Positions 1 to 64,000 of a DNA stretch of 64,000 bases are shown piece by piece. The DNA comes from Gaiellaceae bacterium. GTDB lineage: Bacteria > Actinomycetota > Thermoleophilia > Gaiellales > Gaiellaceae. The stretch lies in contig DASXWV010000101.1 of NCBI GenBank assembly GCA_036503495.1, forward strand, positions 2,023 to 66,022. The letters are read 5' to 3'. A program made the position numbers and the translations under genes. Within the stretch, counting starts at the first letter, position 1; each line of letters begins with the position of its first letter. The notes beneath the pieces were generated by a model, which worked only from the letters and a program-made list of their open reading frames with translations, had not been told where the DNA came from and did not search any database.

Positions 1-123
1 ACGACGACGGGCGGCGGCACGCGCAGCGGCGCGAGCGCGAGCACGACCGCGTGCGCGAGCGGGCGGAAGACGTGCTCGCACAGCACCTCGGTTCCGCGTC
101 TCGCCTTCTTCGACTGGGTGAAG

Positions 124-1233
124 CTAGACAAGCGCCCCTTCGCCGGCCTTGATCGCGTCGCGCGCCGCGTCGAGCTTGTCCCAGACGTTCCACAGCAGAA
201 AGCCGCGGGCGCGCCCGTCCTCGCCGAGATACGCGATCGTGCCCTTCCGGAACGGCTCCTCCCAGCTCTCGGACGTCTGCAGCCGCGAATCGACTTCGCC
301 GACGGCCTCGTAGCCGAGGTCGAACAGGTCGGAATAGAAGAACGGGATGTGGTCGTACGGCTGTCCGGCGCCCGCCATGTTGGCGCCGACCACCTTGCCG
401 TGCGTGTTCGCGTGATCCTCGTGCTCGACGCGGAAGCGCTTCCCGAGGATCGGGCTCGGATAGTTCGCGACGTCGCCGGCGGCGAACACGTCGTCGCGGC
501 CGTCGACGCGGCCGTACTCGTCGACGACGATGCCGTTGTCGACCGGCAGGCCGGCCGCCTCTGCGAGCTCCACGTTCGGCACGATCCCGAGCCCGGCGAC
601 CACGATGTCGGCATCGAGGTCGGCGACGTCGTCGACCGTGCCGCCCGCGTCGATCTCGATCCCCTTGTCGCGGTAGTACTGCGTGACGAAGTCGCCCAGG
701 TCACGCGGAAAGAGCCGGAAGCCGATCGTCGGCTCCGGGAAGATCATCGTCACCTTGGCGCCGTTGGCGACGAGCGCCGCCGCCATCTCGGACCCGATGA
801 ACCCGCCGCCGATCACGGTCACGCGCGTCCCGTCCGAGATTCGCGACTTGAGGCCGCGGAAGTCGTCGAGCGTGCGGAAGTAGACGACGTCGCCGTCGCC
901 GCCGCCCAGCCGGCGCGGTGAGCCGCCGGTCGCGAGCAGCACCTTCTCGAACTCGTACTCCTCGCCCTGGTCGTCGGTCGCGCGGTGCGCGTCGAGGTCG
1001 AGCGCGACGATCTTGCGGCCGAGGACGAGATCGGCCCCCTCGGTGTTCTTCCAGACAGAGGCCTCGTCGCCGCCCGCCCAGAGCTTCTTCGAGAGCGGCG
1101 GCCGCTTGTACGGGGCGTGCGCCTCTTCGCCGACGAGGACGATTCGGCCCTCGGCGTCGTGCTCGCGGATGCCCTGCACCGCGGCGTCGGCGGTCATGCC
1201 GCCGCCGACGATCAGATACGTGGTGGATTGCAT
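124..1233 (-). CDS. FAD/NAD(P)-binding pyridine nucleotide-disulfide oxidoreductase (ferredoxin-reductase/AIF-like)
   Basis: 369-aa ORF with two Rossmann dinucleotide motifs (IVGGGMTADAA, VIGGGFIGSEMAA) and an AAGDVA FAD motif. Composition is balanced, unlike the overlapping Arg/Ala-rich shadow ORFs. Confidence 0.9.
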   Translation of the reverse strand: MQSTTYLIVGGGMTADAAVQGIREHDAEGRIVLVGEEAHAPYKRPPLSKKLWAGGDEASVWKNTEGADLVLGRKIVALDLDAHRATDDQGEEYEFEKVLLATGGSPRRLGGGDGDVVYFRTLDDFRGLKSRISDGTRVTVIGGGFIGSEMAAALVANGAKVTMIFPEPTIGFRLFPRDLGDFVTQYYRDKGIEIDAGGTVDDVADLDADIVVAGLGIVPNVELAEAAGLPVDNGIVVDEYGRVDGRDDVFAAGDVANYPSPILGKRFRVEHEDHANTHGKVVGANMAGAGQPYDHIPFFYSDLFDLGYEAVGEVDSRLQTSESWEEPFRKGTIAYLGEDGRARGFLLWNVWDKLDAARDAIKAGEGALV

Positions 1234-1268
1234 AATCTCCTTAGCGTCGTGCGGAGCGGAATTCTTAC

Positions 1269-1511
1269 GTGAGCAGCACCGGCCCGGATTGGGACGAGGT
1301 CGACGGCGCGCTCGAGCGGACGTTCGAGCTGCCGACGTTCCCCGAAGCGATCGCGTTCGTCAACCGGCTTGCCGAGCTGGCGGAGCACGAGAACCATCAT
1401 CCCGATATCGCGGTCAGCTACCGCAAGGTGACCGTCCGCTGGACGACGCACTCGGCCGGCGGGATCACCGACCGCGACCGGGCGCTTGCCGCCCGCACCG
1501 ACACCATTTAA
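1269..1511 (+). CDS. 4a-hydroxytetrahydrobiopterin (pterin-4a-carbinolamine) dehydratase
   Basis: 80-aa ORF with a GTG start. It has the family signature 'F..AI.FVNRLAELAE..NHHPDI...Y..V.V.W.TH'. Confidence 0.85.
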   Translation: MSSTGPDWDEVDGALERTFELPTFPEAIAFVNRLAELAEHENHHPDIAVSYRKVTVRWTTHSAGGITDRDRALAARTDTI

Positions 1512-1662
1512 GCGCACCTTCCGGCAGATTTTTGCGGGGAATGTGTGAGCTCGTCCCCCCGAAAGGGGGACAGACCCGCGGCCGCGCCGCGGCTCTAATG
1601 CGGCTTACCCAACGACAGACGGCGGCCTCGGGCTGCCGACACGTGCCGACGGGCTTTCTCTC
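1512..1662 (+). promoter_or_regulatory. Candidate cyclic-di-AMP (ydaO/yuaA-type) riboswitch leader upstream of the NlpC/P60 hydrolase
   Basis: 150-nt structured leader with no ORF. It contains 'gcggggaa', 'cccccgaaaggggga' and 'cttacccaacgacagac...cctcg', which loosely resemble conserved ydaO segments. NlpC/P60 and Rpf cell-wall hydrolases are the classic actinobacterial ydaO-regulated genes. This was not verified with a covariance model. Confidence 0.3.
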
Positions 1663-2181
1663 ATGTCTCACTCGCTCAGAGTCTTTCTCGTGCTGTGCGC
1701 GCTCACGCTCTCGACGGCGTTCGCGCTGCTCCGCCCGCTCGGGGGGCGCGCCGCCGACACCCCGGCCCCGGTGTCGACGACCCAGCCGGCGCCCGTGCGG
1801 AAGCTGGCCGCGAACCTCGCCTTCGGCCGCCGCGTCGTCGGCTACGCCCGGCGGTTCCTCGGCGTCCGCTACGTCTACGGCGGCAGCTCGCCGCGGAGCG
1901 GCTTCGACTGCTCCGGGTTCGTCCGCTACGTCTACGCCCACTTCGGCGTCGCGCTGCCGCACTCGAGCTACGCGCAGTTCAACGACGGCCGGCGGGTCGC
2001 ACGCGGCTCGCTGCGCCCCGGCGACCTCCTCTTCTTCGACGGCCTCGGCCACGTCGGCATGTACGTCGGCAACGGCCGCTTCATCCACGCGCCGCACACC
2101 GGGACGCGGGTGCGGATCGAGAGGCTCGCCGGCTGGTACAGCGCACGCCTCGACGGCGCGCGCCGGATCAAGAACGCCTAG
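1663..2181 (+). CDS. Secreted NlpC/P60 (C40) peptidoglycan endopeptidase
   Basis: 172-aa ORF with an N-terminal signal peptide (VFLVLCALTLSTAFA). Catalytic Cys motif 'GFDCSGFVRYVY' and His motif 'GHVGMYVG...FIHAP'. Confidence 0.9.
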   Translation: MSHSLRVFLVLCALTLSTAFALLRPLGGRAADTPAPVSTTQPAPVRKLAANLAFGRRVVGYARRFLGVRYVYGGSSPRSGFDCSGFVRYVYAHFGVALPHSSYAQFNDGRRVARGSLRPGDLLFFDGLGHVGMYVGNGRFIHAPHTGTRVRIERLAGWYSARLDGARRIKNA

Positions 2182-2707
2182 CCCGGTACGCGCGAGTCTT
2201 CGTGCGGTTGCCGCAGACGGCCATCGAGCACCACACGGCCGACCGGTTCCGCGAGCGGTCGTAGAAGAGCCAGCGGCAGGTGTCGGCGCGGCAGGCCTTC
2301 AGCCGCGACCAGGTCCCGTCGGCCCGCGCGGTGTAGACGATGCCGACGAGCTCGGCGAGGGCACCCTGCACATCGCGCTGCAAGGGCGCCAGCTCGGCGG
2401 CTGAATCGTCGACGCGCACGACGAGCTCGGCCTCGAGCTCGACGTCGGTCGCGATCCCGTTGTTCGCGAGTGCGAGCGCCCTGATCCGGCCGCGGACGTC
2501 GTGCGCCGCCGCGAGCTCGCGGGCGCCGACCTGCGCGCCGGGATCGAGCAGGCCGAGGCGGACGAGGAGCGTGCGCAGCGCCTCGGGCGAGTGCAGGACC
2601 TCGCGGCCGTGCTCCTCGTCGATCGTGTTGGCGAACCGCTGGACGAGCTCGAGCCGTCCGGGCGCCGGCGGGTGCGGCTCGTAGTCGATCGACGCGACGG
2701 GCTCCAC
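2168..2707 (-). CDS. CGNR zinc-finger domain protein (ABATE + zf-CGNR)
   Basis: 179-aa ORF with the C-terminal motif 'C....C.WLFYD.SRN.S..WCSM.VCGNRTKTRAYR'. Confidence 0.85.
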   Translation of the reverse strand: MEPVASIDYEPHPPAPGRLELVQRFANTIDEEHGREVLHSPEALRTLLVRLGLLDPGAQVGARELAAAHDVRGRIRALALANNGIATDVELEAELVVRVDDSAAELAPLQRDVQGALAELVGIVYTARADGTWSRLKACRADTCRWLFYDRSRNRSAVWCSMAVCGNRTKTRAYRARRS

Positions 2708-2737
2708 AGCCCGACACTACCAAGCGGCTGAAGCCGG

Positions 2738-3157
2738 TTACTTGAGCTTGTCGGCCATCGCCGTCAGGAGCTTCCACGCGATCGCGGAGTTGCTCTCGAC
2801 GAGCGGCCGGAAGTCCCAGGGCGTCATCCCCCAGCAGACCATGTCCGTCTTGGCGGTGATCGTCGCCGTCCGGTCGGAGCCGGTCAGCAGCGCGATCTCG
2901 CCGAAGTAGTCGCCGGCGCCGATCGTGCCCCGCTCCTCGCCGGCGACGGAGACGTCGGCCTCGCCCTCCTCGACGATGAAGAAGCCGGCGCCGCCGGCGC
3001 CCTCCTGCGTCACCGTGTCGCCCGACGAGAAGCGGCGCTCGCGCATCTGCGCGGCGATCTCCTGCAGCTCGCGGTCGTCGAGGCCCGAGAAGAGCGGCAC
3101 CTGCTTCAGCACATCGGCGGACGCCCTGGCCACGGCGGAGTTATACACCGTTGCCAC
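2738..3157 (-). CDS. Cyclic-nucleotide-binding (cNMP) domain protein
   Basis: This is the C-terminal 139 codons of the 597-aa track ORF. The GTG start at 3157 was worked out by hand (VATVYNS...). cNMP motifs present: 'FFIVEEGE', 'GDYFGEIALL', 'RTATITA'. The rest of the track ORF is Arg/Asp-rich shadow. Confidence 0.8.
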   Translation of the reverse strand: MATVYNSAVARASADVLKQVPLFSGLDDRELQEIAAQMRERRFSSGDTVTQEGAGGAGFFIVEEGEADVSVAGEERGTIGAGDYFGEIALLTGSDRTATITAKTDMVCWGMTPWDFRPLVESNSAIAWKLLTAMADKLK

Positions 3158-3163
3158 GCGGCT

Positions 3164-3907
3164 GTGAGAAATCGGCAGGATACGCCGGTGCGCCTCACCG
3201 TCATCGGTTGCTCGCCCGCGTGGCCGAACGCGAGCGGAGCGCAATCCGGCTACCTCGTCGAGAGCGACGACGGCCGGTTGCTGCTCGACTGCGGCCCCGG
3301 TGTGCTCGCCCGGCTGCGCGCGAGCGACGGCGGCTGGCCGAGGGTCGATGCGGTCGCGATCACGCACTTTCACCTCGACCACTGGGGCGATCTCGTGCCC
3401 TGGGTCTTCGGCGCCGCGTTCGGCCCCGGTCGCAATGCGCCGAAGCCGGAGCTGTGGCTGCCGCCCGGCGGCAGCGATCGCCTCCGCGACTACGGCTCGC
3501 GCATGAGCTTCGCGGGCCAGATCGACGACGCGTTCGACGTCCGCGAGTACGGCGACGCGCCGTTCCGCGCGGCGGGGTTCGAGCTGACGCCCCACCGCCT
3601 CGAGCACTACTCCGAGCTGACGTACGGGCTGCGCGTCCGCAACCACAGCGGGACGCTCGCCTACAGCGGCGACACCGGCCCGAGCCCGGCGCTCGTCGAG
3701 CTGGCCCGCGACGCCGACCTCTTCCTCTGCGAGGCGACGCTGCGAGAGCCCGAACCGGCCGAGCGGGGTCATCTGACCGAGGACGAGGCGGTCGCCGCCC
3801 ATCGCCGCGCCGGCGCAAAACGGCTCGTCGTGATCCACCGCCCCGACGAGCTGCCGCTCTCGCCGGACGTCGAGCGCGCCGCCGACGGCGACGTGCTCGA
3901 GTTCTGA
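3164..3907 (+). CDS. MBL-fold metallo-hydrolase
   Basis: 247-aa ORF with the 'THFHLDHWGD' HxHxDH motif. The start may instead be the GTG at 3188 (VRLTVIG). Confidence 0.85.
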   Translation: MRNRQDTPVRLTVIGCSPAWPNASGAQSGYLVESDDGRLLLDCGPGVLARLRASDGGWPRVDAVAITHFHLDHWGDLVPWVFGAAFGPGRNAPKPELWLPPGGSDRLRDYGSRMSFAGQIDDAFDVREYGDAPFRAAGFELTPHRLEHYSELTYGLRVRNHSGTLAYSGDTGPSPALVELARDADLFLCEATLREPEPAERGHLTEDEAVAAHRRAGAKRLVVIHRPDELPLSPDVERAADGDVLEF

Positions 3908-4696
3908 GTGCCCGACGGCGACGCGTTCCTGAAGCTCGACGAGCGCGGCACGATCGTCGACGCGAACGCCGCCGCCGCGGCGATCCTCGGCCGCGACCGC
4001 GACGAGCTGATCGGCGAGCCGCTCGCGGCGGTCGCGGGTGCCTCCGTCGTCATGGCCGAGTTCCTCCGCAACGCGGCCCACCAGCTGCGCACGCCGCTCG
4101 CCGGGATCACCGCCGCGGTCGAGACGCTGCAGGCGGGCGCGAAGAACCGCCCGGAGGACCGCGACCTCTTCCTGTCCCATATCCAGACGCACGCCGACCG
4201 GCTGACGCGGCTCGCGCGGGGGCTGCTCCTGCTGGCGCGTGCGCGGGCCGGCGAGTCCGTCCCCGTCGATGCCGTCGAGCTGCGGCCGCTGCTCGACCGG
4301 CTCGTCGCGGACGCCGAACCTCTCACCGGTGTCGACCTCCGCGTCGACTGCGCACCGGGCCTCGCCGCGCTTGCCACGCCCGACGTGTTGCAGGAGGCGC
4401 TCGCGGCGCTCGTCGCGAACGCCGTGGCGCACACGACGGAGGGCGCGATCCGGATCGGCGCGATCCGGGACGACGCACAGGTCGTCCTGACGGTCGCCGA
4501 CTCGGGGCCGGGCATCCCAGCCGAGTTCCACGCCCGCGTGTTCGAGCCGTTCTTCCGGTTGACGCCGACGGGCGAGGGCTACGGCCTCGGCCTCTCGATC
4601 GCCGCCGACTCCGTCAAGGCGCTCGGCGGCACGATCGACGTGTCGTCGCCTCCCGGCGGGGGCACGACCTTCACCGTGAGGCTTCCGTCGGCGTGA
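3908..4696 (+). CDS. Soluble sensor histidine kinase (short PAS-like N-terminus, then HisKA and HATPase_c)
   Basis: 262-aa ORF with H-box 'AHQLRTPLAG' and ATPase boxes 'NAVAHT', 'DSGPGIP', 'GYGLGLSI'. No TM segments. It begins directly after the MBL stop codon. Confidence 0.85.
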   Translation: MPDGDAFLKLDERGTIVDANAAAAAILGRDRDELIGEPLAAVAGASVVMAEFLRNAAHQLRTPLAGITAAVETLQAGAKNRPEDRDLFLSHIQTHADRLTRLARGLLLLARARAGESVPVDAVELRPLLDRLVADAEPLTGVDLRVDCAPGLAALATPDVLQEALAALVANAVAHTTEGAIRIGAIRDDAQVVLTVADSGPGIPAEFHARVFEPFFRLTPTGEGYGLGLSIAADSVKALGGTIDVSSPPGGGTTFTVRLPSA

Positions 4697-5379
4697 GCGG
4701 CAGGATCCTCGTCGTCGAGGACGAGCAGGCGATCAGCGACGCCGTGGCGTACGCGCTGCGCGAGGCGGGATTCGACGTCGACGCGGTCGACGACGGCGAC
4801 GAGGCGCTCGCCCGCGCGCGTTCGCGCGACTACGACCTGATGGTCCTCGACCTGCTGCTTCCCGGGACGCCGGGGGTCGAGGTCTGCACCGCGCTGCGCG
4901 GCGAGGACAGCGACCTGCCGATCGTCATGCTCACTGCCCGCGACGGCGAGGCGGACCGCGTCGCCGGGCTCGACATCGGCGCCGACGACTACGTGACGAA
5001 GCCGTTCTCGGTCGCCGAGCTCGTCAGCCGGGTGCGCAGCCTGCTCCGCCGGCGCGAGCTCAACCGCGCGGACGCGCCGACGCTGCGGACGGTCGGTGGA
5101 CTGCAGCTCCATGTCGGGCGCCACGCGGCGACGGTCGACGGGACGCCGGTCATGTTCACCCGCTCGGAGTTCCGGCTGCTCGAGCTGCTCTCGTCGCAGC
5201 CCGGCCGGCCGTTCACGCGCGACGAGCTCGTGCGCGAGATCTGGGAGGAGGACGCCGGCGGCGACCGCCGGGCGATCGACGTCCACGTCTCGAATCTCCG
5301 GCGTAAGCTCGAAGCCGACCCGCGCCGGCCGAAGCGGCTGTTGACCGTGCGCGGCGTCGGCTACAAGCTCGTTCCCTAG
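4693..5379 (+). CDS. OmpR-family response regulator
   Basis: GTG start overlaps the kinase stop (GTGA). Receiver motifs 'ILVVEDE', 'LMVLDLLLPG', 'MLTAR', 'DDYVTKPF', plus the winged-helix motif 'TVRGVGYKL'. The upstream 500 codons of the 742-aa track ORF are shadow sequence. Confidence 0.9.
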   Translation: MSGRILVVEDEQAISDAVAYALREAGFDVDAVDDGDEALARARSRDYDLMVLDLLLPGTPGVEVCTALRGEDSDLPIVMLTARDGEADRVAGLDIGADDYVTKPFSVAELVSRVRSLLRRRELNRADAPTLRTVGGLQLHVGRHAATVDGTPVMFTRSEFRLLELLSSQPGRPFTRDELVREIWEEDAGGDRRAIDVHVSNLRRKLEADPRRPKRLLTVRGVGYKLVP

Positions 5380-5954
5380 AACGGGACGAACGCGCGCTCC
5401 CCGACCAGGCGGTAGCCCTCGACCGACGGATGGTCGCCGTCGTTGGTCAGCGTCTCGCGCATCCGGCTCGGCCGCGATGGATCGGCAAGAACCTCGCTGA
5501 AGCGGAAGAGCGGCACGTCGTGGCCCTCGGCGATCGACCGGATCAAGCCGTTCAGCTTCTCGATGTCGGCGGCGGCACGGCTGTCGCCGTTGTTCCACGG
5601 CAGCACGTCGATGAGCGCGACGCGGAGGCCGGCGTGGCGGGCGCGGTGCATCATCCCCGCGAGATTCGCCGCGGCCTGCTCGACGGGGCGGCCTTGCACG
5701 ACGTCGTTGATGCCGCCCTGGACGACGACGGCCTCGGCACCGTCGATCGCCTGCTGGAACCGTTTTGCGATCTCGTCCGTGCGCTCGCCGTTCACGCCGT
5801 GATTGCGCAGGTCGAGGTCGCCGTGCATCCGCATCGCCCACCAGAGCCATTGGCTCCGCTCGTCGGGGTCGGTGATCTTCTTGCGCACGTCGGGGTCCGG
5901 GTCCCACAGCGGGGAGCCGGCGGTGATCGAGTCTCCGAGGCAGGCGATGATCAT
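5376..5954 (-). CDS. SGNH/GDSL hydrolase
   Basis: 192-aa protein from an internal ATG at 5954 (MIIACLGDSITAG). Block I GDS, block III 'GINDV', block V 'DGDHPS'. Confidence 0.85.
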   Translation of the reverse strand: MIIACLGDSITAGSPLWDPDPDVRKKITDPDERSQWLWWAMRMHGDLDLRNHGVNGERTDEIAKRFQQAIDGAEAVVVQGGINDVVQGRPVEQAAANLAGMMHRARHAGLRVALIDVLPWNNGDSRAAADIEKLNGLIRSIAEGHDVPLFRFSEVLADPSRPSRMRETLTNDGDHPSVEGYRLVGERAFVPF

Positions 5955-7009
5955 GGGAGCTTCAGCGGTCCGGCAGCGTAATACGCGCGGTCGCGTGCGT
6001 AGAAGTACCCGCCGTCTGTGGCTGCCGACGTCGTCCCGTCGGCGCCGCCGCCGAAGAGGAAGCCGACGTACCCGGCGGTCGCGTACGCGCGCAGGTGCCC
6101 GCGGCTGCCGGTTCCGAGCAGCCACTCGACGCGGTTGTCGCGGTAATGGCCCCACGTGTCGTCCAGGTGCATGTTGCCGAGCGGGATCTGCCACGCGACC
6201 AGCCGCAGCTTCGCCAGCTTGACGAAGGTCGCCCCGTACAGCAGATGGCGGTGGAAGTCGGCCACCGTGAACCACGTTTTCGCGTTGCCCTGCTGCTGTT
6301 CGTAGAAGCCGGCGTCGCGGTCGGAGAAGTCCTCGAACGCGACGTCGAATCGAGCGTGCAGCGCGCGGTAGAACGCGGCTGATTGCTCGGCGTACCGCTT
6401 GACGGTCGCATCGGGCGGGTCTTCGTACACGATGTCGTGCTTCGTTCCCCAGCCGCTCATGTGGTACGCGAGGAGGACGTTCGGCGCGTAGCGGTTGCGC
6501 AGCGCGATCCACCGCTGCGCGAACGCGCGGCCGACCGCGACCGCGTTCGCCTGCTCGAGGTAGCCCCAGAGGTCGGGCTCGACGTGGACGACGACCGTCT
6601 GCTTTCCCGCGACGCGCCGCAGCAGCAACGTCACGTCGCGCCAGTACGACTGCATCAGCTGCTCGTCGCGCAGGTGCCCGAGATCCGTCGCGGCCTCGTC
6701 GCCGAGGCTCGGCGACGACTGCAGCAGCATGTAGTAGGTGAGCACCGGGATCTCGCCGTGCGCCCACGAGTCGCGCACGTACGTCGACGCGAACGTCCCG
6801 TTCGGATTCCACGTCGACCAGCCGTCGCCGGTGTTGACGCCGCCGGCGAGGTACTGGTAGCGGAAGCCGAGCTTCGCGGGCGCGTGCGTGGTGGGGCTCT
6901 CGGTGAGACCGATCTGCAGCCTGTGCGGCCAGCCGTGCGGAAGCGGCGGCAGCGCCAGCGCTGCGAGCGACGCTACGAGTGCGGCTTGAGGTCGACGACG
7001 AGCTCGCAA
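5951..7009 (-). CDS. Secreted hypothetical protein, possibly glycoside-hydrolase-like
   Basis: 352-aa ORF with balanced, aromatic-rich composition and a signal-like N-terminus (AALVASLAALALPP). ATGA overlap with the SGNH gene. The family is not recognised with confidence. The start is uncertain because the ORF overlaps the XRE gene by 37 nt. Confidence 0.6.
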   Translation of the reverse strand: MRARRRPQAALVASLAALALPPLPHGWPHRLQIGLTESPTTHAPAKLGFRYQYLAGGVNTGDGWSTWNPNGTFASTYVRDSWAHGEIPVLTYYMLLQSSPSLGDEAATDLGHLRDEQLMQSYWRDVTLLLRRVAGKQTVVVHVEPDLWGYLEQANAVAVGRAFAQRWIALRNRYAPNVLLAYHMSGWGTKHDIVYEDPPDATVKRYAEQSAAFYRALHARFDVAFEDFSDRDAGFYEQQQGNAKTWFTVADFHRHLLYGATFVKLAKLRLVAWQIPLGNMHLDDTWGHYRDNRVEWLLGTGSRGHLRAYATAGYVGFLFGGGADGTTSAATDGGYFYARDRAYYAAGPLKLP

Positions 7010-7260
7010 TCCAGCGCCTCGGCGATCCGCAGGAGCGTGTCGATCCGCGGCGGACGGCCGCCACGCTCGAGGCGGGCGATCGCGGACTGCGTCGTCCCGC
7101 AGAGCTCGGCGAGCTCGCGCTGCGACATGTTCATCGCGACGCGACGGTCGGCCACCTTCTCGGCGATGTTGGCGAAGAACCAGCCGCGGTCGCCGGTGAC
7201 GATGCGCTCGTGCAGCCGCTCGAGCGGACGCTTGTCGATCGCCTTGGCGCGGGCTCCCAT
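6973..7260 (-). CDS. XRE-family HTH transcriptional regulator
   Basis: 95-aa ORF with the HTH_XRE core 'MSQRELAELCGTTQSAIARLERG.R.P...TLLRIAEAL'. Confidence 0.8.
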   Translation of the reverse strand: MGARAKAIDKRPLERLHERIVTGDRGWFFANIAEKVADRRVAMNMSQRELAELCGTTQSAIARLERGGRPPRIDTLLRIAEALDCELVVDLKPHS

Positions 7261-7264
7261 TCGC

Positions 7265-8062
7265 TCAGGATAGCGAAGTTGCTATGAGGCGCTCCTGCGT
7301 CGGCGCAACCTCGTCCCCGACGCGCACGCGGCCGGGCACGACCACCGAGCCGTAGACGCCGAGCGGCAGCCGCTCCTTGCGGCCGTCCGGGCGGTAGCCG
7401 GCGAGCGCCCTCAGCGTGTCGACGGTCGGGACGCCCGTGTCCGGATCGTGCGTCGTGACGGCGCAGCGGCCGACGTCGCCGTGCACCTGGATCGTGGCCT
7501 CGCCGATCCGCACCTGCGTCCCCTGCCACTCGTCCTCCTCGTGCGCGCGCACGCCCTCGATCTCGAAGAGCATGCGGAAGCGGCGCCCGTCGAGGTCGTC
7601 GACGCCCACCTCCTCGGCGAGTCGTGCGATCGACTCGCGCGAGACGAGCGACGCCGTCCCGGCGTGCAGCCGATCGGGAGCGCCCTCCTCGGCCCAGAGC
7701 AGCGTCAGGCGCTCGCCCGCGTAGTCGGAGATCGCCTCCTCCCACGGCCCGAGGACACGGCGCGACACGAGGGGATAGCCGTACATCTCGACCTCGAAGG
7801 GCTGCTCGCCGAGCTCTACCGTCCCGGCGACGCGCGCGCCGTCGGGGAACGTCAGCTCGAGCGAGCGCGTCGTCTCGTCCCACTCCGGACGGATGCGGAC
7901 GAGCGGCCCGTTGCGCTTGTTGTTGTAGAGCCGCCGGTTCGCGTCGACGAGCCAGAAGCGGCGGTTGCCGACGACGCCGCGCGCGGTCAGCTCGACCTCG
8001 TCGGGGTGGAGCAGGCCGAGCGATTTCACCGGCGCGATCGAGATACGCGTGACGCGGGCCAC
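7265..8062 (-). CDS. MOSC domain-containing protein (N-terminal beta-barrel + MOSC)
   Basis: 265-aa ORF with 'ISIAPVKSLG' in the N-terminal barrel and the 'GRCAVTTHDPDTG' MOSC cysteine motif. Confidence 0.85.
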   Translation of the reverse strand: MARVTRISIAPVKSLGLLHPDEVELTARGVVGNRRFWLVDANRRLYNNKRNGPLVRIRPEWDETTRSLELTFPDGARVAGTVELGEQPFEVEMYGYPLVSRRVLGPWEEAISDYAGERLTLLWAEEGAPDRLHAGTASLVSRESIARLAEEVGVDDLDGRRFRMLFEIEGVRAHEEDEWQGTQVRIGEATIQVHGDVGRCAVTTHDPDTGVPTVDTLRALAGYRPDGRKERLPLGVYGSVVVPGRVRVGDEVAPTQERLIATSLS

Positions 8063-8075
8063 GCGCGGAGGGTAG

Positions 8076-8828
8076 CTATGCCGGCCCCTCGACTCTGGTC
8101 TCGCTGCGCCCCTTCGCGCCTTCGAGGTCGAAGATCCAGAAGTCGCGGCCGGTGACGTGCACCGCGACGTTGTAGACCGGGATCTTGCCGATGCAGCCCT
8201 CGAACGCCCCTGCGTGCGCGTGCCCGTGCAGCACGAGGTCGGCGCCGTACTCGGCGATCGGCGACGCGAGCCGCGTGCTGCCGAGCATCACGTGGATCCC
8301 CTCCGGCTCACCGGCGATCGTCGCCTCGACGGGCGCGTAGTGGAGGAGGACGATCCGCAGGTCGCAGTGGACGATCTCCTGCAGCCCCTTCGCTATCGCG
8401 TCGACGTCGGCGGTCGTCTCCGCATACACCTCGCGCAGCAGCGGCTCGCCGAAGTCGGGGAGGATCGAGCCGGGGAAGCCGCCGACGAAGCCCTTCGTGC
8501 CGACGACGCCGAGCTGGAGCCCGGCGATCTCGCAGCTGCGCCACGAGCGGTCGAGGACGCGGACGCCGACTTCCTCGAGCACGGCGCGAATGTCGTCCGC
8601 GCGGCCGGCGTGGTAGTCGTGGTTCCCGAGCACGGTGAAGACGGGGATCTGCAGGTCGCGGCAGGCGTCGGCGAGGATCTCCGCCTGCTCCGGCTCACCG
8701 GTCGTCGTCAGGTCGCCGGCGAGGAGAATCACGTCGGCTTCGTCGGCGACGCGGTCGAAGGCGCTCAGCACGCGGTCGCGCGTCGCGTCCGACGCGTGGA
8801 TGTCGCCTGCGGCGGCAATGCGGATCAT
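8076..8828 (-). CDS. Calcineurin-like metallophosphoesterase
   Basis: Internal ATG at 8828 (MIRIAAAGDIH). Motifs 'GDIH', 'LAGDL', 'GNHDY', 'LHGHAH'. Confidence 0.8.
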   Translation of the reverse strand: MIRIAAAGDIHASDATRDRVLSAFDRVADEADVILLAGDLTTTGEPEQAEILADACRDLQIPVFTVLGNHDYHAGRADDIRAVLEEVGVRVLDRSWRSCEIAGLQLGVVGTKGFVGGFPGSILPDFGEPLLREVYAETTADVDAIAKGLQEIVHCDLRIVLLHYAPVEATIAGEPEGIHVMLGSTRLASPIAEYGADLVLHGHAHAGAFEGCIGKIPVYNVAVHVTGRDFWIFDLEGAKGRSETRVEGPA

Positions 8829-8872
8829 GCGTTCGATGTTGCACGCGACCGGGAATCGGAAACGGCGGGCCA

Positions 8873-9442
8873 ATGCCGGAGTCATCATTTCCCGAGCTGA
8901 TCGAGGCGATGAAGGCGGCCGCGGGGATCCTGAAGAACGCAGACATTCCCTTCATCCTCGGCGGCGGCCTGTCGGCGTGGGCGCGCGGCGGACCGCGCAG
9001 CGAGCACGACGTCGACTTCCTGATGAAGCCGGAGGACGCGGAAAAGGCACTGCAGGCGTTCGTCGACGCGGGCTGGGAGACGGAGAAGCCGCCGGAGGGC
9101 TGGCTCTACAAGACGTGGCACGAGAACGGCGCGCTCGTCGACCTGATCTTCAACCCCGCGAGCGGGCCGATCACCGACGAGGAGATCGAGCGCGCGCCGG
9201 TCGGCGAGGTGATGGCACTGCGCGTGAAGGTGTCGACGCTCGAGGACGTGCTCGTCTCGAAGCTGATGGCGATGCGCGAGCAGGAGCCCGACTTCGGCAG
9301 CGTGCTCGAGTGGGCGCGCGCGCTGCGCGAGCAGATCGACTGGAAGGAAGTCCGCGCGCGGACCGAGGCGTCACCGTTCGCGAAGGCGTTCTTCACCCTC
9401 GTCGAGGCGCTCGGCATCGTCGACGAGATTCCCGCGGCGTAA
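8873..9442 (+). CDS. Nucleotidyltransferase-fold family protein
   Basis: 189-aa ORF with plausible composition. 'GGGLSAWARGG.R...DVDFL' resembles a minimal nucleotidyltransferase (GS...D.D) fold. Family assignment is tentative. Confidence 0.55.
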   Translation: MPESSFPELIEAMKAAAGILKNADIPFILGGGLSAWARGGPRSEHDVDFLMKPEDAEKALQAFVDAGWETEKPPEGWLYKTWHENGALVDLIFNPASGPITDEEIERAPVGEVMALRVKVSTLEDVLVSKLMAMREQEPDFGSVLEWARALREQIDWKEVRARTEASPFAKAFFTLVEALGIVDEIPAA

Positions 9443-9466
9443 CGGTGTTGGCTCTTCGGGTTCTCG

Positions 9467-9493
9467 GCCGCGCCCGACCTGCGCGGGCGCGGC
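9467..9493 (+). terminator. GC-rich hairpin after the nucleotidyltransferase gene
   Basis: 10-bp perfect stem 'gccgcgcccg'/'cgggcgcggc' with a 7-nt loop, 25 nt past the stop codon. There is no U-tract, which is common in high-GC actinobacteria. Confidence 0.4.
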
Positions 9494-9600
9494 ACTCAAG
9501 CGCGTCGCGTCAGAGCGCGCGCCAAAGGCGTGCGCAAGCTCCGCGCCTCTGCCGCGAGCGCGGAAAGCGCAGCGAAGCGGAGCGGGCGCGAGCGGCAAAT

Positions 9601-10413
9601 TCAGAAATAAAACTGTGACCAGGCAGTCCACCAGTCGTCTGCGCGGGAGACGATGGTGAGCGGGCCGGTGACCTCGACGCCGCGGCGGTTGCGGTACTCG
9701 ATGAGACGGTCCGGCGTCGTGAAGTCGACCTGGATCTCGCACGGCCGGCCCGGGTCGTACGGCTGCACGGCCTTCAGGTCGGCGAGCGCGCGCTTCGCCG
9801 CGTCCTCGATCAGCTCGCGCGCGCGCACCGCCGGCAGGTTGCGCGCGCTGAAGCGGCCGAGACCCTGCTTCACCTCCGCGGTGACGAGCGCGTCGCCGAG
9901 CAGCTCGCGCGCCTCGCGGCAGACGGCGCGGTCGCCGGTGACGAGCAGCACCGGGCAACCCCACTGTCCGCAGAGCGCGGCGTTGATCCCCGTCTCGCCG
10001 ACGGCCGTGCCGTTGAAGCGGAGCGACTGCCAGGCCTGACCCGACACCGTGTGCGCGAGCACGCCGTCGGGCGTCCCCGCCATCGCGTGCATGCCGACGA
10101 AGAGCGCTGCGTCACAGCCTTGCTCGAGAAACTCCGTGTACTCGGTCCATTCGTTCTGCACGACGAACTCGCAATCGGGATCGAGCAGATCGGGGAGCAG
10201 CGAGTTGAAGGTGTAGTCGCCGCCTGCGCCGTGGCAGTCCATGACGACGATCTCCGTCGCGCCGGCCGCCTTCGCACCGCGCACCGCGGCGTTGATCTCC
10301 TCGGTGTAGAGCCGGCGCCCCTCGTGGTAGAGGTGGCTGTCCTCGCCGCCGGTCTGTCCCCACTTGACGATTCCGGCGACGCCCTCGATGTCGCTGATCA
10401 CGTGGACGCGCAC
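9601..10413 (-). CDS. M55-family D-aminopeptidase (DppA-like)
   Basis: 270-aa ORF that starts 'MRVHVISDIEGVAGI' and carries 'VVMDCHG', which is typical of peptidase M55. Confidence 0.85.
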   Translation of the reverse strand: MRVHVISDIEGVAGIVKWGQTGGEDSHLYHEGRRLYTEEINAAVRGAKAAGATEIVVMDCHGAGGDYTFNSLLPDLLDPDCEFVVQNEWTEYTEFLEQGCDAALFVGMHAMAGTPDGVLAHTVSGQAWQSLRFNGTAVGETGINAALCGQWGCPVLLVTGDRAVCREARELLGDALVTAEVKQGLGRFSARNLPAVRARELIEDAAKRALADLKAVQPYDPGRPCEIQVDFTTPDRLIEYRNRRGVEVTGPLTIVSRADDWWTAWSQFYF

Positions 10414-10436
10414 GGCGGGAGACTACTGTCCGCGCG

Positions 10437-11213
10437 ATGGAGACAGGGCTTGCAGGGAAGGGCGTCGTCGTCACCGGTGCGTCGGGTGGAATCGGCTCCG
10501 CGTGTGCGCGCGCGTTCGCGGCGGAGGGCGCGAGCGTCGTCGTCCACTATCACCGTGGCCGCGAGCGCGCGCAGGACGTTGCGCGCGAGCTCGGCGGCGC
10601 GCCGACCGTCGCAGCCGACCTGACGAACGAGCACGACGTCGCTCGTCTGTTCGAGGAGGCGCGCGCAGCGGTCGGCCGGGTCGACGTCTGCGCGGCTGTC
10701 GCGGGCGTGTGGCCGTCGGCCGACGAGCCGGTGTGGGAGCTCTCGCTCGAGCGCTGGGAGGCGACGCTGCGCGCGAACCTGACGGCGACGTTCCTGACGG
10801 CGCGCGCGTTCCTGCGGGAGCTCCAGCGCACCGGTCACGGCAACCTCGTGCTGATCGGGTCGACGGCCGGCCGCTTCGGCGAAGCCGGGCATGCCGACTA
10901 CGCGGCCGCGAAGGCGGCGATCCAGGGCGGCCTGCTGCTCAGCCTGAAGAACGAGATCGTGCGGATCGCGCCGCGCGGCCGCGTCAACGCCGTCGCGCCG
11001 GGCTGGACGTATTCGCCGATGACCCGCGGCGCGCTCGACGAGTCGATCGTGCGCGAGGTCAGCCGCACGATGTCGCTGCGCAAGGTCGCCTCACCGGAGG
11101 ACATCGCGCGCGCGGTGGTCGTCCTCGCGTCGGACGAGCTGTCGGGGCACGTGACGGGCGAGCTCGTGACCGTCGCCGGCGGCATGGAAGGCCGCACGAT
11201 CCACCCGGGATAA
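10437..11213 (+). CDS. SDR-family oxidoreductase
   Basis: 258-aa ORF with the 'VVVTGASGGIGSA' cofactor motif and the 'YAAAKAA' catalytic YxxxK. Confidence 0.9.
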   Translation: METGLAGKGVVVTGASGGIGSACARAFAAEGASVVVHYHRGRERAQDVARELGGAPTVAADLTNEHDVARLFEEARAAVGRVDVCAAVAGVWPSADEPVWELSLERWEATLRANLTATFLTARAFLRELQRTGHGNLVLIGSTAGRFGEAGHADYAAAKAAIQGGLLLSLKNEIVRIAPRGRVNAVAPGWTYSPMTRGALDESIVREVSRTMSLRKVASPEDIARAVVVLASDELSGHVTGELVTVAGGMEGRTIHPG

Positions 11214-11336
11214 GAGGCCGAACCAGAATGACGCTCGTCGAGCGGTCGCGATAGGCGAGTGCAGCGCGACCGAGGACGCCGCGATGCGCCGCATAGCGCG
11301 GCTGCGCGGCACAGCCGCTCATTCTGGTTCGGTCTC
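11214..11336. repeat. About 120-bp inverted-repeat hairpin element (14-bp perfect terminal arms)
   Basis: 'ccgaaccagaatga' at 11218..11231 is the exact reverse complement of 'tcattctggttcgg' at 11319..11332. The pairing extends to 18 bp with one mismatch. The interior holds at least 3 local hairpins (for example ggtcgcg/cgcgacc and gcggctg/cagccgc). The element sits immediately after the SDR stop codon. Confidence 0.6.
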
Positions 11337-11344
11337 TAAGGCAA

Positions 11345-11366
11345 GCGGCGCCTCGAAAGGCGCCGC
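11345..11366 (+). terminator. Hairpin 'gcggcgcc-tcgaaa-ggcgccgc'
   Basis: 8-bp perfect GC stem with a 6-nt loop, in the intergenic region downstream of the SDR gene and the IR element. Confidence 0.35.
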
Positions 11367-11379
11367 CGCAGACGACTCG

Positions 11380-11642
11380 TGCCGCAGGGAGATTGCCGTC
11401 AGCCCCCGGCGCGGAGTCAGTTCTTCATCGGCGCCCGACCGCACCGACTTGAGCGTCAAGTAGCGGTGTCAACCGTCGTCCGGGGGATGGGTCAACAACC
11501 GCGGCGTCGCGATATTCCGTATGCGACTGTCGAGGGGCCCCGTTGCGGCGGGGGCTTCTCCGGCCGCAACCGAGGCACGAGAGCGGGGGTGGCGGCGCCC
11601 CCGCTCTCCGATCTCGGACTGCACGCTCCTACACTGAGCGCG
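11380..11642 (+). promoter_or_regulatory. Structured 5' leader of the homocysteine methyltransferase/MTHFR gene, candidate SAM riboswitch (SAM-IV or SAM-I/IV-like)
   Basis: About 260 nt non-coding leader. 'gagcgtcaag', 'gtcaacc' and 'aaccgcgg' resemble my recollection of SAM-IV core strings. Two hairpins follow (11542..11570 and an 11-bp perfect stem at 11579..11608), about 35 nt before the ATG. yitJ/metH/metF-type genes are typical SAM-riboswitch targets. Not verified with a covariance model. Confidence 0.3.
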
Positions 11643-13478
11643 ATGTCGAGATTCATGGAGCGCATTGCAGCGGGACGCCCGCTCGTCGGCGACGGCGGCA
11701 TGGGCGCACTGCTCGCGAGTGCCGTGCCACGCCTGCGCTGCCCCGAGGAGGCGAACCTGCGCGCGCCGGAGAGCGTCGTCGACGTCCACGTCGGCTACAT
11801 CCGCGCGGGCGCCGAGATCATCGAGACGAACACCTTCGGCGCGAACCGGCCGAAGCTCGCCCAGCACTTCCTCGAGGACGAGTTCGACGCGATCAACAAT
11901 TCCGCGGTGCGGCTCGCGCGCGAGGCGCGCGAGATCTGCGGCAGCGATGTCTTCATCGCCGGCTCGATCGGCCCGCTCGGCGAGCTGCGCGGGCCTGCAG
12001 CCGCGGCGCAGTACGCCGACCAGGCGAGGGTGCTCGAAGGGCGCGGCGTCGACCTGTTCATGGTCGAGACGTTCTACGACCTCGACGACCTCGAGACGGC
12101 GGTCAATGCCGTCCGCTCGGTCTCGCAGCTGCCGATCGTCGCGCTGATGACGTTCGACGGCGACGGCGAGACGCTCGCGGGCGTGACCGCGACCGACGCA
12201 GCTGCCCGCCTGCGCGCGCTCGACGTCGCGGCGTTCGGCGCGAATCACGGCGCCGGCCCGGCGGCCGCGCTGCGCGCGCTGACGGCGATGCAGCACGAAG
12301 GATCCCGTCTCGCGGCGCTGCCGAACGTGGGTCTCGCGAGCATGTCGGGGACGCGGATCGTCTTCCCGCACGCGACGCCCGCGTACTTCGGCGAGTTCGC
12401 CGCGCAGGCGCGCTCGCTCGGCGCCGCGATCATCGGCGGCTGCTGCGGGACGACGCCGGCGCAGATCGCCGCCATCCGCGCCGCGGTCGAGGAGGACGCG
12501 AAGCCGACCGGGTCGCTGCTCGTGCACGAGCGCCACTCGGCGACCGCCGTCGCCGCGGCCGAAGAGCCGACGCAGCTGCAGCAGCTGCTCGAGGCCGGCG
12601 AGTTCATCGTCTCCGTGCAGCTCGACCCGCCGCTCGGCGCGAACGCGAACGGGTTGATCGAGACGGCTCGCGCCGTGCGCAACTCCGGGAAGGCGCAGTT
12701 CGTCGACGTCAACGACAACCCGCGCGCGCGGGCGCGCATGAGCGGGATGATGGCGAGCGTCGCGATCGAGCGCTTCGCCGGCATCGAGACGATTCCGCAC
12801 CTGACGCCGCGCGACACGACGATCAGCGGTCTCGAGTCGCTGCTGCTCGGCGCGCATGCCGAAGGCGTCCGCAACATCCTCGCGGTGACGGGCGACCCGC
12901 CCGAGGCCGGGGACTACCCGGGGACGAGCGGCGTCTACGAGGTCGACTCGATCGGCCTCGTCGAGCTGATGACGAAGCTGAACCGCGGCGAGGACTGGCA
13001 CGGCCGCACGATCGACGCGCCCACGTCGTTCTTCCCGGGCGTCGCGGTCACGCCGACCGCCGACGACCTCGGCCTGGAAGCGGAGCGCTTCCACCGCAAG
13101 GTCGAGGCGGGCGCGCGCTTCGCGATGACGCAGGTGCTGTTCGATCTCGAGCCGTTCGAGGCGTTCCGGGAGCGGATCGGCGGCCGCTGGCCGATCCCGG
13201 TCCTCGTCGGTGTGTGGCCGATCCGCACGTACGAGCTGCTGATCCGGATGCACAACGAGGCGCCGGGGATCGTCGTCCCCGAGCACGTGCAGGAGCGCTA
13301 TCGCGCGGCCGGCGCCGAGGCGCGGCGCGTCGGCGGCGAGCTCGGGCTCGAGCTGCTCGCAGGGGCGCGCGAGCTCGCGCACGGCGCGTATGTGATCGCA
13401 CCGTTCCGCGCACCGCTGAACGTCGTCGAGTTCCTGCCTCAGCCGGCGGCGCATTCGCCCGTCGAGACCGGCCGCTGA
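11643..13478 (+). CDS. Bifunctional homocysteine S-methyltransferase / 5,10-methylenetetrahydrofolate reductase (YitJ-like)
   Basis: 611-aa protein from the ATG at 11643 (MSRFMERIAAG). The N-terminal S-methyltransferase domain carries 'ETNTFGAN' and 'GGCCGTTP'. The C-terminal MTHFR domain carries 'PHLTPRD' and 'ILAVTGDPP'. The first 88 codons of the track ORF are not coding-like. Confidence 0.9.
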   Translation: MSRFMERIAAGRPLVGDGGMGALLASAVPRLRCPEEANLRAPESVVDVHVGYIRAGAEIIETNTFGANRPKLAQHFLEDEFDAINNSAVRLAREAREICGSDVFIAGSIGPLGELRGPAAAAQYADQARVLEGRGVDLFMVETFYDLDDLETAVNAVRSVSQLPIVALMTFDGDGETLAGVTATDAAARLRALDVAAFGANHGAGPAAALRALTAMQHEGSRLAALPNVGLASMSGTRIVFPHATPAYFGEFAAQARSLGAAIIGGCCGTTPAQIAAIRAAVEEDAKPTGSLLVHERHSATAVAAAEEPTQLQQLLEAGEFIVSVQLDPPLGANANGLIETARAVRNSGKAQFVDVNDNPRARARMSGMMASVAIERFAGIETIPHLTPRDTTISGLESLLLGAHAEGVRNILAVTGDPPEAGDYPGTSGVYEVDSIGLVELMTKLNRGEDWHGRTIDAPTSFFPGVAVTPTADDLGLEAERFHRKVEAGARFAMTQVLFDLEPFEAFRERIGGRWPIPVLVGVWPIRTYELLIRMHNEAPGIVVPEHVQERYRAAGAEARRVGGELGLELLAGARELAHGAYVIAPFRAPLNVVEFLPQPAAHSPVETGR

Positions 13479-14590
13479 CCTGCCGACGAGAGGACGCCGG
13501 CGACGACGTCGCTCGGGATGCCGAAGCCGCCGCTGCCGCTGAGGCGCGCGGCGAAGACGGTCGCCTCGACCTTCCCCGCCTTGTCGATCGCCGGGCCGCC
13601 CGAGTTGCCGTGCTCGACCGTGCCGGCGATCGCGGTGATCTTGCGTGACACGGGGCCGCGCCCGTACGCGTCCTGCGTCAGCACCGTCGAGGTACGGCCG
13701 ACGCGGCCGGGCGTCGTCGTCAGCGGCCCGTTTTCCGGGTAGCCGACGATCCCGACCGCGGCGCCGTCGTTCGGCGCGGCGAGCTCGAGCGGATCGACGC
13801 GCACGTCCGGCACGCGGAGCACCGCGACGTCGTTGTGCGCGTCGAACGCGACGACCGACGCGGCATGCAAGCCGTCGACGTCGGGGATCTGCACGCGCGT
13901 GTCGTCCTCGCCCGCGACGACGTGCGCGGCGGTGACGACGAGGTGGTCGCGCGCGAACCAGCCGGTTCCCTCGATGCCGATCCCGCAGGCGGTGCCGACG
14001 ACGCGGACGACCGCCCGCGACGCGTCGCGGATCGTCGGGTCGCGGCCGACCGACGGGCTCGGCGGCAGGTTCGGTGCCGCCGGGCCTGCGATGGAGGGGA
14101 ACGGATCGATGCGCGCGAGCAGGTTGAGCGCGCGGCGCGGCGGCAGCGCTTCGTCGAGCCGGCGCACGAGCGTCGACCGTTGCACCTCCTGGCGGAGCCG
14201 CGTCTGGCCGGGGAGCAGCAGTGCGGTAGCGCCGAGCACCCAGACGAACGCGACGCCGGTGACGGCGCCGAAGAGGAAGCCGGCGGCCGAGTCGAGGAAG
14301 CGGAACGGCGTCAGGCGCAGTCCGCCGCGGACGAACGAGCCCGCGAAGACGGCGAGCGCCTGCAGGAACGTCGCGCCGAAGATCGCGCCGATGAGGCTCG
14401 CGACCGCGGCCCACTGCGACTTCGCGCCGCCGCGCAGCAGGTGTGGCGCGACCTTCGAGCCCGCATACGCGCCGGCGACGAGGCCGAGCAGGGCAAGGGC
14501 GCTCGCGATCAGCCCACGCCGCCAGCCGCCGAGCGCGGAGACGACGATGAGGGCGATCGCGATCCAGTCGACGACGGTCAGCGACGGCAC
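13439..14590 (-). CDS. CvpA-family membrane domain fused to an S1C trypsin-like serine protease (MarP-like)
   Basis: 383-aa ORF with 4 N-terminal TM helices. Protease triad motifs 'VVTAAHVV', 'HNDVAVLRV', 'HGNSGGPAID'. Converges on the previous gene with a 40-nt overlap. Confidence 0.85.
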   Translation of the reverse strand: MPSLTVVDWIAIALIVVSALGGWRRGLIASALALLGLVAGAYAGSKVAPHLLRGGAKSQWAAVASLIGAIFGATFLQALAVFAGSFVRGGLRLTPFRFLDSAAGFLFGAVTGVAFVWVLGATALLLPGQTRLRQEVQRSTLVRRLDEALPPRRALNLLARIDPFPSIAGPAAPNLPPSPSVGRDPTIRDASRAVVRVVGTACGIGIEGTGWFARDHLVVTAAHVVAGEDDTRVQIPDVDGLHAASVVAFDAHNDVAVLRVPDVRVDPLELAAPNDGAAVGIVGYPENGPLTTTPGRVGRTSTVLTQDAYGRGPVSRKITAIAGTVEHGNSGGPAIDKAGKVEATVFAARLSGSGGFGIPSDVVAGVLSSAGQRPVSTGECAAG

Positions 14591-14626
14591 GGCGGCGAAG
14601 TCTCGCAGCTACAATGGCGCGTCCCC

Positions 14627-14700
14627 GGGGGCGTAGTTCAGCTGGTTAGAACGCCGGCCTGTCACGCCGGAGGTCGCGGGTTCGAGTCCCGTCGCTCCCG
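14627..14700 (+). tRNA. tRNA-Asp (anticodon GUC)
   Basis: Cloverleaf folded by hand. Acceptor GGGGGCG/CGCTCCC has one G-U pair. D arm is GTTC..GAAC. Anticodon stem is CCGGC/GCCGG with loop CTGTCAC. T arm is GCGGG-TTCGAGT-CCCGT. Discriminator is G and no CCA is encoded. A TACAAT -10-like hexamer lies at 14610..14615. Confidence 0.95.
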
Positions 14701-14820
14701 TTTCCCAGCTTCCCTGCACATGCTTGTTGCGCGAGCAGGCTCTCATCGCGCGGTGTCGGGTACCAAACTCCGAGTCGTCTCCGACAACCGCGGGAGCAGC
14801 GCTGAAGCGCGCGGCTTTCG

Positions 14821-15069
14821 CTAGTGGAGCAGGTGAAACGGCGTCCGCCGACGCGGTGTTTCCATGCCTCTGACGGAGTCACCGATTTGCCAAAGGGTGG
14901 GCGCCCAAAGGCCGACGAAGAGGGCGCGTCGTTCGGCATTGCCGCGTTCATCCTGGTCGACGGTCTTGGCGCGGATCCAGAGGCCGATACACAGGCCGAC
15001 GGACCCGAGCGAGAGGGCGTGGAACTGCGAGCCGCGGATACCGCTGCGGTGCAACGCATCGACGATCAT
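14821..15069 (-). CDS. Small hypothetical membrane protein (82 aa, 2 predicted TM segments)
   Basis: Internal ATG of the 125-aa track ORF. Hydrophobic segments 'ALSLGSVGLCIGLWI' and 'ALFVGLWAPTLWQIG'. The RBS is weak and there is no recognisable family. Confidence 0.35.
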   Translation of the reverse strand: MIVDALHRSGIRGSQFHALSLGSVGLCIGLWIRAKTVDQDERGNAERRALFVGLWAPTLWQIGDSVRGMETPRRRTPFHLLH

Positions 15070-15133
15070 TCTCGTGCTTCTGCCCGTTCGTGCCACGTTC
15101 AGTCGTGAGCTCGGCGGGGTACCTGCAAGGGTC

Positions 15134-15847
15134 GTGTCGAATCGCCTCTCTCCCGGAAGGCGGCTGTCGACCGCCGCGCTCTGGCCGGTAGGTATCACGC
15201 TGACGTCTTGGCACTACATGTGGCGGACGACGCCGATGCATCGCAGCGAAGAGAGCGGAAGCCGAGCCGATCTTCCGCCGGAACTGCCCGGCGCAGCAAT
15301 CGACGACGACGTGCAACCGATCGAGGCCGGTGTCGGGCCACTCTTTCACCGTCTCTACCGGGCGACGATCCGCGACGCGCGGCTCTCGTCTCAGGAGCTG
15401 ATCCACCGCCTCAGCGTCGACCCAAACGTGGCAGCACCGACGGAGCTCGCCCGCTTCCTCAAGATCGGTGGTACGAAGGGTCGGCTGGCAGTTGGCGACG
15501 AGCTCGTCGTCCGCATGCCCGGCCCCTGGGATGGACCAGTGCGGGTTACGACGACGACGCCCACGTCGTTCCGGTTCGCCACGCTCTCAGGTCATCTCGA
15601 AGCGGGGCAGATCGAATTCCGCTCGACCCAGCGAGAGGGGCTGCTTCAGTTTGAGATCGAGTCCTGGGCGCGTAGCGGCGACCGGCTCTCGAACCTGCTC
15701 TACCACCACCTGCGCATGGCCAAGGAGGTGCAACTGCACATGTGGACATCGTTCCTGGAGCAGGTTGCGAAGCTGAGCGAGGGGCGTTTGACGGGCGGCA
15801 TCGAGATCGTCAGTCGAAAGGTGGAGGATCCCCTCGCGCTTCCCTGA
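15134..15847 (+). CDS. DUF1990-like domain protein (first copy)
   Basis: Coding-like from about 15134 (GTG) or 15218 (ATG). 'FRFATLSGHLEAGQIEFRS...FEIESWARS' resembles the GH.E.G.E.F / (F|W).R core of DUF1990. The N-terminal 90 codons of the track ORF look non-coding. Confidence 0.65.
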   Translation: MSNRLSPGRRLSTAALWPVGITLTSWHYMWRTTPMHRSEESGSRADLPPELPGAAIDDDVQPIEAGVGPLFHRLYRATIRDARLSSQELIHRLSVDPNVAAPTELARFLKIGGTKGRLAVGDELVVRMPGPWDGPVRVTTTTPTSFRFATLSGHLEAGQIEFRSTQREGLLQFEIESWARSGDRLSNLLYHHLRMAKEVQLHMWTSFLEQVAKLSEGRLTGGIEIVSRKVEDPLALP

Positions 15848-16091
15848 TCTCGACTTCCGCAGCGGCGACCTCGACAAGCGGCTGGCCGCGCTGCGCGAAC
15901 GGCCGCTCAACTTCGATCCAAGAAGACTCGGTGACGGACCGGGCTGGGAGCACGACGACTACCGCCAGCCACTCACGCGCGAGCAGCCGGGCCCGGCGCA
16001 GCCGGGAGGCAGCTGGGAGGTCGCAGTCGCGCTGAGCCGCAGCTATGCCTTTGCCGATCCCGCCCTCGTCGAGGCACGCTACGACCCACGC

Positions 16092-16964
16092 GTGCCGCTG
16101 GAGCAACGCGAGATGCTGTTGATCCTGCACGCGCTCGGCGCCCGCATCTATGCCGGCGTCCGGGTGAGCGGCGCCGGCGAGAACACACGCCGCGAAGACG
16201 GCCGCGAGGCGCGCGTTTTCTTCTGGAACTACCGCACGCTCGAGGGACACGTCGAGGCCGGCCAACGAGACTTCGAGGTCTGGAAGTGGCTCGACAGCGG
16301 AGAGGTCGAGTTCCGGACGCACGCCGTGTCACGACCCGCCGACACGAATGCGGTCGTCCAGCTCGGCTTTCGACTGCTCGGCCGGCACAAGCAGGTCGAG
16401 TTCGGACGCCACGCGTGCAGCCGCATGGCCCTGCTGAGCGAGGCGAACCTGCGGAGCGGCACGACGACGGCCGAGAACCTCGACGGGCGTCTGCTCGCCA
16501 TTTACCTGCGCGACCATCACGCGCTGCTCGTCGGCTTGGTCGAGCTCGCACAACGCATGAGCACCACTGATCGACCCGACGGGGTGCGGGCATTCGCCCA
16601 CGAGGTCCGCCAGGCTGCGGATCACGACCGCGCCTGCGTCGCGCAGTACCTCGACCGACTCGACAGCACACCTTCACGCGCACGCCATGCTGCCGTCTGG
16701 ACCGCCGAGAAGCTCGGGCGACTGAAGCTCAACGGGCGCCTGCTACGGCCGTCGCCGCTCTCGGCGGTCACCGAACTCGAAGGCTGCCGCCTTTTTCTCG
16801 AAGGCAACCGTGCGGTGTGGACGGGCCTTGCACATCTCGGGCTCGGACCTGGGAACGCTGTCGAACGAGCAGACCGTTCAGAGCGGCTCCTCGCCGGCGC
16901 GGAAAACCTCCGCGTCGCCGCTCTCCACGCCGCCGTGCGACAGCCCCTCGACCAGGAGCCGTAG
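16092..16964 (+). CDS. DUF1990-like domain (second copy) plus a C-terminal helical domain; the coding signal extends upstream to 15849 with no start codon
   Basis: 'FFWNYRTLEGHVEAGQRDFEVWKW...EFRTHAVSRPA' is a second DUF1990-like core. The same frame is open and coding-like from 15792 (LDFRSGDLDKRLAALRERPLNFDP...) but has no ATG, GTG or TTG before 16092. See the frameshift finding. Confidence 0.6.
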   Translation: MPLEQREMLLILHALGARIYAGVRVSGAGENTRREDGREARVFFWNYRTLEGHVEAGQRDFEVWKWLDSGEVEFRTHAVSRPADTNAVVQLGFRLLGRHKQVEFGRHACSRMALLSEANLRSGTTTAENLDGRLLAIYLRDHHALLVGLVELAQRMSTTDRPDGVRAFAHEVRQAADHDRACVAQYLDRLDSTPSRARHAAVWTAEKLGRLKLNGRLLRPSPLSAVTELEGCRLFLEGNRAVWTGLAHLGLGPGNAVERADRSERLLAGAENLRVAALHAAVRQPLDQEP

Positions 16965-17091
16965 AGCTCCACGGGAATGACCCCAGCGCCGAGTCGCAAG
17001 CGTCATGCTGCCAGTCAACGCATCTCCCGAAACGGGACGCGCCGGCTACAGCGCGCGCAGCACTGAGAAAGGTCGTCCCCGACGGGGGGCA

Positions 17092-17282
17092 GGCGGTGAC
17101 CTGCGCATCATCGACCGCAAGAAGGAGCTGATCATCGACGCCGCGGGCCAGACATGTCGCCCGCGAACATCGAGGCGCGGATCGAGAGCGCGAGCGCGCT
17201 GACGCCGACCTTGAAGCTCAAGCGGCGGTCGATCGAGCAGAAGTACGCCGCCGAGATCGACGCCCTCTACGCGGGGCGTTAG
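17092..17282 (+). pseudogene. Decayed C-terminal remnant of a long-chain acyl-CoA synthetase (FadD-like)
   Basis: 'GGDLRIIDRKKELIIDAAGQ' reads in one frame and continues after a 1-nt shift as 'MSPANIEARIESASA-LTPTLKLKRRSIEQKYAAEIDALYAGR*'. These are the conserved FadD C-terminal blocks. The whole AMP-binding core is missing and there appears to be an internal deletion between the blocks. Confidence 0.7.
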
Positions 17283-17292
17283 CAGCCGCCTC

Positions 17293-18363
17293 TCACGTCA
17301 TCGGCACCTGCGGCAGCAGCCGCGGCTCGATCCGGTCGAGAATCTCCATCAGGCTCCGGCCGGTGGCGGTGATGCCGTGGTTGCGCAGGCCGACGACCGC
17401 CTCTCCCGGTACCGGGGCGGACGCAACGAGGCCGGCGACGCTCGCCGCCAGCTCTGCCGTCCCGCAGGGATAGTTGATCTCGGTCGCGGCGATCCCGTCA
17501 ATCCACGCGTGCACGTGCAGGATCGCGCCGACCTCCGGGTTCTCGCGGTAGATCATCCAGTGTTCGATCGCATCGACGGAAACGCGTCGCGGCGTCACGT
17601 GCGGCGGAACGCTCAGCACCATCCGGCCGGCGTCCTCGTCGAACCCCGAGACGAGCAGGATGTCGCCTCCCGGTTCGGCGAGCTTCGCCTTGTCGACGCC
17701 GCTCGCGCTCATCCAGAACCGTGTCGCGTCCCTGCGCGCCGAGAGGTTGCCGTACGAGAGGCCCCCGATCGCGTACAGCCGCTTGATGTGACGGAGGTCG
17801 CGCTCGCCGACGAGCTCCTCCACCGGAAACGGCGCGGGCAGCAGGCCGAGCCGCTCGAGACGGCGGCCCGCCGCCGCGATCTCGGCCGTGCGCTCGTCGC
17901 CGGGCCAGAGCTCCGGCTCGAGATCGGTGCGGAACTCGTTCTCGATCACGAGCCGCGCCGTCGCGAGCGGTTCGAGCCGCGCGACGACCGCGCTCGCCAG
18001 GTCTTCCCCTTCGGGGACGAGGTAGTGCCCGCGCTCCATCGTCGTGAAGAGGACTCCGTGGTCCGGGACGTAGCAGAGGCTGATGTTCGCGAGGGCGCGG
18101 ACGAGCATCGGATATGTGTCGCGCAGCCCGTCGTCCGGCACACTCGCCGCCGTCCAGAGCGCGGCGACGAACGTGCCCTTCGACCGGCGGCGGAAGGGCC
18201 GTGGGCGCTCGGCGTCGACGACGTTCAGGACGACGTTCGCGTCTGCGGCATCGGCGGTCTCGACGAAGCCGGCGGCCGCGGCTGCGGGTTGCAGCTGCGC
18301 GACGAGGTCCGCGAGCGCGCGTCCGCTCGCCCGGCCGACGACGGCGAGGCTGGGTCCGGTCAC
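17293..18363 (-). CDS. Class II aldolase/adducin-domain protein with an N-terminal extension
   Basis: 356-aa ORF. The C-terminal half carries 'ILHVHAW', 'LRNHGITATG' and other class II aldolase/adducin-like motifs. Confidence 0.8.
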   Translation of the reverse strand: MTGPSLAVVGRASGRALADLVAQLQPAAAAAGFVETADAADANVVLNVVDAERPRPFRRRSKGTFVAALWTAASVPDDGLRDTYPMLVRALANISLCYVPDHGVLFTTMERGHYLVPEGEDLASAVVARLEPLATARLVIENEFRTDLEPELWPGDERTAEIAAAGRRLERLGLLPAPFPVEELVGERDLRHIKRLYAIGGLSYGNLSARRDATRFWMSASGVDKAKLAEPGGDILLVSGFDEDAGRMVLSVPPHVTPRRVSVDAIEHWMIYRENPEVGAILHVHAWIDGIAATEINYPCGTAELAASVAGLVASAPVPGEAVVGLRNHGITATGRSLMEILDRIEPRLLPQVPMT

Positions 18364-18416
18364 CGTCCTCCACCCTCCGGGATCGAGGGCGGCGGCACCT
18401 GATCAGAATTGATCCC

Positions 18417-18512
18417 CTAGACGCCCTTCAGCAACGCCCGCGCAAAGCCCAGGATGACGACGATCGCGATCGCCGCGACGAGGATTGCCGCAGAAGAGCT
18501 GATGTCCAGCAT
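18417..18512 (-). CDS. 31-aa single-TM small protein
   Basis: 'MLDISSSAAILVAAIAIVVILGFARALLKGV'. The ATG is preceded by a GGAG Shine-Dalgarno at 6-nt spacing. The rest of the 137-aa track ORF is shadow sequence. Confidence 0.4.
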   Translation of the reverse strand: MLDISSSAAILVAAIAIVVILGFARALLKGV

Positions 18513-18591
18513 GGATCGCTCCTCTACTCGAAGGTCTGCGAAGTGTGGCAAGCCGCAGAGCCTGCCGCCTAGTCCCCGAAATGGTGATCCG

Positions 18592-18855
18592 CTACGAGAG
18601 GGGAACGCCCGGCAGGAGCGGCACCGCGTCGGCCTCGCGACGCATCGGCAGCATCGCCGGGTCGATGTCGCGGAGCAGCGCCTCGCTCGGCTCCCACGCG
18701 TCCTCTGCCCACGACTCGCCGCCGCACATCGGGCAGCGCGCGGGCTCGGTGCGCCGCGAGGCGCCGTAGCCGCAGCTCTCGCAGTGGAACCGCCGCAGCG
18801 GCAGCCCGGTTCGGCTCGGCGGCGTTGCAAACCAGTTGTCGTACGGCTGCGGCAT
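18592..18855 (-). CDS. Rubredoxin-like zinc-ribbon protein (87 aa)
   Basis: The internal ATG at 18855 is preceded by GAGG. Two CxxC pairs: 'HCESCGY...ARCPMCGG'. Confidence 0.6.
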   Translation of the reverse strand: MPQPYDNWFATPPSRTGLPLRRFHCESCGYGASRRTEPARCPMCGGESWAEDAWEPSEALLRDIDPAMLPMRREADAVPLLPGVPLS

Positions 18856-18924
18856 GGTGACCTCTAGACGAAGGTCGTACCGGGAATCTTCCCTCACCTA
18901 CCCGTCCGAAGCAAGGACCAGTCG

Positions 18925-19893
18925 CTACGTGAGCGGATCCGAAGGAAGGGGGTGCAGCCGCTCCTCCTGGCTCGCTTCGCCGGCGCCGCGGAGGACGAGC
19001 GCCCCCACGAGCAGCAGGAGCACCTCGACGACCGTGATCGCCACCCGGTTGAGGACGGTGGCGCTCAGCGCCTGGCCGTGGGTGGCGACGGCGAGCAGCA
19101 GGCCGTACATCGACGCCTCCCGCGGCCCGAGCCCCGAGGGCGCGAAGAACGAGACGACCGCGACGATCGCGCCGACCGCCCCGACGCCTCCCAGGAAGAC
19201 GACGTCGCCGACCTCCGGATGGGCGCCGACCGAGCGCAGGAGGAACCAGAGCGCGATACCGCCGACGACCCAGGTCACCGAGTAGAAGACGAGGAGCAGC
19301 GCCATCGACAGCGCGCGCAGGGGCGGCATCTCTCCCTGCCCGAAGCGGCGCAGGACACGCGACGCGAGCGGGCAGAACACGCGCGGGTGCAGGAGGACGA
19401 CGATCGCCGCCGCGAAGACGATCAGCGGCCAGAGCGGCGCGTCGACGCCGTCGACCCACGTCAGCGAGACGACGAAGACGATGACGCCGGCGACCGCCGA
19501 GATGCCCGCCTCGATCAACATCGAGATCGTCACGAGCGCGCCGTCGGTGATGCCCGCCCGGCGGGCTGCGACCACGCGCGCGGCCGGCGTCCAGACGCCG
19601 CCGGGAACGTACTTCGCGAGCATCGAGACCATCTCCGCCCGCAGCGCCGCCGGATACGAGATCCGGTGCCCCCAGTCGGCGAGGATCCGCATCCAGCCGA
19701 GGACGAAGAGGAGGTAGTAGGCGGCGAGGAACGAGCAGCCGACGACGAAGTCGACGACGTCCATTCTCCGCAGGTCGTCGCCGGCAGCGTCGAAGGAACC
19801 GCGCATCGCCCAGCCGACGGCGCCGAAGAACACCGCGAGGACGGCGAGCTGCAGGCCGACGAAGAGCCGCGGGTGCCGTTTGAGGAATCCCAC
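18925..19893 (-). CDS. Lysylphosphatidylglycerol-synthase-TM-region (UPF0104, flippase-like) membrane protein
   Basis: C-terminal 322 codons of the 669-aa track ORF. GTG start at 19893 (VGFLKRHPRLFVGLQLAVLAVFF). Eight or more TM helices and 'KYVPGGVW', typical of this family. Confidence 0.8.
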   Translation of the reverse strand: MGFLKRHPRLFVGLQLAVLAVFFGAVGWAMRGSFDAAGDDLRRMDVVDFVVGCSFLAAYYLLFVLGWMRILADWGHRISYPAALRAEMVSMLAKYVPGGVWTPAARVVAARRAGITDGALVTISMLIEAGISAVAGVIVFVVSLTWVDGVDAPLWPLIVFAAAIVVLLHPRVFCPLASRVLRRFGQGEMPPLRALSMALLLVFYSVTWVVGGIALWFLLRSVGAHPEVGDVVFLGGVGAVGAIVAVVSFFAPSGLGPREASMYGLLLAVATHGQALSATVLNRVAITVVEVLLLLVGALVLRGAGEASQEERLHPLPSDPLT

Positions 19894-20970
19894 CCGCCCA
19901 TCGTACGCGGGTACATTCGCGCTATCGAGCCGACGCTTCCCTACTCCTGGTACACCGACCCCGAGGTGCTCCGCCTCGAGCAGGAACGGATCTTCCGCGC
20001 CTCGTGGCAGTACGTCGGGCATCTCGGCCGGCTGCCGGAGCCGGGCACCTTCTTCACGACGCGGGCCGGCCGGACGCCGATCGTCGTCACGCGCGCCCGC
20101 GACGGCGTCGTGCGCGGCTTCCTCAACGTGTGCCGGCACCGAGGCTTCCCCGTCGCTTCCAGCCAGGGCAGGCGCGAGACGATCCAGTGCCCGTACCACG
20201 CGTGGACGTACGGCCTCGACGGCTCGCTGCGCTCTGCGCCCCGCTCCGAGGAGCTCGCCGACTTTCCGCGTGAGGAGCTCGGCCTCTGCGCGATCGCGGT
20301 CGATACGTGGGGGCCGTTCGTCTTCGCCAACACGTCGCGGCTCTGCGAGCCGCTGAGCGACGCGCTCGGCTCGATGCCGGCGCAGGTCGCCGAGCTCGGC
20401 CTCGACGTCGACTCGCTCGTCTTCTACACGCGCTGGGAGGCGGAGCTGCAGGCGAACTGGAAGGTCGTCTGCGAGAACTTCCTCGAGTGCTACCACTGCC
20501 AGGTCGCGCACCCGCAGCTCGCGGCGATGCTCGACACCTCCGCCGAGGCGTACGCGCTCTCGACCGACGGGCGCCTCTCGAGCCAGCACGGGCCGGCGCG
20601 CGAGGGCGGCGGCACGCGGATGCACCTCGAGGGCGAGCTGCCCCGCAGCCAGTTCCATTTCCTCTGGCCGAACCTCGGCGTCAACATCTTCCCCGGGAGG
20701 CCGAACATCTCGATCGGCCCGATCGTCCCCGTGGCGCCCGACCGGACGTACCGCTTCCTCGACTACTTCTTCGGCCCCGACGTCGACCAGGCGTGGATCG
20801 ACGAGCTGATGGCCTTCGACGACCAGGTCGGCCACGAGGACCGGGAGCTCGTGGAGGGCGTCCAGCGCGGCCTCGACGCCGGCGGGGTCGAGCACGGCTT
20901 CCTGATGGGCCACAGCGAGCAGCTGATCGGCCACTTCCAGAGCCTGACGCGAAGCGCGCTAGAACCCTGA
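19873..20970 (+). CDS. Rieske [2Fe-2S] aromatic-ring-hydroxylating oxygenase alpha subunit
   Basis: Rieske motif 'CRHRG...CPYHAW' and mononuclear-iron motif 'ENFLECYHC..AHP'. The conserved N-terminus 'LPYSWYTDPEV...ERIFR..W' forces the start upstream to the GTG at 19873, the only canonical in-frame start. Confidence 0.85.
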   Translation: MPFEESHPPIVRGYIRAIEPTLPYSWYTDPEVLRLEQERIFRASWQYVGHLGRLPEPGTFFTTRAGRTPIVVTRARDGVVRGFLNVCRHRGFPVASSQGRRETIQCPYHAWTYGLDGSLRSAPRSEELADFPREELGLCAIAVDTWGPFVFANTSRLCEPLSDALGSMPAQVAELGLDVDSLVFYTRWEAELQANWKVVCENFLECYHCQVAHPQLAAMLDTSAEAYALSTDGRLSSQHGPAREGGGTRMHLEGELPRSQFHFLWPNLGVNIFPGRPNISIGPIVPVAPDRTYRFLDYFFGPDVDQAWIDELMAFDDQVGHEDRELVEGVQRGLDAGGVEHGFLMGHSEQLIGHFQSLTRSALEP

Positions 20971-21025
20971 ACCGAACCGCGGTACGCTTCCTCGTCCTAG
21001 GTCCAAACGCACAGGAGGGCTCCTT

Positions 21026-21823
21026 GTGAAGCGTTTCATCCCGTTGCTCGCTGTCGCGGCGATCGTCGCCGTGCCGGCGGCGTCGGCGCGGCCGGCCGCT
21101 GTTCCGACACTCCAGTCCGGCAAGCTGATCGTGGCGTACGGCGACCCAAACCCGGGCTTCGTCAACGGCAGCGTCCGCGGCAGCAAGTTCCTCAACCCGA
21201 AGGGGTACGAGGTCGACCTCGCCAAGGCGATCGCGGCGAAGCTCAAGCTCAAGCCCGTCTGGATGTACTCGCCGTGGACCGGCCTCTTCGCGCCGGGCAC
21301 GAAGAAGTTCGACGTCTCGTTCCAGGAGGCGACGATTACAGCGCAGCGCAAGAAGACGGTTGACTTCTCGGCGACGTACATGAATGCGAACCAGGGCGTG
21401 CTGCTGTCGAAGCAGGCGCCGGTCCCGCACTCGATCGCCGACCTGCGGAAGCTGCAGACATGCGCCCAGGCCGACACGACGGGCCTGCAGTACATCCAGG
21501 ATCAGCTGAAGCCCGACAAGAAGCCGCTGATCTATCCGACGACCACGGCGCTCTACCACTCGGCGCAGCTGAACCAGTGCCAGGCCGTGATCCTCGACGT
21601 GCCGCTCGTCTCGCTCGAGGCCAAGTCCAAGCCGGGCGCGTTCGGCCCCGTCGCCGGCCAGATCGTGACCCACGAGCAGTACGGCGCCGTCATGCAGAAG
21701 GGCTCCAAGCTGACGCCGATCATCAACAGCACGATCAAGGCGCTGACGAAGAACGGCACGGTCGGGAAGCTCCAGAAGAAGTGGTTCAACATCGACTTCT
21801 CGAAGGTTCCTGTCCTGAAGTAA
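21026..21823 (+). CDS. Amino-acid ABC transporter substrate-binding protein (family 3)
   Basis: 265-aa ORF with a GTG start preceded by AGGAGGG, a signal peptide, and composition typical of an SBP_bac_3 protein. Confidence 0.9.
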   Translation: MKRFIPLLAVAAIVAVPAASARPAAVPTLQSGKLIVAYGDPNPGFVNGSVRGSKFLNPKGYEVDLAKAIAAKLKLKPVWMYSPWTGLFAPGTKKFDVSFQEATITAQRKKTVDFSATYMNANQGVLLSKQAPVPHSIADLRKLQTCAQADTTGLQYIQDQLKPDKKPLIYPTTTALYHSAQLNQCQAVILDVPLVSLEAKSKPGAFGPVAGQIVTHEQYGAVMQKGSKLTPIINSTIKALTKNGTVGKLQKKWFNIDFSKVPVLK

Positions 21824-21830
21824 CGACTCG

Positions 21831-22547
21831 ATGCACGCGCTCCACCAGGTACTGCACGCGTTCTTCAATCCGCACAGCTACACGCTGGCAATGCCGGATG
21901 TGTGGTCGGGCTTCCAGCTGAACCTGCGGATGATGGCGATCGCGGAAGTGCTCGTCCTGGCGCTTGCGCTCGGCATCGCAATCGTCCGTGGTCTGCCGGG
22001 GCCCGCAGCGAGACCGCTGCGGGCCCTGGCGATCGCGTATGCCGACTTCTTCCGCGGGACGCCGATCATCATCGTCGCGTTCCTCGTCGGCTTCGGGCTG
22101 CCGGGCTTGCAGCTCGGCTACATCTCCAACCGCTCGGTGACGACGTACGGGGTGATCGCCCTGACGCTCGTCTACACCGCGTACGTCACCGAGGTCTACC
22201 GAGCCGGCATCGAGTCGGTGCATCCGTCGCAGCGCGCCGCGGCGCGCTCGCTCGGGCTCTCGTACATGCAGGCGATGCGCTACGTCGTCGTGCCGCAGGC
22301 GGTGCGGCGCGTCATCCCGCCCCTCCTCAACGACTTCATCGGCCTGCAGAAGGACACGGCGATCGTCAGCGTCATCGGCGTCGCCGAGGCCGCGCAGAGC
22401 GCGGGCCAGTTCTCGAACCGCAACGGGGATTTCCCCTCGTACGTCGTCGCGGCGGTCTTCTTCATCCTCATCACCATCCCGCTCGCCCGCTTCACCGACC
22501 ACCTCGTGGCCAAGCGCGAGCGCCTCGAGCGCGCGCAGGCGTTTTGA
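21831..22547 (+). CDS. Amino-acid ABC transporter permease
   Basis: 238-aa ORF with the HisM/GlnP-type 'FFRGTPIIIVAF' motif and an EAA-like loop 'E.YRAGIESV...Q..AARSLG'. Confidence 0.9.
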   Translation: MHALHQVLHAFFNPHSYTLAMPDVWSGFQLNLRMMAIAEVLVLALALGIAIVRGLPGPAARPLRALAIAYADFFRGTPIIIVAFLVGFGLPGLQLGYISNRSVTTYGVIALTLVYTAYVTEVYRAGIESVHPSQRAAARSLGLSYMQAMRYVVVPQAVRRVIPPLLNDFIGLQKDTAIVSVIGVAEAAQSAGQFSNRNGDFPSYVVAAVFFILITIPLARFTDHLVAKRERLERAQAF

Positions 22548-23311
22548 GCGCGAACGGCAACGGCTCGGCGTTCGTCGAAATCAACGGCGTCTCGAAGTGG
22601 TTCGGGGACCTGCAGGTGCTCGACAAGGTCACGCTCGATGTGCCCGAGCACAACGTTGTCTGCCTGATCGGCGCGTCCGGCTCCGGCAAGTCGACGCTGC
22701 TGCGCTGCCTCAACCTGCTCGAGCACGTCGAGGAAGGCGAGATCGTCGTCGACGGCCAGCGGCTGACGCACGAGAAGGTCGACGTCAACGCGCTGCGCCG
22801 CAAGATCGGCATCGTCTTCCAGGCCTACAACCTCTTTCCGCACATGACGGTGCTCCAGAACGTGATGCTCGCGCCGCGCAAGGCGCTCGGCATCTCGCGC
22901 GACGAGGCGGAAGAGCGGGCGCGCCCGCTGCTGCGCCGGATCGGCCTCGAGGCGAAGGCCGGCGAGTTCCCGGATCGGCTGTCCGGCGGCCAGCAGCAGC
23001 GCGTCGCAATCGTGCGTGCGCTCGCGATGCAGCCGAAGCTGATGCTGCTCGACGAGATCACGAGCGCGCTCGACCCGCAGCTCGTCGCCGACGTGCTCCA
23101 GCTCGTGCGCGAGCTCGCCGACACGGGCATGACGATGATCCTCGCCACGCACGAGATGGGATTCGCGCGCGAGGTCGCCGACAAGGTGTGCTTCCTCGAC
23201 GCCGGCCGCATCTGCGAGGAAGGCCCGCCGCAACAGATCTTCAGCGATCCGAAGGAGCCGCGGACGAGGCAGTTCCTCGCGCGCGTCCTCGAGGCGGAGA
23301 AGCTGTCGTGA
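22544..23311 (+). CDS. Amino-acid ABC transporter ATP-binding protein
   Basis: TTG start overlaps the permease stop (TTGA). Walker A 'GASGSGKST', signature 'LSGGQQQR', Walker B 'LMLLDE', H-loop 'ATHEM'. Confidence 0.9.
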   Translation: MSANGNGSAFVEINGVSKWFGDLQVLDKVTLDVPEHNVVCLIGASGSGKSTLLRCLNLLEHVEEGEIVVDGQRLTHEKVDVNALRRKIGIVFQAYNLFPHMTVLQNVMLAPRKALGISRDEAEERARPLLRRIGLEAKAGEFPDRLSGGQQQRVAIVRALAMQPKLMLLDEITSALDPQLVADVLQLVRELADTGMTMILATHEMGFAREVADKVCFLDAGRICEEGPPQQIFSDPKEPRTRQFLARVLEAEKLS

Positions 23312-23931
23312 GGCGGATCCCGCTCCCGCCGTCCCGCGGCCGCGCGCCCTGGGCGATCGCGTCGTTCATCGGCATCCCGCTCTTCTTCTGCGCATTGATG
23401 GCATCGACGCTCGCGCAGGAAAAGCCGCGCGTCGTCCAATGGAACGGCCCGAAGCACATCATCACGATGTGGCACGAACCGTCGAGCGCGACGGAGGCGC
23501 GCATCTGGCTGTGGGCAATGCTGCCGCCCGTCCTGCTCTCGCTCGTCGGTTGGATCTGCACGCGGCTGCCTCTCGGCTGGTACATCGCCTGCGTTGCAGG
23601 CATCGCTGAGGCGATCGCAGTCGTGCACAAGCTGGACATCTGGACGCGGCACCATACGCAGCGGTTCCCGACGGGTGTCGATCTGATCCCGAACCTCCTG
23701 TCGACGAGCGCGTCGAACCAGTACAACGCGGGCGAGTGGGAGAAGATGGCCCGCGAGACGTCGATCTCACTGCAGCACTGGACGATCGGGCTCGCGCTCG
23801 CGTCGATCGTCGTGATGGCGGCGCTCTGGGTGCGCCGCCGCTACTTCTCGCGGCGGCCGTACATCCAGCCGGTGGGCGTCGGCACGCACGCGCCAGACGC
23901 GACCGAAGCCGCGTCAGTGCCGGTCGAGTAG
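23308..23931 (+). CDS. Hypothetical 4-TM membrane protein translationally coupled to the ABC operon
   Basis: GTGA overlap with the ATPase stop. 207 aa with hydrophobic helices and Trp-rich loops. GC is visibly lower than in neighbouring genes. No recognisable family. Confidence 0.6.
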   Translation: MRRIPLPPSRGRAPWAIASFIGIPLFFCALMASTLAQEKPRVVQWNGPKHIITMWHEPSSATEARIWLWAMLPPVLLSLVGWICTRLPLGWYIACVAGIAEAIAVVHKLDIWTRHHTQRFPTGVDLIPNLLSTSASNQYNAGEWEKMARETSISLQHWTIGLALASIVVMAALWVRRRYFSRRPYIQPVGVGTHAPDATEAASVPVE

Positions 23932-24348
23932 CGCGCGCGTCGTGTCGTGCGCGGCGTCGTCCTTGTCGCCGCTGTACAGCCGTTCCGCGAGATAGGCGAG
24001 AACGTCGCGCATCGAGACGATGCCGACGAGGTTCCCATCCTCGGTGACCGGCAGGTGACGGAGCTTGCGCTCGGCCATCATCTGCGAAGCCGCGAGGATG
24101 TCGTCGTCGGCGGCGATCGTCAGCGGCCGCCCGGTCATCGCGCGCCGCACGGGGATCGTCTCGAAATCGGTGCCCTCGCCGGCGAGCCGGAGCACGTCGC
24201 GCTCGGTGAACATCCCGATCGGCGCGTTGTCCTCGATCACGATCACCGAGCCGATGCCGCTCGAGAGCATGCGACGGATCGCATCCACCGCCGGCTCATC
24301 GGGCCGGGCCGTCACCAGCTTCGTTCGCATGACGCCGCCGATGTGCAT
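23914..24348 (-). CDS. CBS-pair domain protein
   Basis: 144-aa ORF with two CBS repeats ('GSVIVIEDN.PIGMFTERDVLR', 'RHLPVTEDGNLVGIVSMRDVL'). Confidence 0.85.
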   Translation of the reverse strand: MHIGGVMRTKLVTARPDEPAVDAIRRMLSSGIGSVIVIEDNAPIGMFTERDVLRLAGEGTDFETIPVRRAMTGRPLTIAADDDILAASQMMAERKLRHLPVTEDGNLVGIVSMRDVLAYLAERLYSGDKDDAAHDTTRALLDRH

Positions 24349-24374
24349 GGGGGAACCCTACAAACTCTTGCTAC

Positions 24375-24391
24375 CGTTAACCAAGTTAACG
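24375..24391. promoter_or_regulatory. Perfect inverted repeat CGTTAAC-caa-GTTAACG, candidate MarR operator
   Basis: 17-bp AT-rich palindrome in a 46-bp intergenic region, 4 nt upstream of the marR ATG. MarR dimers typically bind such palindromes overlapping their own promoter. Confidence 0.5.
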
Positions 24392-24394
24392 ATT

Positions 24395-24823
24395 ATGCCC
24401 GAGACCAGCCTCGACACCGTCCACGTCGCCGACCGTCTGCGCCCGGTCCTCCTCCAGCTCGGCCGCGAGCTGCGGCGTGAGGCGCGCGAGGTCGGCATCT
24501 CGCCGCACCAGGTCTCGCTCCTCGTGGCGATCAAGTACCGGCCGGGGGTCGGCGTCCGGGAGCTCGCTGCCCACGAGAAGATCAGCCCGCCGGCGATGTC
24601 GAACCACGTCGACCGGCTCGAGCGCGACGGACTCGTCACGAGGACGCCGAGCCCGTCCGACAAGCGGCGCGTCGGGCTGACGCTGACCGACGAGGGGCAG
24701 CGTGTCCTCCGCCGGGTCCGCTCGCGCCGCACGGCCTGGCTGGCCACCCGGCTGCGCGGGCTGACCGGCGAGCAGCTCGCGGCGATAAACGCAGCAATCG
24801 ACCCGCTCGCGGAGCTCCTATGA
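24395..24823 (+). CDS. MarR-family transcriptional regulator
   Basis: 142-aa protein from the ATG at 24395. Winged-HTH motif 'VRELAAHEKISPPAMSNHVDRLERDGLV.R..SP.DKR'. Confidence 0.85.
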   Translation: MPETSLDTVHVADRLRPVLLQLGRELRREAREVGISPHQVSLLVAIKYRPGVGVRELAAHEKISPPAMSNHVDRLERDGLVTRTPSPSDKRRVGLTLTDEGQRVLRRVRSRRTAWLATRLRGLTGEQLAAINAAIDPLAELL

Positions 24824-26070
24824 AGCGGACCTTCGAGAGTCTCCGCTACCGCAACTACCGCCTCTTCTTCGCCGGCCAGATCGTCTCGCAGACCGGCTCG
24901 TGGATGCAGCGCATCGCCATGGGGTGGTTCGTCCTGCAGATCACGCACTCGGCGTTCGACGTCGGTGTGATGGCTGCGGCCTCGTTCCTGCCGTTCACGC
25001 TCTTCGGGCTGTTCGCGGGCGTGATCGCCGACCGCGTCGACGCGCGGAAGCTCGTGATCGGGACGCAGGCGGCCCAGCTCGTGACGTCGGCGGCGCTCGC
25101 GTGGATCGCGCTCGGCGGCTTCGCCGAGCCGTGGATGCTCTATCTGATCGGCTTCGCGACCGGCTTCATCCTCGTGCTCGACGTCCCGTCGCGGCAGCAG
25201 CTGACGTACCGGATGGTCGGCCGCGAGGCGCTGCCGAACGCAATCGCGCTCAACATGAGCCTGTTCAACTCCTCGCGCATCTTCGGCCCGTCGCTGGCCG
25301 GCCCCGTCTACGCGCTCACCGGCGCAGGCTGGTGCTTCCTGATCAATGCGATCAGCTTCCTCGCCGTACTCGTCGGGCTGTTCGCGATGCGTCCGCGGGA
25401 CTTCTTCCCGCTCGAGCGGTTCGAGCGGCCGGAGATCCTCAAGGGAACGCGCGAGGGACTCGCATACGTGCTGCGCGACCGCCGCATGGCGACACTGATC
25501 GTGCTGACGTTCTTCCTCAGCACGTTCGCGTTCAACTTCAACGTGACGCTGCCGGTGCTCGCCGGCAAGACGCTGCAGCAGCCGGTGTGGGTCTACTCGA
25601 CGCTGTCGGCGCTGTTCGGCGGCGGCGCACTGGTCGGCGCACTGATGTCGGCGTCGCGCGGCCGCGCGTCGATCCGCACGATGCTGATCGGCGCGGGTGT
25701 CTTCACCGGGGCCGAGCTCCTGCTCGCACCCGTGCACGACCCATGGCTCGCCGGCGCACTCCTCTTCGTCGTCGGCGCCGGCTTCACGTCGTGGTCGGCG
25801 AACTCGAACACGTCGATGCAGCTCGCGGCGCCGGATCACCTGCGCGGCCGCATCATCGGCCTCTACTTCTACGCGTTCAACGGCACCGCGTCGGTCGCCG
25901 GCCTGTTCGTCGGCTGGCTGTGCGCACGCGGCGGCACAGAGCTCGCGTTCGCGATCGCCGGCGTCGTCGGCCTCGCCGCGACGTTCGGCGCAGCCGTGCG
26001 ACTCGTCGAGCGGCCGCGGCCGCTGCGCGGCCGCAGGCTGACCGTTCTCACCTCCCGACCGAGATCGTGA
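24820..26070 (+). CDS. MFS transporter (MFS_3 / enterobactin-exporter-like)
   Basis: 416-aa ORF with an ATGA overlap with marR. 12 TM segments and an N-terminal 'YRNYRLFFAGQ.VS..G.WM' motif. Confidence 0.9.
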   Translation: MKRTFESLRYRNYRLFFAGQIVSQTGSWMQRIAMGWFVLQITHSAFDVGVMAAASFLPFTLFGLFAGVIADRVDARKLVIGTQAAQLVTSAALAWIALGGFAEPWMLYLIGFATGFILVLDVPSRQQLTYRMVGREALPNAIALNMSLFNSSRIFGPSLAGPVYALTGAGWCFLINAISFLAVLVGLFAMRPRDFFPLERFERPEILKGTREGLAYVLRDRRMATLIVLTFFLSTFAFNFNVTLPVLAGKTLQQPVWVYSTLSALFGGGALVGALMSASRGRASIRTMLIGAGVFTGAELLLAPVHDPWLAGALLFVVGAGFTSWSANSNTSMQLAAPDHLRGRIIGLYFYAFNGTASVAGLFVGWLCARGGTELAFAIAGVVGLAATFGAAVRLVERPRPLRGRRLTVLTSRPRS

Positions 26071-26953
26071 CCTGCGTGTACGCCGGTGCGCTGCCCGTCG
26101 GCGACTCGCCGAGGACGACGCCCGTCGCGCCCTGCGCGTAGGTCGTCCGGACCGTCAGCTTCGCCTGCAGCAGCGCCGCGCGCGCCTCGGCCGCGGTCTT
26201 ACCGGTGACGTCGGGGATCGTCACGTCCGGTCGGCTCGAGCCGACGGCGACGCCGAGCGTCACCGTCTGGCCCGCCTTCGCCTGCGTGCCGGCCGGCGGG
26301 CTCTCCTGCACGATCGAGCCCGGCGTGCCCGCGCCCTCGAGCGGGTCGGTCTCGGCCACGAACCCCGCCGCCTCGACCTGGCCCGCACCGGACGCCATGT
26401 CCTGTCCGGTCACGTCGGGAACCTGCGACGCCGGCGCCGCCGCGGTGGTCGTGGTCTGCGTCGTGGTCGTCGTCTGCGTCGAGGTCTTCGGCGGCGCGAC
26501 GAGACGGCGGCCGTTCGAGACGTGCAGCGTGACGGTCGCGCCTTTCGGGAGCTGCGAGCCGCCGCCCGGCTCCTGCGAAACGACGGTTCCCCGCGGCCGT
26601 CTCGCGGGGCTGCGGATCGCCTTGACGCTGAAGCCGGCGCGCGTTAGGCGGCCGATCGCCGCCTGCTGCGGCAGGCCGACGACCGCCGGGACCGCGCGCT
26701 TCGCGCCGTTCGTGTCGCGGAAGACGAAGAGCCAGACGAGCAGGCCGGCGATCGCGAGAACGCCGAGCAGCGCGAGCCACGGCCAGACGTCGGCGACGAG
26801 CGCGCGCGGCGGCGGCCCCGTCGGCGGCGGCCCGGCCGCGATCTCCTCGTCGCGGATCGCCGCATGGGGCTCGGTGTCGACCGCCTGGAACGCCTGGGTG
26901 TCCTCTTCCACGCCACTCTCCATTCCCGCGCAAGATTCCCTGACACGCGGCAT
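26048..26953 (-). CDS. Membrane-anchored protein with three PASTA domains (no kinase or PBP domain)
   Basis: One TM segment (WPWLALLGVLAIAGLLVWLFVF) followed by three repeats of 'VP.V.G....A...L...G', and a Thr-rich linker 'KTSTQTTTTTQTTTT'. The start may be the ATG at 26923 (MESGVEE). Confidence 0.75.
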   Translation of the reverse strand: MPRVRESCAGMESGVEEDTQAFQAVDTEPHAAIRDEEIAAGPPPTGPPPRALVADVWPWLALLGVLAIAGLLVWLFVFRDTNGAKRAVPAVVGLPQQAAIGRLTRAGFSVKAIRSPARRPRGTVVSQEPGGGSQLPKGATVTLHVSNGRRLVAPPKTSTQTTTTTQTTTTAAAPASQVPDVTGQDMASGAGQVEAAGFVAETDPLEGAGTPGSIVQESPPAGTQAKAGQTVTLGVAVGSSRPDVTIPDVTGKTAAEARAALLQAKLTVRTTYAQGATGVVLGESPTGSAPAYTQVTISVGR

Positions 26954-26964
26954 CTACTAGACGT

Positions 26965-27001
26965 GAGGGTCGGGCGGTGGGCCGCAGCCCGCCCGGCCCT
27001 C
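26965..27001 (-). terminator. 13-bp-stem hairpin downstream of the carbonic anhydrase gene
   Basis: 'gagggtcgggcgg' pairs with 'ccgcccggccctc' (one G-U pair), directly 3' of the stop codon on the minus strand. Confidence 0.4.
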
Positions 27002-27009
27002 AGACTTCT

Positions 27010-27465
27010 TCAGACTTCTTCGACGCGATGAGAGTCGACGTCGTAGACGAAGCCGCGGACCTCGTCGCGGTGCGGCAGGTGCTCGTAAGCGCGCACGGCC
27101 GCGACCGCACCGCGCGCTGCCTCGGCGACGTCGGCGAACGCCCCGCGCAGGAGCTCGGCCGGCAGATCGGCGTCGAGCCGCTCCATCCCGCAGTTCGTGT
27201 GGTGGATCAGCATCACTTCGCGCGTACCGAGCAGGTGCTGGGAGAGCGCGAGCGAGCGGAGGACGTCGTCGGTGACGAGCCCGCCCGCGTTGCGGAGGAC
27301 GTGCGCGTCGCCGGGGGCGATCCCGAGCGCGCGCGGCAGGTCGATGCGCGCGTCCATGCACGTAACGATCGCCAGGCGGCGGGCCGGGTCGCGCTCGATC
27401 GCCGCGGGCACGAGCCCCGCGACGACGCGCCGGTTGTGCTCGAGGACGTCGTCGATGGCGGACAC
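27010..27465 (-). CDS. Beta-class carbonic anhydrase
   Basis: 151-aa protein from the GTG at 27465 (VSAIDDVLEHN). Zinc ligand motifs 'CMDAR' and 'HHTNCG'. Confidence 0.8.
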   Translation of the reverse strand: MSAIDDVLEHNRRVVAGLVPAAIERDPARRLAIVTCMDARIDLPRALGIAPGDAHVLRNAGGLVTDDVLRSLALSQHLLGTREVMLIHHTNCGMERLDADLPAELLRGAFADVAEAARGAVAAVRAYEHLPHRDEVRGFVYDVDSHRVEEV

Positions 27466-27486
27466 GAGGGCGTAGCCTAGGCAAGC

Positions 27487-28302
27487 GTGGCTTCCCGGTG
27501 GCTCCAGCTCGACGGGCAGCGCCTGCACTACCTCGACGAGGGAGAGGGCGCGCCGATCCTGTTGCTGCACGGTGAGCCGACGTGGTCGTACCTCTGGCGC
27601 AACATCGCCCCGCAGCTGCCGGGGCGCAAGATCGCACCCGATCTGATCGGCTTTGGACGGTCGGACAAACCCGAGGATGTCGCCTGGTATTCGTACGACC
27701 GCCACGTCGCGTCGGTCGTCGCGCTCGTCGAGTCGCTCGACCTCCGGGACCTGACGCTCGTCGTGCACGACTGGGGCGGGCCGATCGGGCTGCGGTTCGC
27801 GATCGAGCATCCCGACCGCATCGGCCGCCTCGTCGTGCTGAACACCGCGATCGGCGGCGGGCGCGCGCCGTCCGAGCTCTGGCTGCGCTTCCGCGAGGTC
27901 GTGCGCGAGACCGGCGACGCGCTCGACATCGGACGCCTCGTCGAAGCGGGAACGTCGCAGGGGCTCTCCGCGGAGGTGCGGGCAGCGTACGACGGCTGTT
28001 TCCCGACGCCGGCGTCAAAGGCGGGCGTGCTCGCCTTTCCCGAGCTCGTGCCCGCCGAGCCGGAGCACCCGAACACGGAGCCGATGAACCGCGTCGCCGA
28101 GGCGCTGCGAAGCTTCGAGAGGCCGGCGCTCGTCGTCTGGGGAGCGGACGACCGCATCCTGCCGCCGCGTGTCGCGGAGTTCTTCGTCTCGCTCCTGCCG
28201 GATGCCGAGGGCCCGGTCCTAATCGAGGGTGCGTCACACTTCCTGCAGGAGGACCGGCCGGACGCGGTCGCCGCAGCGATCAATGCGTTTCTCGCGCGAT
28301 AG
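27487..28302 (+). CDS. Haloalkane dehalogenase-type alpha/beta hydrolase
   Basis: 271-aa ORF with 'HGEPTWSYLWR', the nucleophile elbow 'HDWGG', and a C-terminal 'ASHFLQED'. Confidence 0.8.
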   Translation: MASRWLQLDGQRLHYLDEGEGAPILLLHGEPTWSYLWRNIAPQLPGRKIAPDLIGFGRSDKPEDVAWYSYDRHVASVVALVESLDLRDLTLVVHDWGGPIGLRFAIEHPDRIGRLVVLNTAIGGGRAPSELWLRFREVVRETGDALDIGRLVEAGTSQGLSAEVRAAYDGCFPTPASKAGVLAFPELVPAEPEHPNTEPMNRVAEALRSFERPALVVWGADDRILPPRVAEFFVSLLPDAEGPVLIEGASHFLQEDRPDAVAAAINAFLAR

Positions 28303-29974
28303 GAACACCCTCGTTGCGCTCGCCCTCGGCGGCGGGCTGACGGTCATCTATTTCCTCGTTCCGCACGGCGCGGCGAAGAACAGCATCTACGGCGTCGTCG
28401 GCTTCGCCGCGGCGGTCGCGATCGCGTTGGGCGTCCGCGTCAACCGGCCGCCGCTCGCACTGCCGTGGCTCCTGTTCGCCGCGGGGAATCTCCTGTTCGC
28501 GATCGGCGACGACGTGGGCGCCGGCTTCTGGGGGGGCAGCCCGCCCGTCCCGTCGATCGCGGACGCGTTCTATCTGGCGGGCTATCCGCTCCTCGCCGCC
28601 GGGCTGCTCGTCCTGATGTTCTCGTCGGGCAGACACCGTCGCGGCGCCGCGCTCGCCGATGCCGCGATCGTCACGTTCGGCTTCCTGCTCGTGCAGTGGG
28701 TGTTCCTGCTCGACGGCATCCTCGCGAGCTCGGAGAAGACGTCGACGATCGCCGTCAACGCGGCGTACCCGTTGATGGACCTGATCCTGCTGGCGGGCCT
28801 CGCGGGCTTCTTCGTCACGGCGGCGTGGCGGACGCCGTCGTTCGTGATGCTGATGGCGAGCGTCGTGCTCCTGCTCGTGGCCGACGAGGTGTTTGCGCTG
28901 GGCGCGTACGAGCCCGGCGAATGGATCGACGGAGGCTGGGTGCTCTCGTACACGTAGTGGGTGGCCGCAGCGCTGCATCCGTCGATGCGCGAGCTGTCGC
29001 GCCCGGTTCGCCGCGCTGCGAGTCGGCTGCGCGTCGGCGCCGGCCGGGTCGTCGTGTTGACGGCCGCGCTGCTCGCGCCGCCGGCGGTGCTCCTCGTGCA
29101 GCACCTCCGCGCTGCGCCGCTGCACATTCCCGCGGTCGTCGCCGCGGCGTCGGTCATCTCGGTCCTCGTTGTGCTGCGGCTCGTCGGGATCCTGCGCGCG
29201 CTCGAGGGGATTCGGGTGCGCGAGCGCGCGGCGAGGGCGGACGCCGAGCAGGCGCAGCGGCTGCTCGCTGCGCAGAACGAGCGGCTCGTCGAAGCCGACC
29301 GGTTGAAGGACGAGTTCGTCGCGCTGATCTCGCACGACCTGCGAACTCCCCTCACCTCGATCATGGGTTATGTCGAGCTGGCGCTCGACGACCCGCTGCC
29401 GGACGAGACGCGTTCCTATCTCGAGGTCGTGTCGCGCAGCTCGAACCGTTTGCTCCGCCTCGTCGACGACCTTCTGTTCGTCGCGCGCCTGCAGTCGGGA
29501 CGGCTGGAGCTGACGCCGTCGCGGCTCGAGCTCAACGAGATCGCGCAGCAGTCCGCGGAGGAGGCGCGCGGGCGCGCTGACGCGAAGGACCTCGAGCTCG
29601 TCGTCAACGCGAACGGGCCGGTGCCGGTGGACGGCGATCGCGGGCGGATCTTCCAGCTGCTCGACAACCTGATCTCGAACGCGATCAAGTTCACGCCCGA
29701 CGGCGGCCGCGTCGAGATCAACGTCGCAGCCGAGGGCGTCGCGCGCCTCGAGGTGTGCGACACGGGCATCGGCTTCAGCGACCGCGAGGCGGCGCGTGTG
29801 TTCGAGCGCTTCTACCGCACCGATCGCGCCGTCGAGCGACAGGTTCCCGGCACGGGCCTCGGCCTGTTCATCGCGCATGCGATCACCGAGGCGCACGGCG
29901 GCCGCATCTCGGCGCATCCCCGGTCCGGCGGCGGCGCGCTCTTCCGGGTGGAGCTACCGTTGGCCGCCGAATGA
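28283..29974 (+). pseudogene. Multi-TM sensor histidine kinase interrupted by an in-frame TAG at 28955..28957
   Basis: Track ORFs 28229..28957 and 28961..29974 are in the same frame, separated only by 'tac acg TAG tgg gtg' (..WVLSYT*WVAAALHPSM..). The upstream part has 6 or more TM helices. The downstream part has 2 TM segments, HisKA 'SHDLRTPLTSI', and HATPase 'DTGIGF' and 'GTGLGLFIA'. Confidence 0.7.
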
Positions 29975-30351
29975 GCGATGTGGTACTGGTCGCGGACGAC
30001 GACGAGGACATCCTGCTTCTCGTGACGACGCGGTTGAAGCGCGACGGCTACGAGGTCGTGGCCGCACGGAACGGCATCGAGGCGCTCGCGCTCGCACACC
30101 AGCACGCACCGACAGTCGCCGTGCTCGACGTCGGCATGCCGGGCCTCGACGGGATCGAGGTGCTGACGGCGATCCGGGCCGCGGAGTCACTCGCGCACAC
30201 ACGTGTCCTGCTGCTGACGGCGAAGGCGCAGGAGTCGGACGTGCGGCGCGGCTACGACGCCGGCGCCGACGCGTATGTCAAGAAGCCGTTCTCGCCCGCC
30301 GAGCTCGCGACGCGCGTCCGCGAGCTCTATGACGCAGCCGGCGCCTTGTAG
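29971..30351 (+). CDS. Single-domain (CheY-like) response regulator
   Basis: ATGA overlap with the kinase stop. 126 aa with 'VLVADDDEDI', 'VAVLDVGMPGLDG', 'LLTAK', 'DAYVKKPF'. Confidence 0.85.
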   Translation: MSDVVLVADDDEDILLLVTTRLKRDGYEVVAARNGIEALALAHQHAPTVAVLDVGMPGLDGIEVLTAIRAAESLAHTRVLLLTAKAQESDVRRGYDAGADAYVKKPFSPAELATRVRELYDAAGAL

Positions 30352-31028
30352 CGGTAGCCGAAGCCGCGCACGGTCTCGATCGGCACCGAGTTCGGCGCGT
30401 CCGGTGCGAGCTTGCGTCGCAGGTAGCCGACGTACAGCTTCACCTGGTCGCCGCCGACGCCGAACGCGTCGCCCCAGACGAGCTCGAGCAGCTGGTCGCG
30501 GCTCAGCACCTGCCGCGGATGGCGGACGAACGTGGAGAGCAGCCGGAACTCGAGCGGCGTCAGCTGCACCTCGCGCCGGCCGACGGTGACGCGCGCCTGC
30601 GCCCAGTCGATCGACAGGTACGCGTCGGCGTAGGTCTCGCTCTCCTCCTGCGCCGAGCCGCGCGAAGCGCGCCGGAGCAGCGCCTGGACGCGCGCGACGA
30701 GCTCCTGCTTGCCGAACGGCTTGACGACGTAGTCGTCGGCGCCGGCCTGCAGGCCGCGGACGCGCTCGAGCTCGTCGCCGCGGGCGGTCAGCATCAGCAC
30801 GGGCACCTCGGACATGTCCCGGATGCGCTCGAGCACGTTCCAGCCGTCCATCTCCGGCATCGACACGTCGAGAACGACCACGTCGGGGCGCCAGGCATGG
30901 AACTCCCGCAGGCCTTCGCGGCCGTTCGGCGCCTCGTGCACCTCGGCCCCGGTCCGCTCCAGCAGCGTCCGCACGAGACCGCGGATGTCGTCGTCGTCGT
31001 CGACGACGAGGATGCGGGAAGCGGTCAT
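30327..31028 (-). CDS. OmpR-family response regulator
   Basis: 233-aa protein from the ATG at 31028 (MTASRILVVDDDDD). 'VVLDVSMPEMDG', 'DDYVVKPF', and the winged-helix 'TVRGFGYRY'. Confidence 0.9.
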   Translation of the reverse strand: MTASRILVVDDDDDIRGLVRTLLERTGAEVHEAPNGREGLREFHAWRPDVVVLDVSMPEMDGWNVLERIRDMSEVPVLMLTARGDELERVRGLQAGADDYVVKPFGKQELVARVQALLRRASRGSAQEESETYADAYLSIDWAQARVTVGRREVQLTPLEFRLLSTFVRHPRQVLSRDQLLELVWGDAFGVGGDQVKLYVGYLRRKLAPDAPNSVPIETVRGFGYRYKAPAAS

Positions 31029-31086
31029 ACGCTTTTCATACCACGGGCATCCGTCGTTCCCGCGCGATCCCGCGATTCTTCCCTTC

Positions 31087-31455
31087 GTGGCGACCGTGCT
31101 GATCGTGGACCCCGACCCGTCGACGCGGTCGCTACTCGAGCTCCTGCTCCTGCGGCTCGGCCACCGGCCGATCGGCCCGCGCGAGTGGGTCGAGGGGGAG
31201 GAGCCCGACGTACTCCTGCTGGAACCGGCGTCCCGCCCGGGCATGCGCCTCGCCCGCGGCGTGCGGCGCCGGTTCCAGAATCTGCCGATTCTCTGCGTGA
31301 GCATCGACGGCCCGAATCGCGACACCCGCGAGCTCGGCCCCGTCGCCCATGTGATGAAGCCGTTCCGCCGATCGCAGCTCGAGGCGGCGCTCGAGCGGGC
31401 GCTCATCCCGGCGGCGGACGTCCAGCCGGCCGAGCCGGCCCGGCAGACCGCCTGA
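31087..31455 (+). CDS. Receiver-like (pseudo-receiver) domain protein
   Basis: 122-aa ORF from the GTG at 31087. 'VLIVDPDPSTRSLLELLL' and 'DVLLLEP' show Glu where the phospho-acceptor Asp is expected, and 'HVMKPF' is present. Composition is acceptable but the family signal is weak. Confidence 0.45.
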   Translation: MATVLIVDPDPSTRSLLELLLLRLGHRPIGPREWVEGEEPDVLLLEPASRPGMRLARGVRRRFQNLPILCVSIDGPNRDTRELGPVAHVMKPFRRSQLEAALERALIPAADVQPAEPARQTA

Positions 31456-31504
31456 GCCGGGCGCGGCTCCCCGACGCGCCCGGCTCCGGCCGTTTCCTGC
31501 GCTC

Positions 31505-32008
31505 CTAGGCCCTGACGCCCTGCTTCTGGGCCTGCTTCACCGTCGCCTTCAGAACCTCGCCGAGCGTGTGCTGCTCCTGCTCGAGGTTCTCCTGGAGGAG
31601 GGCGACGATGTCCTCGTGGCCCATGGCGTTCGCGTGGACGATCAGGTTCTCGTAGACGGCGATCTCGTGGTGCTCCGTCTCGGCGGCGCCGGCGAGGATC
31701 ACGGCGTCGTTCAGCTCGTCCGCCGTCATCTTCAGATTTGCCTCGCCTTCCTTCTCGATCCCTTCGATCGCCGGGCACGGGCGCTCGTCGGGCTCCATGC
31801 CGAGGCTCTGGAACGCCTGGCGCAGGTTGCGGATCTGGGCCTGCGTCTCCTCGCGGTGGTGCCGCAGCTGCTGCTTCAGCTCGGAGTCGTTCGCCGCCTC
31901 GATGAGCTCGCCGAGCATCCCCTCGACGGTGTTCTCCATCGTCAGCGCGGCGCCGAGACTGTGGACGAAGAGCTCCTTGGGCGACTCGATCTTCGCCCGG
32001 TTCAGCAT
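31505..32008 (-). CDS. DUF892 (YciE/YciF-like) ferritin-like protein
   Basis: 167-aa protein from the ATG at 32008, or from the GTG 12 nt upstream. Four-helix pattern with 'TVEGMLGELIEAA', 'HHREETQ.QI.NL' and 'ETEHHEIAVYE'. Confidence 0.8.
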   Translation of the reverse strand: MLNRAKIESPKELFVHSLGAALTMENTVEGMLGELIEAANDSELKQQLRHHREETQAQIRNLRQAFQSLGMEPDERPCPAIEGIEKEGEANLKMTADELNDAVILAGAAETEHHEIAVYENLIVHANAMGHEDIVALLQENLEQEQHTLGEVLKATVKQAQKQGVRA

Positions 32009-32084
32009 GTCGTCAAGCACGCGGTACCCCTTCCCCTCGTATGGTTGCGTTTGGTCGACGCCTACCCGGGACACTCGGATTTCA

Positions 32085-32366
32085 ATGCTCAAGATCACCG
32101 ATCAAGCCGCAGAGGCGATCGCCGGCATCTGCGCCGACGGCGAGGCCGGCGCCGACGGCGGCCTGCGGATCTCCGGGACGACATCGAACGGCGAGACGGC
32201 GCTCGACTTCGAGGTCGTGTCGGCTCAGCCAGACGGGGACACGGTCGTGCGCGAACGCGGCGCCGTCCTGTTCCTCGACGAGACGGCGTCAGCCGTGCTC
32301 GACGACAAGACGCTCGACGTGCACGCGCACGGCGACCACTTCCACTTCTCGATCGACGAGCAGTAA
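32085..32366 (+). CDS. HesB/IscA-like small protein
   Basis: 93 aa with 'MLKITDQAAEAI', 'GLRIS', and 'LFLD..SA..LDDKTLD'. It lacks the C-terminal Cys cluster of true IscA. Confidence 0.65.
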   Translation: MLKITDQAAEAIAGICADGEAGADGGLRISGTTSNGETALDFEVVSAQPDGDTVVRERGAVLFLDETASAVLDDKTLDVHAHGDHFHFSIDEQ

Positions 32367-32369
32367 CGA

Positions 32370-33359
32370 TCAGTCGATCGTCCAGGTTTCGCCGCTGTGC
32401 AACAGCGCTGCGAGATCTCCGGCACCGCGCTTCTCGACCGCGGCCGTGAGCTGCTCGGCCATCAGGTCGTCGTAGACCGGCCGCTCCACGCTACGGAACA
32501 CGCCGACCGGGGTGCCGTTGTGCCGCTCCTGCGTCACGCGCGACAGCGCGAAGGCGAGCGAAGGTGTCGGGTGCGACGCGTCGTGCACGAGCACGCCGGG
32601 ATCGCCCGCCTCGCACACTTCGATCGATCCGTCGGCGCGCTGCCTCAGGCCTTTCTCGTGGTCGGCGCCCCAGAGGATCGGCTCGCCGTCGCGCAGGAGG
32701 ATCCGGTTGACGCCCTCCTTGTCGTCGCGCACGAACTGCCACGCGTCGTCGTTGAAGATCGGGCAGTTCTGGAAGATCTCGACGAACGCGCTGCCGCGAT
32801 GCTGCGCCGCGGCGCGCAGGACGTCGCTCATCCCGGCCTTGTCGGTGTCGATCGCGCGCGCGACGAACGTCGCCTCGGCGCCGATCGCGAGCGAGAGTGG
32901 GTTGAACGGCCAGTCCAGCGAGCCCATCGGGGTCGACTTCGTCACCTTGCCGAGCTCGCTCGTCGGCGAGTACTGGCCCTTGGTCAGCCCGTAGATCTTG
33001 TTGTTGAAGAGGAGGATCTTCAGATTGACGTTGCGGCGCAGCGCGTGGATGAGGTGGTTGCCGCCGATCGACAGCGCGTCGCCGTCGCCCGTCACGACCC
33101 ACACGCTTAGATCCGGGCGCGACACCGCGAGACCGGTCGAGATCGCGGGCGCGCGGCCGTGGATCGAGTGCATGCCGTACGTGTTCATGTAGTACGGGAA
33201 GCGCGCTGCGCAGCCGATCCCGCTGACGAACACCATGTTCTCGCGCTCGAGACCGAGCTCCGGCATGAACGACTGGATCGCCGCGAGGATCGCGTAGTCG
33301 CCGCAGCCCGGGCACCAGCGGACTTCCTGGTCGGTCTTGAAATCCTTCATCGTGCTCAT
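32370..33359 (-). CDS. korB: 2-oxoglutarate:ferredoxin oxidoreductase subunit beta
   Basis: 329-aa protein from the ATG at 33359 ([22 protein letters not shown]). TPP-binding motif '[12 protein letters not shown]'. Confidence 0.9.
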
Positions 33360-35212
33360 TGATCCACCATCGCTTCGATCGCCTCCGCCACCTCGGCGGC
33401 GCGCAGCGGCACACCGCGAACGCGGTTGTAGCCGACGGCGTCGACGAGGAACTCCGCCCGGACGAGCTTCAGCAGCTGACCGAGGTTCATCTCGGGGATC
33501 AGCACCTTCTCGTAGCGGCGCACGATCTCGCCGGTGTTGCGCGGGAAGGGGTTGAGATAGCGCAGGTGCGCATGCGCGACCGAGCGGCCGCTGCGGCGCA
33601 CGCGGCGCACGCCGGCCGCGATCGGGCCGTACGTGCCGCCCCACCCGAGCACGAGCACGCGCGCGTCGCCGTCCGGATCGTCGACCTCGAGCTCAGGGAC
33701 GTCGCCGGCGATCCCGGCGACCTTCTGTGCGCGCAGCCGCGACATCAGATCGTGGTTCTCGGGGTCGTACGAGATGTTGCCCGTGCGGTCGGCCTTCTCG
33801 AGGCCGCCGACGCGGTGCTCCAGCCCCTTCGTCCCCGGCACCGCCCACGGCCGCGCGAGCGTCTGCTCGTCGCGCAGGTAGGGGAGGTACGTCCCGTCGT
33901 CGGCGTTCGGCGCGGTCGCGAACGACGTCGAGATGTCGGGCAGCGCCTCGACGTCGGGCAGCAGCCACGGCTCCGACCCGTTCGCGAGGTACGCGTCACT
34001 GAGCAGGTACACAGGCGTGCGGTACTTGAGCGCGATCCGGCACGCCTCGATCGCAGCGTCGAAGCAGTCGCTCGGCGACGAGGCGGCGATGACGGGCACA
34101 GGCGACTCGCCGTTCCGGCCGAACATCACCATCAGCAGGTCCGTCTGCTCCGGTTTCGTCGGCATCCCGGTCGACGGGCCGGCGCGCTGGATGTCGCAGA
34201 TGACGAGCGGCAGCTCGAGCATGATCGCGAGCCCGATCGTCTCGGCCTTCAGGACGACGCCGGGGCCGGCGGACGTCGTCACCCCGAGCATCCCGCCGAA
34301 CGACGCGCCGACCGCGGCGCCGGCGGCCGCGATCTCGTCCTCCGCCTGGAACGTGCGCACGCCGAAGTGCTTGTACGAGGCGAGCTCCTCGAGGATCGCG
34401 GACGCGGGAGTGATCGGGTAGGCGCCGAGGAAGAGCGGCAGCCCGGACAGCTTCGACGCGGCGACGAGGCCCATCGAGAGCGCCTGGTTGCCGGTGATGT
34501 TGCGGTACGTGCCGGGCGCTAGCTTCGCCGGCTTCACCTCGTAGGTGACGGCGAAGGTCTCGGTCGTCTCGCCGAACGCGTAGCCCGCCTGCAGCGCCTT
34601 GATGTTCGCGTCCGCGATCTCCGGACGCTTCGCGCGGAACTTCGCGTTGAGGAAATCGACCGTCGGCTCGATCGGGCGGCCGTACAGCCAGGACATCAGG
34701 CCGAGCGCGAACATGTTCTTCGATCGCTCCGCCTCCCGGGGCGTCACGCCGTCGATCTCCTTGAGCGCACCGACGGTCAGCGTCGTCAGCGGCACCTTGT
34801 GCACCTGGTACTCGTCGAGCGAGCCGTCCTCGAGCGGGTTCTCCGCGTAGCCCGCCTTCTGCAGGTTGCGGTCCTTGAAGGCGTCGGCGTCGACGATCAG
34901 CGTCCCGCCGTTCGGCAGGTCCTTGATGTTCGTCTTCAGCGCAGCGGGGTTCATCGCCACGAGCACGTTCGGCGCGTCGCCCGGCGTGAGGATGTCGTGG
35001 TCGGCGAAGTGGAGCTGGAAGCCCGAGACACCCGGCAGCGAGCCGGCCGGCGCGCGGATCTCCGCCGGGAAGTCCGGCAGCGTCGAGATGTCGTTCCCGA
35101 GCAGCGCCGTCTCCGACGTGAACTGGGAGCCGGTCAGCTGCATGCCGTCGCCGGAATCGCCCGCGAAGCGGACGATCACCTGGGACAGCTGCTCGACTGG
35201 CTTGCTCGACAC
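33356..35212 (-). CDS. korA: 2-oxoglutarate:ferredoxin oxidoreductase subunit alpha
   Basis: 618-aa ORF with an ATGA overlap with korB. '[10 protein letters not shown]', 'YPITPAS' and other pyruvate/2-oxoacid:ferredoxin oxidoreductase alpha/gamma motifs. Confidence 0.9.
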
Positions 35213-35237
35213 GGCTTTCTCCCTGTATAGCGGAAGG

Positions 35238-36122
35238 TCAGACGGTCAGGAACAGGGGATTCCCCGACGGGTCCTCGACGGCGATGCCGCCGTCCTCCAC
35301 TTCGACGCCGAGCCGCCCGGCGACGCGCTCGAGCTCTTGCTCGTCGGGGACGAGGATCGTCGCCCGCAGGAGCCGCGCGGTGCCCGCCGGCGCCTTGGCG
35401 GCGCCGCGGCTCTCCCAGGTGTTCGCGCCGACGTGGTGGTGGTAGCCGCCCGCGGCGAGGAACGCGGCCATCGGCCCGAGCTGCGCCATCAGCTCGAGAC
35501 CGAGCTCGTCGACGAAGAACCGGACGGTCGACTCGACGTCGGAGACGCAGAGGTGCGTGTGCCCGACGACCGTCCCCGCCGGCAATTCGCACGTGGGGCT
35601 GGAAGCGTCGTCGGCCGAGCCGCCGACGCCCGGCCCGGAAACTGCGCCTCCGGCGGTTGGGGGCTCGTCGAGCTCCTCGAAGAGCGAGCCGACGTCGAGC
35701 GGCCGTGTCGTCATCAGCTCGCGGACACGGCCGTCCCACTGCTCCCGCGGCCGGTCGGCGTAGATCTCGATCCCGTGCTCGTCGGGGTCGCGGAGGTAGA
35801 TCGCCTCGCTGACCGCGTGGTCGGACAGCCCTTCGAGGCCGATCTGCGCCTGCCCGGCGTGCGCGAGCCAGCGGGCGAGGTCGCGCCGCTCCGGCACGAG
35901 GAGCGCGACGTGGTACAGGCCGGCGTAGCCGCGTGCAGAGCGTGCGCCGGGCTCCTCGACGAACCGGATCAGCTCGCGGGAGCCGGCGCCGAGCGATGCG
36001 CGGCCGTCGTCTCGCGAGAGCAGGCCGAGCCCGACCGTGTTCTGCCAGTAGTCGAGCGACCGCTCGAGGTCGGAGACCGACAGCTCGACCGGGCCCATAC
36101 GCGTCGCTGCGGCGATCTCCAT
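35238..36122 (-). CDS. VOC-family protein (two glyoxalase/extradiol-dioxygenase-like modules)
   Basis: 294-aa protein from the ATG at 36122. 'LYHVALLVP', '[19 protein letters not shown]', and a second module 'HTHLCVSD' and 'GGYHHHVG.N'. Confidence 0.8.
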
Positions 36123-36130
36123 CCGTTCGA

Positions 36131-36604
36131 TTATCCCTGCGTGTGCTTGAGCTGCGCCTCCTGCACCTGTGCCTCGGCGAGCGTCAGCGACCCCGCGCAG
36201 ACGCGCGCATTCAGGTCGTTCTCGATCCGGTCGACCGCGCTCGCGCGCGGATAGGGCTCCGGCCACAGGTTGCGAGGGTCGGTCGGGTCGCCGCCCAGCT
36301 CGAGCGAGATCAGATGATCCTCCTGGTAGGCGGCCGGTGGTCCGTGCTCGTCGTACATGCGCATCTGCTTGCGCTTGAGCGCGTTCGTGTAGTCGGTCGG
36401 CGGGCGGATCGTCCGCGTCCAGCCGCGCCGGCAGATCGTCGAGCCGATCGTCGCCTGCATCACTGCCGCGTTCAACACGCCGGGCGTGCGGACTGCATCC
36501 GCCACGAGCGGCGCGTGCACACTTCGGCGCGCGTAGAGCACGAGCGCAAGCACGAACAGGCCGAGGGCGGCGATCACGAGCACGCGGCGCAGATCCGTTG
36601 TCAT
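36131..36604 (-). CDS. Membrane-anchored HNH (His-Me finger) nuclease-like protein
   Basis: 157-aa protein from the ATG at 36604. N-terminal TM anchor (VLVIAALGLFVLALVLY). 'EDHLISLELGGDP.DP.NLWPEP' resembles the DH..PL.LGG...N HNH core. Confidence 0.6.
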   Translation of the reverse strand: MTTDLRRVLVIAALGLFVLALVLYARRSVHAPLVADAVRTPGVLNAAVMQATIGSTICRRGWTRTIRPPTDYTNALKRKQMRMYDEHGPPAAYQEDHLISLELGGDPTDPRNLWPEPYPRASAVDRIENDLNARVCAGSLTLAEAQVQEAQLKHTQG

Positions 36605-36615
36605 TGCAGACAACG

Positions 36616-38031
36616 CTACGCAGGCGACGGCTCGGCCGCAAGTCGCTCTTGCGGCCGTGTCCGGAAGAGCGCTGCGCCGGCGAGCCCCCACACGCAATAG
36701 GCGACCCACGGGTCGCCGATCACGTCGGTCTGGACGGCGAGCGCGAGCACCGCCGCGAACGCCGCGCACATTCGCAGCGCGCGCGAGCGTGCGAGCCCGA
36801 CGAGCACCGCCAGCCCCCACGCGATCCAGAGCAGGGACCCGAGCACGCCAAGCTCGACGCCGAGCTCCGTGTAGTTCGACTCGCCGGCCTGGAGCGGCGT
36901 CTTCGTCCGCGACGCGACCTGCCCGACGTTGCCGAGACCGTAGCCCTGCGGGTGATCGGCCATCGTCCGCACACCGTCCTTCAGCGACTGCCAGTGCTCG
37001 TGCAGCGACGGCTCGTCCTCGCTGACCGCCGAGAACGAGCCTTGCGGCCCCTTCTCGGCCTGCCGGTGCTGGTAGCGGAGGTCGGCGCGCGTGAACTGCC
37101 CGGTCGGCGCGATGTGTGGGAACGCATGCGCCCACGCGACCGCGACGACGATCACAAGTGCGGCGCCGCCGAGCGCGAACGCGGACCGGCGGAGCAGCGC
37201 AAGCACGACGAGCCCGCCCGCGAGCGCGACGAGCGACGAGCGCGAGAACGTCCACAGCAATCCCGCGAAGACGACGACGGCGAGCGCGAGCGCTGCTCGC
37301 CCGCGCCGCACGCCGACGAGAAGCGCCACGACGAACAGGTAGCCGCTCGCCAGCGGCGAGAGGAACGTCGTCACGAGCCGCCGCAGGAACGGCCGGTCGC
37401 CGCCGACGTTGTAGATGAAGTTCTCCGGCAGGTTGCCGGTGCCGTGGTAGTCGTAGCCGAGGTGCTTCCGGAAGTAGTCGACGACCGCCGACTGGCGCCA
37501 CCACGAGATCGGGATCGCGTAGACGTCGATCAACCCCCACGCTGCGACCGCGGCGGCGACACCGAAGAGCGTCCACACGAGCGCACGCCATTCGCGCCGC
37601 GTGACGACGAGCGAGCGCCCCAGGAAGTAGGCCCCGACGGGCACGACGTCGTGGCGCAGCCCGAGCGCGACCGCGCGGTGGCCGGCTTGGCCCCCGAGTG
37701 CCGACTGCGGGATCAGCGCGTAGACGACGCAGAGCAGCGCGAACGCGACCGCGAGCCAGTCGGCGACGCGCCAGACGAACGGCGGCGTCCGCGTCCGCAC
37801 AGCGGTGCAGACCACCCGGGCGAGTGCGACCGCGAGCAGGATCTCCTTCCACGCCGCGATCGCGGTCAGCGTCGAGCCGCGAATCCCGGCGCCGTACAGC
37901 GCGGCGAGCACCGCGTTGTGCAGCGCCAGTCCGACGAGGAAGAGAAAGAGGGCGACCACCGGCCGCCGCCAGACGGCAACGGCGGCGACGGCCAAGAGCA
38001 GGGCGTACAGGGCCAGCTCGAGGGCCGTCAT
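36616..38031 (-). CDS. O-antigen ligase / polymerase (Wzy_C) family membrane protein
   Basis: 471-aa protein from the ATG at 38031 (MTALELALYALLL). Ten or more TM helices, 'TFSRSSLVAL' and a large loop typical of the O-antigen ligase family. Confidence 0.8.
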   Translation of the reverse strand: MTALELALYALLLAVAAVAVWRRPVVALFLFLVGLALHNAVLAALYGAGIRGSTLTAIAAWKEILLAVALARVVCTAVRTRTPPFVWRVADWLAVAFALLCVVYALIPQSALGGQAGHRAVALGLRHDVVPVGAYFLGRSLVVTRREWRALVWTLFGVAAAVAAWGLIDVYAIPISWWRQSAVVDYFRKHLGYDYHGTGNLPENFIYNVGGDRPFLRRLVTTFLSPLASGYLFVVALLVGVRRGRAALALAVVVFAGLLWTFSRSSLVALAGGLVVLALLRRSAFALGGAALVIVVAVAWAHAFPHIAPTGQFTRADLRYQHRQAEKGPQGSFSAVSEDEPSLHEHWQSLKDGVRTMADHPQGYGLGNVGQVASRTKTPLQAGESNYTELGVELGVLGSLLWIAWGLAVLVGLARSRALRMCAAFAAVLALAVQTDVIGDPWVAYCVWGLAGAALFRTRPQERLAAEPSPA

Positions 38032-38048
38032 CGACGGCGAGGGTACAG

Positions 38049-38076
38049 CGGGCGGGGGCACACGCCCCCGCCCGCC
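38049..38076 (-). terminator. 12-bp perfect hairpin (gcgggcgggggc-acac-gcccccgcccgc) after the 32-aa sORF
   Basis: Lies 14 nt past the sORF stop codon on the minus strand, upstream of the O-antigen ligase start. Confidence 0.45.
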
Positions 38077-38089
38077 GGATCCGATCGGC

Positions 38090-38188
38090 CTAGATCGGGC
38101 CCCACGGCTCGCTGCCGAGAAGGACCGACGCGAGCGCCAGGACGGCGACGAGCAGGACGAGCCGGATGTAGAAGGAGTGACGGGACAC
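38090..38188 (-). CDS. 32-aa hydrophobic pro-peptide-like sORF (MSRHSFYIRLVLLVAVLALASVLLGSEPWGPI)
   Basis: Not in the ORF track because it is under 60 aa; translated by hand. The GTG start is preceded by 'AAAGGTGGGGG'. It has a basic N-terminus, a hydrophobic core and a polar tail 'SEPWGPI', and is followed by a hairpin. It is divergent from the HTH-TPR regulator gene. Confidence 0.45.
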   Translation of the reverse strand: MSRHSFYIRLVLLVAVLALASVLLGSEPWGPI

Positions 38189-38263
38189 GTCCCCCACCTT
38201 TCTTTTGCGAATCCCTCGTTCGAGGGACTCTGTGTCGCGCCCGACCGAAACAGACGCTGACGA

Positions 38264-38276
38264 CACTTGTCAAGTG
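38264..38276. promoter_or_regulatory. Palindrome CACTTG-T-CAAGTG, candidate operator
   Basis: Perfect 6+1+6 inverted repeat, 5 nt upstream of a TTGACG -35-like hexamer, between the sORF and the HTH-TPR gene. It shares the GTCAAGTG core with repeats at 58753..58773. Confidence 0.45.
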
Positions 38277-38280
38277 GGGA

Positions 38281-38309
38281 TTGACGTCGTCCGCAGAAAC
38301 CCCCATTAT
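38281..38309 (+). promoter_or_regulatory. Sigma70-like promoter (TTGACG, 17 nt spacer, CATTAT) giving a near-leaderless HTH-TPR mRNA
   Basis: The hexamers and spacing were read directly. The ATG at 38319 lies about 10 nt after the -10 hexamer and no Shine-Dalgarno is present. Confidence 0.4.
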
Positions 38310-38318
38310 TGGGCACAC

Positions 38319-39644
38319 ATGAGTCCGGACGGAGCGCCCGCCGCAGGCGAGACGATCGGGCAGCGGCTCAAGCGCCTGCGGCTGGAGAGGGGTCTTTCTC
38401 AGCGCGAGCTCGCTGCACCCGGCGTCTCATATGCCTACATCTCCCGCATCGAGGCGGGAACTCGACAGCCGTCGGTGAAAGCGCTGCGCCGGCTCGCCGC
38501 CAAGCTCGGCGTCACCGCCGACTACCTGGAGACCGGCTCCGATCTCGACCCCGCGAACGAACGCGAGCTGAGGCGGAGCGACCTCGAGCTCGCCGAACGG
38601 CTCGGCGAGCCGGACGGCGCCGAGGCCGGCTTGACCGAGCTCGCCCAGGAGGCGCACGCCGCCGGCGATCGCCGGACACTGCTCCGCGCGAACGTCGCAC
38701 TCGCGGCGCTCGCCCAGGAGCGCGGCGAGTTCGAGCGTGCGGTGACGCTGCTCGAACGCGCCCTCGAGGGCGAGCCGTTCGACCCGTCGGGCCTGATCGA
38801 CGTCTACGCGCAGCTTGCGCGCGCCTACTCGGTCTCGGGACGTCCGCACGCCGCCGTCGATCTCTTCCAACGCTGCTTCGACGACGTCTCGGACGGCGAG
38901 GATCCCGCTCTCGAAGCTCGTTACGCGACGGCGCTCAGCTATGCGCTCAGCGATATCGGCGAGATCACACGCGCCGAGCAGGTGCTCCAGCGCGCGCTCC
39001 AGCGCGGGAGCGACATCGAAGATCCGTACATGCGCGTGCGCCTCTACTGGTCGATGGCGCGGCTCGCACATCACGAGGGTCGAAGCACCGCCGCCCTCGA
39101 CAACGTCCGCAAGGCGATTGCTCTTCTCCGCCTGACAGAGGACACCGTTCATCTCGCACGCGCGAACCTGCTCGCGGCCGCGATCTCGCTTTCGCGTGAA
39201 GACACCGACGCCGGCGCGACGTATCTCGACCAGGCGGAGCAGCTCCTCGGCCCATCGCCGTCGACCGAGGATCTCTTCGAGCTCCGCATCCGCCGGTCGA
39301 AGGTCGCGCTGCTGCGGGGCGAGCGCGACGACGCGATCCGTCTCGCGCGCGAGGCCGTCGACATCGCAGGCAGCTACAACCCGGTCGAAGAAGGACTGGC
39401 GTTCTCTGTCCTCGGCGATGCGCTCGCGCTCGCCGAGGAGACGCAGGGCGCCGACGAGGCCTATCGCCGCTCGGTCGGCCTCCTCGAGGGCGAGGGCCGG
39501 TGGCGCGACGCGTCGAACACCTGCCGCTCGTGGGCTCGTATGCTGCGGCAGGTGGGTCGCGAGCAGCAGGCGATGGATGTGCTCGACCGCGCAGCCGAGC
39601 TGGCGATGCGCGCGACGCCTGCGGACGCCCGCGTCGAGCGTTGA
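38319..39644 (+). CDS. XRE-type HTH + TPR-repeat transcriptional regulator (441 aa)
   Basis: N-terminal 'GQRLKRLRLERGLSQRELA....YAYISRIEAG.RQPS...LRRLAAKLGV', followed by about 350 aa of repeated helix-pair (TPR-like) units. Paralogous to 57312..58655. Confidence 0.85.
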   Translation: MSPDGAPAAGETIGQRLKRLRLERGLSQRELAAPGVSYAYISRIEAGTRQPSVKALRRLAAKLGVTADYLETGSDLDPANERELRRSDLELAERLGEPDGAEAGLTELAQEAHAAGDRRTLLRANVALAALAQERGEFERAVTLLERALEGEPFDPSGLIDVYAQLARAYSVSGRPHAAVDLFQRCFDDVSDGEDPALEARYATALSYALSDIGEITRAEQVLQRALQRGSDIEDPYMRVRLYWSMARLAHHEGRSTAALDNVRKAIALLRLTEDTVHLARANLLAAAISLSREDTDAGATYLDQAEQLLGPSPSTEDLFELRIRRSKVALLRGERDDAIRLAREAVDIAGSYNPVEEGLAFSVLGDALALAEETQGADEAYRRSVGLLEGEGRWRDASNTCRSWARMLRQVGREQQAMDVLDRAAELAMRATPADARVER

Positions 39645-40474
39645 TCGAACGCCGGCTCGCGCCGCGCGGCCCGTACTCTCTCGCCTTCTCCGCCCGGCTG
39701 TCGAGCGACGCGACGCGCACGTTCCGCGACGGCGTCTTCACCGCCGTCGTGGGCGACGAGCTCGTGCGCGCGTGGCAGTCGCCAGACGGCACGATCACGG
39801 TCCGCGCGCGCACCGAGGCCGGAGTGGAGCGGCTGCGCTGGACGCTCGCGCTCGACGACGACCACTCCGATTTCCTCCGCGCAGTCCGGCACGACCCGAT
39901 GCTCGGCTCGGCCTCGCGCGCGCTGCGTGGGCTGCGCCCGGTTCGCCTGACGACGGTCGCGCAGTCGCTGCTGCGAGCATTTTGCGGCCAGCTCATCGAG
40001 GCGAAGCGTGCGCGGCGAATGGAGCAGTCGATCATCCGCACACTGTGCGCACCCGTCGCGGAGAACCTCCACGCCGCGCCGACGACACGCGACCTCGCCG
40101 CGCTCGCACCGTCGCAACTGCGCGCGATGGGGTTGCACACGCGCCGCGCCGCCGCGCTCGTCCGGCTCTGCCGGACGCTCGAGCTCGAGCGGCTGCACCA
40201 CGCAACGACGCCCGTCGTCGCGGCGCGGCTCGGGCGCGAGCGCGGGCTCGGTCCGTGGTCGATCGGCGTCGTCTGCCTGGAAGGGCTCGGCCGCTACGAC
40301 TACGGGCTCGTCGGCGACCTCGGCCTCGTGAAGCTGCTGCGAGAGCTGCGCGGCCGCGAGGTCGAGGGGTGGGAGACGGCGGAGCTGCTGGCACCGTATG
40401 GCGAGTTCGCAGGGCTCGCGAGCGTGTACATGCTGGCGGGCTACTCCCGCGGCATGGTTCCCTTAGCGGCATGA
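39641..40474 (+). CDS. HhH-GPD DNA glycosylase (AlkA-like 3-methyladenine DNA glycosylase II)
   Basis: TTG start overlaps the upstream stop (TTGA). 'GLGPWSIGVVCLEGLGRYDYGLVGDLGL' is the HhH-GPD motif with the catalytic Asp. Confidence 0.75.
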   Translation: MIERRLAPRGPYSLAFSARLSSDATRTFRDGVFTAVVGDELVRAWQSPDGTITVRARTEAGVERLRWTLALDDDHSDFLRAVRHDPMLGSASRALRGLRPVRLTTVAQSLLRAFCGQLIEAKRARRMEQSIIRTLCAPVAENLHAAPTTRDLAALAPSQLRAMGLHTRRAAALVRLCRTLELERLHHATTPVVAARLGRERGLGPWSIGVVCLEGLGRYDYGLVGDLGLVKLLRELRGREVEGWETAELLAPYGEFAGLASVYMLAGYSRGMVPLAA

Positions 40475-41271
40475 ACCGGATTGCAATCCTCGGCGCCGGC
40501 CGCATCGGCGAGGCGCTGCTCACCGGGCTGCTCAGCTCCGGCTGGTCGGACATCGTCGTCACGAGCCGCAGCGATGCCCGCGTCGCCGAGCTCCGCGAGC
40601 GCCACGGCGTCACCGCGACGACGTCGAATGCGGACGCCGTCACCGGTGCAGCGCTGATCGTCGTCGCGGTCAAGCCGCAGGACATCGACGCGCTGCTCGC
40701 GCAGATCCGCGATGCGGTATCGCCGGAGCAGACCGTGCTCTCGGTCGCGGCGGCGATCCCGACGGCGTATATCGAGGAGCGGCTGCCGGCGGGCGTGCCG
40801 GTCGTCCGCGCGATGCCGAACGCGCCGTCGACCGTCCACGAGGGGATGGCGGGCATCGCGCCGGGCTCGCACGCCGGCGACGAGCAGCTCGCGCTCGCCG
40901 AAGACGTGCTCACGCATCTCGGCCTCGTCGTCCGCGTCCCCGAGACTGCGATGGACGCGGTCACCGCCATCTCGGGGTCGGGGCCGGCGTACTTTGCGCT
41001 GCTCGCCGAGGCGATGATCGAGGCCGGGCTGCTCCTCGGCGTCTCGCGCGAGATCTCGACGAAGCTCGTCGTGCAGACGATGCTCGGCACGGCGAAGCAG
41101 CTCCGCGACGAGGGCATGCACCCGGTCGAGCTGCGCGAGGCCGTCACCTCGCCGGGCGGCACGACGATCGCCGCGATCCGCGAGCTCGAGCAGGCAGGCG
41201 TGCGTGCCGCGTTCCTGAACGCGATTCAGGCGGCGATGACGCGGGCACGTGAGCTTGCGTCCGGTGGCTAG
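40471..41271 (+). CDS. proC: Pyrroline-5-carboxylate reductase
   Basis: ATGA overlap with the upstream gene. 'IAILGAGRIGEAL', 'RAMPN.P', 'SGSGPAY', 'VTSPGGTT'. Confidence 0.9.
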   Translation: MNRIAILGAGRIGEALLTGLLSSGWSDIVVTSRSDARVAELRERHGVTATTSNADAVTGAALIVVAVKPQDIDALLAQIRDAVSPEQTVLSVAAAIPTAYIEERLPAGVPVVRAMPNAPSTVHEGMAGIAPGSHAGDEQLALAEDVLTHLGLVVRVPETAMDAVTAISGSGPAYFALLAEAMIEAGLLLGVSREISTKLVVQTMLGTAKQLRDEGMHPVELREAVTSPGGTTIAAIRELEQAGVRAAFLNAIQAAMTRARELASGG

Positions 41272-41935
41272 GCAAATCGACATCACGGTGGCGGAAGATC
41301 CGGCGCAGGTCGTCGCGGAACGGCTCGCCGCCGCCGCGCGCGACGGCGGGAACATCGTCCTCACCGGCGGCGGCAGCGTCGGCCGCGCGTACGAGCTCGC
41401 CGCGCAGCTCGAGAGCGACTGGACGAACGTCGACATCTGGTTCACCGACGAGCGCTGCGTGCCGGTGGAGGACGAGCGCTCGAACTTCCGCATGGTCGAC
41501 GAGAAGCTGCTGTCGCGCGTGCGCGCGCCGCGCGTCCATCGCATGCACGGCGAGCTCGGCCGCGATGAGGGCTCCGCCCGCTACGAGACCCAGCTCGGGC
41601 CCGTCGACCGCTTCGACTTCATCCTGCTCGGCATGGGCCCCGACGGGCACGTCGCGTCGCTCTTCCCCGCACAGCCGACGCTCGACGTCACGGAGCGGAA
41701 GGCGATCGGCGCCGAGGCGCACCTCGAGCCGTACGTCGACCGCATCACGCTGACGCTGCCGATGCTGCGCGGCGCGCGCGAGATCCTGTTCCTCGTCACG
41801 GGCGGCGACAAAGCGGAGGCGTGCGTGCGCGCGTTCGACGGCGAGCCGTCGCGCGAGACGCCGGCGTCGCTCGTGCGAGCGATCCGCGGCGCTACGACTG
41901 CGGTGCTCGACGAGGCAGCAGCGGCGAAGGTCTGA
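41249..41935 (+). CDS. pgl: 6-phosphogluconolactonase
   Basis: 228-aa ORF with 'LTGGGS', 'WFTDERCVP' and 'LLGMGPDGHVASLFP'. The alternative GTG at 41264 would shorten the overlap with proC. Confidence 0.85.
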   Translation: MSLRPVARQIDITVAEDPAQVVAERLAAAARDGGNIVLTGGGSVGRAYELAAQLESDWTNVDIWFTDERCVPVEDERSNFRMVDEKLLSRVRAPRVHRMHGELGRDEGSARYETQLGPVDRFDFILLGMGPDGHVASLFPAQPTLDVTERKAIGAEAHLEPYVDRITLTLPMLRGAREILFLVTGGDKAEACVRAFDGEPSRETPASLVRAIRGATTAVLDEAAAAKV

Positions 41936-42557
41936 GCTCGACGTCGCAGTCGCGCGCGACGGCGAGCGCCTGCAGCGCGAGCACGGTGTCGGCGACGCGG
42001 ACGTCCTCGAGGAAGTCGGGGCGCTGCTCGAACGACTCGAGGATGTCCTCGACCGCGAGCAGGTAGCCGGCACGGTCGCTCGCGGCGAGCGTGACGATCG
42101 CATCGGCCACCGCCATCGGGAACTCCGGAGCGTCGTTGCGGAGCGTCGAGCCGACGGCGCGCGCATCGACGTCCTCGCCGAGGGCAAGAAGCGCGAGCCC
42201 CGCGGCGTAGCGGCCGATCGGCGACTCGGCGTCGCGCGCGCCTGCGTCGAGCGGCCACCGCGCGTAGTCGCGAGCGTCGTCGCCGGCGATCAGCGCCGCC
42301 TTGATCGCCGCGATCGGGCGACCCCAGGCGTCGGGCGGCGCGCCGGCGTCCCACGACTCGCGGTAGCGGCGCGCGGCCGTGCGCAGCCAGTCACGCCCTT
42401 CGTCGGTCCGGCCGTCCATCAGGAGCGAGAGACCGCACGCCCAGGCCGCGTTGCCGAGCTGCGTCAGCCGGCGCTGGTCGGGCTCGCGTCCCGCTCCGGC
42501 TTCGTACCGGGCCTTCGCCGCCTCCGCCTGCTCCGCCCACCGCACGGGGCGGAGCAT
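41892..42557 (-). CDS. Hypothetical helical protein
   Basis: 221-aa ORF with a balanced, Trp/Asp-containing composition unlike shadow ORFs. No recognisable family. Converges on pgl with a 44-nt overlap. Confidence 0.5.
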   Translation of the reverse strand: MLRPVRWAEQAEAAKARYEAGAGREPDQRRLTQLGNAAWACGLSLLMDGRTDEGRDWLRTAARRYRESWDAGAPPDAWGRPIAAIKAALIAGDDARDYARWPLDAGARDAESPIGRYAAGLALLALGEDVDARAVGSTLRNDAPEFPMAVADAIVTLAASDRAGYLLAVEDILESFEQRPDFLEDVRVADTVLALQALAVARDCDVELRPSPLLPRRAPQS

Positions 42558-42573
42558 AGGAAACGCGCCCTGA

Positions 42574-42589
42574 TTGACTGGTCAGTCAA
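42574..42589. promoter_or_regulatory. Inverted repeat TTGACTG-gt-CAGTCAA upstream of fadA-fadB, candidate TetR/FadR-type operator
   Basis: 7-bp perfect arms, 20 nt upstream of the thiolase ATG. The TTG that the track used as an ORF start is part of this palindrome. Confidence 0.45.
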
Positions 42590-42609
42590 AGCGGCTATCG
42601 TGGCAGCGG

Positions 42610-43791
42610 ATGGCGCGCGAGGCACGCGAGGTCTACTTCGTCGACGGCGTGCGGACGCCGTTCGGCAAGGCGGGGCCGAAAGGCCAGTACTGGCGGACGC
42701 GGGCCGACGACCTCGGCGTCAAGGCCGTGCGCGAGCTGCTCCGCCGCAATCCCGAGGTGCCCGTCGAGCGGATCGGCGACGTCGCATTCGCCGCGACGGC
42801 GCAGGTCGGCGACCAGGGGCTGACGCTCGGCCGCGACGTCGCCCTCCTCGCCGGGCTGCCGGAATCCGTGCCCGGCTTCGCCGTCGACCGGATGTGTGCC
42901 GGAGCACTGACCGCCGTGACCGCGGCGGCGGGCGAGATCGCGTTCGGCGCCGTCGACGTCGCGATCGCGGGCGGCGTCGAGCACATGGGACACCACCCGA
43001 TGGGCGACGACGTCGACTTCAATCCGCGCTTCGTCAGCGAGCGGCTGATCGACGAGAGCGCCGCCGTCATGGGGAGCACGGCCGAGAACCTGCACGACCT
43101 CTTCCCGGCGATCACCAAGGAGCGCGCGGATGCGTTCGCGGTCCAGTCGCAGCAGCGCGCCGCGGCCGCGTGGGGCAACGGCATCATGTGCGAGACGGTC
43201 GTCCCGCTCACCGTCTTCAGCGACGACGGCTGGAAGCTCGCCGACCGCGACGAATTCCTCCGCCCCGACACGACGCTCGAGGGACTGGCACAGCTGAAGG
43301 CCGCGTTTCGCGCGGGCGGCCGCGTCACGGCCGGCAACTCGGCCGGTCTCACCGACGGCGCGACCGCCGCCTTCCTCGCGGCCGAGGACACGGCCGAGGA
43401 GCTCGGCCTCCACCCGAAGCTGCGCCTGGTCGGCTACGCGTACGCCGGCGTTCCGCCGCACCTGATGGGGCTCGGCCCCGTGCCCGCGACGAGGCGGGTG
43501 CTCGAGCAGACGGGCGTGACGCTCGACGAGATCGACGTCTTCGAGCTGAACGAGCCGTTCGCAGTCCAGGTGCTGACGTGGTGCGACGAGCTCGGCGTCG
43601 CGGCCGACGACCCGCGGCTCAATCCGTACGGCGGCGCGATCGCGTGCGGGCATCCGCTCGCGGCGACCGGTGTCCGGCTGATCGCGCAGCTCGCATACGG
43701 CCTGCGCGAGCGCGGCGGCCGCTACGGGCTGACCGCGCTCTGCGTCGGCATGGGCATGGGCTGCGCGATCCTCTGGGAGAACGTCCAGTAA
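42610..43791 (+). CDS. fadA: Acetyl-CoA C-acyltransferase (3-ketoacyl-CoA thiolase)
   Basis: ATG at 42610 (MAREAREVYFVDGVRTPFGKAG). Active-site 'DRMCAGAL', 'NEPFA', 'GGAIACGHPLAATG', 'CVGMGMG'. Confidence 0.9.
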   Translation: MAREAREVYFVDGVRTPFGKAGPKGQYWRTRADDLGVKAVRELLRRNPEVPVERIGDVAFAATAQVGDQGLTLGRDVALLAGLPESVPGFAVDRMCAGALTAVTAAAGEIAFGAVDVAIAGGVEHMGHHPMGDDVDFNPRFVSERLIDESAAVMGSTAENLHDLFPAITKERADAFAVQSQQRAAAAWGNGIMCETVVPLTVFSDDGWKLADRDEFLRPDTTLEGLAQLKAAFRAGGRVTAGNSAGLTDGATAAFLAAEDTAEELGLHPKLRLVGYAYAGVPPHLMGLGPVPATRRVLEQTGVTLDEIDVFELNEPFAVQVLTWCDELGVAADDPRLNPYGGAIACGHPLAATGVRLIAQLAYGLRERGGRYGLTALCVGMGMGCAILWENVQ

Positions 43792-45737
43792 TGACCGACA
43801 CCGTTTTCAAGCTCAACCGTGCGGGCGGGGTCGCGCTCGTCACGATCGACAACGGCGAGGACTACCGGAAGCCGACGACGCTCGGGCGCTCCGCGTTCGA
43901 GTCGGCCGTGCAGGTGCTCGACGAGCTCGAGAACGGCGACTGGGAGGCTGCCGTCTTCACGGGCAAGCCGTTCATGTTCTGCGTCGGCGCCGACATCGAC
44001 GAGCTCGGCGAGGTGGAGGACCCGCGCGAGGGGATCCGCGCCGGGCACGGACTGTTCGGCAGGATCCGCGCGCTGCCGTTCCCGACGGTCGCGGCGATCA
44101 ACGGTGCAGCGCTTGGCGGCGGCCTCGAGCTCGCGCTGCACTGCACGGCGCGGACGCTCGCGTCGAACGTGCGGCACATCGGCTTTCCCGAGGTCGCGCT
44201 GTCGATCGTCCCCGGCTGGGGCGGGACGCAGCTGCTGCCGAAGCTCGTCGGCCCGGAGACCGCGGCAAAGGTGATCGTGCTCAACCCGCTCCGTCAGAAC
44301 AAGCTGCTGAAGGCGGCGGAGGCGTTCGAGCTCGGCATCGTCGACGCGCTGCTCGATCCCGTGGAGTTCCTCGACGAATCGCTCGCGTTCGCGCGAACGC
44401 TCGCGCTGGAAGCTGCGGCGGCAAAGCCGCCGGAGCCCGGCGCAAAGGCCGCGGCTGCGCCTTCGGCGCAACCGCCGGCGCTCGAACGGAGCGACCCCGA
44501 CTGGTCGGACGTCGACACCGTGCTGCGCAAGGCGCGCTCACGCGTCGACGACGCCGTGCACGGCGCCACGCGCGCGCCGTACGTCGCGCTCGACCTGATC
44601 GCCGGCGCACAGCGCTGGTCCCTCGAGGAAGGCTACGCCGCCGAGGAGGAGGCGATGGCCGAGCTGATCGTGTCGCCGCAGGCGCAGGCGAGCGCGTATG
44701 CGTTCACGGTCGTCGAGCGCCGCTCGAAGAAGCCGCCCGCGCTCCCCGACGCGAAGCCGCGCCGCGTCCAGAAGGTCGGCATCGTCGGCGCGGGCCTGAT
44801 GGCGACGCAGATCGCGACGCAGTTCGTGAAGCGGCTCGAGGTGCCGGTCGTGCTGCGCGACATCGAGCAGTCGCGCATCGACGACGCGCTGCAGACGATC
44901 CGCGACGAGGTGGGCGAGCGCAAGCCGTTTCTCTCGACGCTCGTCGACGGCGGCACCGGCTGGGAGCAGTTTGCAGGCTGCGACATCGTTCTCGAAGCTG
45001 TGTTCGAGCAACTCGACGTGAAACGCGAGGTATTCACGGAGGTGCGCAAGGTGGCGCCGGACGCGATCCTGATGACGAACACGTCGTCGCTCTCGGTCGA
45101 GGAGATGGGCGCCGACGCCGGCCTCCACTTCTTCAATCCGGTCGCGGTGATGCCGCTCGTCGAGATCGTCAGGCATCCGGGAACGAGCGACGAGGTGCTC
45201 GCCACCGCATGGGACGTCGTGCTGAGACTCAAGAAGCGCGGCGTCATCGTCGGCGACTCGCCCGGCTTCGTCGTCAACCGCGTGCTGACGCGCGTCTCGC
45301 GCGTGCTGATGGACGCCGTCGAGAACGGCAACACGAGCGAGGAGACCGACGAGGCGATGCTCGGGCTCGGCATGCCGATGGCGCCGTCGGTCCTGCTGAT
45401 GATGGTCGGCCCTCGCGTCGCGCTGCACGTGCTCGAGACGATGCACGCCGCCTACCCCGACCGCTTCCCGCTCTCGCCCGCGCTGGAGCAGATCGCGAAC
45501 GGCGAGGAGCCGACACCGCTCGCCGACAACCGGCGGAGCGTCGAGGAGATCCGGCGCGCGGTGCTCGACGCCGCAGCGGACGAGATCGCGCACATGCTCG
45601 ATGAGGGCGTCGTCGACTCACCGGCCGACATCGACGCCTGCCTGATCCTCGGCGCCGGCTACCCGTTCTTCCTCGGCGGCATCACGAAGCACCTGGAGCA
45701 GGCCGGGATCGCCGCTTACGGCAAGATTCCGGCCTAG
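43791..45737 (+). CDS. fadB: Fatty-acid oxidation complex alpha subunit (enoyl-CoA hydratase / 3-hydroxyacyl-CoA dehydrogenase)
   Basis: TAATG overlap with fadA. Crotonase domain ('FCVGADI', 'GGGLELAL') followed by the 3HCDH domain ('VGIVGAGLMATQIA', 'NTSSLS', 'FFNPV'). Confidence 0.9.
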   Translation: MTDTVFKLNRAGGVALVTIDNGEDYRKPTTLGRSAFESAVQVLDELENGDWEAAVFTGKPFMFCVGADIDELGEVEDPREGIRAGHGLFGRIRALPFPTVAAINGAALGGGLELALHCTARTLASNVRHIGFPEVALSIVPGWGGTQLLPKLVGPETAAKVIVLNPLRQNKLLKAAEAFELGIVDALLDPVEFLDESLAFARTLALEAAAAKPPEPGAKAAAAPSAQPPALERSDPDWSDVDTVLRKARSRVDDAVHGATRAPYVALDLIAGAQRWSLEEGYAAEEEAMAELIVSPQAQASAYAFTVVERRSKKPPALPDAKPRRVQKVGIVGAGLMATQIATQFVKRLEVPVVLRDIEQSRIDDALQTIRDEVGERKPFLSTLVDGGTGWEQFAGCDIVLEAVFEQLDVKREVFTEVRKVAPDAILMTNTSSLSVEEMGADAGLHFFNPVAVMPLVEIVRHPGTSDEVLATAWDVVLRLKKRGVIVGDSPGFVVNRVLTRVSRVLMDAVENGNTSEETDEAMLGLGMPMAPSVLLMMVGPRVALHVLETMHAAYPDRFPLSPALEQIANGEEPTPLADNRRSVEEIRRAVLDAAADEIAHMLDEGVVDSPADIDACLILGAGYPFFLGGITKHLEQAGIAAYGKIPA

Positions 45738-46258
45738 TGGACGACTTCAGGATCCACGTCACGGTCGACGAGCCCGCCGCGCTCCTCCACCGGCTGGACG
45801 AGCTGCAGGACGCCGGCCCGGGGCGCTTCGCCGTCTCCCGCGACGGCGACGACATCTTCGTCTACACGTCGACCTATCCCGACGCGCAGCGGGCGCAGTC
45901 GATCATCGGCGGCGGCCACCGGATCGAGCGCTGGCTCGACGAGGAGGAGCGCTGGGACGACGAGCCGGCCGGCGAGACGTGGGAGCAGGAGGAGCTCGAT
46001 CGCGGCTACGCGCCGTGGGAGGTCCGCGTCGACTGCGGCTCGCGGCAGTCGGCAGGCGAGCTGGCGGAGCAGCTCGAGGCCGAGGGCTACCGGCCGCTGC
46101 GGCAGTGGAGCTACCTGATCGTCGGCACGTCCTCGCGTGAGGACGCCGAGGCGCTGGCGCACCGCCTGCACGGCGAGGTCGAGGCCGGCGGCGAGCTCGT
46201 CTGGGAGACGCGGCCGGGGAACCCGTTCGCGATCTTCGGCGGGATGGGCGGTTTCTGA
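45737..46258 (+). CDS. Hypothetical protein with an internal two-fold repeat
   Basis: 173-aa acidic protein with a GTG start overlapping the fadB stop. Two alpha/beta-like halves and a C-terminal 'GNPFAIFGGMGGF'. No recognisable family. Confidence 0.6.
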   Translation: MDDFRIHVTVDEPAALLHRLDELQDAGPGRFAVSRDGDDIFVYTSTYPDAQRAQSIIGGGHRIERWLDEEERWDDEPAGETWEQEELDRGYAPWEVRVDCGSRQSAGELAEQLEAEGYRPLRQWSYLIVGTSSREDAEALAHRLHGEVEAGGELVWETRPGNPFAIFGGMGGF

Positions 46259-46269
46259 GCAAGAGCCTG

Positions 46270-46297
46270 TTGACGCCCCCGCCGACCGGGGTATGCT
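46270..46297 (+). promoter_or_regulatory. Sigma70-like promoter (TTGACG, 16 nt spacer, TATGCT) upstream of the helicase
   Basis: The hexamers were read directly and lie about 85 nt upstream of the helicase ATG. Confidence 0.45.
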
Positions 46298-46380
46298 TCT
46301 CCCGAGCGCGACTCGCCGACACAGGGGATTCGTGAGCGCGCCACCTTTCGAAGGAATGCAGCACGGGTCGTGCTGCGCAC

Positions 46381-48933
46381 ATGCAAGAAGCCACCGAGCC
46401 GATCATCCTTCCCGATGCGGCGGACCCACTGGCCGCCGCCGCACTCCGCGCAGAAGCGTGGGCGGGCGAGCCGTTCCTCCGCGAGGGGGAAGAGGTCGCG
46501 GTCGTCCTCGGCCCCGGCACGGCGCGGCGCCGCGCGCTCGACGACGCGCTGTTCGAGATCGAGGCGGGACGGCGGTCGCCGAGCCCGCAGTGGAAGGTGC
46601 GCTACGGCCTGATGCTCGGGCTCGAGCGCGTGCTCGCCGAGCCGGAGCCGACGACGGCCGGCGGGACGACGCTGCGCCGCCACCAGGTCGACGCGCTCGC
46701 GGGGATGCTGACCGAGCTGATCGCGTCGGTGCAGCGCAGCGAGGAGAACGGGGGCACCTCGCTCGTCGAGGTGATCGAGGAGGAGGAGGACGAGGACGAT
46801 CTCGTCGACGAGACGACCGACGAGGATGCGCTGCCCGAGCCGCTGTCGCTCGAGGAGGATCCCGGCGCGGTCCGCCGCTACCGCTTCCGCCACCCGACGG
46901 CGTCGGGCAAGACGATCGCCGCGGCCGGGTTCGTCGAAGCGGCCCGGACGCTCGGCGTGCTCATCCTCACGCACCGGCGGCTGCTCGTCTCGCAGTTCGA
47001 CCGCGACCTGACGACCGAGGGCTACGGCGACCGGTTCACCGACGCGATCGAGACCGGCACGGAGCAGTTGCAGGAGAACCCGCTGACGATCCAAACATAC
47101 GCGTGGTTCGCGCGGCACGTCGGCTCGATGAGCCGCGACGCGTATCAGCTCGTCATCTGCGACGAGGCGCACACGGCGCTCGGCGAGAAGACGTCGGCGG
47201 CGATCCGCTCGATGCCGGAGCCGATCTACATCGGCATGACGGCGACGGAAGAGCTGATCGCCAAGCAGGTCAGCGACGTCTTCCCGGCGTCGGTCGACGA
47301 CCTGCCGCTGCAGGACGCGGCGCGCCGCGGGCTGATCGCACCGCTGCGCTGCCTACGCGTGCCGCCGGTCGCCGCGATCAACTCGGTGCCGATCGTCGGC
47401 GGCGACTTCGACCAGGAGATCCTTGCGAAGACGCTCGACCACCAGGCGCTCAACCAGGCGGCGGCGTCGCTCTACCGCGACCGGTTCGACAACACGCCGG
47501 GGATCGTCTATGCGGCCGGCGTCGACCACGCGTACAACCTCGCGCAGGAGTTCCGTGCGGCGGGGCTGAAGGCGGAGGCCGTCTCCGGTCGCACGCCGCC
47601 GGTCAAGCTCGCAGAGACGCTCGCCGCCTACGAGCGCGGTGAGATCAACGTATTGATCAACGCCCAGCTGCTCGCGGAGGGCTGGAACTCGCCGCGCGCG
47701 ACCGTCTGCATGCACCTCGCGCCGACGGCGTCCCGCCGTGTGTACCAGCAGCGGATCGGCCGGATCATGCGCCTGCATCCGCGCAAGGAAGCCGGGATCG
47801 TCGTCGACTTCGTCCCAAAGGGCGCGACGCACAACGAACGTGTCATCTCACTGCACTCGCTGCTCGACGCGGACTTCTATCGCGAGGGTGCACGAGTCAC
47901 GCCCGCACCGCGGCGCCGCTCACAGCGGCGCGCGCGGCGCCGGCTGACGCCCGCGCCGTGGCTCGTCCCGGTGACGCCGGACGTGCGCCGCCGCATCGCG
48001 GTCATCCAACGCGAGTGGCAGCGCGTCGATCCCCGCTTCCTCGACGACGACGAGCAGAAGTACTGGGCGACGATCGCCGGCCGGCAGATCCGGTTCGACG
48101 AGCGCGCGTCGTTCGTGCAGAAGCTGACCGAAGGACGGGCGTCGAAGGGCGCGCTCGAGACGTTCCTCTCGACGGCGGCGGCCGAGAACCCGAACCGCAG
48201 GCTGCGGATGATGGCGCTGCAGGACCGCGTCTCGATGCGCGTCGAGCGCGCCGACTTCGACGATCTGGTCACGCTCGTCACGCAGGCTCCGACGTGGGAG
48301 AAGGAGCGCCTGCACGGCATCCGCCTCCTCCTGCGGGCGATCGCCGAGGCCAAGCCCGACGCGCCGGAGCAGATCCTCGCGCGCTGGACGTGGCGGCTGG
48401 CGCGCGCGACGCGCAAGGTGCAAGACCGCCGCGCGTCGAGTGAATACCCCGAGGCGAAGCGACTGCTCGGCGCGCTCGCGAACTCGCGCGGCCACCGGCA
48501 CGAGGAGAACGCGGCGAAGCTCGTCAAGCTCGCGAAGGAGCAGGCGCTGCAGGTCGGCTCCGCGCTGCTCGCGTCGGCGGACGGCTACACGCCGCGCGCG
48601 ACGAAGCTGCTCGAGGAAGCGCGCGAGGAGCTCGGCGACATCCACGAGGTGGCGCTTGCACTGAGCGAGAATCTGCCGGCGCCGAAGCAGCAGGCGTCGC
48701 GCAACCGCAGGCGGCGCCGCCGGAAGAAGAAGGGCGCGGCGCCGGAGGCAGCGGTTGCGACCGAGGGTGGCGAGACGCTCGAGACGACGGACGGCGACGA
48801 GCCGGCGAAGCCGAAACGGCGGCGCCGGCGGAAGAAGCCGCCTACCGAAGGCGCGTCAGCCGAGGGCCCGTCCGCCGAAGGCGGTGCGGACGGCGGCAAC
48901 GACGCAGTCGACACTCCCGTCGCCGCCGACTGA
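46381..48933 (+). CDS. Superfamily-2 DEAD/DEAH (ResIII-type) helicase with a large C-terminal domain and a basic tail
   Basis: 850-aa ORF. Motif I 'HPTASGKT', II 'CDEAH', III 'MTAT', VI 'QQRIGRIMR'. The C-terminal 350 aa or so have no recognisable family. The tail reads 'RNRRRRRRKKKG...KPKRRRRRKKPP'. Confidence 0.85.
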   Translation: MQEATEPIILPDAADPLAAAALRAEAWAGEPFLREGEEVAVVLGPGTARRRALDDALFEIEAGRRSPSPQWKVRYGLMLGLERVLAEPEPTTAGGTTLRRHQVDALAGMLTELIASVQRSEENGGTSLVEVIEEEEDEDDLVDETTDEDALPEPLSLEEDPGAVRRYRFRHPTASGKTIAAAGFVEAARTLGVLILTHRRLLVSQFDRDLTTEGYGDRFTDAIETGTEQLQENPLTIQTYAWFARHVGSMSRDAYQLVICDEAHTALGEKTSAAIRSMPEPIYIGMTATEELIAKQVSDVFPASVDDLPLQDAARRGLIAPLRCLRVPPVAAINSVPIVGGDFDQEILAKTLDHQALNQAAASLYRDRFDNTPGIVYAAGVDHAYNLAQEFRAAGLKAEAVSGRTPPVKLAETLAAYERGEINVLINAQLLAEGWNSPRATVCMHLAPTASRRVYQQRIGRIMRLHPRKEAGIVVDFVPKGATHNERVISLHSLLDADFYREGARVTPAPRRRSQRRARRRLTPAPWLVPVTPDVRRRIAVIQREWQRVDPRFLDDDEQKYWATIAGRQIRFDERASFVQKLTEGRASKGALETFLSTAAAENPNRRLRMMALQDRVSMRVERADFDDLVTLVTQAPTWEKERLHGIRLLLRAIAEAKPDAPEQILARWTWRLARATRKVQDRRASSEYPEAKRLLGALANSRGHRHEENAAKLVKLAKEQALQVGSALLASADGYTPRATKLLEEAREELGDIHEVALALSENLPAPKQQASRNRRRRRRKKKGAAPEAAVATEGGETLETTDGDEPAKPKRRRRRKKPPTEGASAEGPSAEGGADGGNDAVDTPVAAD

Positions 48934-48943
48934 GTACTCGGTC

Positions 48944-49837
48944 CTAGGAGGCGGGCCCGTCGGGGCCGTCGTCGCGCTCTTCCTGCTCGTCGCGCTCGCG
49001 CAGGAAGCGCGTCAGCTCCGCCGCGAGCGAGTCGCCGGACGGGAGCTCCTCCTCCGCGCTCAGCAGGTCGACGCGCCGCTCGAGCTCCTCGACGTACGCG
49101 GCGGTGTCGGCGTCGGTCGAGACCGCTTCGCTCACCTGTTCGCTGTACTCGTCGGCCGCCGTCTCGAGCTCGTCGGTGTCGACGTCCATGTGCATCAGCT
49201 CGGCGAAGCGGTCGACGAGCGCGAGCGCGGCGCGAGGGCTGGGCGCGAGCGAGACGTAGTGCGGCACCGCCGCCCAGAGACTGAGCGCCGGGATCCCCGC
49301 TTCGCGTGCGGCGTCGAGGACCACGCCGACGATGCCGGTCGGGCCTTCGTAGCGCGACGGCTCGAGACCGAACTCCTCGACGAGCCGTGGATCGGTCGCG
49401 GCCGCGGTCACCGGCGACGGACGGGTGTGCGGGACATCGGCGAGCAGCGAGCCGAACGTGACGACGCGCTGGACGTCGAGCTGCTGCGCGAGATCGAGCA
49501 CGAGACCGGAAAACGTGCGCCAGCGAAGGTTGGGCTCGGTGCCGATGAGGATGACCGCGTCGCGGTCGGTGCCGGGGACCTCGCCGTGGAAGAAGCCGTT
49601 CTCCGGCCACTCGAGCTTCCGCGTCTCGCCGTCTTCGAGCGTCACCATCGGCCGCGTCACCTGGAAGTCGTAGAACTGCTCCGGGTCGATCTCTGCGAAG
49701 CGCTCCGCGTCCCACGCCTTCGCGAGATAGCCGGCGGCGAGCGAGGCTCCCTGGCCGCCGTCGTTCCAGCCGCGGAACGCCGCAACGAGCACCGGCTCGC
49801 GCAGCTCCGGCACGTACGAGACGTTCAGCTCGGACAT
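48944..49837 (-). CDS. PAC2-family (proteasome-assembly-chaperone-like) protein
   Basis: 297-aa ORF with 'LVAAF.GWNDGG.GAS', 'EGPTGIVGV' and an acidic C-terminus. Confidence 0.8.
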   Translation of the reverse strand: MSELNVSYVPELREPVLVAAFRGWNDGGQGASLAAGYLAKAWDAERFAEIDPEQFYDFQVTRPMVTLEDGETRKLEWPENGFFHGEVPGTDRDAVILIGTEPNLRWRTFSGLVLDLAQQLDVQRVVTFGSLLADVPHTRPSPVTAAATDPRLVEEFGLEPSRYEGPTGIVGVVLDAAREAGIPALSLWAAVPHYVSLAPSPRAALALVDRFAELMHMDVDTDELETAADEYSEQVSEAVSTDADTAAYVEELERRVDLLSAEEELPSGDSLAAELTRFLRERDEQEERDDGPDGPAS

Positions 49838-49846
49838 TTCGCGAGT

Positions 49847-50779
49847 CTAGTTGCGAAGCGGCCGCCAGACGCGGGCGACAAGGCCGACCGTCCACGCGAA
49901 GAGCGTCGCCGCGAGGGTCACGTGCAGGAGCACCACCCACCACGGGATCGTTCCGTAGAGCCTGTACTGGAACTCGCCGACGATCATCTGGCACGCGAGG
50001 ATGGCGACGAGGCCGATGCAGGCGCGGACGAGCCACCGCTGTCGCTCGCGATGCAGCCAGGCCCACGCCGCGAGCAGCAGGAAGCAGAGTCCGAACGCGG
50101 CCACCGCCTTCACGTGCAGTGCGACCGCCGACTCGAACGAGCCGAGCCGGCGCACGTGCCGGTCGCCGCTCGAGCCCGGGAACTTCCCGGCAGCCGTCGA
50201 CAGCGTCCCGGTGACGACGAGCACCGTCACCGCCGCGAGCAGCAGTCCGCTCGCGATGCGCGCACGTGACGGCAGCGCCGGCGCGGCGCCGCCCGTCGCG
50301 ACGACGACGCCGAGCCCGAGGACGAAGAGCGAGAGGAGCAGGTGCGCGATCACGAGGTACGGGTTGAGGCCGTAGTGGATCGTGATCGCGCCGAGCGGCG
50401 CCTGCGCGAGGGTGCCGGCGAAGACGATCCAGGAGAGCGCGAGCAGCCGGTGTGAGAGCGGACGGACGAGGCACGAGGCGAGCGCGAGCGCGAGCGTCGT
50501 GAACACGGTGAAGCCGGCGACCACGCGGTTGCCGAACTCGACGTCGGAGTGGAAGCCCTGCGCGGGAAGGAACTTGCCACGTGCACAGCCCGGCCAGTGC
50601 TCGCAGCCGAGGCCCGACCCGGTCAGCCGCACGGTCGCGCCGGTGGCGACGATGAGGACGAGCCAGCCGACGGCCCACCACGCAAGGCGCCGGAAGCCCG
50701 CCTCGGAGAGCTCGTATCGACGCGGAACGGCGTTCGCGGCCGTACTCACGCGAACCAGGCTAGCCGGGGCGCGCTGCAC
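49847..50779 (-). CDS. ctaA: COX15/CtaA-family heme A synthase
   Basis: 310-aa ORF with 8 TM helices, 'TGATVRLTGSGLGC..WPGC' and conserved His residues in the TM helices. Confidence 0.85.
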   Translation of the reverse strand: MQRAPASLVRVSTAANAVPRRYELSEAGFRRLAWWAVGWLVLIVATGATVRLTGSGLGCEHWPGCARGKFLPAQGFHSDVEFGNRVVAGFTVFTTLALALASCLVRPLSHRLLALSWIVFAGTLAQAPLGAITIHYGLNPYLVIAHLLLSLFVLGLGVVVATGGAAPALPSRARIASGLLLAAVTVLVVTGTLSTAAGKFPGSSGDRHVRRLGSFESAVALHVKAVAAFGLCFLLLAAWAWLHRERQRWLVRACIGLVAILACQMIVGEFQYRLYGTIPWWVVLLHVTLAATLFAWTVGLVARVWRPLRN

Positions 50780-50813
50780 GCGCCCTCTCTGCTAATCTGA
50801 CGTTCACGTAAGA

Positions 50814-52277
50814 ATGAGATTCCTTCGGACACGACGGCACAGCGAGCACTTCAAGTGGTGGGTGCTGACCTGCACCAGCCTCGGCATGCTGCTCGCGACC
50901 CTCAACTCGGGCACGCTGATCATCGCCTTGCCCGATCTCGAGCGCAGCCTGCACACGACGCTGCTGCAGCTCGTCTGGGTGATCCTCGTCTACATGATCG
51001 TCTCGACGGTTCTCGTGCTCACCGCGGGTCGGCTGTCCGACCTCTTCGGCCGGAAGCACGCCTACGTGATCGGCTTCGTCATCTTCGCCGCCGCGTCGCT
51101 CGGCGCAGGGTTTGCGGGCAGCGGCACGCAGCTCATCCTCTGGCGCGTCGTGCAGGGCATCGGCGGTGCGCTCCTGTTCGCGAATGCCGCAGCGCTCGTC
51201 ACCGACGCGTTCCCCAAGCACGAGCTCGGGCTCGCAATGGGGACGAACACGATGGTCGCCGCCGTCGGCCTCGTCATCGGCCCGGTGCTCGGCGGCGCAC
51301 TCGTCGCGATCCGTTGGCCGTGGGTCTTCTGGTTCAACGTCCCGCTCGCCCTCGTCGGCGCCCTCTGGGGGTGGCTCGTGCTGCACGAGATCTCGGGGCG
51401 GTCGAAGGAGCGCGGGCTCGACCTCGTCGGGACGGCGACGTACGTCATCGGCCTCACGGGGCTCGTGCTCGCGCTCTCGAAGGGCGGGCTGACGGGGTGG
51501 AGTAACAGCCTCGTCATCGGCGGCCTCATCGCGGCCGTCGTGCTGCTGCCGATGTTCGTCCTGATCGAGCGGCACGGGCGCGCACCGATGCTCGACCTCT
51601 CGCTCTTCTCGGACCGGTTGTTCAGCGCGGCGTCCGGCGCGGCGTTCATCAACGGCCTCTCCCGCTTCGCGCTGATGTTCCTGTTCGTCTTCTACTTCCA
51701 GGGACCCCAGGGACAGTCGCCGATCATGGCCGGCCTCGAGCTCGCGCCGATGGCGATCGGCATGCTCGTCGCCTCGCCGCTCGCCGGCATCTACGCCGAC
51801 CGGCGCGGCTCGCGCACGCTCGCCGCGCTCGGCATGGTCGTCTCCGCGGCGGGTCTCGCCGGGATGACGATGCTGCAGGCGCACACGTCGTATTTCTGGA
51901 GCGCCCTGTGGCTCTTGCTCGTCGGCATCGGCTCCGGCATGTTCAACAGCCCGAACACGGCGGCGATGATGGGCGCCGTTCCTGTACACCGGCGCGGCGT
52001 CGCGGCCGGCGCGCGCGTGATGCTGCAGAACACCGGTGCGGTGATCTCGATCGCGTTCGTGATGGCGATCGTCACCGCCGCCGTCCCGTCGCCGGTGCTG
52101 TTCAAGATCTTCTCCGGGATCACATCCGGCCTGTCGACGCAGCAGCTTGACCCGTTCATCTCGAACATGCACCTCGCGCTATGGGTGTTGACGGGCATCT
52201 CGCTCCTCGGCGCCGTGGTGTCGATGCTCCGTCCGTCGCACGTCCGCCACGACGTGCACGTGCTGGAGGCCGCGTGA
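50814..52277 (+). CDS. MFS transporter, DHA2 (EmrB/QacA, 14-TM) family
   Basis: 487-aa ORF with 'LDNGT/SGTLIIALP'-type TM1, 'GRLSDLFGRK' and 14 hydrophobic segments. Confidence 0.9.
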   Translation: MRFLRTRRHSEHFKWWVLTCTSLGMLLATLNSGTLIIALPDLERSLHTTLLQLVWVILVYMIVSTVLVLTAGRLSDLFGRKHAYVIGFVIFAAASLGAGFAGSGTQLILWRVVQGIGGALLFANAAALVTDAFPKHELGLAMGTNTMVAAVGLVIGPVLGGALVAIRWPWVFWFNVPLALVGALWGWLVLHEISGRSKERGLDLVGTATYVIGLTGLVLALSKGGLTGWSNSLVIGGLIAAVVLLPMFVLIERHGRAPMLDLSLFSDRLFSAASGAAFINGLSRFALMFLFVFYFQGPQGQSPIMAGLELAPMAIGMLVASPLAGIYADRRGSRTLAALGMVVSAAGLAGMTMLQAHTSYFWSALWLLLVGIGSGMFNSPNTAAMMGAVPVHRRGVAAGARVMLQNTGAVISIAFVMAIVTAAVPSPVLFKIFSGITSGLSTQQLDPFISNMHLALWVLTGISLLGAVVSMLRPSHVRHDVHVLEAA

Positions 52278-52693
52278 TCCGCATCGGCGAGGTCGCGGAG
52301 CGCGTCGGCATCACGCCGCGGACGATCCGCTACTACGAAGAGATCGGCCTGCTGCCGGGCGGCGGCCGCCAGAAGGGCGCGCACCGCCTCTACGACGACG
52401 CCGACGTCGAGCGTCTCGGTGAGCTGACGCGCCTGCGCGACCTGCTCAACCTCACGCTCGACGAGCTGAAGGAGCTCGTCGAGGCCGAGGAGGCACGCGC
52501 CGTGCTGCGCGCTCGGCTGCACGCAACCGAGTCAGACGAGGAGCGGGTCGAGATCATCGGCGCAGCGCTGCCGCACATCGACCGGCAGCTCGAGCTCGTC
52601 CGCCGCAAGAAGCAGGAGCTGGAGCGCCTCGAGAACGAGCTCGTCGAGAAGCGGAAGCGCGGCCTCAGGCGGCTGCGCGAGCTGTCACGCTGA
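52274..52693 (+). CDS. MerR-family transcriptional regulator
   Basis: GTGA overlap with the MFS gene. 'IGEVAERVGITPRTIRYYEEIGLL' followed by a coiled-coil C-terminus. Confidence 0.85.
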   Translation: MIRIGEVAERVGITPRTIRYYEEIGLLPGGGRQKGAHRLYDDADVERLGELTRLRDLLNLTLDELKELVEAEEARAVLRARLHATESDEERVEIIGAALPHIDRQLELVRRKKQELERLENELVEKRKRGLRRLRELSR

Positions 52694-53666
52694 CGCCGCT
52701 CCCCGCCTCGACGCCCCCGATCCGCGCGAGGAACAGGCCGCGCCGCGCGAACTCGGCCTCGAGCGAGAGCGCCTTGTCGCCGGGCAGTGCGACGAGCAGC
52801 CCGCCCGCCGTCTGCGCGTCGTAGCCGAGCGCGAGGAGCTCCTCCGGCACGCCGTCGGCGTCAACCGGGGCGAACTCGCGGTTGCGATGGTCGCCGCCCG
52901 TGCGCACGCCGGCGCGTGCATGCTCGAGCGCCTCGCCGAGCGGCGGGAGTGCGTCGATCCGGATGTGCACGCCGCTGCGCTCGGCCATCTCGTGCGCGTG
53001 TCCGAACAACCCGAAGCCGGTCACGTCGGTGACCGCGCTCGGCGCGAACGCGCGCACCACGTCGGCTGCGTCCTTGTTCAGCGTCGTCATCCACGCGACC
53101 GCCTCCGCGACGTCGCCCTTCGCCGCGAGGACGAGGCCGGTGCCGAGCGGCTTCGTCAGGTAGAGGGCGTCGCCGGGCCGCGCGGTGCTCTTCGCCCAGA
53201 TCCCGTCGGGGTGGACGGTGCCGACGACGGCGAGGCCGTACTTCGGCTCGTCGTCGCGGATCGTGTGGCCGCCGGCGAGCAGGCCGCCGGCCGCTCGCAC
53301 CTGCTCGTCCGCCGCGGCGAAGACGGCGGCGAGCGTCTCGTCGGGCAGCTCCTCCGGGAAGGCGGCGATCGAGAGGGCGAGCAGCGGCGCGCCGCCCATA
53401 GCGAAGACGTCGTTCAGCGCGTTCGTCGCCGCGATTCGTCCGAAGGCCGCCGGGTCGTCGACGAGCGGCGGGAAGAAGTCGAGCGTGAAGACGATCGCCC
53501 GTTCGTCGTCGAGCTTGTAGACGGCGGCGTCGTCGGCGGGCGCGAGGCCGACGAGCAGGTTCTCGGCGTCGACGGGAACGAAGCCCTCGAGCAGCTTCTG
53601 GAGTCGAGCCGCCGAGTACTTTGCGGCGCAGCCGCCTCCGACGGTCAGGCTCGTCAGCGAGGTCAT
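52665..53666 (-). CDS. selD: Selenide, water dikinase (selenophosphate synthetase), Cys-type
   Basis: 333-aa protein from the ATG at 53666 (MTSLTSLTVGGGCAAKYS). The glycine-rich Cys/Lys loop 'GGGCAAK', 'DDAAVY', 'TLDFF.P.VDDP..FG.IAA.NA.NDVFAMGG' and 'GGHT'. Cys occupies the position that is Sec in some SelD proteins. Confidence 0.85.
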   Translation of the reverse strand: MTSLTSLTVGGGCAAKYSAARLQKLLEGFVPVDAENLLVGLAPADDAAVYKLDDERAIVFTLDFFPPLVDDPAAFGRIAATNALNDVFAMGGAPLLALSIAAFPEELPDETLAAVFAAADEQVRAAGGLLAGGHTIRDDEPKYGLAVVGTVHPDGIWAKSTARPGDALYLTKPLGTGLVLAAKGDVAEAVAWMTTLNKDAADVVRAFAPSAVTDVTGFGLFGHAHEMAERSGVHIRIDALPPLGEALEHARAGVRTGGDHRNREFAPVDADGVPEELLALGYDAQTAGGLLVALPGDKALSLEAEFARRGLFLARIGGVEAGSGVSVTARAAA

Positions 53667-53798
53667 GGAGGAAGAGTACGAAGACGGCGACGTCCTCTGG
53701 CGTCGCCGCCTTCTTAGGGGAGAGGAGGACATCCGTGAGGACGCCCTCGCGCAGGTGTTCGGGCTGGGCGGCGGTTGACCTTCTGATAGAGAACGCAT

Positions 53799-54506
53799 AT
53801 GGATCGCGCGGCGCTCGTCACCGGCGGCTCCTCCGGCATCGGACGGGCGATCGCGGGGATGCTGAGCGACGAGGGCTACGCGCTGACGCTCGTGTCGCGG
53901 CGGGCAGAGAAGGTGCAGGCCGCCGCCGCCGAGCTGGGCGCCGCGGCCGTCGCCGCCGACGTCGGGAACGCGGATGAGTGCGCGCGCGTGGTCGAGGAGC
54001 ACCGCGAGCGGTTCGGCAGGCTCGACGTGCTCGTCAACTCCGCCGGCGTCGGCATCGCCGGCACGGTCGAGCAGCTGCCGGCCAAGCATTTCGACCTGCA
54101 GCTCGGCGTCAACCTGCGCGGCCTGTTCCTCGTGACGCAGGCGGCGATCCCGCTGCTGCGCGAGTCGCACGGGCTGATCGTCAATCTCGCGTCGATCGCG
54201 GGAACGTTGCCGACGCCCGGGCTCGCGACCTACGGCGCAACGAAGGCGGCGGTGATCTCGCTGACGAGGTCACTCAACGAGGAGCTCGACGGCGACGGTG
54301 TCCGCGCGATCGCGATCTGTCCCGGCTTCGTCGACACGCCGATGGCGGAGTGGAGCGGGCTGCCCGGCGAGGAGATGATCCAGCCCGAGGACTGTGCGGA
54401 GGTCGTGCGGATGTGCCTCCGGCTGTCGCCGCACGCGCGCGTCCCGCAGGTGGTGATCGAGCGGATGGGCTCGCGCAACGGCGACGTGCCCGTCAGCGGC
54501 GCGTGA
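53799..54506 (+). CDS. SDR-family oxidoreductase
   Basis: 235-aa ORF with 'ALVTGGSSGIGRA', 'NSAG' and 'YGATKAA'. Confidence 0.9.
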   Translation: MDRAALVTGGSSGIGRAIAGMLSDEGYALTLVSRRAEKVQAAAAELGAAAVAADVGNADECARVVEEHRERFGRLDVLVNSAGVGIAGTVEQLPAKHFDLQLGVNLRGLFLVTQAAIPLLRESHGLIVNLASIAGTLPTPGLATYGATKAAVISLTRSLNEELDGDGVRAIAICPGFVDTPMAEWSGLPGEEMIQPEDCAEVVRMCLRLSPHARVPQVVIERMGSRNGDVPVSGA

Positions 54507-55131
54507 CGCGGTAGCGCACGTGCGTCGCCTGCGGCGTCGCGATCGTCTCGACCAGGTCGAGTGACGACGGCGTTGCGTCGACGAACAGCGGCGCGCCCGC
54601 GCCGAGCAGCACCGGCGCAACGTGCAGCTGCAGCTCGTCGAGCAAGCCGAGCTCGTAGGCCTGCCGGACGGCGCTGCCGCCGCCGGCGACCTGGACGTCC
54701 CGGCCGTTCGCCGCTTCGCGCGCCTGCGCGACCGCGGCGCCGACGCCGTCGGTGACGAAGGTGAACGTCGTGCCCGTGAGCTGGAGCGGCTCGCGCGGGT
54801 GGCTCGTGACGACGAACACCGGCGCGTGGAACGGCGGCTCCTCGCCCCACCAGCCGTTCGCGTTGGGATCGCCGTCCCACGGCCCCTCGCCGCCGCTGAA
54901 CATCCGGCGACCCATCACGTACGCGCCCGTCGACTCGGCGATCTCCTCGACCCAGCGCGACTCCGGCCCCTCCTCGCCGCCGTCCATTCCGTGCGGGCGC
55001 CGCCAGGCGGCGAGGCGGAACGCCCATTCGTGCAGCTGCATGCCGCCGATGCCGAGCGGGTCCTCGAGGGTCGGGTCGGGCCCGGCGACGAAGCCGTCGA
55101 GCGAGATCGAGATGTCGGTGTATGTCCTCAT
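54493..55131 (-). CDS. Dihydrofolate-reductase-family protein (RibD C-terminal domain)
   Basis: 212-aa ORF with 'ISISLDGFVAGPD', 'YVMGRRMF' and 'LLDELQLHV.PVLLG.G'. Confidence 0.85.
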   Translation of the reverse strand: MRTYTDISISLDGFVAGPDPTLEDPLGIGGMQLHEWAFRLAAWRRPHGMDGGEEGPESRWVEEIAESTGAYVMGRRMFSGGEGPWDGDPNANGWWGEEPPFHAPVFVVTSHPREPLQLTGTTFTFVTDGVGAAVAQAREAANGRDVQVAGGGSAVRQAYELGLLDELQLHVAPVLLGAGAPLFVDATPSSLDLVETIATPQATHVRYRVTRR

Positions 55132-55384
55132 GTCAATGAAGACCGTCGCTCGCGGCGAAACTCATCGGCGGCGAAGGAGACGGCGGATCCCGTGCAGCGG
55201 CTCGGGCGCACAGCCATCAGCCGAGTATGGACAACTGCCGCGCGCCGCGGGCCCGCGGCAGCATCCGCCGTCTCATACGCGCGAGGTAAGCCCACGGCTT
55301 ACCGAGCGCCGAGGCGTGCAGCGATGCGTCAGCACCGCTGCACGCAACAAGCCGGTCCATCGCCCAACAAGCCCTCAGCACGAA

Positions 55385-55454
55385 GCGCGCGGAAGACCGC
55401 GCTCTTCCGCGCGCGCAGTTCCTTTCCCACCGGCGCGCGCCCCGCGCGCGCCGG
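55385..55454 (-). terminator. Two tandem GC hairpins immediately 3' of the UbiB-like gene
   Basis: 55430..55454 has a 10-bp stem 'ccggcgcgcg'/'cgcgcgccgg' that starts 2 nt after the stop codon. 55385..55414 has a 12-bp perfect stem 'gcgcgcggaaga'/'tcttccgcgcgc'. Confidence 0.45.
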
Positions 55455-55456
55455 CA

Positions 55457-57055
55457 CTAAAGCTCGCCCGGCGTCCTGATGATCTTCCAGATCATGTAGA
55501 CGCCGAGCACCACGGCGAGCGCGAACATGACGATGCCGACCCACTCGAAACGGTGCACGCGGACGATGATCGACGATGCGAGCAGCAGCGCGGCGACGAT
55601 GATCGAGGCGCCGACGCGGTTCGCGATCGAGCGGAGGTTGTGCTCGAGCTCACCCAGCCCGGTCGGCTGGATGCCGATCTTGAGCGTGCCCTGCTCCACC
55701 TCGTTCAGCACGTGGCCGATGCGCCGCGGCAGCCGCGTCAGCGGATCGAGCTGCGTGTAGAGGTACGCGAAGAGACGGTTCGGCTCGAGGCGCCGCTCGG
55801 CCTCGACGAGCATCACCTCGATCGCCTCCTCCTCCATCAGACCGATCGGGTCCAGCTCGGGATCGAGGTGCCGGGCGATCGAGTCGGCCTGCGCGAGCGT
55901 CTTGCCGACGAGCGCGAAGCTCGTCGGCAGCGCGATGTTGTGCGCGAGCGCGATCCGCTGCAGGTCGGCGAGGGACTCGCCGGCCTGGATCCCCGACAGC
56001 GGCCGCCAGTGGAAGCGCGGCAGCTTGCGGCGCACCTCGTGCACGAACCCCGCCTGATCGGAATTCACGTCGGTGAGCGAGAGGCCGATGATCAGATCCG
56101 CGACGTCGTCCGCACGGTTCTGCGCCAGCGCGAGCAGGAGGAGCGACAGTCCGCGCCGCGTGTCGTCGTCGAGCCGGCCAAGCAGGCCGAAGTCGAGCAG
56201 CGCGAGTCGCCCGTCGTCGGTCAGCAGGATGTTGCCGACGTGCGGGTCGGCGTGGTAGACGCCCTCGACGACGACCTGCCGCACGTAGGCGCTGAAGAAC
56301 TGCCGCGCCAGATCGCTCGCGAGCTGGGGTGCGAGCGAATGGCCCGCGGTGACCTTCGCGCCGTCGATCCACTCGAGGACGAGCACGCGCTCGGTCACGT
56401 ACGGCCGGATCACCTGCGGCACGATGATCCGCTCGTAGTCGCTGACGAGCTGCGCGATCAGCTCGGTGTTGTGCGCCTCCTCGACGAAGTCGAGCTCCTG
56501 GAGCAGGTGCACCTCGAGCTCGTCCGCGAGCGCCTCGACCTGCAGCAGCTGCGCCGTCTCCGAATGCCCGCCGACGAGCGACGCCGTCGAGCGCAGCACG
56601 CCGAGGTCGAGCTCGACCTGCTCGACGATGCCCGGCCGCCGCACCTTGACGACGACCTCACGGCCGCTCTTCAGCAGCGCACGGTGGGTCTGCGCGATCG
56701 ATGCGGTCGCGAGCGGCTCGGGATCGACGCTCGCGAAGACGTCGTCGCCGAGCTCCGCGCGGATCGTCGCATCGACGTCGACGAACGGCACCGGCGGCAC
56801 CTCGTCGACGAGATGCGAGAGCTCCTCGATGTAGATGTCCGGCAGCAGGTCGGGCCGCGACGAGAGGAGCTGCCCGAGCTTGATATAGGTGGTCCCGAGC
56901 TCCTCGAGCGCCTCGCGAAAGCCGCGCGCGCCCTCACGCGTCGCCTGCCGGCTGCCGCGCACGCCGATTTCCGCGAGCACGCGGCGGATGCCGCTGCGCC
57001 TTGCGACCCTCGTCACGTGCAGCGCACGACGGGTGCGGTCCAGGCGTGCGCCCAC
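55457..57055 (-). CDS. ABC1/UbiB-family atypical kinase
   Basis: 532-aa ORF with 'FIKLGQ..S.RPDLLP', 'ASIAQTHRA', 'HADPHVGN', 'LDFG' and two C-terminal TM helices. Confidence 0.9.
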   Translation of the reverse strand: MGARLDRTRRALHVTRVARRSGIRRVLAEIGVRGSRQATREGARGFREALEELGTTYIKLGQLLSSRPDLLPDIYIEELSHLVDEVPPVPFVDVDATIRAELGDDVFASVDPEPLATASIAQTHRALLKSGREVVVKVRRPGIVEQVELDLGVLRSTASLVGGHSETAQLLQVEALADELEVHLLQELDFVEEAHNTELIAQLVSDYERIIVPQVIRPYVTERVLVLEWIDGAKVTAGHSLAPQLASDLARQFFSAYVRQVVVEGVYHADPHVGNILLTDDGRLALLDFGLLGRLDDDTRRGLSLLLLALAQNRADDVADLIIGLSLTDVNSDQAGFVHEVRRKLPRFHWRPLSGIQAGESLADLQRIALAHNIALPTSFALVGKTLAQADSIARHLDPELDPIGLMEEEAIEVMLVEAERRLEPNRLFAYLYTQLDPLTRLPRRIGHVLNEVEQGTLKIGIQPTGLGELEHNLRSIANRVGASIIVAALLLASSIIVRVHRFEWVGIVMFALAVVLGVYMIWKIIRTPGEL

Positions 57056-57103
57056 GTCGAGCAGATGTCCGCGTTGGCCGCCCAGGAAACACCGGACGGC
57101 CCC

Positions 57104-57162
57104 CTAACCGCCGCGCGACTCCCGCGCGACGGTTAGTGGGACAGCGCCTAGCGCTGCCCCAC
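57104..57162 (-). terminator. Two adjacent hairpins 3' of the 36-aa sORF
   Basis: 57136..57162 has the stem 'gtgggacagcgc'/'gcgctgccccac' with one mismatch, abutting the stop codon. 57104..57136 has 'ctaaccg..cgcgcg'/'cgcgcg..cggttag'. Confidence 0.4.
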
Positions 57163-57272
57163 TAGATGATCCAACCGCCGTCGTTCGGCCCGAACGGCTT
57201 GAAGCAGAAGCCGAGATAGAAGGCCAGAAGTGCGGCGAACACGAGCAGGAAGATGAGCCGCGCTTTTGTCAT
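57162..57272 (-). CDS. 36-aa hydrophobic pro-peptide-like sORF (MTKARLIFLLVFAALLAFYLGFCFKPFGPNDGGWII)
   Basis: Not in the ORF track; translated by hand. The ATG is preceded by a strong Shine-Dalgarno 'GAGAGGAGGTG' at 8-nt spacing. It has a basic N-terminus, a hydrophobic core and a polar tail. It lies 37 nt downstream of, and on the same strand as, the HTH-TPR regulator gene. Confidence 0.5.
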   Translation of the reverse strand: MTKARLIFLLVFAALLAFYLGFCFKPFGPNDGGWII

Positions 57273-57311
57273 GTGTCGTCACCTCCTCTCAGCGTTTGAT
57301 CAATACCGGGA

Positions 57312-58655
57312 TTAGAAGCGGACGTCCTGGAGAGCCTCGGCCGCCGTGCGGTAGAGGTGTGCTGCAAGCCTGTCGTCGCCGCGCTTCGCGGCGAGGTCGC
57401 CGCGCGCGACCCACACGGCCGCGCGATGGCTGGCGGAGCCGAGCTGCTCGAACGTCGCCTCGGCGGCGACGAACGACTGCTCCGCTTCGTCGAGCATGCC
57501 CCGCTCGAGGTGCGCGCGCCCGAGCACCAGCTGGGCGTTGCCGACCTCGTCGAGGTAGTCCTCGTGGCCTTCGAGCAGCCGAAGCGCATGCTCGGCCTGC
57601 TCGGCGGCCTTCGCGGGATCCCCCGTGCGCAGGTTGATCGTCGCGAGCGACGAGACGGCCTGCGCGGCGTCCTGATCGAGCCCGTTGTCGAGCGCGATCG
57701 AGAACGCCTCCTTCAGCTGGGCGACTGCGTCCTCGGTCTTGCCGAGGAGGAAGTTGAGCGTGCCGAGGTTGTTCGTCAGCCGGCCGACGTGCACCCGGTC
57801 GGCGAGCTCCTCGTACGCGGCGCGGGCGCGCTCGGCGTACGTCCGCGCGAGCACCCAGTGCCCTTCGCGGTCGGCGACGAGCGACGCCTGGAAGAACGCG
57901 GCGCCGATCGTGCGGGGATCGTCGGCGTCTTCGGCGAGCTGCAGCGCGCGCTCGATGTCCTCGCGCGCGGCCTCGTAGTCGCGCATCCGGCGCCAGCAGC
58001 GCGAGCGCCAGGAGAGGATGCTCGAGCGGAGCGAGTCGGACGGCATCCCCGACCGCTCCGACAGCGCCAGGGCCTCATTGAGCAGGCCGAGTGCCGTCTG
58101 GATGCTGTTCAGCTGATAGCGGCAGACGCCGAGCGCGTAGAAGACTTCCGCGCGCTCGAGATCGGAGAACGAGCCGCCTTCGACGATGCCGCGGGCGTCG
58201 TTCAGGAGGTCGAGACCCTCACGGAGCCGGCCGAGGCGCATGCGCGTCTTGCCGGCGCCGACGAGCGCGCGCACGGCGAGCTCGGGGACGCCCATCGAGC
58301 GCGCCTGCGGGACGAGCGACTCGTACTCGACATCCGCCTCTTCGTTCCGCGCGGCCTCGAACAGCGCCTCCGCGCGTGCGAGCGCCCCTTCGAGGCGGCC
58401 CCGTTCGTCGGTCGCGACACCGTTGGCGAGGAAGCCCGCGTCGACGCCGAGGCGCGCCGCGAGCCACTCGATCGTCTCGCGCGTCGGGCGCGTCTTGCCG
58501 CGCTCGATCTGCGACACATATTCCTTGGAGAACCGCTCGCCCGCGAGCTCGCTCTGCGTCAGCCCGGCCGCGACACGAAGCTGGCGGAGGCGCTCGCCGA
58601 GGCGAAGACCCGTCTGGGCGGCGCTGCGGGTGCGAGTTGCGGCGTTCTCGTTCAT
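57312..58655 (-). CDS. XRE-type HTH + TPR-repeat transcriptional regulator (447 aa)
   Basis: ATG at 58655 (MNENAATRTRS). 'GERLRQLRVAAGLTQSELA.....EYVSQIERGKTRP....IEWLAARLGV' followed by TPR-like repeats. Paralogous to 38319..39644. Confidence 0.85.
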   Translation of the reverse strand: MNENAATRTRSAAQTGLRLGERLRQLRVAAGLTQSELAGERFSKEYVSQIERGKTRPTRETIEWLAARLGVDAGFLANGVATDERGRLEGALARAEALFEAARNEEADVEYESLVPQARSMGVPELAVRALVGAGKTRMRLGRLREGLDLLNDARGIVEGGSFSDLERAEVFYALGVCRYQLNSIQTALGLLNEALALSERSGMPSDSLRSSILSWRSRCWRRMRDYEAAREDIERALQLAEDADDPRTIGAAFFQASLVADREGHWVLARTYAERARAAYEELADRVHVGRLTNNLGTLNFLLGKTEDAVAQLKEAFSIALDNGLDQDAAQAVSSLATINLRTGDPAKAAEQAEHALRLLEGHEDYLDEVGNAQLVLGRAHLERGMLDEAEQSFVAAEATFEQLGSASHRAAVWVARGDLAAKRGDDRLAAHLYRTAAEALQDVRF

Positions 58656-58752
58656 GCGGCTTGGTTCACCAAAATGGAACTGCTCCTCTCCGGCATCCCC
58701 CGGGCGGGGCATGTTTGCCAGGGAAATCGGTGAACCGGAGCATAGAGCAAAT

Positions 58753-58773
58753 CACTTGACCGAGCTACTTGAC
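58753..58773. promoter_or_regulatory. Direct repeats CACTTGAC / TACTTGAC (GTCAAGT[G/A] on the minus strand), candidate regulator binding sites
   Basis: Two copies 14 nt apart, about 100 nt upstream of the HTH-TPR start. The second copy overlaps the -35 hexamer of the plus-strand promoter. They share the core with the palindrome at 38264..38276. Confidence 0.4.
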
Positions 58774-58797
58774 TGATCGGGACATGGCGCCTATAGT
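58769..58797 (+). promoter_or_regulatory. Near-consensus sigma70-type promoter (TTGACT, 17 nt spacer, TATAGT)
   Basis: -35 at 58769..58774, a spacer of exactly 17 nt, and -10 at 58792..58797. This is exceptional AT-rich consensus in a GC-rich background. Confidence 0.55.
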
Positions 58798-58803
58798 CAG
58801 GCC

Positions 58804-58975
58804 ACCTTGCAACCAGGCCGGACGCCAGGCTCGGGTTTGCAGGGGGCGCACCGGAATATCCGGTGACGGGCAGGAGGCGCGGCTGGGCCGCAGAGCCGAG
58901 CTTCCGAAGCCCGCACGGGATCGGAGCGCCCTTCGAAGAGGCCCCCGGAGCCGCAGCCGGGGGCCTCTTCGCTAT
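58804..58975 (+). ncRNA. Candidate structured RNA of about 170 nt (stand-alone sRNA or cis-regulatory leader of the YjbR-like gene), class unknown
   Basis: Bounded by the consensus promoter and a 15-bp terminator hairpin. Contains further stems (ccttgcaa/ttgcaggg, caccgg-aatat-ccggtg). The only ORF through it is Arg-rich shadow sequence. Confidence 0.4.
58934..58971 (+). terminator. Strong hairpin (cgaagaggcccccgg - agccgcag - ccgggggcctcttcg)
   Basis: 15-bp perfect stem with an 8-nt loop, followed by 'ctatctatgg' (a weak U-tract). It ends 15 nt before the YjbR-like ATG. Confidence 0.6.
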
Positions 58976-58985
58976 CTATGGCCGC

Positions 58986-59369
58986 ATGCCCGTGACGGTC
59001 GACGAGGTGCGGGAGTTCGCCGCGACCTTGCCGCGCGCGTACGAGGCGTTCGTGCGCGGCCGGATCAAGCTGCGGGTCGGCCAGATCGTCTTCGTCGCGT
59101 TCTCGAAGGACGGCACCGAGATGGGGCTGGGCTTCCCGAAGGAGTGGCGCGACGCCGCCGTCCAGTCCGAGCCGGCGACGTACTCGCTGCCGCGGGAGAG
59201 CGACCTACGGTTCAACTGGATCCAGGTCCGCCTCGCCGCGCTCGACCGCGCGCAGATGGAGGACCTCGTCGAGGACGCGTGGGCGCTCTGCGTCCCGAAG
59301 TTCCTGATCGAATCTAGGCGGCGAGCTGCTCGGCTGCGAGCTGCCGCTCGCGGCGACGGCTCGGCTTGA
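58986..59369 (+). CDS. MmcQ/YjbR-family protein
   Basis: 127 aa from the ATG at 58986 (MPVTVDEVREFAATLP). 'F.V..KIFV/A F' and 'W..V.L......E.L..LVEDAW..CVPK' fit the YjbR pattern. There is no Shine-Dalgarno. The C-terminus overlaps the convergent MFS gene. Confidence 0.65.
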   Translation: MPVTVDEVREFAATLPRAYEAFVRGRIKLRVGQIVFVAFSKDGTEMGLGFPKEWRDAAVQSEPATYSLPRESDLRFNWIQVRLAALDRAQMEDLVEDAWALCVPKFLIESRRRAARLRAAARGDGSA

Positions 59370-60753
59370 CCATGAGGACGGCGACGAGGGCCGCCGCGAA
59401 GGCGATGCCCGCGCTCGTCGCGAGCGCGGCGTGCAGGCCGTCGACGAAGTCCTGCGCCGACTGCGCCCGCGACGCGTGCGGGACGACGTAGGAGGCGAGG
59501 ATCGCGCCCATCAGCGCGATCCCGAGCGAGCCGCCGACCTGCCGGAAGCTGTTGAGGACGCCCGAGCCGACACCGGCCTTGTCGATCGGCACCGACGCCA
59601 TCGCCGCCGAGGTCATCGGCGACATCGTCATCGCCATCCCGATGCCGCCGAGGACCATCTGCGGCAGCAGCCCCCAGTACGAGGTGTGTGTCCCGACGCG
59701 GAGGTAGAGGAGCGAGCTGATCCCGAGGAGCGTCATCCCCGCCCCCATCAGCCACCGCGAGCCGATCGAGTCGGAGAGGTGGCCGGCGATCGGCGCGATG
59801 ACGATGATCAGCAGCGTCATCGGCAGGAACGTCGCGCCCGCCTTCGTCGGCGAGTAGCCGAGGATGTTCTGCACGTAGAGCGAGACGTAGAAGAAGACGC
59901 CGAACATCCCGAGCGACACCATCATCGCGACCGTGTTCGCGCCCGCGAACGAGCCGATCCGGAACAGCGAGAGGTCGAGCATCGGCAGCCGCTGGTGGCG
60001 CTCGAGCAGCAGGAACGCGCCCAGCAGGACGGCGGACGCGACGAACAGGCCGATGATCTCGCCCGACGCCCAGCCGTGCCGGTTGCCCTCGATCAGCGCG
60101 TAGCAGAGCGCGAGCAGCCCGAGCCCGGACGTGATCAGCCCGGGGATGTCGATGCGCTGCTCGTGCGACGTGTCGCGCGACTCGCGGATCACCGCCTGGG
60201 AGACAAGGATCCCGGCGATCCCGACGGGGACGTTGACGAAGAAGATCCAGTTCCAGTTCAGGTTGTCGACGATCAGGCCGCCGAGCAGCGGCCCGATCGC
60301 GAGCGCCATCGCCGAGACGCCGGCCCAGATGCCGATCGCCCGGCCGCGCTCGCGCGGCTCGAACGTCGCGGTGATGATCGAGAGCGTCGCCGGGTTCATC
60401 AGCGCGGAGCCGATGCCCTGGACCGCCCGCATCCCGATCAGGAAGCCGGCGTTCGGTGCGAACCCGCACGCGAGCGACGCCGCGGTGAAGACGGCGAGGC
60501 CGACGATGAACATCTTGCGGCGCCCGTAATAGTCGCCGAGCTTGCCGCCGGTGATCAGGAGCGCCGCGAAGGTCAGCGCGTACGCGGTCACGACCCACTC
60601 GAGGTTGGCGATCGTCATGTGGAGATCGCGCTCGATCGACGGCAGCGCGACGTTCACGATCGTGTTGTCGAGCATGATCATGAACAGCCCGAACGACACG
60701 GCCGCCAGCGTCCACCACTTCTTGTTCTCCTCGGCGAAAATGCGAGCCTTCAT
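59314..60753 (-). CDS. MFS transporter, DHA2 (EmrB/QacA, 14-TM) family
   Basis: 479-aa protein from the ATG at 60753 (MKARIFAEENKKWWTLAAVSFGLFMIMLDNTIVNVALP). 'GKLGDYYGRRK'. The upstream 530 codons of the 1013-aa track ORF are shadow sequence. Confidence 0.9.
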   Translation of the reverse strand: MKARIFAEENKKWWTLAAVSFGLFMIMLDNTIVNVALPSIERDLHMTIANLEWVVTAYALTFAALLITGGKLGDYYGRRKMFIVGLAVFTAASLACGFAPNAGFLIGMRAVQGIGSALMNPATLSIITATFEPRERGRAIGIWAGVSAMALAIGPLLGGLIVDNLNWNWIFFVNVPVGIAGILVSQAVIRESRDTSHEQRIDIPGLITSGLGLLALCYALIEGNRHGWASGEIIGLFVASAVLLGAFLLLERHQRLPMLDLSLFRIGSFAGANTVAMMVSLGMFGVFFYVSLYVQNILGYSPTKAGATFLPMTLLIIVIAPIAGHLSDSIGSRWLMGAGMTLLGISSLLYLRVGTHTSYWGLLPQMVLGGIGMAMTMSPMTSAAMASVPIDKAGVGSGVLNSFRQVGGSLGIALMGAILASYVVPHASRAQSAQDFVDGLHAALATSAGIAFAAALVAVLMVKPSRRRERQLAAEQLAA

Positions 60754-60756
60754 CCC

Positions 60757-62628
60757 GTGACCGACTGTATCTGGCACCCCTCGGACGACCGCATCGGACG
60801 CGCGAACCTGACGCGGCTGCTGCGACGGCTCGGCGCGGCGGACTACCACGACCTGCACCGGGTGTCGGTCGAGGAGCCCGAGCGCTTCTGGCCCGAGGTC
60901 GTCGCCGACCTCGAGATCGACTTCTCGCAGCCGTGGGAGCGCGTGCTCGACGAGTCGCGCGGGCCGGAGCGCGCGCGGTGGTTCGTCGGCGGGCGGATCA
61001 ACGTCGCGCGGGCATGCGTGCATCGCTGGGCGGGCGGGGACGGCGAGGCGCTCGTCGGCCGCTACGAGGACGGTGCTCGCGAGTCGCTCTCCTGGGCCGA
61101 CGTGTCGCGGCAGGTGACGCAGCTCGCCGAGGCGCTCGTCGAGCTCGGCGTCGAGGCGGGCGACCGCGTCGCGATCTACATGCCGATGTGCCCCGCGGTC
61201 GCCGTCGCCGCGCACGCGTGCGCGCACGTCGGCGCCGTGCAGGTCCCCATCTTCTCCGGCTTCGCCGCGCCGGCGATCGCCGCGCGGCTCGAGGACTCGC
61301 AGGCGAAGGTCGTCGTGTGCGCCGACTGGTCGCTGCGCCGCGGCAAGCGCGTCGAGATGCGCGCAACCCTCGACGAGACGGGCGACCACGCAGTCGTCGA
61401 GTGGAACCGCGAGACGCGCTCGTGGCCGGAGCTCGTGACCCGGCAGCCGGGAACGCTGGCGCCCGTCGAGGTCGACAGCGAGGCGCCGTACCTGCTCGCG
61501 TACACCTCCGGCACGACCGGCCGACCGAAGGGCGCGCTGCACGTGCAGGGCAGCTTCCTCGTCTCGATCGCGCGCGAGGCCGCGTACCAGACAGACATCC
61601 ACCACGGCGACCGCGTGCACTTCGCGACCGACATGGGCTGGATCATGGGGCCGTGGACCGTGGTCGGCGCCGGCGCGTGCGGCGCGACCGTCGTGTTCGG
61701 GGAGGGCGCGCCCGACTGGCCCGACGACCGGCTCTGGGAGCTCGTCGAGTCGGAGCGCGTGACGATGCTCGGCCTCTCGCCGACGCTCGTCCGCGCACTG
61801 ATCCCGAAGGGCGACCCGCAGCACGACCGCTCGTCGCTGCAGGCGTTCTGCACGACGGGCGAGCCGTGGAACCCGGACCCGTACCGGTGGCTGTTCGAGA
61901 ACGTCGGCGAGTCGCGGGTGCCGATCGTGAACATCAGCGGCGGCACCGAGGTCGGTGCCTGCTTCCTCTCGACGTGCATCGTCGAGCCGGTCAAGCCCGT
62001 CGCACTCGGGTTCCCCGCGCTCGGAATGGACATGGACGTGGTCGATGCCGACGGCGCACCTGTACGCGGCGAGGTGGGCGAGCTGATCTGCCGGCGGCCG
62101 TGGCCCGGGATGACGCGCGGGCTCTGGAACGACCCGGACGGCGAGCGCTTCCTCGACGCGTACTGGCGCCGCTTCCCCGGCGTGTGGACGCACGGCGACT
62201 GGGCGTCGATCGACGACGACGGCTACTGGTTCCTGCACGGCCGCAGCGACGACACGCTGAACATCGCCGGCAAGCGGATCGGCCCGGCAGAGCTCGAGTC
62301 GGCGGCGATCGGCAGCGGCATCGTCGCCGAGGCCGCGGCGGTCGGCGTGCCGCACGACGTGAAGGGCGAGACAGCGTGGATCTTCTGCGTCGCCAAGCCC
62401 GGCGAGAGCGAGGACGAGGCGCGGGTCGCGACCGCGGTCACCGACGTCCTCGGCAAGGCGTTCAAGCCGGAGCGGATCCTCTGGGTCGACGCGCTGCCGA
62501 AGACGCGCTCGGCCAAGATCGTGCGCCGCGCCGTGCGCGCCAGCGTGCTCGGCAAGGATCCCGGCGACCTGTCGTCGCTCGAGAACCCCGAGGCGCTCGA
62601 CGCGATCCGCGCCGCGGTGGCGCCGTGA
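60757..62628 (+). CDS. AMP-forming acyl-CoA synthetase (acetyl-CoA-synthetase-like)
   Basis: 623-aa protein from the GTG at 60757 (VTDCIWHPSDDRI). AMP-binding motifs 'YTSGTTGRPKG', 'GEP', 'TGDWA/HGDWA', 'GRSDDTLNIAGKRIGPAELE' and 'PKTRSAKI.RR'. Confidence 0.85.
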   Translation: MTDCIWHPSDDRIGRANLTRLLRRLGAADYHDLHRVSVEEPERFWPEVVADLEIDFSQPWERVLDESRGPERARWFVGGRINVARACVHRWAGGDGEALVGRYEDGARESLSWADVSRQVTQLAEALVELGVEAGDRVAIYMPMCPAVAVAAHACAHVGAVQVPIFSGFAAPAIAARLEDSQAKVVVCADWSLRRGKRVEMRATLDETGDHAVVEWNRETRSWPELVTRQPGTLAPVEVDSEAPYLLAYTSGTTGRPKGALHVQGSFLVSIAREAAYQTDIHHGDRVHFATDMGWIMGPWTVVGAGACGATVVFGEGAPDWPDDRLWELVESERVTMLGLSPTLVRALIPKGDPQHDRSSLQAFCTTGEPWNPDPYRWLFENVGESRVPIVNISGGTEVGACFLSTCIVEPVKPVALGFPALGMDMDVVDADGAPVRGEVGELICRRPWPGMTRGLWNDPDGERFLDAYWRRFPGVWTHGDWASIDDDGYWFLHGRSDDTLNIAGKRIGPAELESAAIGSGIVAEAAAVGVPHDVKGETAWIFCVAKPGESEDEARVATAVTDVLGKAFKPERILWVDALPKTRSAKIVRRAVRASVLGKDPGDLSSLENPEALDAIRAAVAP

Positions 62629-63365
62629 AGCACGCGCTCGTCACCGGCGGCGGCCGCGGCATCGGCGCGAACATCGCGCGGGCGCTCGCACGCGACGGCT
62701 ACACGGTCACGGTCACCGGCCGCACCGAGTCCGAGGTGAACGCCGTCGCGACCGAGATCGGCGGCCGGGCGCTGATCGGCGACGTCACCCGGCGCGACGA
62801 CGTCGCGCGCTGGGCGGCCGGGGCCGGCGACGTCGACCTGCTGGTGTGCAACGCCGGGATCAGCGGCCCCGAGGGGCCGTTCCCCGACGCCGACGAGTGG
62901 TGGCGCACGTTCGAGGTCAACGTGCTCGGCGTCTTCCTCTGCTGCCACGCGTTCGGCCCACGCATGGTGGAACGCGGCGGCGGCCGGATCGTCAACGTCG
63001 CGAGCGGCGCGGCGTACCTGCCGGCGACGATCCGCAGCTCGAACGCATACGGCGCGTCGAAGGCGGCAGTCCACCGCTTCAGCGAGCTGCTCGCAACACA
63101 GCTTGCACCCGACAACGTCTTCGTCTTCTCGATCTCGCCGGGCCTCGTCCGCACGTCGATGACCGACCGCTACGGCGACGACTTGCCGTGGACGCCGCCC
63201 GAGTGCGCGCCGGAGCTCGTCGTCGCGCTCGCATCGGGCGAGCTCGACGCGCTCGCCGGCCGCTACCTCCACGCCGAGCACGACCCGCCGGCCGAGCTGC
63301 GCGCCCGCGTGCAGCAGATCCTCGACGAGGACCTGAACGCGATCAGGCTTCGCCGAGGGAGCTGA
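62625..63365 (+). CDS. SDR-family oxidoreductase
   Basis: GTGA overlap with the ligase gene. 'ALVTGGGRGIGANIA', 'NAGI', 'YGASKAA'. Confidence 0.85.
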   Translation: MKHALVTGGGRGIGANIARALARDGYTVTVTGRTESEVNAVATEIGGRALIGDVTRRDDVARWAAGAGDVDLLVCNAGISGPEGPFPDADEWWRTFEVNVLGVFLCCHAFGPRMVERGGGRIVNVASGAAYLPATIRSSNAYGASKAAVHRFSELLATQLAPDNVFVFSISPGLVRTSMTDRYGDDLPWTPPECAPELVVALASGELDALAGRYLHAEHDPPAELRARVQQILDEDLNAIRLRRGS

Positions 63366-64000
63366 GCAGCTCGCCGAGGTCGAACGGCGACGTCGGGACG
63401 TCGCCGAGCTCGTCGAGCGAGAACCAGCGCGCCTCCTCCGCCTCGCTGATCACGCGCGCCTCGAACGCCGGGACGCGCACGAGGTAGCTCCGGTTCGTCT
63501 GCCCGCCGTAGCCGGGCTCGCCGAGGAAGTAGCGCAGCCGCTCGAAGGCGAGCGGGCCGATCTCGAACTCGTCGAGGCCGAGCTCCTCCCGGAGCTCGCG
63601 GCGAAGCGCCTGCTCGTCCGTCTCCCCTGCCTCCGCGCCGCCGCCCGGTGTGATCCACCACGTGTCGTGCTCGCCGCCGTACCGAAGCAGCAGTACGCGG
63701 CCGTCGGGATCGAAGACGACAGCGCGCACGCCGCGGCGGATCGGCAACCCGCTGGCGCGGCCGGCGAGCTCCTGGAACCAGTGCAGCCGCACGCGCCACG
63801 GCACCGCCGCGTTCGCGGGCGAGGTCGACGGGAGAACGAAGAGCCGCGTGTCGCCGAGAGTCCGTTCCTGCACGCCGAGCTCCGGCCGCTCGTTGAAGAG
63901 GCCGCGGTACGCCTCCTTGCCGACGAACCCGATCCACGCCGGCCGGTACTCGCGCGCGATCGCCTCGATCCGCGACGCGTCGAAGTCGGCGCGGCGCAGG
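63343..64000 (-). CDS. Mug/TDG-type mismatch uracil-DNA glycosylase fused to a C-terminal NUDIX hydrolase (5' end outside the window)
   Basis: The frame stays open from 63873 up to the window edge (..FDASRIEAIAREYRPAWIGFVGKEAYRGLF..RLFVLPSTSPANA), which is Mug-like. It is followed by the NUDIX box 'GGGAEAGETDEQALRRELREELG'. The GTG that the track picked at 63873 is internal. Confidence 0.75.
   Translation of the reverse strand, partial: LRRADFDASRIEAIAREYRPAWIGFVGKEAYRGLFNERPELGVQERTLGDTRLFVLPSTSPANAAVPWRVRLHWFQELAGRASGLPIRRGVRAVVFDPDGRVLLLRYGGEHDTWWITPGGGAEAGETDEQALRRELREELGLDEFEIGPLAFERLRYFLGEPGYGGQTNRSYLVRVPAFEARVISEAEEARWFSLDELGDVPTSPFDLGELLSSLGEA

Follow-up and report, generated by a model that had tools for sequence, protein, structure and literature searches.

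Two loci in the genome of a Gaiellaceae soil bacterium (Thermoleophilia, Actinomycetota; 71% G + C) each combine the gene of a regulator, built of an HTH domain and a TPR superhelix, with a small gene for a short hydrophobic peptide. Both genes of each pair are real, conserved and mutually coupled. With a probability of roughly 0.45, the two genes of each locus form a receptor-peptide module functioning in the manner of an RRNPP cassette; for such a module we infer membrane insertion, cleavage, export and re-import of the peptide, its binding by the TPR domain and a regulatory output. The window referred to below is the whole analyzed stretch of 64,000 nucleotides.

The regulator of locus 1

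The first locus is defined by the following gene:

38319..39644, plus strand: receptor candidate 1 (regulator 1), 441 amino acids; XRE-type HTH (residues ~13-72), linker helix and ~8 TPRs

The initial annotation had described an XRE-type HTH followed by TPR-like helices, and the Pfam HTH_3 and TPR matches and the AlphaFold2 model agree on this. HTH_3 was found at residues 17-70 (53.5 bits), together with multiple TPR families including TPR_MalT, which exceeds its gathering cut-off (66.7 vs 45 bits). The AlphaFold2 model (mean pLDDT 88.9) consists of the HTH, the linker helix and 17 helices spanning residues 101-432, which correspond to ~8 TPRs plus a cap. An exact look-up returned no record of the regulator 1 sequence on public contigs. 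Among 8,000 candidates scored, 3029 were related to it at E<=1e-5; the best 120 of these 3029 are 63-100% identical and nearly all 440-442 amino acids long, and those with a named source are Gaiellaceae. A representative-library search retrieved 13 genuine family members and one chance match to a repeat protein.

A conserved small gene divergent from regulator 1

Upstream of regulator 1, on the opposite strand, lie:

38090..38188, minus strand: sORF1, 32 amino acids (MSRHSFYIRLVLLVAVLALASVLLGSEPWGPI), GTG start; may encode a pro-peptide or a small membrane peptide
38191..38201, minus strand: Shine-Dalgarno region of sORF1, AAAGGTGGGGG, read from the sequence

The start codons of sORF1 and regulator 1 are 130 nt apart and divergent. 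Start codon, Shine-Dalgarno site and spacing are all as previously described, and the peptide sequence is exactly the one given then. A basic N-terminus is followed by a hydrophobic core of 18 residues and the tail LGSEPWGPI, with only 7-8 residues following the hydrophobic segment, which is of transmembrane length.

Conservation in orthologous loci had been set beforehand as a test of this sORF, and it was passed clearly. Homologues (tblastn E down to 1e-11) lie divergently beside the orthologous regulator in 63 of the 75 loci with enough upstream sequence, at a distance of 101-313 nt (median 134), and the remaining 12 family-1 loci carry the regulator without any sORF. A perfect GGAGG occurs within 16 nt of the start in 63/75 sORF1-family copies. 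P28, W29 and P31 are invariant, and the family ends in PWGP(x). This motif is separated from the stop by 0-1 codon, and the final residue is hypervariable; R3, Y7 and R/K9 in the N-terminal part are also conserved. The G + C content of sORF1 at codon positions 1/2/3 is 0.69/0.46/0.915, and pN/pS is 0.71 in frame vs 0.91-1.64 in the other five frames. A spurious ORF of a 71% G + C genome is ruled out by conservation, Shine-Dalgarno sites and codon-position signal. By this comparative evidence sORF1 is a real gene coupled to regulator 1.

The small gene often occurs in two or three tandem copies, whose C-terminal halves are kept by synonymous change. Between tandem copies within one genome, 22 synonymous and 51 nonsynonymous codon changes were counted in the N-terminal half vs 37 and 19 in the C-terminal half (Fisher p = 7.5e-5); without loci L005 and L010 the counts are 18/42 and 33/6, respectively (p = 1.2e-7). 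Judged from these substitution patterns, the constrained part of the peptide is its C-terminal half. Locus L005 contains the whole regulator and sORF cassette twice, each cassette with its own receptor and with differing tails.

A second, co-directional family

The second locus comprises:

57312..58655, minus strand: receptor candidate 2 (regulator 2), 447 amino acids; HTH_31/HTH_3 and TPRs (Pfam)
57162..57272, minus strand: sORF2, 36 amino acids (MTKARLIFLLVFAALLAFYLGFCFKPFGPNDGGWII); GGAGG at 57286..57282; 39 nt past the regulator stop codon
57104..57160, minus strand: pair of strong hairpins, side by side, immediately past the sORF2 stop (predicted fold)

A paralogue of locus 1 had been proposed at 57162..58655. 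Its regulator and its sORF do exist, but the sORF lies downstream on the same strand and is not divergent. Regulators 1 and 2 are 27% identical (E 6e-13), and 515 stretches related to receptor 2 were found in metagenomes. A hydrophobic sORF follows the regulator stop in all 70 loci with enough downstream sequence. Under a stricter rule for start and Shine-Dalgarno site the family was recovered in 67 of these 70, with a perfect GGAGG in 58 of the 67, and in most loci it begins ~25 nt past the end of the regulator match (range 16-34). The peptide tail is G[ML][SN]DGG plus an aromatic residue, and TKARL is also conserved at the N-terminus. Because family 2 conserves this tail, the P[W/F]GP motif formerly seen in both peptides is rejected as a coincidence. 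The next gene after sORF2 is UbiB-like in just 27 of 59 loci. The minus-strand region 57090..57175 folds with -52.2 kcal/mol (z-score -5.4). The exact sequence of sORF2 is on record solely as a 'hypothetical protein', as are the orthologues of the sORFs in public annotations, and neither sORF1 nor sORF2 belongs to a named family in Pfam or NCBIfam. Locus 2 is, as far as these alignments tell, an independent family of putative receptors and peptides with a co-directional layout.

Intergenic elements and hairpins of locus 1

Four elements were located around sORF1 and the start of regulator 1:

38209..38230, minus strand: stem-loop in the sORF1 5' leader, GAGUCCCUCGAACGAGGGAUUC (predicted fold)
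38258..38276, no strand assigned: TGACGACACTTGTCAAGTG box with the conserved core CTTGTCAAG at 38266..38274, reading TTGACA on the minus strand
38281..38309, plus strand: predicted regulator promoter TTGACG-17-CATTAT; ATG 10 nt further on
38048..38075, minus strand: GC-rich hairpin, terminator- or attenuator-like, no U tract, 14 nt past the sORF1 stop

The regulator promoter is the sole sigma-70-like site in 37900..38400 (0.0 expected in shuffles), and orthologues retain both its ATTGACG and its -10-like element. Since the ATG follows 10 nt past this predicted promoter, the regulator mRNA would be leaderless or nearly so. The leader stem-loop of sORF1 is retained in orthologues with differing sequence, for example as GTCACCCGATCGGGTGAC in L006 and GAGCCCCTGCAGGCGGGGCTC in L011.

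The palindrome reported between the two genes is present (CACTTGTCAAGTG at 38264..38276), but its palindromy is not conserved. Conservation is limited to a GTTGTCAAG-type core, which rules out CACTTGTCAAGTG as a conserved palindromic operator. Nearly every intergenic region of family 1 keeps this core, placed 10-15 nt upstream from the regulator -35, and in L002 the box is a perfect TGACAAC-T-GTTGTCA. On the minus strand the core may represent the -35 element (TTGACA) of sORF1; no convincing -10 for sORF1 was found alongside it. The TGACGACACTTGTCAAGTG box may serve as the -35 element of the sORF, as the operator of the regulator, or in both roles.

The perfect 12-bp hairpin noted after sORF1 was recovered with 12 G-C pairs at 38048..38075, and the predicted fold has 14 pairs. 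It is found in most loci, with compensatory changes at 5 of 13 pairs in the close clade, and is followed by CTTTTG in distant loci. Rfam contained no known RNA element matching the region around the sORF.

Neighboring genes and synteny

Downstream of sORF1 the window contains:

36616..38031, minus strand: Wzy_C (O-antigen ligase family) membrane protein (Pfam PF04932, 45.5 bits)
36131..36604, minus strand: 157-amino-acid membrane-anchored protein, earlier called 'HNH'; conserved beside Wzy_C

The two genes had been described as an O-antigen-ligase/HNH operon and proposed as the regulated output. The Wzy_C domain stands, but the HNH label is unsupported, the 157-amino-acid protein having no Pfam or NCBIfam match and a DHxxSLELGG...N motif discernible by eye only. 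Wzy_C is syntenic in loci L001-L045 and L051 and absent in most loci with a 47-53% identical regulator. In L048, L052, L058, L061, and L071 the sORF is kept while Wzy_C and the 157-amino-acid protein are missing, and these loci are syntenic with the window on both sides (L052 without korA). The operon is missing from the deeper-branching orthologous loci, and the idea of it as an obligatory output is not supported. Downstream of sORF1, one clade has Wzy_C, the other a VOC/glyoxalase gene. As the gene orders indicate, sORF1 travels with the regulator and not with the Wzy_C operon. Locus 1 is a syntenic, vertically inherited chromosomal locus and not an accessory one; no relatives of the module were found in viral contigs. 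No processing protease, exporter or oligopeptide permease was found near either locus or among the annotated ORFs of the window. A RiPP precursor was ruled out, there being no adjacent modifying enzyme in any context seen.

Because the downstream genes vary between loci, the sORF is unlikely to be a leader of Wzy_C or UbiB. A specific form of this idea, in which sORF1 is a cis-acting leader peptide and ribosome stalling at the C-terminal PWGP remodels the hairpin and controls the downstream gene, is very improbable. The arrest motifs of SecM (...RAGP) and TnaC (...P-stop) likewise have a proline at or near the stop. The invariant PWGP directly before the stop with its hypervariable last residue, the strong hairpin ~14 nt past the stop, the Wzy_C start without a Shine-Dalgarno site, and the conserved last ~13 residues, which match the peptide length in the ribosomal exit tunnel, all fit stalling. 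The change of downstream gene by clade speaks against it, as does the hairpin of the VOC/glyoxalase clade, which is terminator-like with a T tract. Family 2, moreover, has no proline motif, follows the regulator and precedes varying genes, and stalling would leave the hydrophobic core and the tight link to the HTH-TPR gene unexplained. Force sensing of the SecM/MifM type is impossible because a peptide of 32 amino acids has not yet left the ribosome when translation terminates.

According to a rather unlikely alternative, the sORF product is an intact single-pass membrane protein and a non-diffusible partner that tethers or releases the TPR regulator. Contact would be made either by the entire peptide or just by its short N-terminus in the cytoplasm, which reads MSRxxxYVR in family 1 and MTKARL in family 2, and transcription would be coupled to the state of the envelope or membrane instead of cell density. 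A membrane-resident function is equally natural for sORF1 because its hydrophobic stretch has transmembrane length (18 residues) and is followed by just 7-8 residues. The conserved N-terminal R3, Y7 and R/K9 (TKARL in family 2), the core and syntenic nature of the locus and the envelope gene neighbor (Wzy_C) in one large clade also favor such a partner, and the strict coupling of regulator and sORF fits it as well as it fits signaling. The tandem copies, however, hold the predicted extracytoplasmic C-terminal half while the cytoplasm-facing N-terminal half varies freely; an extracytoplasmic tail would be out of reach for a cytoplasmic TPR domain unless released and imported; and each family of receptors goes with a tail family of its own.

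Relation to RRNPP receptors and other TPR regulators

RRNPP_detector combines a small peptide, adjacency, a receptor of 250-500 amino acids, TPRs, signs of translation (annotation or a high-confidence Shine-Dalgarno site) and signs of export (a Sec signal peptide, or an SHP-like peptide for PptAB) (PMC10075063). All five features that can be read from sequence are present or plausibly present here. The receptors have 441 and 447 amino acids and contain TPRs (Pfam TPR_12, TPR_2, TPR_14 and others; ~8 in the AlphaFold2 model of regulator 1), which in such receptors are usually joined to an N-terminal XRE HTH. Adjacent genes in the 10-100 amino acid range encode 32 amino acids (divergent at 130 nt) and 36 amino acids (co-directional at 39 nt). 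Translation is indicated by GGAGG in 63/75 and 58/67 copies, by the GC3 signature and by annotated orthologues, and the basic N-terminus with the 18-residue hydrophobic core has, from sequence only, an SHP/PrgQ-like shape. Both canonical RRNPP layouts occur, the divergent one of rgg/shp and prgX/prgQ and the co-directional one of plcR/papR and aimR/aimP.

Homology searches gave a different picture for the TPR domain. The regulators did not match the Pfam families RNPP_C, Rgg_C or AimR at E<=0.1. The full-length profile of regulator 1 matches PlcR (E 6.5e-11, query residues 10-203), a match that, by profile comparison, is HTH-driven and gone once the HTH is removed. A TPR-only profile searched against the PDB (E<=10) finds LGN, KLC, LapB, MamA, and MalT, with no RRNPP chain among the 60 matches listed. 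These searches gave no specific homology of the TPR domain to RRNPP receptors, and TPR_MalT scores above its cut-off. Of the peptide-receptor module first proposed, the conserved regulator-sORF pairs in RRNPP-like layouts are supported.

In Foldseek, the best matches of the regulator 1 model are the peptide-binding TPR domains of LGN/Pins (E 2e-8). The PlcR-PapR-DNA complex 3u3w_A ranks 23 (E 9e-7; TM-score 0.35 by query, 0.52 by target) and PlcR-PapR 2qfc_A ranks 33. Apart from these PlcR structures the top 50 contain no bacterial transcription factor, and NprR, Rap, AimR, and Rgg are missing from them; higher scores go to generic TPR proteins. The modeled fold is compatible with peptide binding. 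Eukaryotic LGN/Pins/GPSM2 likewise forms an 8-TPR superhelix holding extended peptides in its inner groove (TM-score normalized to the target 0.60-0.73). It is a scaffold without an HTH, and the 15-16% identity reflects the generic canonical-TPR fold and is no functional evidence.

Among known systems, Rgg/SHP and PrgX/PrgQ of the Lactobacillales share with locus 1 a cytoplasmic regulator with XRE HTH and TPR-type domain, and a divergent, very short peptide gene (17-35 amino acids) whose product combines a basic N-terminus with a hydrophobic body, its length falling short of a classical Sec signal peptide. They also share a single intergenic control region common to both genes. Their active part is the C-terminal 7-9 residues, to which the predicted candidate tail would correspond. 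Rgg and PrgX differ in having 5 degenerate TPRs and ~285-320 amino acids as opposed to ~8 canonical TPRs and 441 amino acids; regulator 1 has no Rgg_C or RNPP_C match; the SHP/PrgQ tail is hydrophobic whereas SEPWGPI is polar and aromatic; and the hosts are Bacillota instead of Actinomycetota. Locus 2 resembles PlcR/PapR, NprR/NprX, and AimR/AimP of the Bacillales and their phages in the peptide gene immediately downstream on the same strand. NprR and AimR (~380-420 amino acids) belong to the same HTH + 8-9 TPR length class as the present regulators, and all three systems have peptide families with a conserved core and variable positions. Their pro-peptides, however, have 40-60 amino acids and a cleavable Sec signal peptide, as compared to 27-40 amino acids here.

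MalT/STAND and SARP regulators (AfsR, NsdA) of Actinomycetota are alike in the TPR_MalT match of regulator 1 and in the high-GC Gram-positive host. Their NCBIfam models gave weak matches far below the cut-offs (MalT 22.5 vs 537, AfsR 37.9 vs 1430, NsdA 47.1 vs 75). In contrast to these proteins, the present regulators are half to a third of the size and carry an N-terminal XRE HTH; according to Pfam they contain just HTH_3-type and TPR domains and no NB-ARC/STAND ATPase, BTAD or LuxR DNA-binding domain. We know of no member of the MalT/STAND or SARP families that is paired with a small peptide gene.

The generic, non-degenerate TPR domain with its TPR_MalT match would suit a regulator that senses something else and is dedicated to controlling the gene of a small membrane peptide with its own effector role. 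Such a product could be an envelope-stress peptide, a small toxin or depolarizing peptide, or else belong to a membrane enzyme as its subunit or modulator. Tandem amplification is common among small hydrophobic toxin and stress peptides, and the predicted promoter, stabilizing 5' stem-loop and terminator-like hairpin of the sORF, as well as the 12 loci that keep the regulator without any sORF, also point this way. This explanation is unlikely, given that two receptor families of 27% identity keep private peptide families over large distances and in two layouts, that the L005 duplication copied regulator and sORF together, and that no antisense RNA or antitoxin-like partner is evident, the Rfam search being empty.

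Proposed mechanism

In the RRNPP-like reading, sORF1 would be expressed from its own short transcript, with its own Shine-Dalgarno site, 5' stem-loop and 3' hairpin, and the 32-amino-acid product would insert N-in/C-out via the basic N-terminus and the 18-residue core. Its exposed C-terminal part (about LGSEPWGPI) would be cleaved and released in a step resembling that of SHP and PrgQ, the peptide being too short for classical Sec processing. The released peptide would enter the cytoplasm and be bound in the concave groove of the 8-TPR superhelix, altering how the HTH domains sit on the divergent promoters at the conserved GTTGTCAAG box. Both sORF1 and regulator 1 would come under feedback in this way and, in this lineage, read-through into the genes of Wzy_C and the 157-amino-acid protein would change as well. 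The one indirect pointer to a peptide that switches the receptor is the selective conservation of the C-terminal half between tandem copies. Locus 2 would be a second, independent, co-directional pair with its own G[ML][SN]DGG + aromatic tail.

Several observations count against the RRNPP-like reading: the profile searches without a specific TPR-domain match to RRNPP receptors, the vertical, syntenic locus, the 12/75 loci without sORF, the failure to find a viral relative, the transmembrane length of the hydrophobic stretch with its short tail, and the negative search for a protease, exporter or permease near the loci and among the annotated ORFs. Furthermore, PWGP is invariant across regulators diverged to 47-50% identity, and classical pherotype systems diversify more than this. 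In favor of the reading there is precedent for multiple pro-peptide genes, which occur in some Rap systems (PMC9765709), and for peptides that conserve a core, such as the DPG motif of the AimR clade (PMC12700828).

Significance

In the literature searched, RRNPP/RRNPPA systems are described for Bacillota, their plasmids and phages only, small molecules are named as the signals of Actinomycetota (PMC10075063; PMC12700828; PMC9765709), and no report of RRNPP-type systems in Actinomycetota was found. Within that literature, the RRNPP-like regulator-peptide pairs are novel for this phylum, and the gene families described here make peptide signaling in Actinomycetota a concrete possibility. Two receptor-peptide gene families with an RRNPP signature are conserved throughout an order of soil actinobacteria that are abundant and for the most part uncultured. 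A wider and more doubtful proposal is that genuine RRNPP-type communication takes place in Gaiellales and in at least some Solirubrobacterales, with secreted and re-imported xxxPWGPx and G[ML][SN]DGG-aromatic oligopeptides, cytoplasmic HTH-TPR receptors, at least two anciently diverged families and vertical inheritance. If true, it would be the first outside the Bacillota; this signaling mode would either predate the Bacillota/Actinomycetota split or have arisen by convergence, and the outgroup currently missing from RRNPPA phylogenies (PMC12700828) would become available. Should the peptides be ligands, the taxonomic range would widen, a candidate outgroup would exist for deciding whether the ancestral architecture of RRNPPA had 5 or 9 TPRs, and short synthetic peptides such as LGSEPWGPI would be directly testable on purified regulator and in soil enrichments. 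Should they not be ligands, the strictly conserved pairing of an HTH-TPR regulator and a 30-amino-acid membrane peptide would represent a kind of regulatory pair not described before.

Homologues with 27-30% identity were also seen on plasmids of Streptomycetaceae. Three of four inspected had no comparable sORF; beside one of the four, from S. goshikiensis, two small secreted-looking ORFs lie downstream.

Conservation and Coding Character of sORF1

All sequence features listed in the initial annotation of this high-GC window (G + C content 70.7%) were recovered at the coordinates given there, namely the 441-aa HTH_3 and TPR protein, the sORF, the hairpin, the palindrome CACTTGTCAAGTG, the Wzy_C gene, and a second HTH-TPR protein with a 36-aa sORF. 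The 441-aa protein matches an NCBI entry of a Gaiellaceae metagenome-assembled genome at full identity, which places the organism in Thermoleophilia (Actinomycetota). Its interpretation of locus 1 as an RRNPP-like cassette (a cytoplasmic TPR receptor with a small secreted peptide) was partly supported and could be sharpened: the conservation of the sORF stood, and a homology of the TPR domain to RRNPP receptors found no support. An RRNPP-like module is the best-supported reading of the locus, at a probability of about 0.45.

Features of locus 1
38319..39644, plus strand: regulator 1, 441 aa, with Pfam matches to HTH_3 and several TPR families
38281..38309, plus strand: sigma-70-like site TTGACG-17-CATTAT, 10 nt before the regulator ATG
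38209..38230, minus strand: sORF1 leader stem-loop, retained in orthologues with different sequences
38188..38090, minus strand: sORF1, 32 aa, GTG start, AAAGGTGGGGG upstream; C-terminal segments GSEPWGPI, LGSEPWGPI, and SVLLGSEPWGPI
Downstream of sORF1: Wzy_C gene (Pfam match)
36131..36604, minus strand: 157-aa protein with an N-terminal transmembrane segment, strictly syntenic with Wzy_C

A scan for relatives of regulator 1, with one genome per species, yielded 80 loci (47–78% identity), of which the 75 with at least 300 nt of upstream sequence were used for the sORF1 counts. An opposite-strand small ORF occurs in 63 of these, at 101–313 nt (median 134) from the regulator start, and conservation at orthologous loci, the main test proposed in the initial annotation, was thereby decisively confirmed. 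The ORFs mostly have 32 codons and end with PWGP plus 0–1 residue (more rarely with P[VI]GP, DWGP, or PWVP), and a perfect GGAGG lies within 16 nt before the start in 63 of 75 sORF copies. Their G + C content at codon positions 1, 2, and 3 (0.69, 0.46, and 0.915) is typical of protein-coding sequence where the genome is rich in GC, and pN/pS is 0.71 in frame versus 0.91–1.64 in the other five frames. Residues P28, W29, and P31 are invariant and R3, L17, G25, and G30 nearly so, whereas the last residue is hypervariable. The invariance of PWGP across deep divergence speaks against a signaling function, as do the 12 of 75 loci (L042, L045, L046, L055, L059, L065, L068, L069, L073, L077, L078, and L080) that encode a regulator without a Shine-Dalgarno-preceded hydrophobic sORF in the available sequence. 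These regulators, of which that of L045 is frameshifted, are either “orphan” receptors or have their peptide gene elsewhere.

Public gene calls of sORF1 orthologues exist, labeled only “hypothetical protein”; no public record of the window's own GTG-started copy was found. Searching the 32-aa query against 1.84 billion representatives retrieved 13 family members, all about 32 aa long or N-terminally over-extended calls, and one chance match.

Coupling to the Regulator and Selection on the Peptide

In the closer orthologues (56–78% identity) the regulator is divergent from one or more sORFs, which are followed by Wzy_C and the 157-aa protein. The loci with 47–53% regulator identity are positional orthologues of locus 1; among those inspected, korA occupies one flank in L048, L058, and L061, a VOC/glyoxalase gene lies on the korA side in L048, L052, and L071, and the other flank of all five carries an HhH-GPD-like gene or proC, in several accompanied by a pgl-like gene. 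These five loci contain neither Wzy_C nor the 157-aa protein, yet the divergent sORF persists in them, as it does in 13 further loci of the group, in the form M[ST]ARIQALL...N[AG]S[ST]PWGP. Furthermore, a Gaiellaceae MAG (SPRUCE_201; L005, 1685..5320) has two complete regulator and divergent-sORF cassettes in tandem, with regulators 64–69% identical to the query and different peptide tails (GLEPWGPG vs. GNEPWGPY), which looks like duplication and subsequent divergence of a receptor-peptide pair. The retention of the sORF without Wzy_C and this double cassette indicate that sORF1 belongs with the regulator and not with the Wzy_C operon. The module sits in the chromosome and is inherited vertically, and no relatives of it were found in the viral contigs searched.

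The 157-aa protein, earlier labeled an HNH nuclease, matched no Pfam or NCBIfam family, and inspection by eye showed just a DHxxSLELGG...N motif. The block CCGCCCGC-TGTACCCTCG, located between the hairpin and the start codon of Wzy_C (window 38030..38050, and equivalent positions in L001–L030), hardly varies in sequence, and no Shine-Dalgarno site is recognizable for this start codon.

Two to three sORF copies are present in 13 family-1 loci, for which the multiple pro-peptide genes of some Rap systems (PMC9765709) provide a precedent. Comparison of copies within genomes revealed 22 synonymous and 51 nonsynonymous codon differences in the N-terminal half, versus 37 and 19 in the C-terminal half (Fisher p = 7.5e-5). 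When L005, which has its own regulator per copy, and L010 were left out, the respective counts were 18/42 and 33/6 (p = 1.2e-7). These counts show that, where one regulator is served by several copies, selection acts on the C-terminal half (at least on the last nine residues, LG[ST]EPWGPx). A peptide acting as non-diffusible, membrane-resident partner of the regulator would agree with the transmembrane length of the hydrophobic core and with the core-genome character of the locus, but accords poorly with selection acting on the extracytoplasmic half and is considered unlikely.

Control Region and RNA Structures

The sigma-70-like site is the only one of its kind in 37900..38400, and both its −35 and −10 elements are conserved in orthologues; its distance from the ATG indicates a leaderless or near-leaderless regulator mRNA. 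Located 10–15 nt upstream of it, a GTTGTCAAG-type core, which reads TTGACA on the minus strand, is conserved in nearly all family-1 loci. In the clade of the window the core is embedded in TGACGAC-AC-TTGTCA, L002 has a perfect TGACAAC-T-GTTGTCA, and in other clades about 26 nt separate it from the partner half-site. Judged by sequence, the core may be the −35 element of the sORF, an operator of the regulator, or both; no canonical −10 element for sORF1 could be placed. The 13-nt palindrome CACTTGTCAAGTG (38264..38276) is present but not conserved as such.

A GC hairpin 3′ of the sORF1 stop occurs in most loci, with compensatory changes at 5 of 13 pairs in the close clade; in the distant clade, with CTTTTG after it, it resembles an intrinsic terminator. 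One subgroup lacks it, and there Wzy_C begins about 30 nt past the sORF. Together with the leader stem-loop and the control-region features, this hairpin makes sORF1 look like a short, self-contained transcription unit. In the hairpin-less subgroup (L017, L020, L031, and L040) the TCCCTCG..CGAGGGA leader stem-loop is replaced by a direct repeat, two copies of GGTATGAC(A/G)C. Directly after the terminator-like hairpin, about 55–70 nt past the sORF stop on the minus strand, L050, L057, L058, L061, and L074 carry the motif TTGACAAC, exact or with one base changed; the gene after this site is VOC/glyoxalase where annotated (L048, L052, and L071). The motif, also found in front of the sORF, could be a −35 element of a generic kind or else a second site for regulator binding. 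The sORF1 region had no Rfam match; over the whole 64 kb of the window, a single tRNA gene (14627..14700, plus strand) is the only match that reaches the gathering threshold.

A Second, Independent Family at Locus 2

Features of locus 2
58655..57312, minus strand: regulator 2, HTH-TPR protein
57272..57162, minus strand: sORF2, 36 aa

A metagenome scan with regulator 2 retrieved 80 loci, and all 70 with at least 150 nt of downstream sequence have a hydrophobic same-strand sORF after the regulator. When start codon and Shine-Dalgarno site were judged more strictly, 67 sORFs were recovered, 58 with a perfect GGAGG and most starting about 25 nt (range 16–34) beyond where the regulator match ends. 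The family consensus is [MV]-T-K-A-R-L-I-Y-L-L, a hydrophobic stretch, and G[ML][SN]DGG[YFG][WFL]; one family-2 tail is GPNDGGWII. Since the window's own tail (...KPFGPNDGGWII) is one variant of this consensus, the P[W/F]GP motif proposed to be common to both loci is coincidental. The next gene varies (UbiB/ABC1-like in only 27 of 59 loci), which ties sORF2 to regulator 2, and two strong hairpins directly follow sORF2 in the window. Locus 2 is an independent receptor-peptide family. That PWGP serves as a ribosome-arrest leader is highly improbable given this second family, the variable downstream genes, and the hydrophobic core.

The TPR Domain and Comparison with RRNPP Systems

A confident AlphaFold2 model of regulator 1 (mean pLDDT 88.9; 35-sequence alignment) comprises an HTH (residues 13–72), a linker helix, and 17 helices over residues 101–432, corresponding to about eight TPRs plus a capping helix. 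The full-length profile matched PlcR (E 6.5e-11, query residues 10–203). However, the TPR-only profile, which matched LGN/Pins, kinesin-light-chain-like proteins, LapB, MamA, and MalT, retrieved no RRNPP receptor among the 60 PDB matches listed, and the Pfam search gave no match to RNPP_C, Rgg_C, or AimR. TPR_MalT exceeded its Pfam cut-off, a point against a signaling receptor; all NCBIfam matches (NsdA, MalT, and AfsR) were far below theirs. In Foldseek the peptide-binding TPR domains of LGN/Pins came first (E 2e-8), and PlcR-PapR structures, at ranks 23 and 33 (TM-score 0.35/0.52), were the sole bacterial transcription factors among the top 50 matches. The domain has canonical, non-degenerate TPRs arranged in a superhelix of the peptide-binding kind. 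No specific family can be assigned to it, and the homology searches do not place it among RRNPP receptors.

Under the RRNPP-like reading, the peptide would insert into the membrane and its C-terminal part would be released, re-enter the cell, and be bound by the TPR domain, which would alter HTH occupancy at the divergent promoter. Counting against it, neither the surroundings of the two loci nor the annotated ORFs of the window yielded a candidate processing protease, exporter, or oligopeptide permease. That the peptide is a regulated effector unrelated to the TPR ligand appears quite doubtful. Four of the five parts of the RRNPP_detector signature (small peptide, export, 250–500-aa receptor, TPRs, and adjacency; PMC10075063) are present; the remaining one, export, is judged by shape only, from the basic N-terminus and the hydrophobic core of 18 residues. 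In being too short for Sec processing the peptide would resemble SHP and PrgQ. Both canonical layouts occur, the divergent one (as in rgg/shp and prgX/prgQ) at locus 1 and the co-directional one (as in plcR/papR, nprR/nprX, and aimR/aimP) at locus 2. Literature searches on RRNPP in Actinobacteria/Actinomycetota found only papers that limit such systems to Bacillota and their mobile elements, and these papers describe actinobacterial signals as small molecules; the receptor-peptide pairing seen here is an RRNPP-like one in a phylum without a described example in the literature searched. According to PMC12700828, an outgroup is needed to decide between 5 and 9 TPRs as the ancestral RRNPPA architecture, a question still open.

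Three Streptomycetaceae homologues inspected had no similar small ORFs. On a Streptomyces goshikiensis plasmid (NZ_CP108058.1; L163, 4053..4554), two small annotated hypothetical proteins lie after a full-length HTH-TPR homologue of 27% identity, on its strand, one of 71 aa ending in ...DIPLCC and one of 68 aa with a Sec-type signal peptide (..PAALA|DTPTP..).

Follow-up and report, generated by a model that had tools for sequence, protein, structure and literature searches.

The closest described counterparts of the loci reported here are the RRNPP systems. In PlcR-PapR and NprR-NprX of the Bacillus cereus group, a receptor made of an XRE-type HTH and a TPR superhelix is followed directly and codirectionally by the cotranscribed gene of its peptide, and the pre-peptide has a basic, hydrophobic N terminus with its key part at the extreme C terminus. 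The streptococcal Rgg-SHP and ComR-ComS systems employ hydrophobic peptides of ca. 20 to 35 aa without a classical cleavage region, often encoded divergently from the regulator, whereas AimR-AimP-AimX of Bacillus phages joins an HTH-TPR receptor to an adjoining small peptide gene and an adjoining noncoding RNA gene. In this arbitrium system, the subject of Erez et al. in 2017, RNA transcription is reportedly the output of the receptor. An N-terminal HTH characterizes the RRNPP members that act as transcription factors (PlcR, NprR, Rgg, PrgX, and AimR). Signaling by way of TPR receptors in the cytoplasm is considered a trait of the Firmicutes, and actinobacterial signaling is thought to be based on small molecules (PMC10075063). 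The RRNPP_detector signature consists of five criteria, one of them an export signal on the pre-peptide, and the survey conducted with it covered Firmicutes and viruses only (PMC10075063).

Here, we analyzed two loci in a window of 64,000 nucleotides from a Gaiellaceae soil bacterium (Actinomycetota, Thermoleophilia), each of which pairs an HTH-TPR regulator with a short open reading frame (sORF). Locus 2, the main subject of this work, comprises the following features.

58655 (ATG)..57312 (stop), minus strand: receptor 2, a cytoplasmic regulator of 447 aa with an XRE-type HTH and ca. 10 TPRs
57311..57273, minus strand: spacer of 39 nt from the receptor 2 stop to the sORF 2 start
57290..57280, minus strand: ribosome site GAGAGGAGGTG inside the spacer, followed by 7 nt and then the ATG
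57272..57162, minus strand: sORF 2, 36 aa, product MTKARLIFLLVFAALLAFYLGFCFKPFGPNDGGWII
57164..57076, minus strand: three GC-rich hairpins 3′ of the sORF 2 stop (RNAfold, -74.7 kcal/mol, z = -6.65)
58754..58773, plus strand: two direct ACTTGAC repeats, 13 nt apart, reading GTCAAGT on the receptor strand
58769..58797, plus strand: sigma-70-type promoter TTGACT-17 nt-TATAGT, pointing away from receptor 2
58802..58975, plus strand: structured sRNA of ca. 172 nt, divergent from receptor 2, with a terminal hairpin at 58936..58971

The 447-aa XRE-HTH and TPR protein named in the original prediction was borne out by Pfam and AlphaFold2. HTH_31 (E 4.9e-13) and HTH_3 (E 1.5e-9) were assigned to residues 18 to 74, and the repeats matched TPR_12 (E 1.8e-21) and TPR_2. 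The AlphaFold2 model, with a mean pLDDT of 89.9, is all helical without a TM segment, and its N-terminal HTH is followed by ca. 20 helices forming ca. 10 TPRs. More than 6500 homologues were found, and one protein from a Gaiellaceae MAG is identical. No RNPP/Rgg-type Pfam family matched receptor 2 at E <= 0.01. When PDB sequences were searched, XRE, DdrO, ComR, and PlcR were matched in their HTH domains only, with a weak E value of 1.4e-4 for the ComR HTH and 7.6e-4 for PlcR (residues 18 to 71), and Rap proteins appeared at E 0.4 to 0.8. The best Foldseek ranks were taken by LGN/Pins and designed TPRs, and the top structural matches (LGN/Pins) are TPR superhelices that carry an extended peptide in the groove. 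RapJ-PhrC and PlcR-PapR7-DNA (for the latter, 3u3w, E 4.6e-7, TMt 0.65) were also significant, RapJ ranking 41st and PlcR 44th; that generic TPR proteins stand far above Rap and PlcR is an observation counter to an RRNPP-type reading. All NCBIfam matches (HaaT, AfsR, NsdA, and RamB) fell far under the cutoff and were rejected as identities, and the automatic JGI label "NprR" on homologue P0431 does not count as evidence of RRNPP identity. RRNPP membership of receptor 2 is not supported by homology, only generic HTH and TPR folds being shared.

The distance from receptor 2 to sORF 2 is 39 nt rather than the 37 nt predicted, and 7 nt rather than 8 nt separate GAGAGGAGGTG from the ATG; TTGATCAA is present in the spacer as described. 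Because the spacer is too short for a promoter of its own, receptor 2 and sORF 2 are probably cotranscribed. The sORF 2 product combines a basic N terminus (MTKAR), a hydrophobic core of ca. 16 to 18 aa, a linker, and a tail ending in G-P-N-D-G-G-W-I-I. Gene calls on 13 independent metagenome contigs include an identical 36-aa product, and in a strict scan of the window for a strong ribosome site combined with a basic N terminus and a hydrophobic core, sORF 2 alone passed. A tblastn match at 28847-28945, considered as a third sORF, sits within a larger membrane-protein frame and was judged to be due to chance. RNAfold gives three hairpins after sORF 2, where two had been noted; they are the probable end of the receptor-sORF transcript, and a consensus terminator scan misses them because they have no U-tract. 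The next gene is UbiB-like, in agreement with the original prediction (ABC1/UbiB kinase, Pfam, E 4.8e-62).

The window itself comes from a Gaiellaceae MAG, and all related loci are in MAGs assigned to Gaiellaceae, Thermoleophilia, or Actinomycetota. An intact sORF is present in 77 of the 80 orthologous family-2 loci (Gaiellaceae/Thermoleophilia MAGs), with or without a UbiB gene, and the ribosome site and the tail motif recur at the same frequency (77/80). In nearly all of these loci GGAGGTGA, the ribosome site that also precedes sORF 2, lies 4 to 10 nt upstream of the sORF start. TTGATCAA was discarded as a conserved spacer element, the orthologous spacers being 12 to 43 nt long and devoid of it. 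Family-2 peptides begin with MTKARLIY, followed by a hydrophobic core whose uncharged run has a median length of 18 residues, a linker that varies, and the tail G-[MFL]-[SN]-D-G-G-x-x, which stays in frame despite indels in the linker; the N-terminal K, R, and Y are conserved in 60, 66, and 37 of 71 peptides, respectively. A Cys after the L-A of the core occurs in just 17 of 71 aligned peptides, or ca. one-quarter; it is therefore not a defining feature, and a lipoprotein reading was rejected. Entropies at the three codon positions are 1.22, 0.69, and 1.38, the second position being the most conserved, and pN/pS is 0.62 in the sORF frame versus 0.83 and 1.62 in the shifted frames. Two observations on these peptides run counter to an RRNPP-type reading: the N-terminal and hydrophobic parts (MTKARLIY...) are conserved beyond the needs of an export signal, and the tail core is conserved over family-level divergence, whereas pherotypes turn over rapidly in many RRNPP systems.

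A reverse search from the sORF side again led to an HTH-TPR gene upstream. Since UbiB is downstream in just 36 of 81 family-2 loci and the sORF is retained without it, the sORF follows the receptor and not UbiB, and a functional tie between sORF 2 and UbiB was dismissed. In about half of the family-2 loci there is no same-strand gene after the sORF, a convergent SDR gene coming next. No Pfam or NCBIfam family was found for the sORF peptides, and all of the 199 related small proteins are labeled "hypothetical" except for three with the automatic JGI label "heme O synthase-like," which we read as an artifact of hydrophobicity. These data indicated that sORF 2 is a real, conserved coding gene whose link is with the receptor and not with its other neighbors, and the original proposal that it is not a chance ORF holds.

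The GTCAAGT motifs to which the original prediction had drawn attention are conserved in all 79 family-2 upstream regions tested, 72 of which contain GTCAAGTGAT, and they occur again in front of family 1 and a third receptor clade. The locus 2 copies, however, overlap the -35 of a divergent promoter, that of an sRNA absent from the original prediction, and this -35 falls within the proximal ACTTGAC copy. In family-1 upstream regions the motif takes the form of TGTCAAG (31/53) and TTGACG (50/53). No sORF adjoins the receptor in the third related clade, an observation counter to an RRNPP-type reading. We regard the repeats upstream of receptor 2 as the receptor's candidate operator. The promoter at 58769..58797 is the sole promoter-like site in 56950..59050, with 10/12 matches where 0.1 such sites are expected by chance, and it is conserved in orthologues. 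A profile of the sRNA searched with nhmmer (window match, 58802-58970) had exactly one match in each of the 80 family-2 loci, matched loci L171 and L172 as well, and found no sRNA in family-1 loci. RNAalifold on 74 sequences yielded 49 pairs, 27 of them with compensatory changes. In Rfam 15, the window gave one tRNA and nothing else at the gathering score, and only noise was obtained at E <= 10 over 58600-59150. Two hairpin loops of the sRNA carry GCCGCAG; pairing of these loops with the receptor/sORF mRNA was rejected, no conserved CUGCGG site being found. The shared promoter region suggests that the receptor may control the sRNA.

Locus 1 is built from related parts in a different order.

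38319..39644, plus strand: receptor 1, a paralogous XRE-HTH and TPR regulator of 441 aa
38188..38090, minus strand: sORF 1, 32 aa, GTG start, product VSRHSFYIRLVLLVAVLALASVLLGSEPWGPI, divergent from receptor 1
38265..38277, strandless: palindrome CACTTGTCAAGTG, containing ACTTGAC, in the 130 nt between the divergent genes of locus 1

Receptor 1 carries HTH_3, HTH_31, TPR_MalT, and TPR_12 (Pfam) and shares 27% identity with receptor 2 over 281 aa (tblastn, E 2e-10). The ACTTGAC within CACTTGTCAAGTG gives a -35-like TTGACA on the sORF 1 strand. Relatives of receptor 1 were found at 80 metagenome loci with 48 to 78% identity, and of the 74 related loci with enough upstream DNA, 68 encode a family-1 sORF, which is 28 to 32 aa long, divergent from the receptor, and always ends in PWGP plus 0 to 1 residue. 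A same-strand gene usually follows it, namely Wzy_C in 46/80 loci and a glyoxalase-like gene in others. The predicted duplication of a receptor and sORF family is supported, since the two families are paralogous and each is retained across many species. The plcR-papR gene order proposed for locus 2 holds, whereas locus 1 is divergent and matches the rgg-shp order. The P[W/F]GP tail, which had been taken to be shared, is a hallmark of family 1 only; family 2 conserves G-x-[SN]-D-G-G, and the PFGP of sORF 2 in the window is lineage specific within that family.

The peptides carry a charge of +2 at the N terminus and are negative on the C side of the core; the hydrophobic core spans ca. 15 to 18 residues, and the uncharged core has a median of 17 to 18 residues. 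In family 1 the core is fixed at 15 residues and then followed by Gly in 62/71 peptides, with small residues in a (-3,-1) site pattern; this core is short for a membrane span and fits a (-3,-1) signal-peptidase site. Nine family-1 loci contain two tandem sORF copies. Between the copies, differences amount to 24/63 in the N region, 20/72 in the first half of the core, 9/63 in the second half, and 1/72 in the last 8 residues (N-terminal versus C-terminal half, Fisher's test, p = 2e-7). Tail positions -7, -6, and -1, which vary by 2.3 to 3.3 bits between loci, differ in only 1/27 cases within pairs. These data indicated that the tail is the most constrained part of the peptide.

The architecture and the pattern of conservation suggest quorum sensing, and our preferred reading, to which we give a probability of roughly 0.4, is that locus 2 pairs a receptor with a propeptide and operates in the manner of RRNPP systems such as PlcR-PapR, NprR-NprX, Rgg-SHP, and AimR-AimP. 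Four of the five RRNPP_detector features are found here, namely a small peptide (10 to 100 aa), a receptor of 250 to 500 aa, TPRs in the receptor, and direct neighborhood of the two genes. The different tails (D-G-G versus PWGP) of two receptor paralogues that are 27% identical fit receptor-specific ligands. An oligopeptide permease, an exporter, and a processing protease were all absent from the 30 window ORFs scanned. The apparent vertical inheritance of the loci, which keep a stable synteny and do not look mobile, is counter to an RRNPP-type reading. Locus 2 is probably a two-gene operon whose products are a 36-aa pre-peptide and an XRE-HTH/TPR transcription factor of the cytoplasm. If it signals, the pre-peptide would insert N-in/C-out. 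Signal peptidase or an intramembrane protease would free the C-terminal ca. 7 to 15 residues (...G-x-[SN]-D-G-G-x-x) on the outside, and these would accumulate, re-enter the cell, and bind the concave face of the TPR superhelix. Binding would alter HTH occupancy of the ACTTGAC repeats, and this occupancy would set how far the divergent sRNA and the receptor-sORF operon are transcribed, the sRNA being a possible output comparable to aimX in arbitrium.

Of the other explanations, that of an untranslated chance frame in GC-rich DNA is in effect refuted by the conservation. With stop codons rare at 70.7% GC, many short frames stay open, and several overlapping ORFs exist at the sORF 2 site; against this, the frame, the GGAGGTGA site, the start motif, and the tail are retained in 77 of 80 loci through frame-preserving linker indels, codon-position entropy and pN/pS single out the sORF frame, and paralogous family 1 behaves likewise. 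The conserved motifs do abut the stop codon (PWGP-stop, PWGP-x-stop, and D-G-G-x-x-stop), strong hairpins lie 3′ of sORF 2, and the family-1 sORF usually has a same-strand gene after it, all of which would suit a leader or arrest peptide that acts in cis like SecM, MifM, or TnaC, through a C-terminal Pro/Gly/Trp/Asp stall and the hairpins. We nevertheless consider such a peptide very improbable and rejected it on variable downstream genes and peptide length: the downstream gene varies across loci in both families and is missing on the same strand in about half of family 2. Moreover, the ribosome tunnel is long enough to hold a whole 28- to 37-aa peptide at the stop codon, so that an insertion force could not free a stall. 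A stalling motif would also have no use for the match, within a locus, of tail positions that vary between loci. A small hydrophobic membrane toxin of the Hok, TisB, or Fst type, with the XRE-HTH protein as its repressor or antitoxin-like partner, would be similar in size and hydrophobicity, and XRE-HTH domains are common in antitoxins (weak NCBIfam matches of the HipB, MqsA, and spr1629 types lay far under the cutoff). This, too, has very little likelihood, since constitutive translation is to be expected from the very strong conserved ribosome site and from cotranscription with the regulator, the loci belong to the syntenic core chromosome and are neither mobile nor patchy, a Gly/Pro/Asp tail and tandem duplications are atypical of pore-forming toxins, and a 447-aa TPR regulator is atypical as an antitoxin.

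A weightier alternative, which we hold to be possible though doubtful, is that the sORF product remains in the membrane as a miniprotein without a diffusible signal. It could tether or modulate the HTH-TPR regulator, as in Prli42 and the stressosome or the membrane partners that sequester Mlc and MalT, or it could be a coexpressed effector of the regulator whose short outside tail senses or touches something in the envelope. The median family-2 uncharged run of 18 residues is enough for a thin membrane span, whereas the family-1 core, fixed at 15, is short for a bilayer. Conserved cytoplasmic N-terminal residues would suit contact with the cytoplasmic TPR domain; in the tandem duplicates, however, constraint is weakest in the N-terminal region and strongest in the tail, which argues against the N terminus as a specific contact. 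Core, syntenic, vertically inherited loci, a tail core retained over wide divergence, the failure to find a transporter or protease linked to the loci, and the position of sORF 1 as a divergent neighbor, a classic regulator-target layout, all favor retention in the membrane. On the other hand, an outside tail of 6 to 8 residues is very small for a sensor, and a pure effector role leaves unexplained why each paralogous regulator has a private peptide family.

In soil, Gaiellales rank with the most abundant Actinobacteria and with those least often brought into culture. If it signals, their receptor-peptide module would carry TPR-receptor signaling into another phylum, with putative ligands that are short, defined peptides open to synthesis. 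The peptide codes of Thermoleophilia would then be x-[ED]-P-W-G-P-x and G-x-[SN]-D-G-G-x-x, and the families would be ancient and vertically inherited. The fuller claim, that these are the first RRNPP-type systems outside Firmicutes, with secreted and re-imported peptides, new peptide codes, and the sRNA as a direct output of family 2 in an arbitrium-like logic set in a bacterial core genome, appears rather unlikely to us at present; a literature search returned no report tying RRNPP-type systems to Actinobacteria or Gaiella. Even if the peptide remains membrane bound, two miniprotein families missed by annotation, each an obligate partner of transcription factors, have been recognized, along with a new structured sRNA linked to receptor 2 in every locus examined, and these provide handles on regulation in a group with almost no genetics.

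Compared with known systems, locus 2 is most like PlcR-PapR and NprR-NprX in its receptor type, in the codirectional (and, by inference, cotranscribed) peptide gene directly downstream, and in the layout of the pre-peptide; NprR has 9 TPRs in ca. 420 aa versus ca. 10 in 447 aa for receptor 2. It differs in belonging to Actinomycetota (Thermoleophilia) rather than Firmicutes, in sequence homology to PlcR that is confined to the HTH, and in canonical TPRs (strong TPR_12/TPR_2) that are nearer to LGN/Pins than to PlcR. Furthermore, sORF 2 encodes 36 aa versus 43 to 48 and has a longer hydrophobic core, and its tail core is conserved across a family of species, whereas PlcR-PapR and NprR-NprX are split into pherotypes. 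Rgg-SHP and ComR-ComS resemble the Gaiellaceae loci in their short hydrophobic peptides and, for locus 1, in the divergent order, and their active part is the C-terminal 7 to 9 residues, including a conserved acidic residue. Their receptors, however, are ca. 280 to 300 aa long with degenerate repeat domains, and their tails are aliphatic or Trp-Trp rather than Gly/Pro/Trp/Asp. Streptococci are known to export their peptides by PptAB, process them by Eep, and import them by Opp/Ami, and Gaiellaceae counterparts were not among the window ORFs scanned. The arbitrium system shares the receptor, the small peptide gene, and the noncoding RNA gene with locus 2 but is phage-borne, whereas locus 2 is chromosomal and vertically inherited, and aimX lies downstream of the peptide gene, whereas the sRNA is divergent from the receptor. 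Prli42-stressosome and MgrB-PhoQ are similar in their conserved single helix of ca. 30 to 45 aa, the short charged cytoplasmic N terminus, their place in the core genome, and their having been overlooked by annotation. Yet Prli42 and MgrB are not obligate neighbors of an HTH-TPR regulator and have no conserved extreme C-terminal motif, and the N terminus is the least constrained part in the Gaiellaceae tandem copies. Streptomyces WhiJ/BldB-type and XRE plus DUF397 pairs likewise consist of an actinobacterial XRE-HTH regulator and a small adjoining partner gene in paralogous copies, but the DUF397 partner is soluble and ca. 60 to 80 aa long, the C-terminal domain of the regulator is not made of TPRs, and neither WhiJ/BldB-type nor DUF397 families were matched in our Pfam and NCBIfam scans. 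Taken together, the two receptor-peptide pairs are old and conserved, and their layout matches that of the Firmicutes peptide signaling systems.

Locus 2 (window G+C, 70.7%) consists of an XRE-HTH/TPR receptor followed by a co-directional small open reading frame (sORF), as given below.

58655 (ATG) to 57312 (stop), minus strand: receptor 2, 447 aa
57272..57162, minus strand: sORF 2, 36 aa, MTKARLIFLLVFAALLAFYLGFCFKPFGPNDGGWII, after a 39-nt spacer

This layout agrees with the original prediction apart from small counts, among them the spacer, given there as 37 nt. Receptor 2 has an identical counterpart among the proteins of a Gaiellaceae MAG (Thermoleophilia, Actinomycetota). Pfam placed HTH_31/HTH_3 over residues 18 to 74 and returned strong canonical TPR matches (TPR_12, E 1.8e-21), and in the AlphaFold2 model (mean pLDDT 89.9) some 20 paired helices, equivalent to about 10 TPRs, come after the HTH, with no membrane segment. 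The spacer contains a ribosome site, GAGAGGAGGTG, 7 nt 5' of the sORF 2 ATG, and three stable hairpins (z = -6.65) lie downstream of the sORF stop codon, followed by an ABC1/UbiB kinase gene.

When receptor 2 was searched against a set limited to one genome per species, 80 loci (family 2) were retrieved from Gaiellaceae/Thermoleophilia MAGs, with receptor identities of 62 to 91%. An intact sORF of 30 to 51 aa starts 12 to 43 nt past the receptor stop in 77 of them, and GGAGGTGA stands 4 to 10 nt ahead of its ATG, GTG, or TTG start in nearly all of these; the three loci outside the 77 are L016 (sORF truncated), L060 (sORF degenerate), and L089 (receptor itself cut). The peptides align in three parts, namely a basic start with a hydrophobic core (M-T-K-A-R-L-I-Y-L-L-L-I-A-S-L-F-A-Y-x-L-A), a linker variable in length and composition, and a tail, G-[MFL]-[SN]-D-G-G-[GYW]-[FWL], with Gly at -3 in 63/64 D-G-containing peptides. 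The tail stays in frame in spite of linker indels, codon-position entropy is 1.22/0.69/1.38 with position 2 varying least, and no comparable constraint was found in shifted frames. Furthermore, gene calls on 13 independent contigs reproduce the 36-aa product of sORF 2 exactly, and a profile search yielded 199 related proteins (32 to 79 aa, nearly all below 55 aa). These data indicated that the sORF 2 frame is coding, and a chance ORF is effectively excluded. The related proteins are named only "hypothetical" or, automatically, "heme O synthase-like"; none has a Pfam domain, and neither Pfam nor NCBIfam holds a family for these peptides. In tblastn, sORF 2 also matched 28847..28945 weakly (plus strand; E 0.29; ...GEWIDGGWVLSYT); this match, lying inside a longer membrane-protein frame, was judged to be chance.

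UbiB is the next gene in only 36 of 81 loci, a convergent SDR gene standing directly 3' of the sORF elsewhere, and when divergent sORFs were taken as the starting point, an HTH-TPR gene was again immediately upstream on their contigs. Thus, the partner of sORF 2 is the receptor.

A paralogous pair, locus 1, is arranged divergently, the two genes being 130 nt apart.

38319..39644, plus strand: receptor 1, 441 aa, 27% identical to receptor 2
38188..38090, minus strand: sORF 1, VSRHSFYIRLVLLVAVLALASVLLGSEPWGPI

With receptor 1 as the query, 80 loci (family 1; 48 to 78% identity) were retrieved from metagenomes, and the same divergent sORF was present in 68 of the 74 with sufficient upstream DNA, the window counted. 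Preceded by a ribosome site of the AAGGAGG type, it encodes 28 to 32 aa, the last of them P-W-G-P with 0 or 1 further residue. Between the last basic residue of the N-terminus and the tail Gly, the distance is exactly 15 residues in 62/71 peptides. Family-1 peptides have a charge of +2 on the N side and a negative C side. About 58 nt past sORF 1, on the same strand, lies a gene for a Wzy_C (O-antigen ligase-like) membrane protein (36616..38031, minus strand); this order is retained in 46/80 related loci, so the two may be co-transcribed. The sORF is also retained where another gene stands in for Wzy_C.

Two tandem PWGP sORFs, with diverged N-terminal halves and identical or nearly identical tails, were seen upstream of the receptor-1 orthologue in the related loci L093, L094, L105, L112, L113, L114, L121, L127, L128, and L161. 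For the nine pairs analyzed (L093 left out), the copies differ at 24/63 positions in the N-region, 20/72 in the first half of the core, 9/63 in its second half, and 1/72 in the last eight residues (N-terminal versus C-terminal half, Fisher's test, p = 2e-7). Across loci, the tail is highly variable at positions -7, -6, and -1, and only 1 of 27 comparisons within tandem pairs differs. These results indicated that the family-1 tail is the constrained, locus-specific part of the peptide.

With 605 clusters (50% identity; E <= 1e-30), this specific family of receptors is modest, and its full-length members divide into families 1 and 2. The duplicated receptor-sORF family proposed originally is borne out, both paralogous families having retained a sORF. 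The P[W/F]GP tail ascribed to both sORFs holds only for family 1; in family 2, the PFGP of the window peptide is lineage-specific. The predicted GTCAAGT repeats proved real: of 79 upstream regions tested in family 2, all have the motif and 72 have GTCAAGTGAT. In the window, they adjoin two further elements.

58754..58773: ACTTGAC-N6-ACTTGAC repeats (plus-strand reading of GTCAAGT), upstream of receptor 2
58769..58797, plus strand: near-consensus sigma-70-like promoter, TTGACT-17-TATAGT, directed away from receptor 2
58802..58975, plus strand: structured sRNA, about 172 nt, ending in a GC-rich terminator hairpin, head-to-head with receptor 2

The promoter, whose -35 comes from the proximal ACTTGAC copy, is the sole one of its kind within 56950..59050 and drives the sRNA stretch. 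The sRNA stretch, an addition separate from the original prediction, is conserved at the nucleotide level: its profile matched exactly once in each of the 80/80 family-2 loci as well as in the window and in loci L171 and L172, with no match in family-1 loci. Thus, family 2 is a triad, sRNA <-> receptor -> sORF. From 74 sequences, RNAalifold derived four helices; of their 49 pairs, 27 show compensatory changes, and GCCGCAG is common to two loops. The sRNA has no match in Rfam 15; at gathering score, the window contains a single Rfam match, a tRNA gene (14627..14700, plus strand; 71.5 bits). A 168-aa ORF (58863..59369, plus strand) overlaps the sRNA with its first ~40 codons; its tblastn "conservation" in other loci is translated sRNA region, and ATG 58986 is the probable start of the actual YjbR-like gene (Pfam YjbR at residues 55 to 142). 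Another window ORF (13439..14590, minus strand) has matches to two domains, a membrane domain of the Colicin V production (CvpA) type and a trypsin-like peptidase; this architecture resembles the mycobacterial MarP protease.

The 5' region of receptor 2 holds two more conserved elements, ~20 to 110 nt before the receptor start in family-2 loci (e.g., L042 and L017; 58660..58730 in the window): a hairpin, CATGCCCC-loop-GGGGGATG, and an 18-bp palindrome, GTGAAG-N6-CTTCAC. Only one half of the palindrome is retained in the window and in L011, the relative nearest to it. GTCAAG-type motifs also precede receptor 1, where they form the palindrome CACTTGTCAAGTG, and the receptors of a third, more distant HTH-TPR clade, where they read GTCAAG-N8-GTCAAGTGA or AGTCAAGTTGACG. 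This distribution makes a recognition site of the regulator family plausible; a -35 element is an equally visible alternative or added role. Third-clade receptors (loci L173, 2625..3001, and L175, 2744..3001; ~34% identical to receptor 2) lie between sortase and MarR genes, and neither a sORF nor an sRNA was found adjoining them.

We tentatively read locus 2 as a putative receptor-peptide pair resembling the RRNPP systems of Firmicutes (probability, about 0.43). The peptide would be inserted N-in/C-out, and its C-terminal part would be released, accumulate, and be taken up to enter the TPR groove; binding could then alter HTH occupancy of the ACTTGAC repeats and hence transcription of the divergent sRNA and the receptor-sORF operon. 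Favoring this are the like architecture of two paralogous families whose tail motifs are their own, the constraint gradient rising toward the tail, the matching of variable tail positions within a locus, and the short hydrophobic core with its charge asymmetry.

The same reading is weakened by a conserved N-terminus, a tail core conserved over wide divergence, stable synteny, the absence of linked transport or processing genes among the window genes scanned, and a third clade devoid of a sORF. The main rival, somewhat less probable, has the peptide residing in the membrane as a miniprotein, where it would tether or modulate the regulator or serve as its effector. An arrest or leader peptide is a minor alternative, against which stand a variable or absent downstream gene and a peptide too short to emerge from the ribosome tunnel by the time of termination. 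Likewise minor is a small membrane toxin. A signalling function of the receptor-sORF pairs is plausible, and the linked sRNA may be the output of the system.

RRNPP membership by descent is not supported, since a sequence search of the PDB matched PlcR and ComR over the HTH only, receptor 2 has no RRNPP-specific Pfam match, and Foldseek ranked LGN/Pins and designed consensus TPRs on top (E ~2e-9; TMt, 0.70 to 0.75), with RapJ-PhrC at 41 and PlcR-PapR7-DNA at 44. Rap proteins matched in sequence at E ~0.4 to 0.8. Our literature searches turned up no RRNPP-type system described for Actinobacteria; the resemblance had already been drawn by an annotation pipeline, JGI labeling the homologous protein P0431 "quorum sensing regulator NprR" automatically and without evidence. 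Among the five criteria of RRNPP_detector (PMC10075063), the Sec signal carries no score here, and locus 2 shows the other four: a small peptide, a receptor of 250 to 500 aa, TPRs, and direct adjacency.
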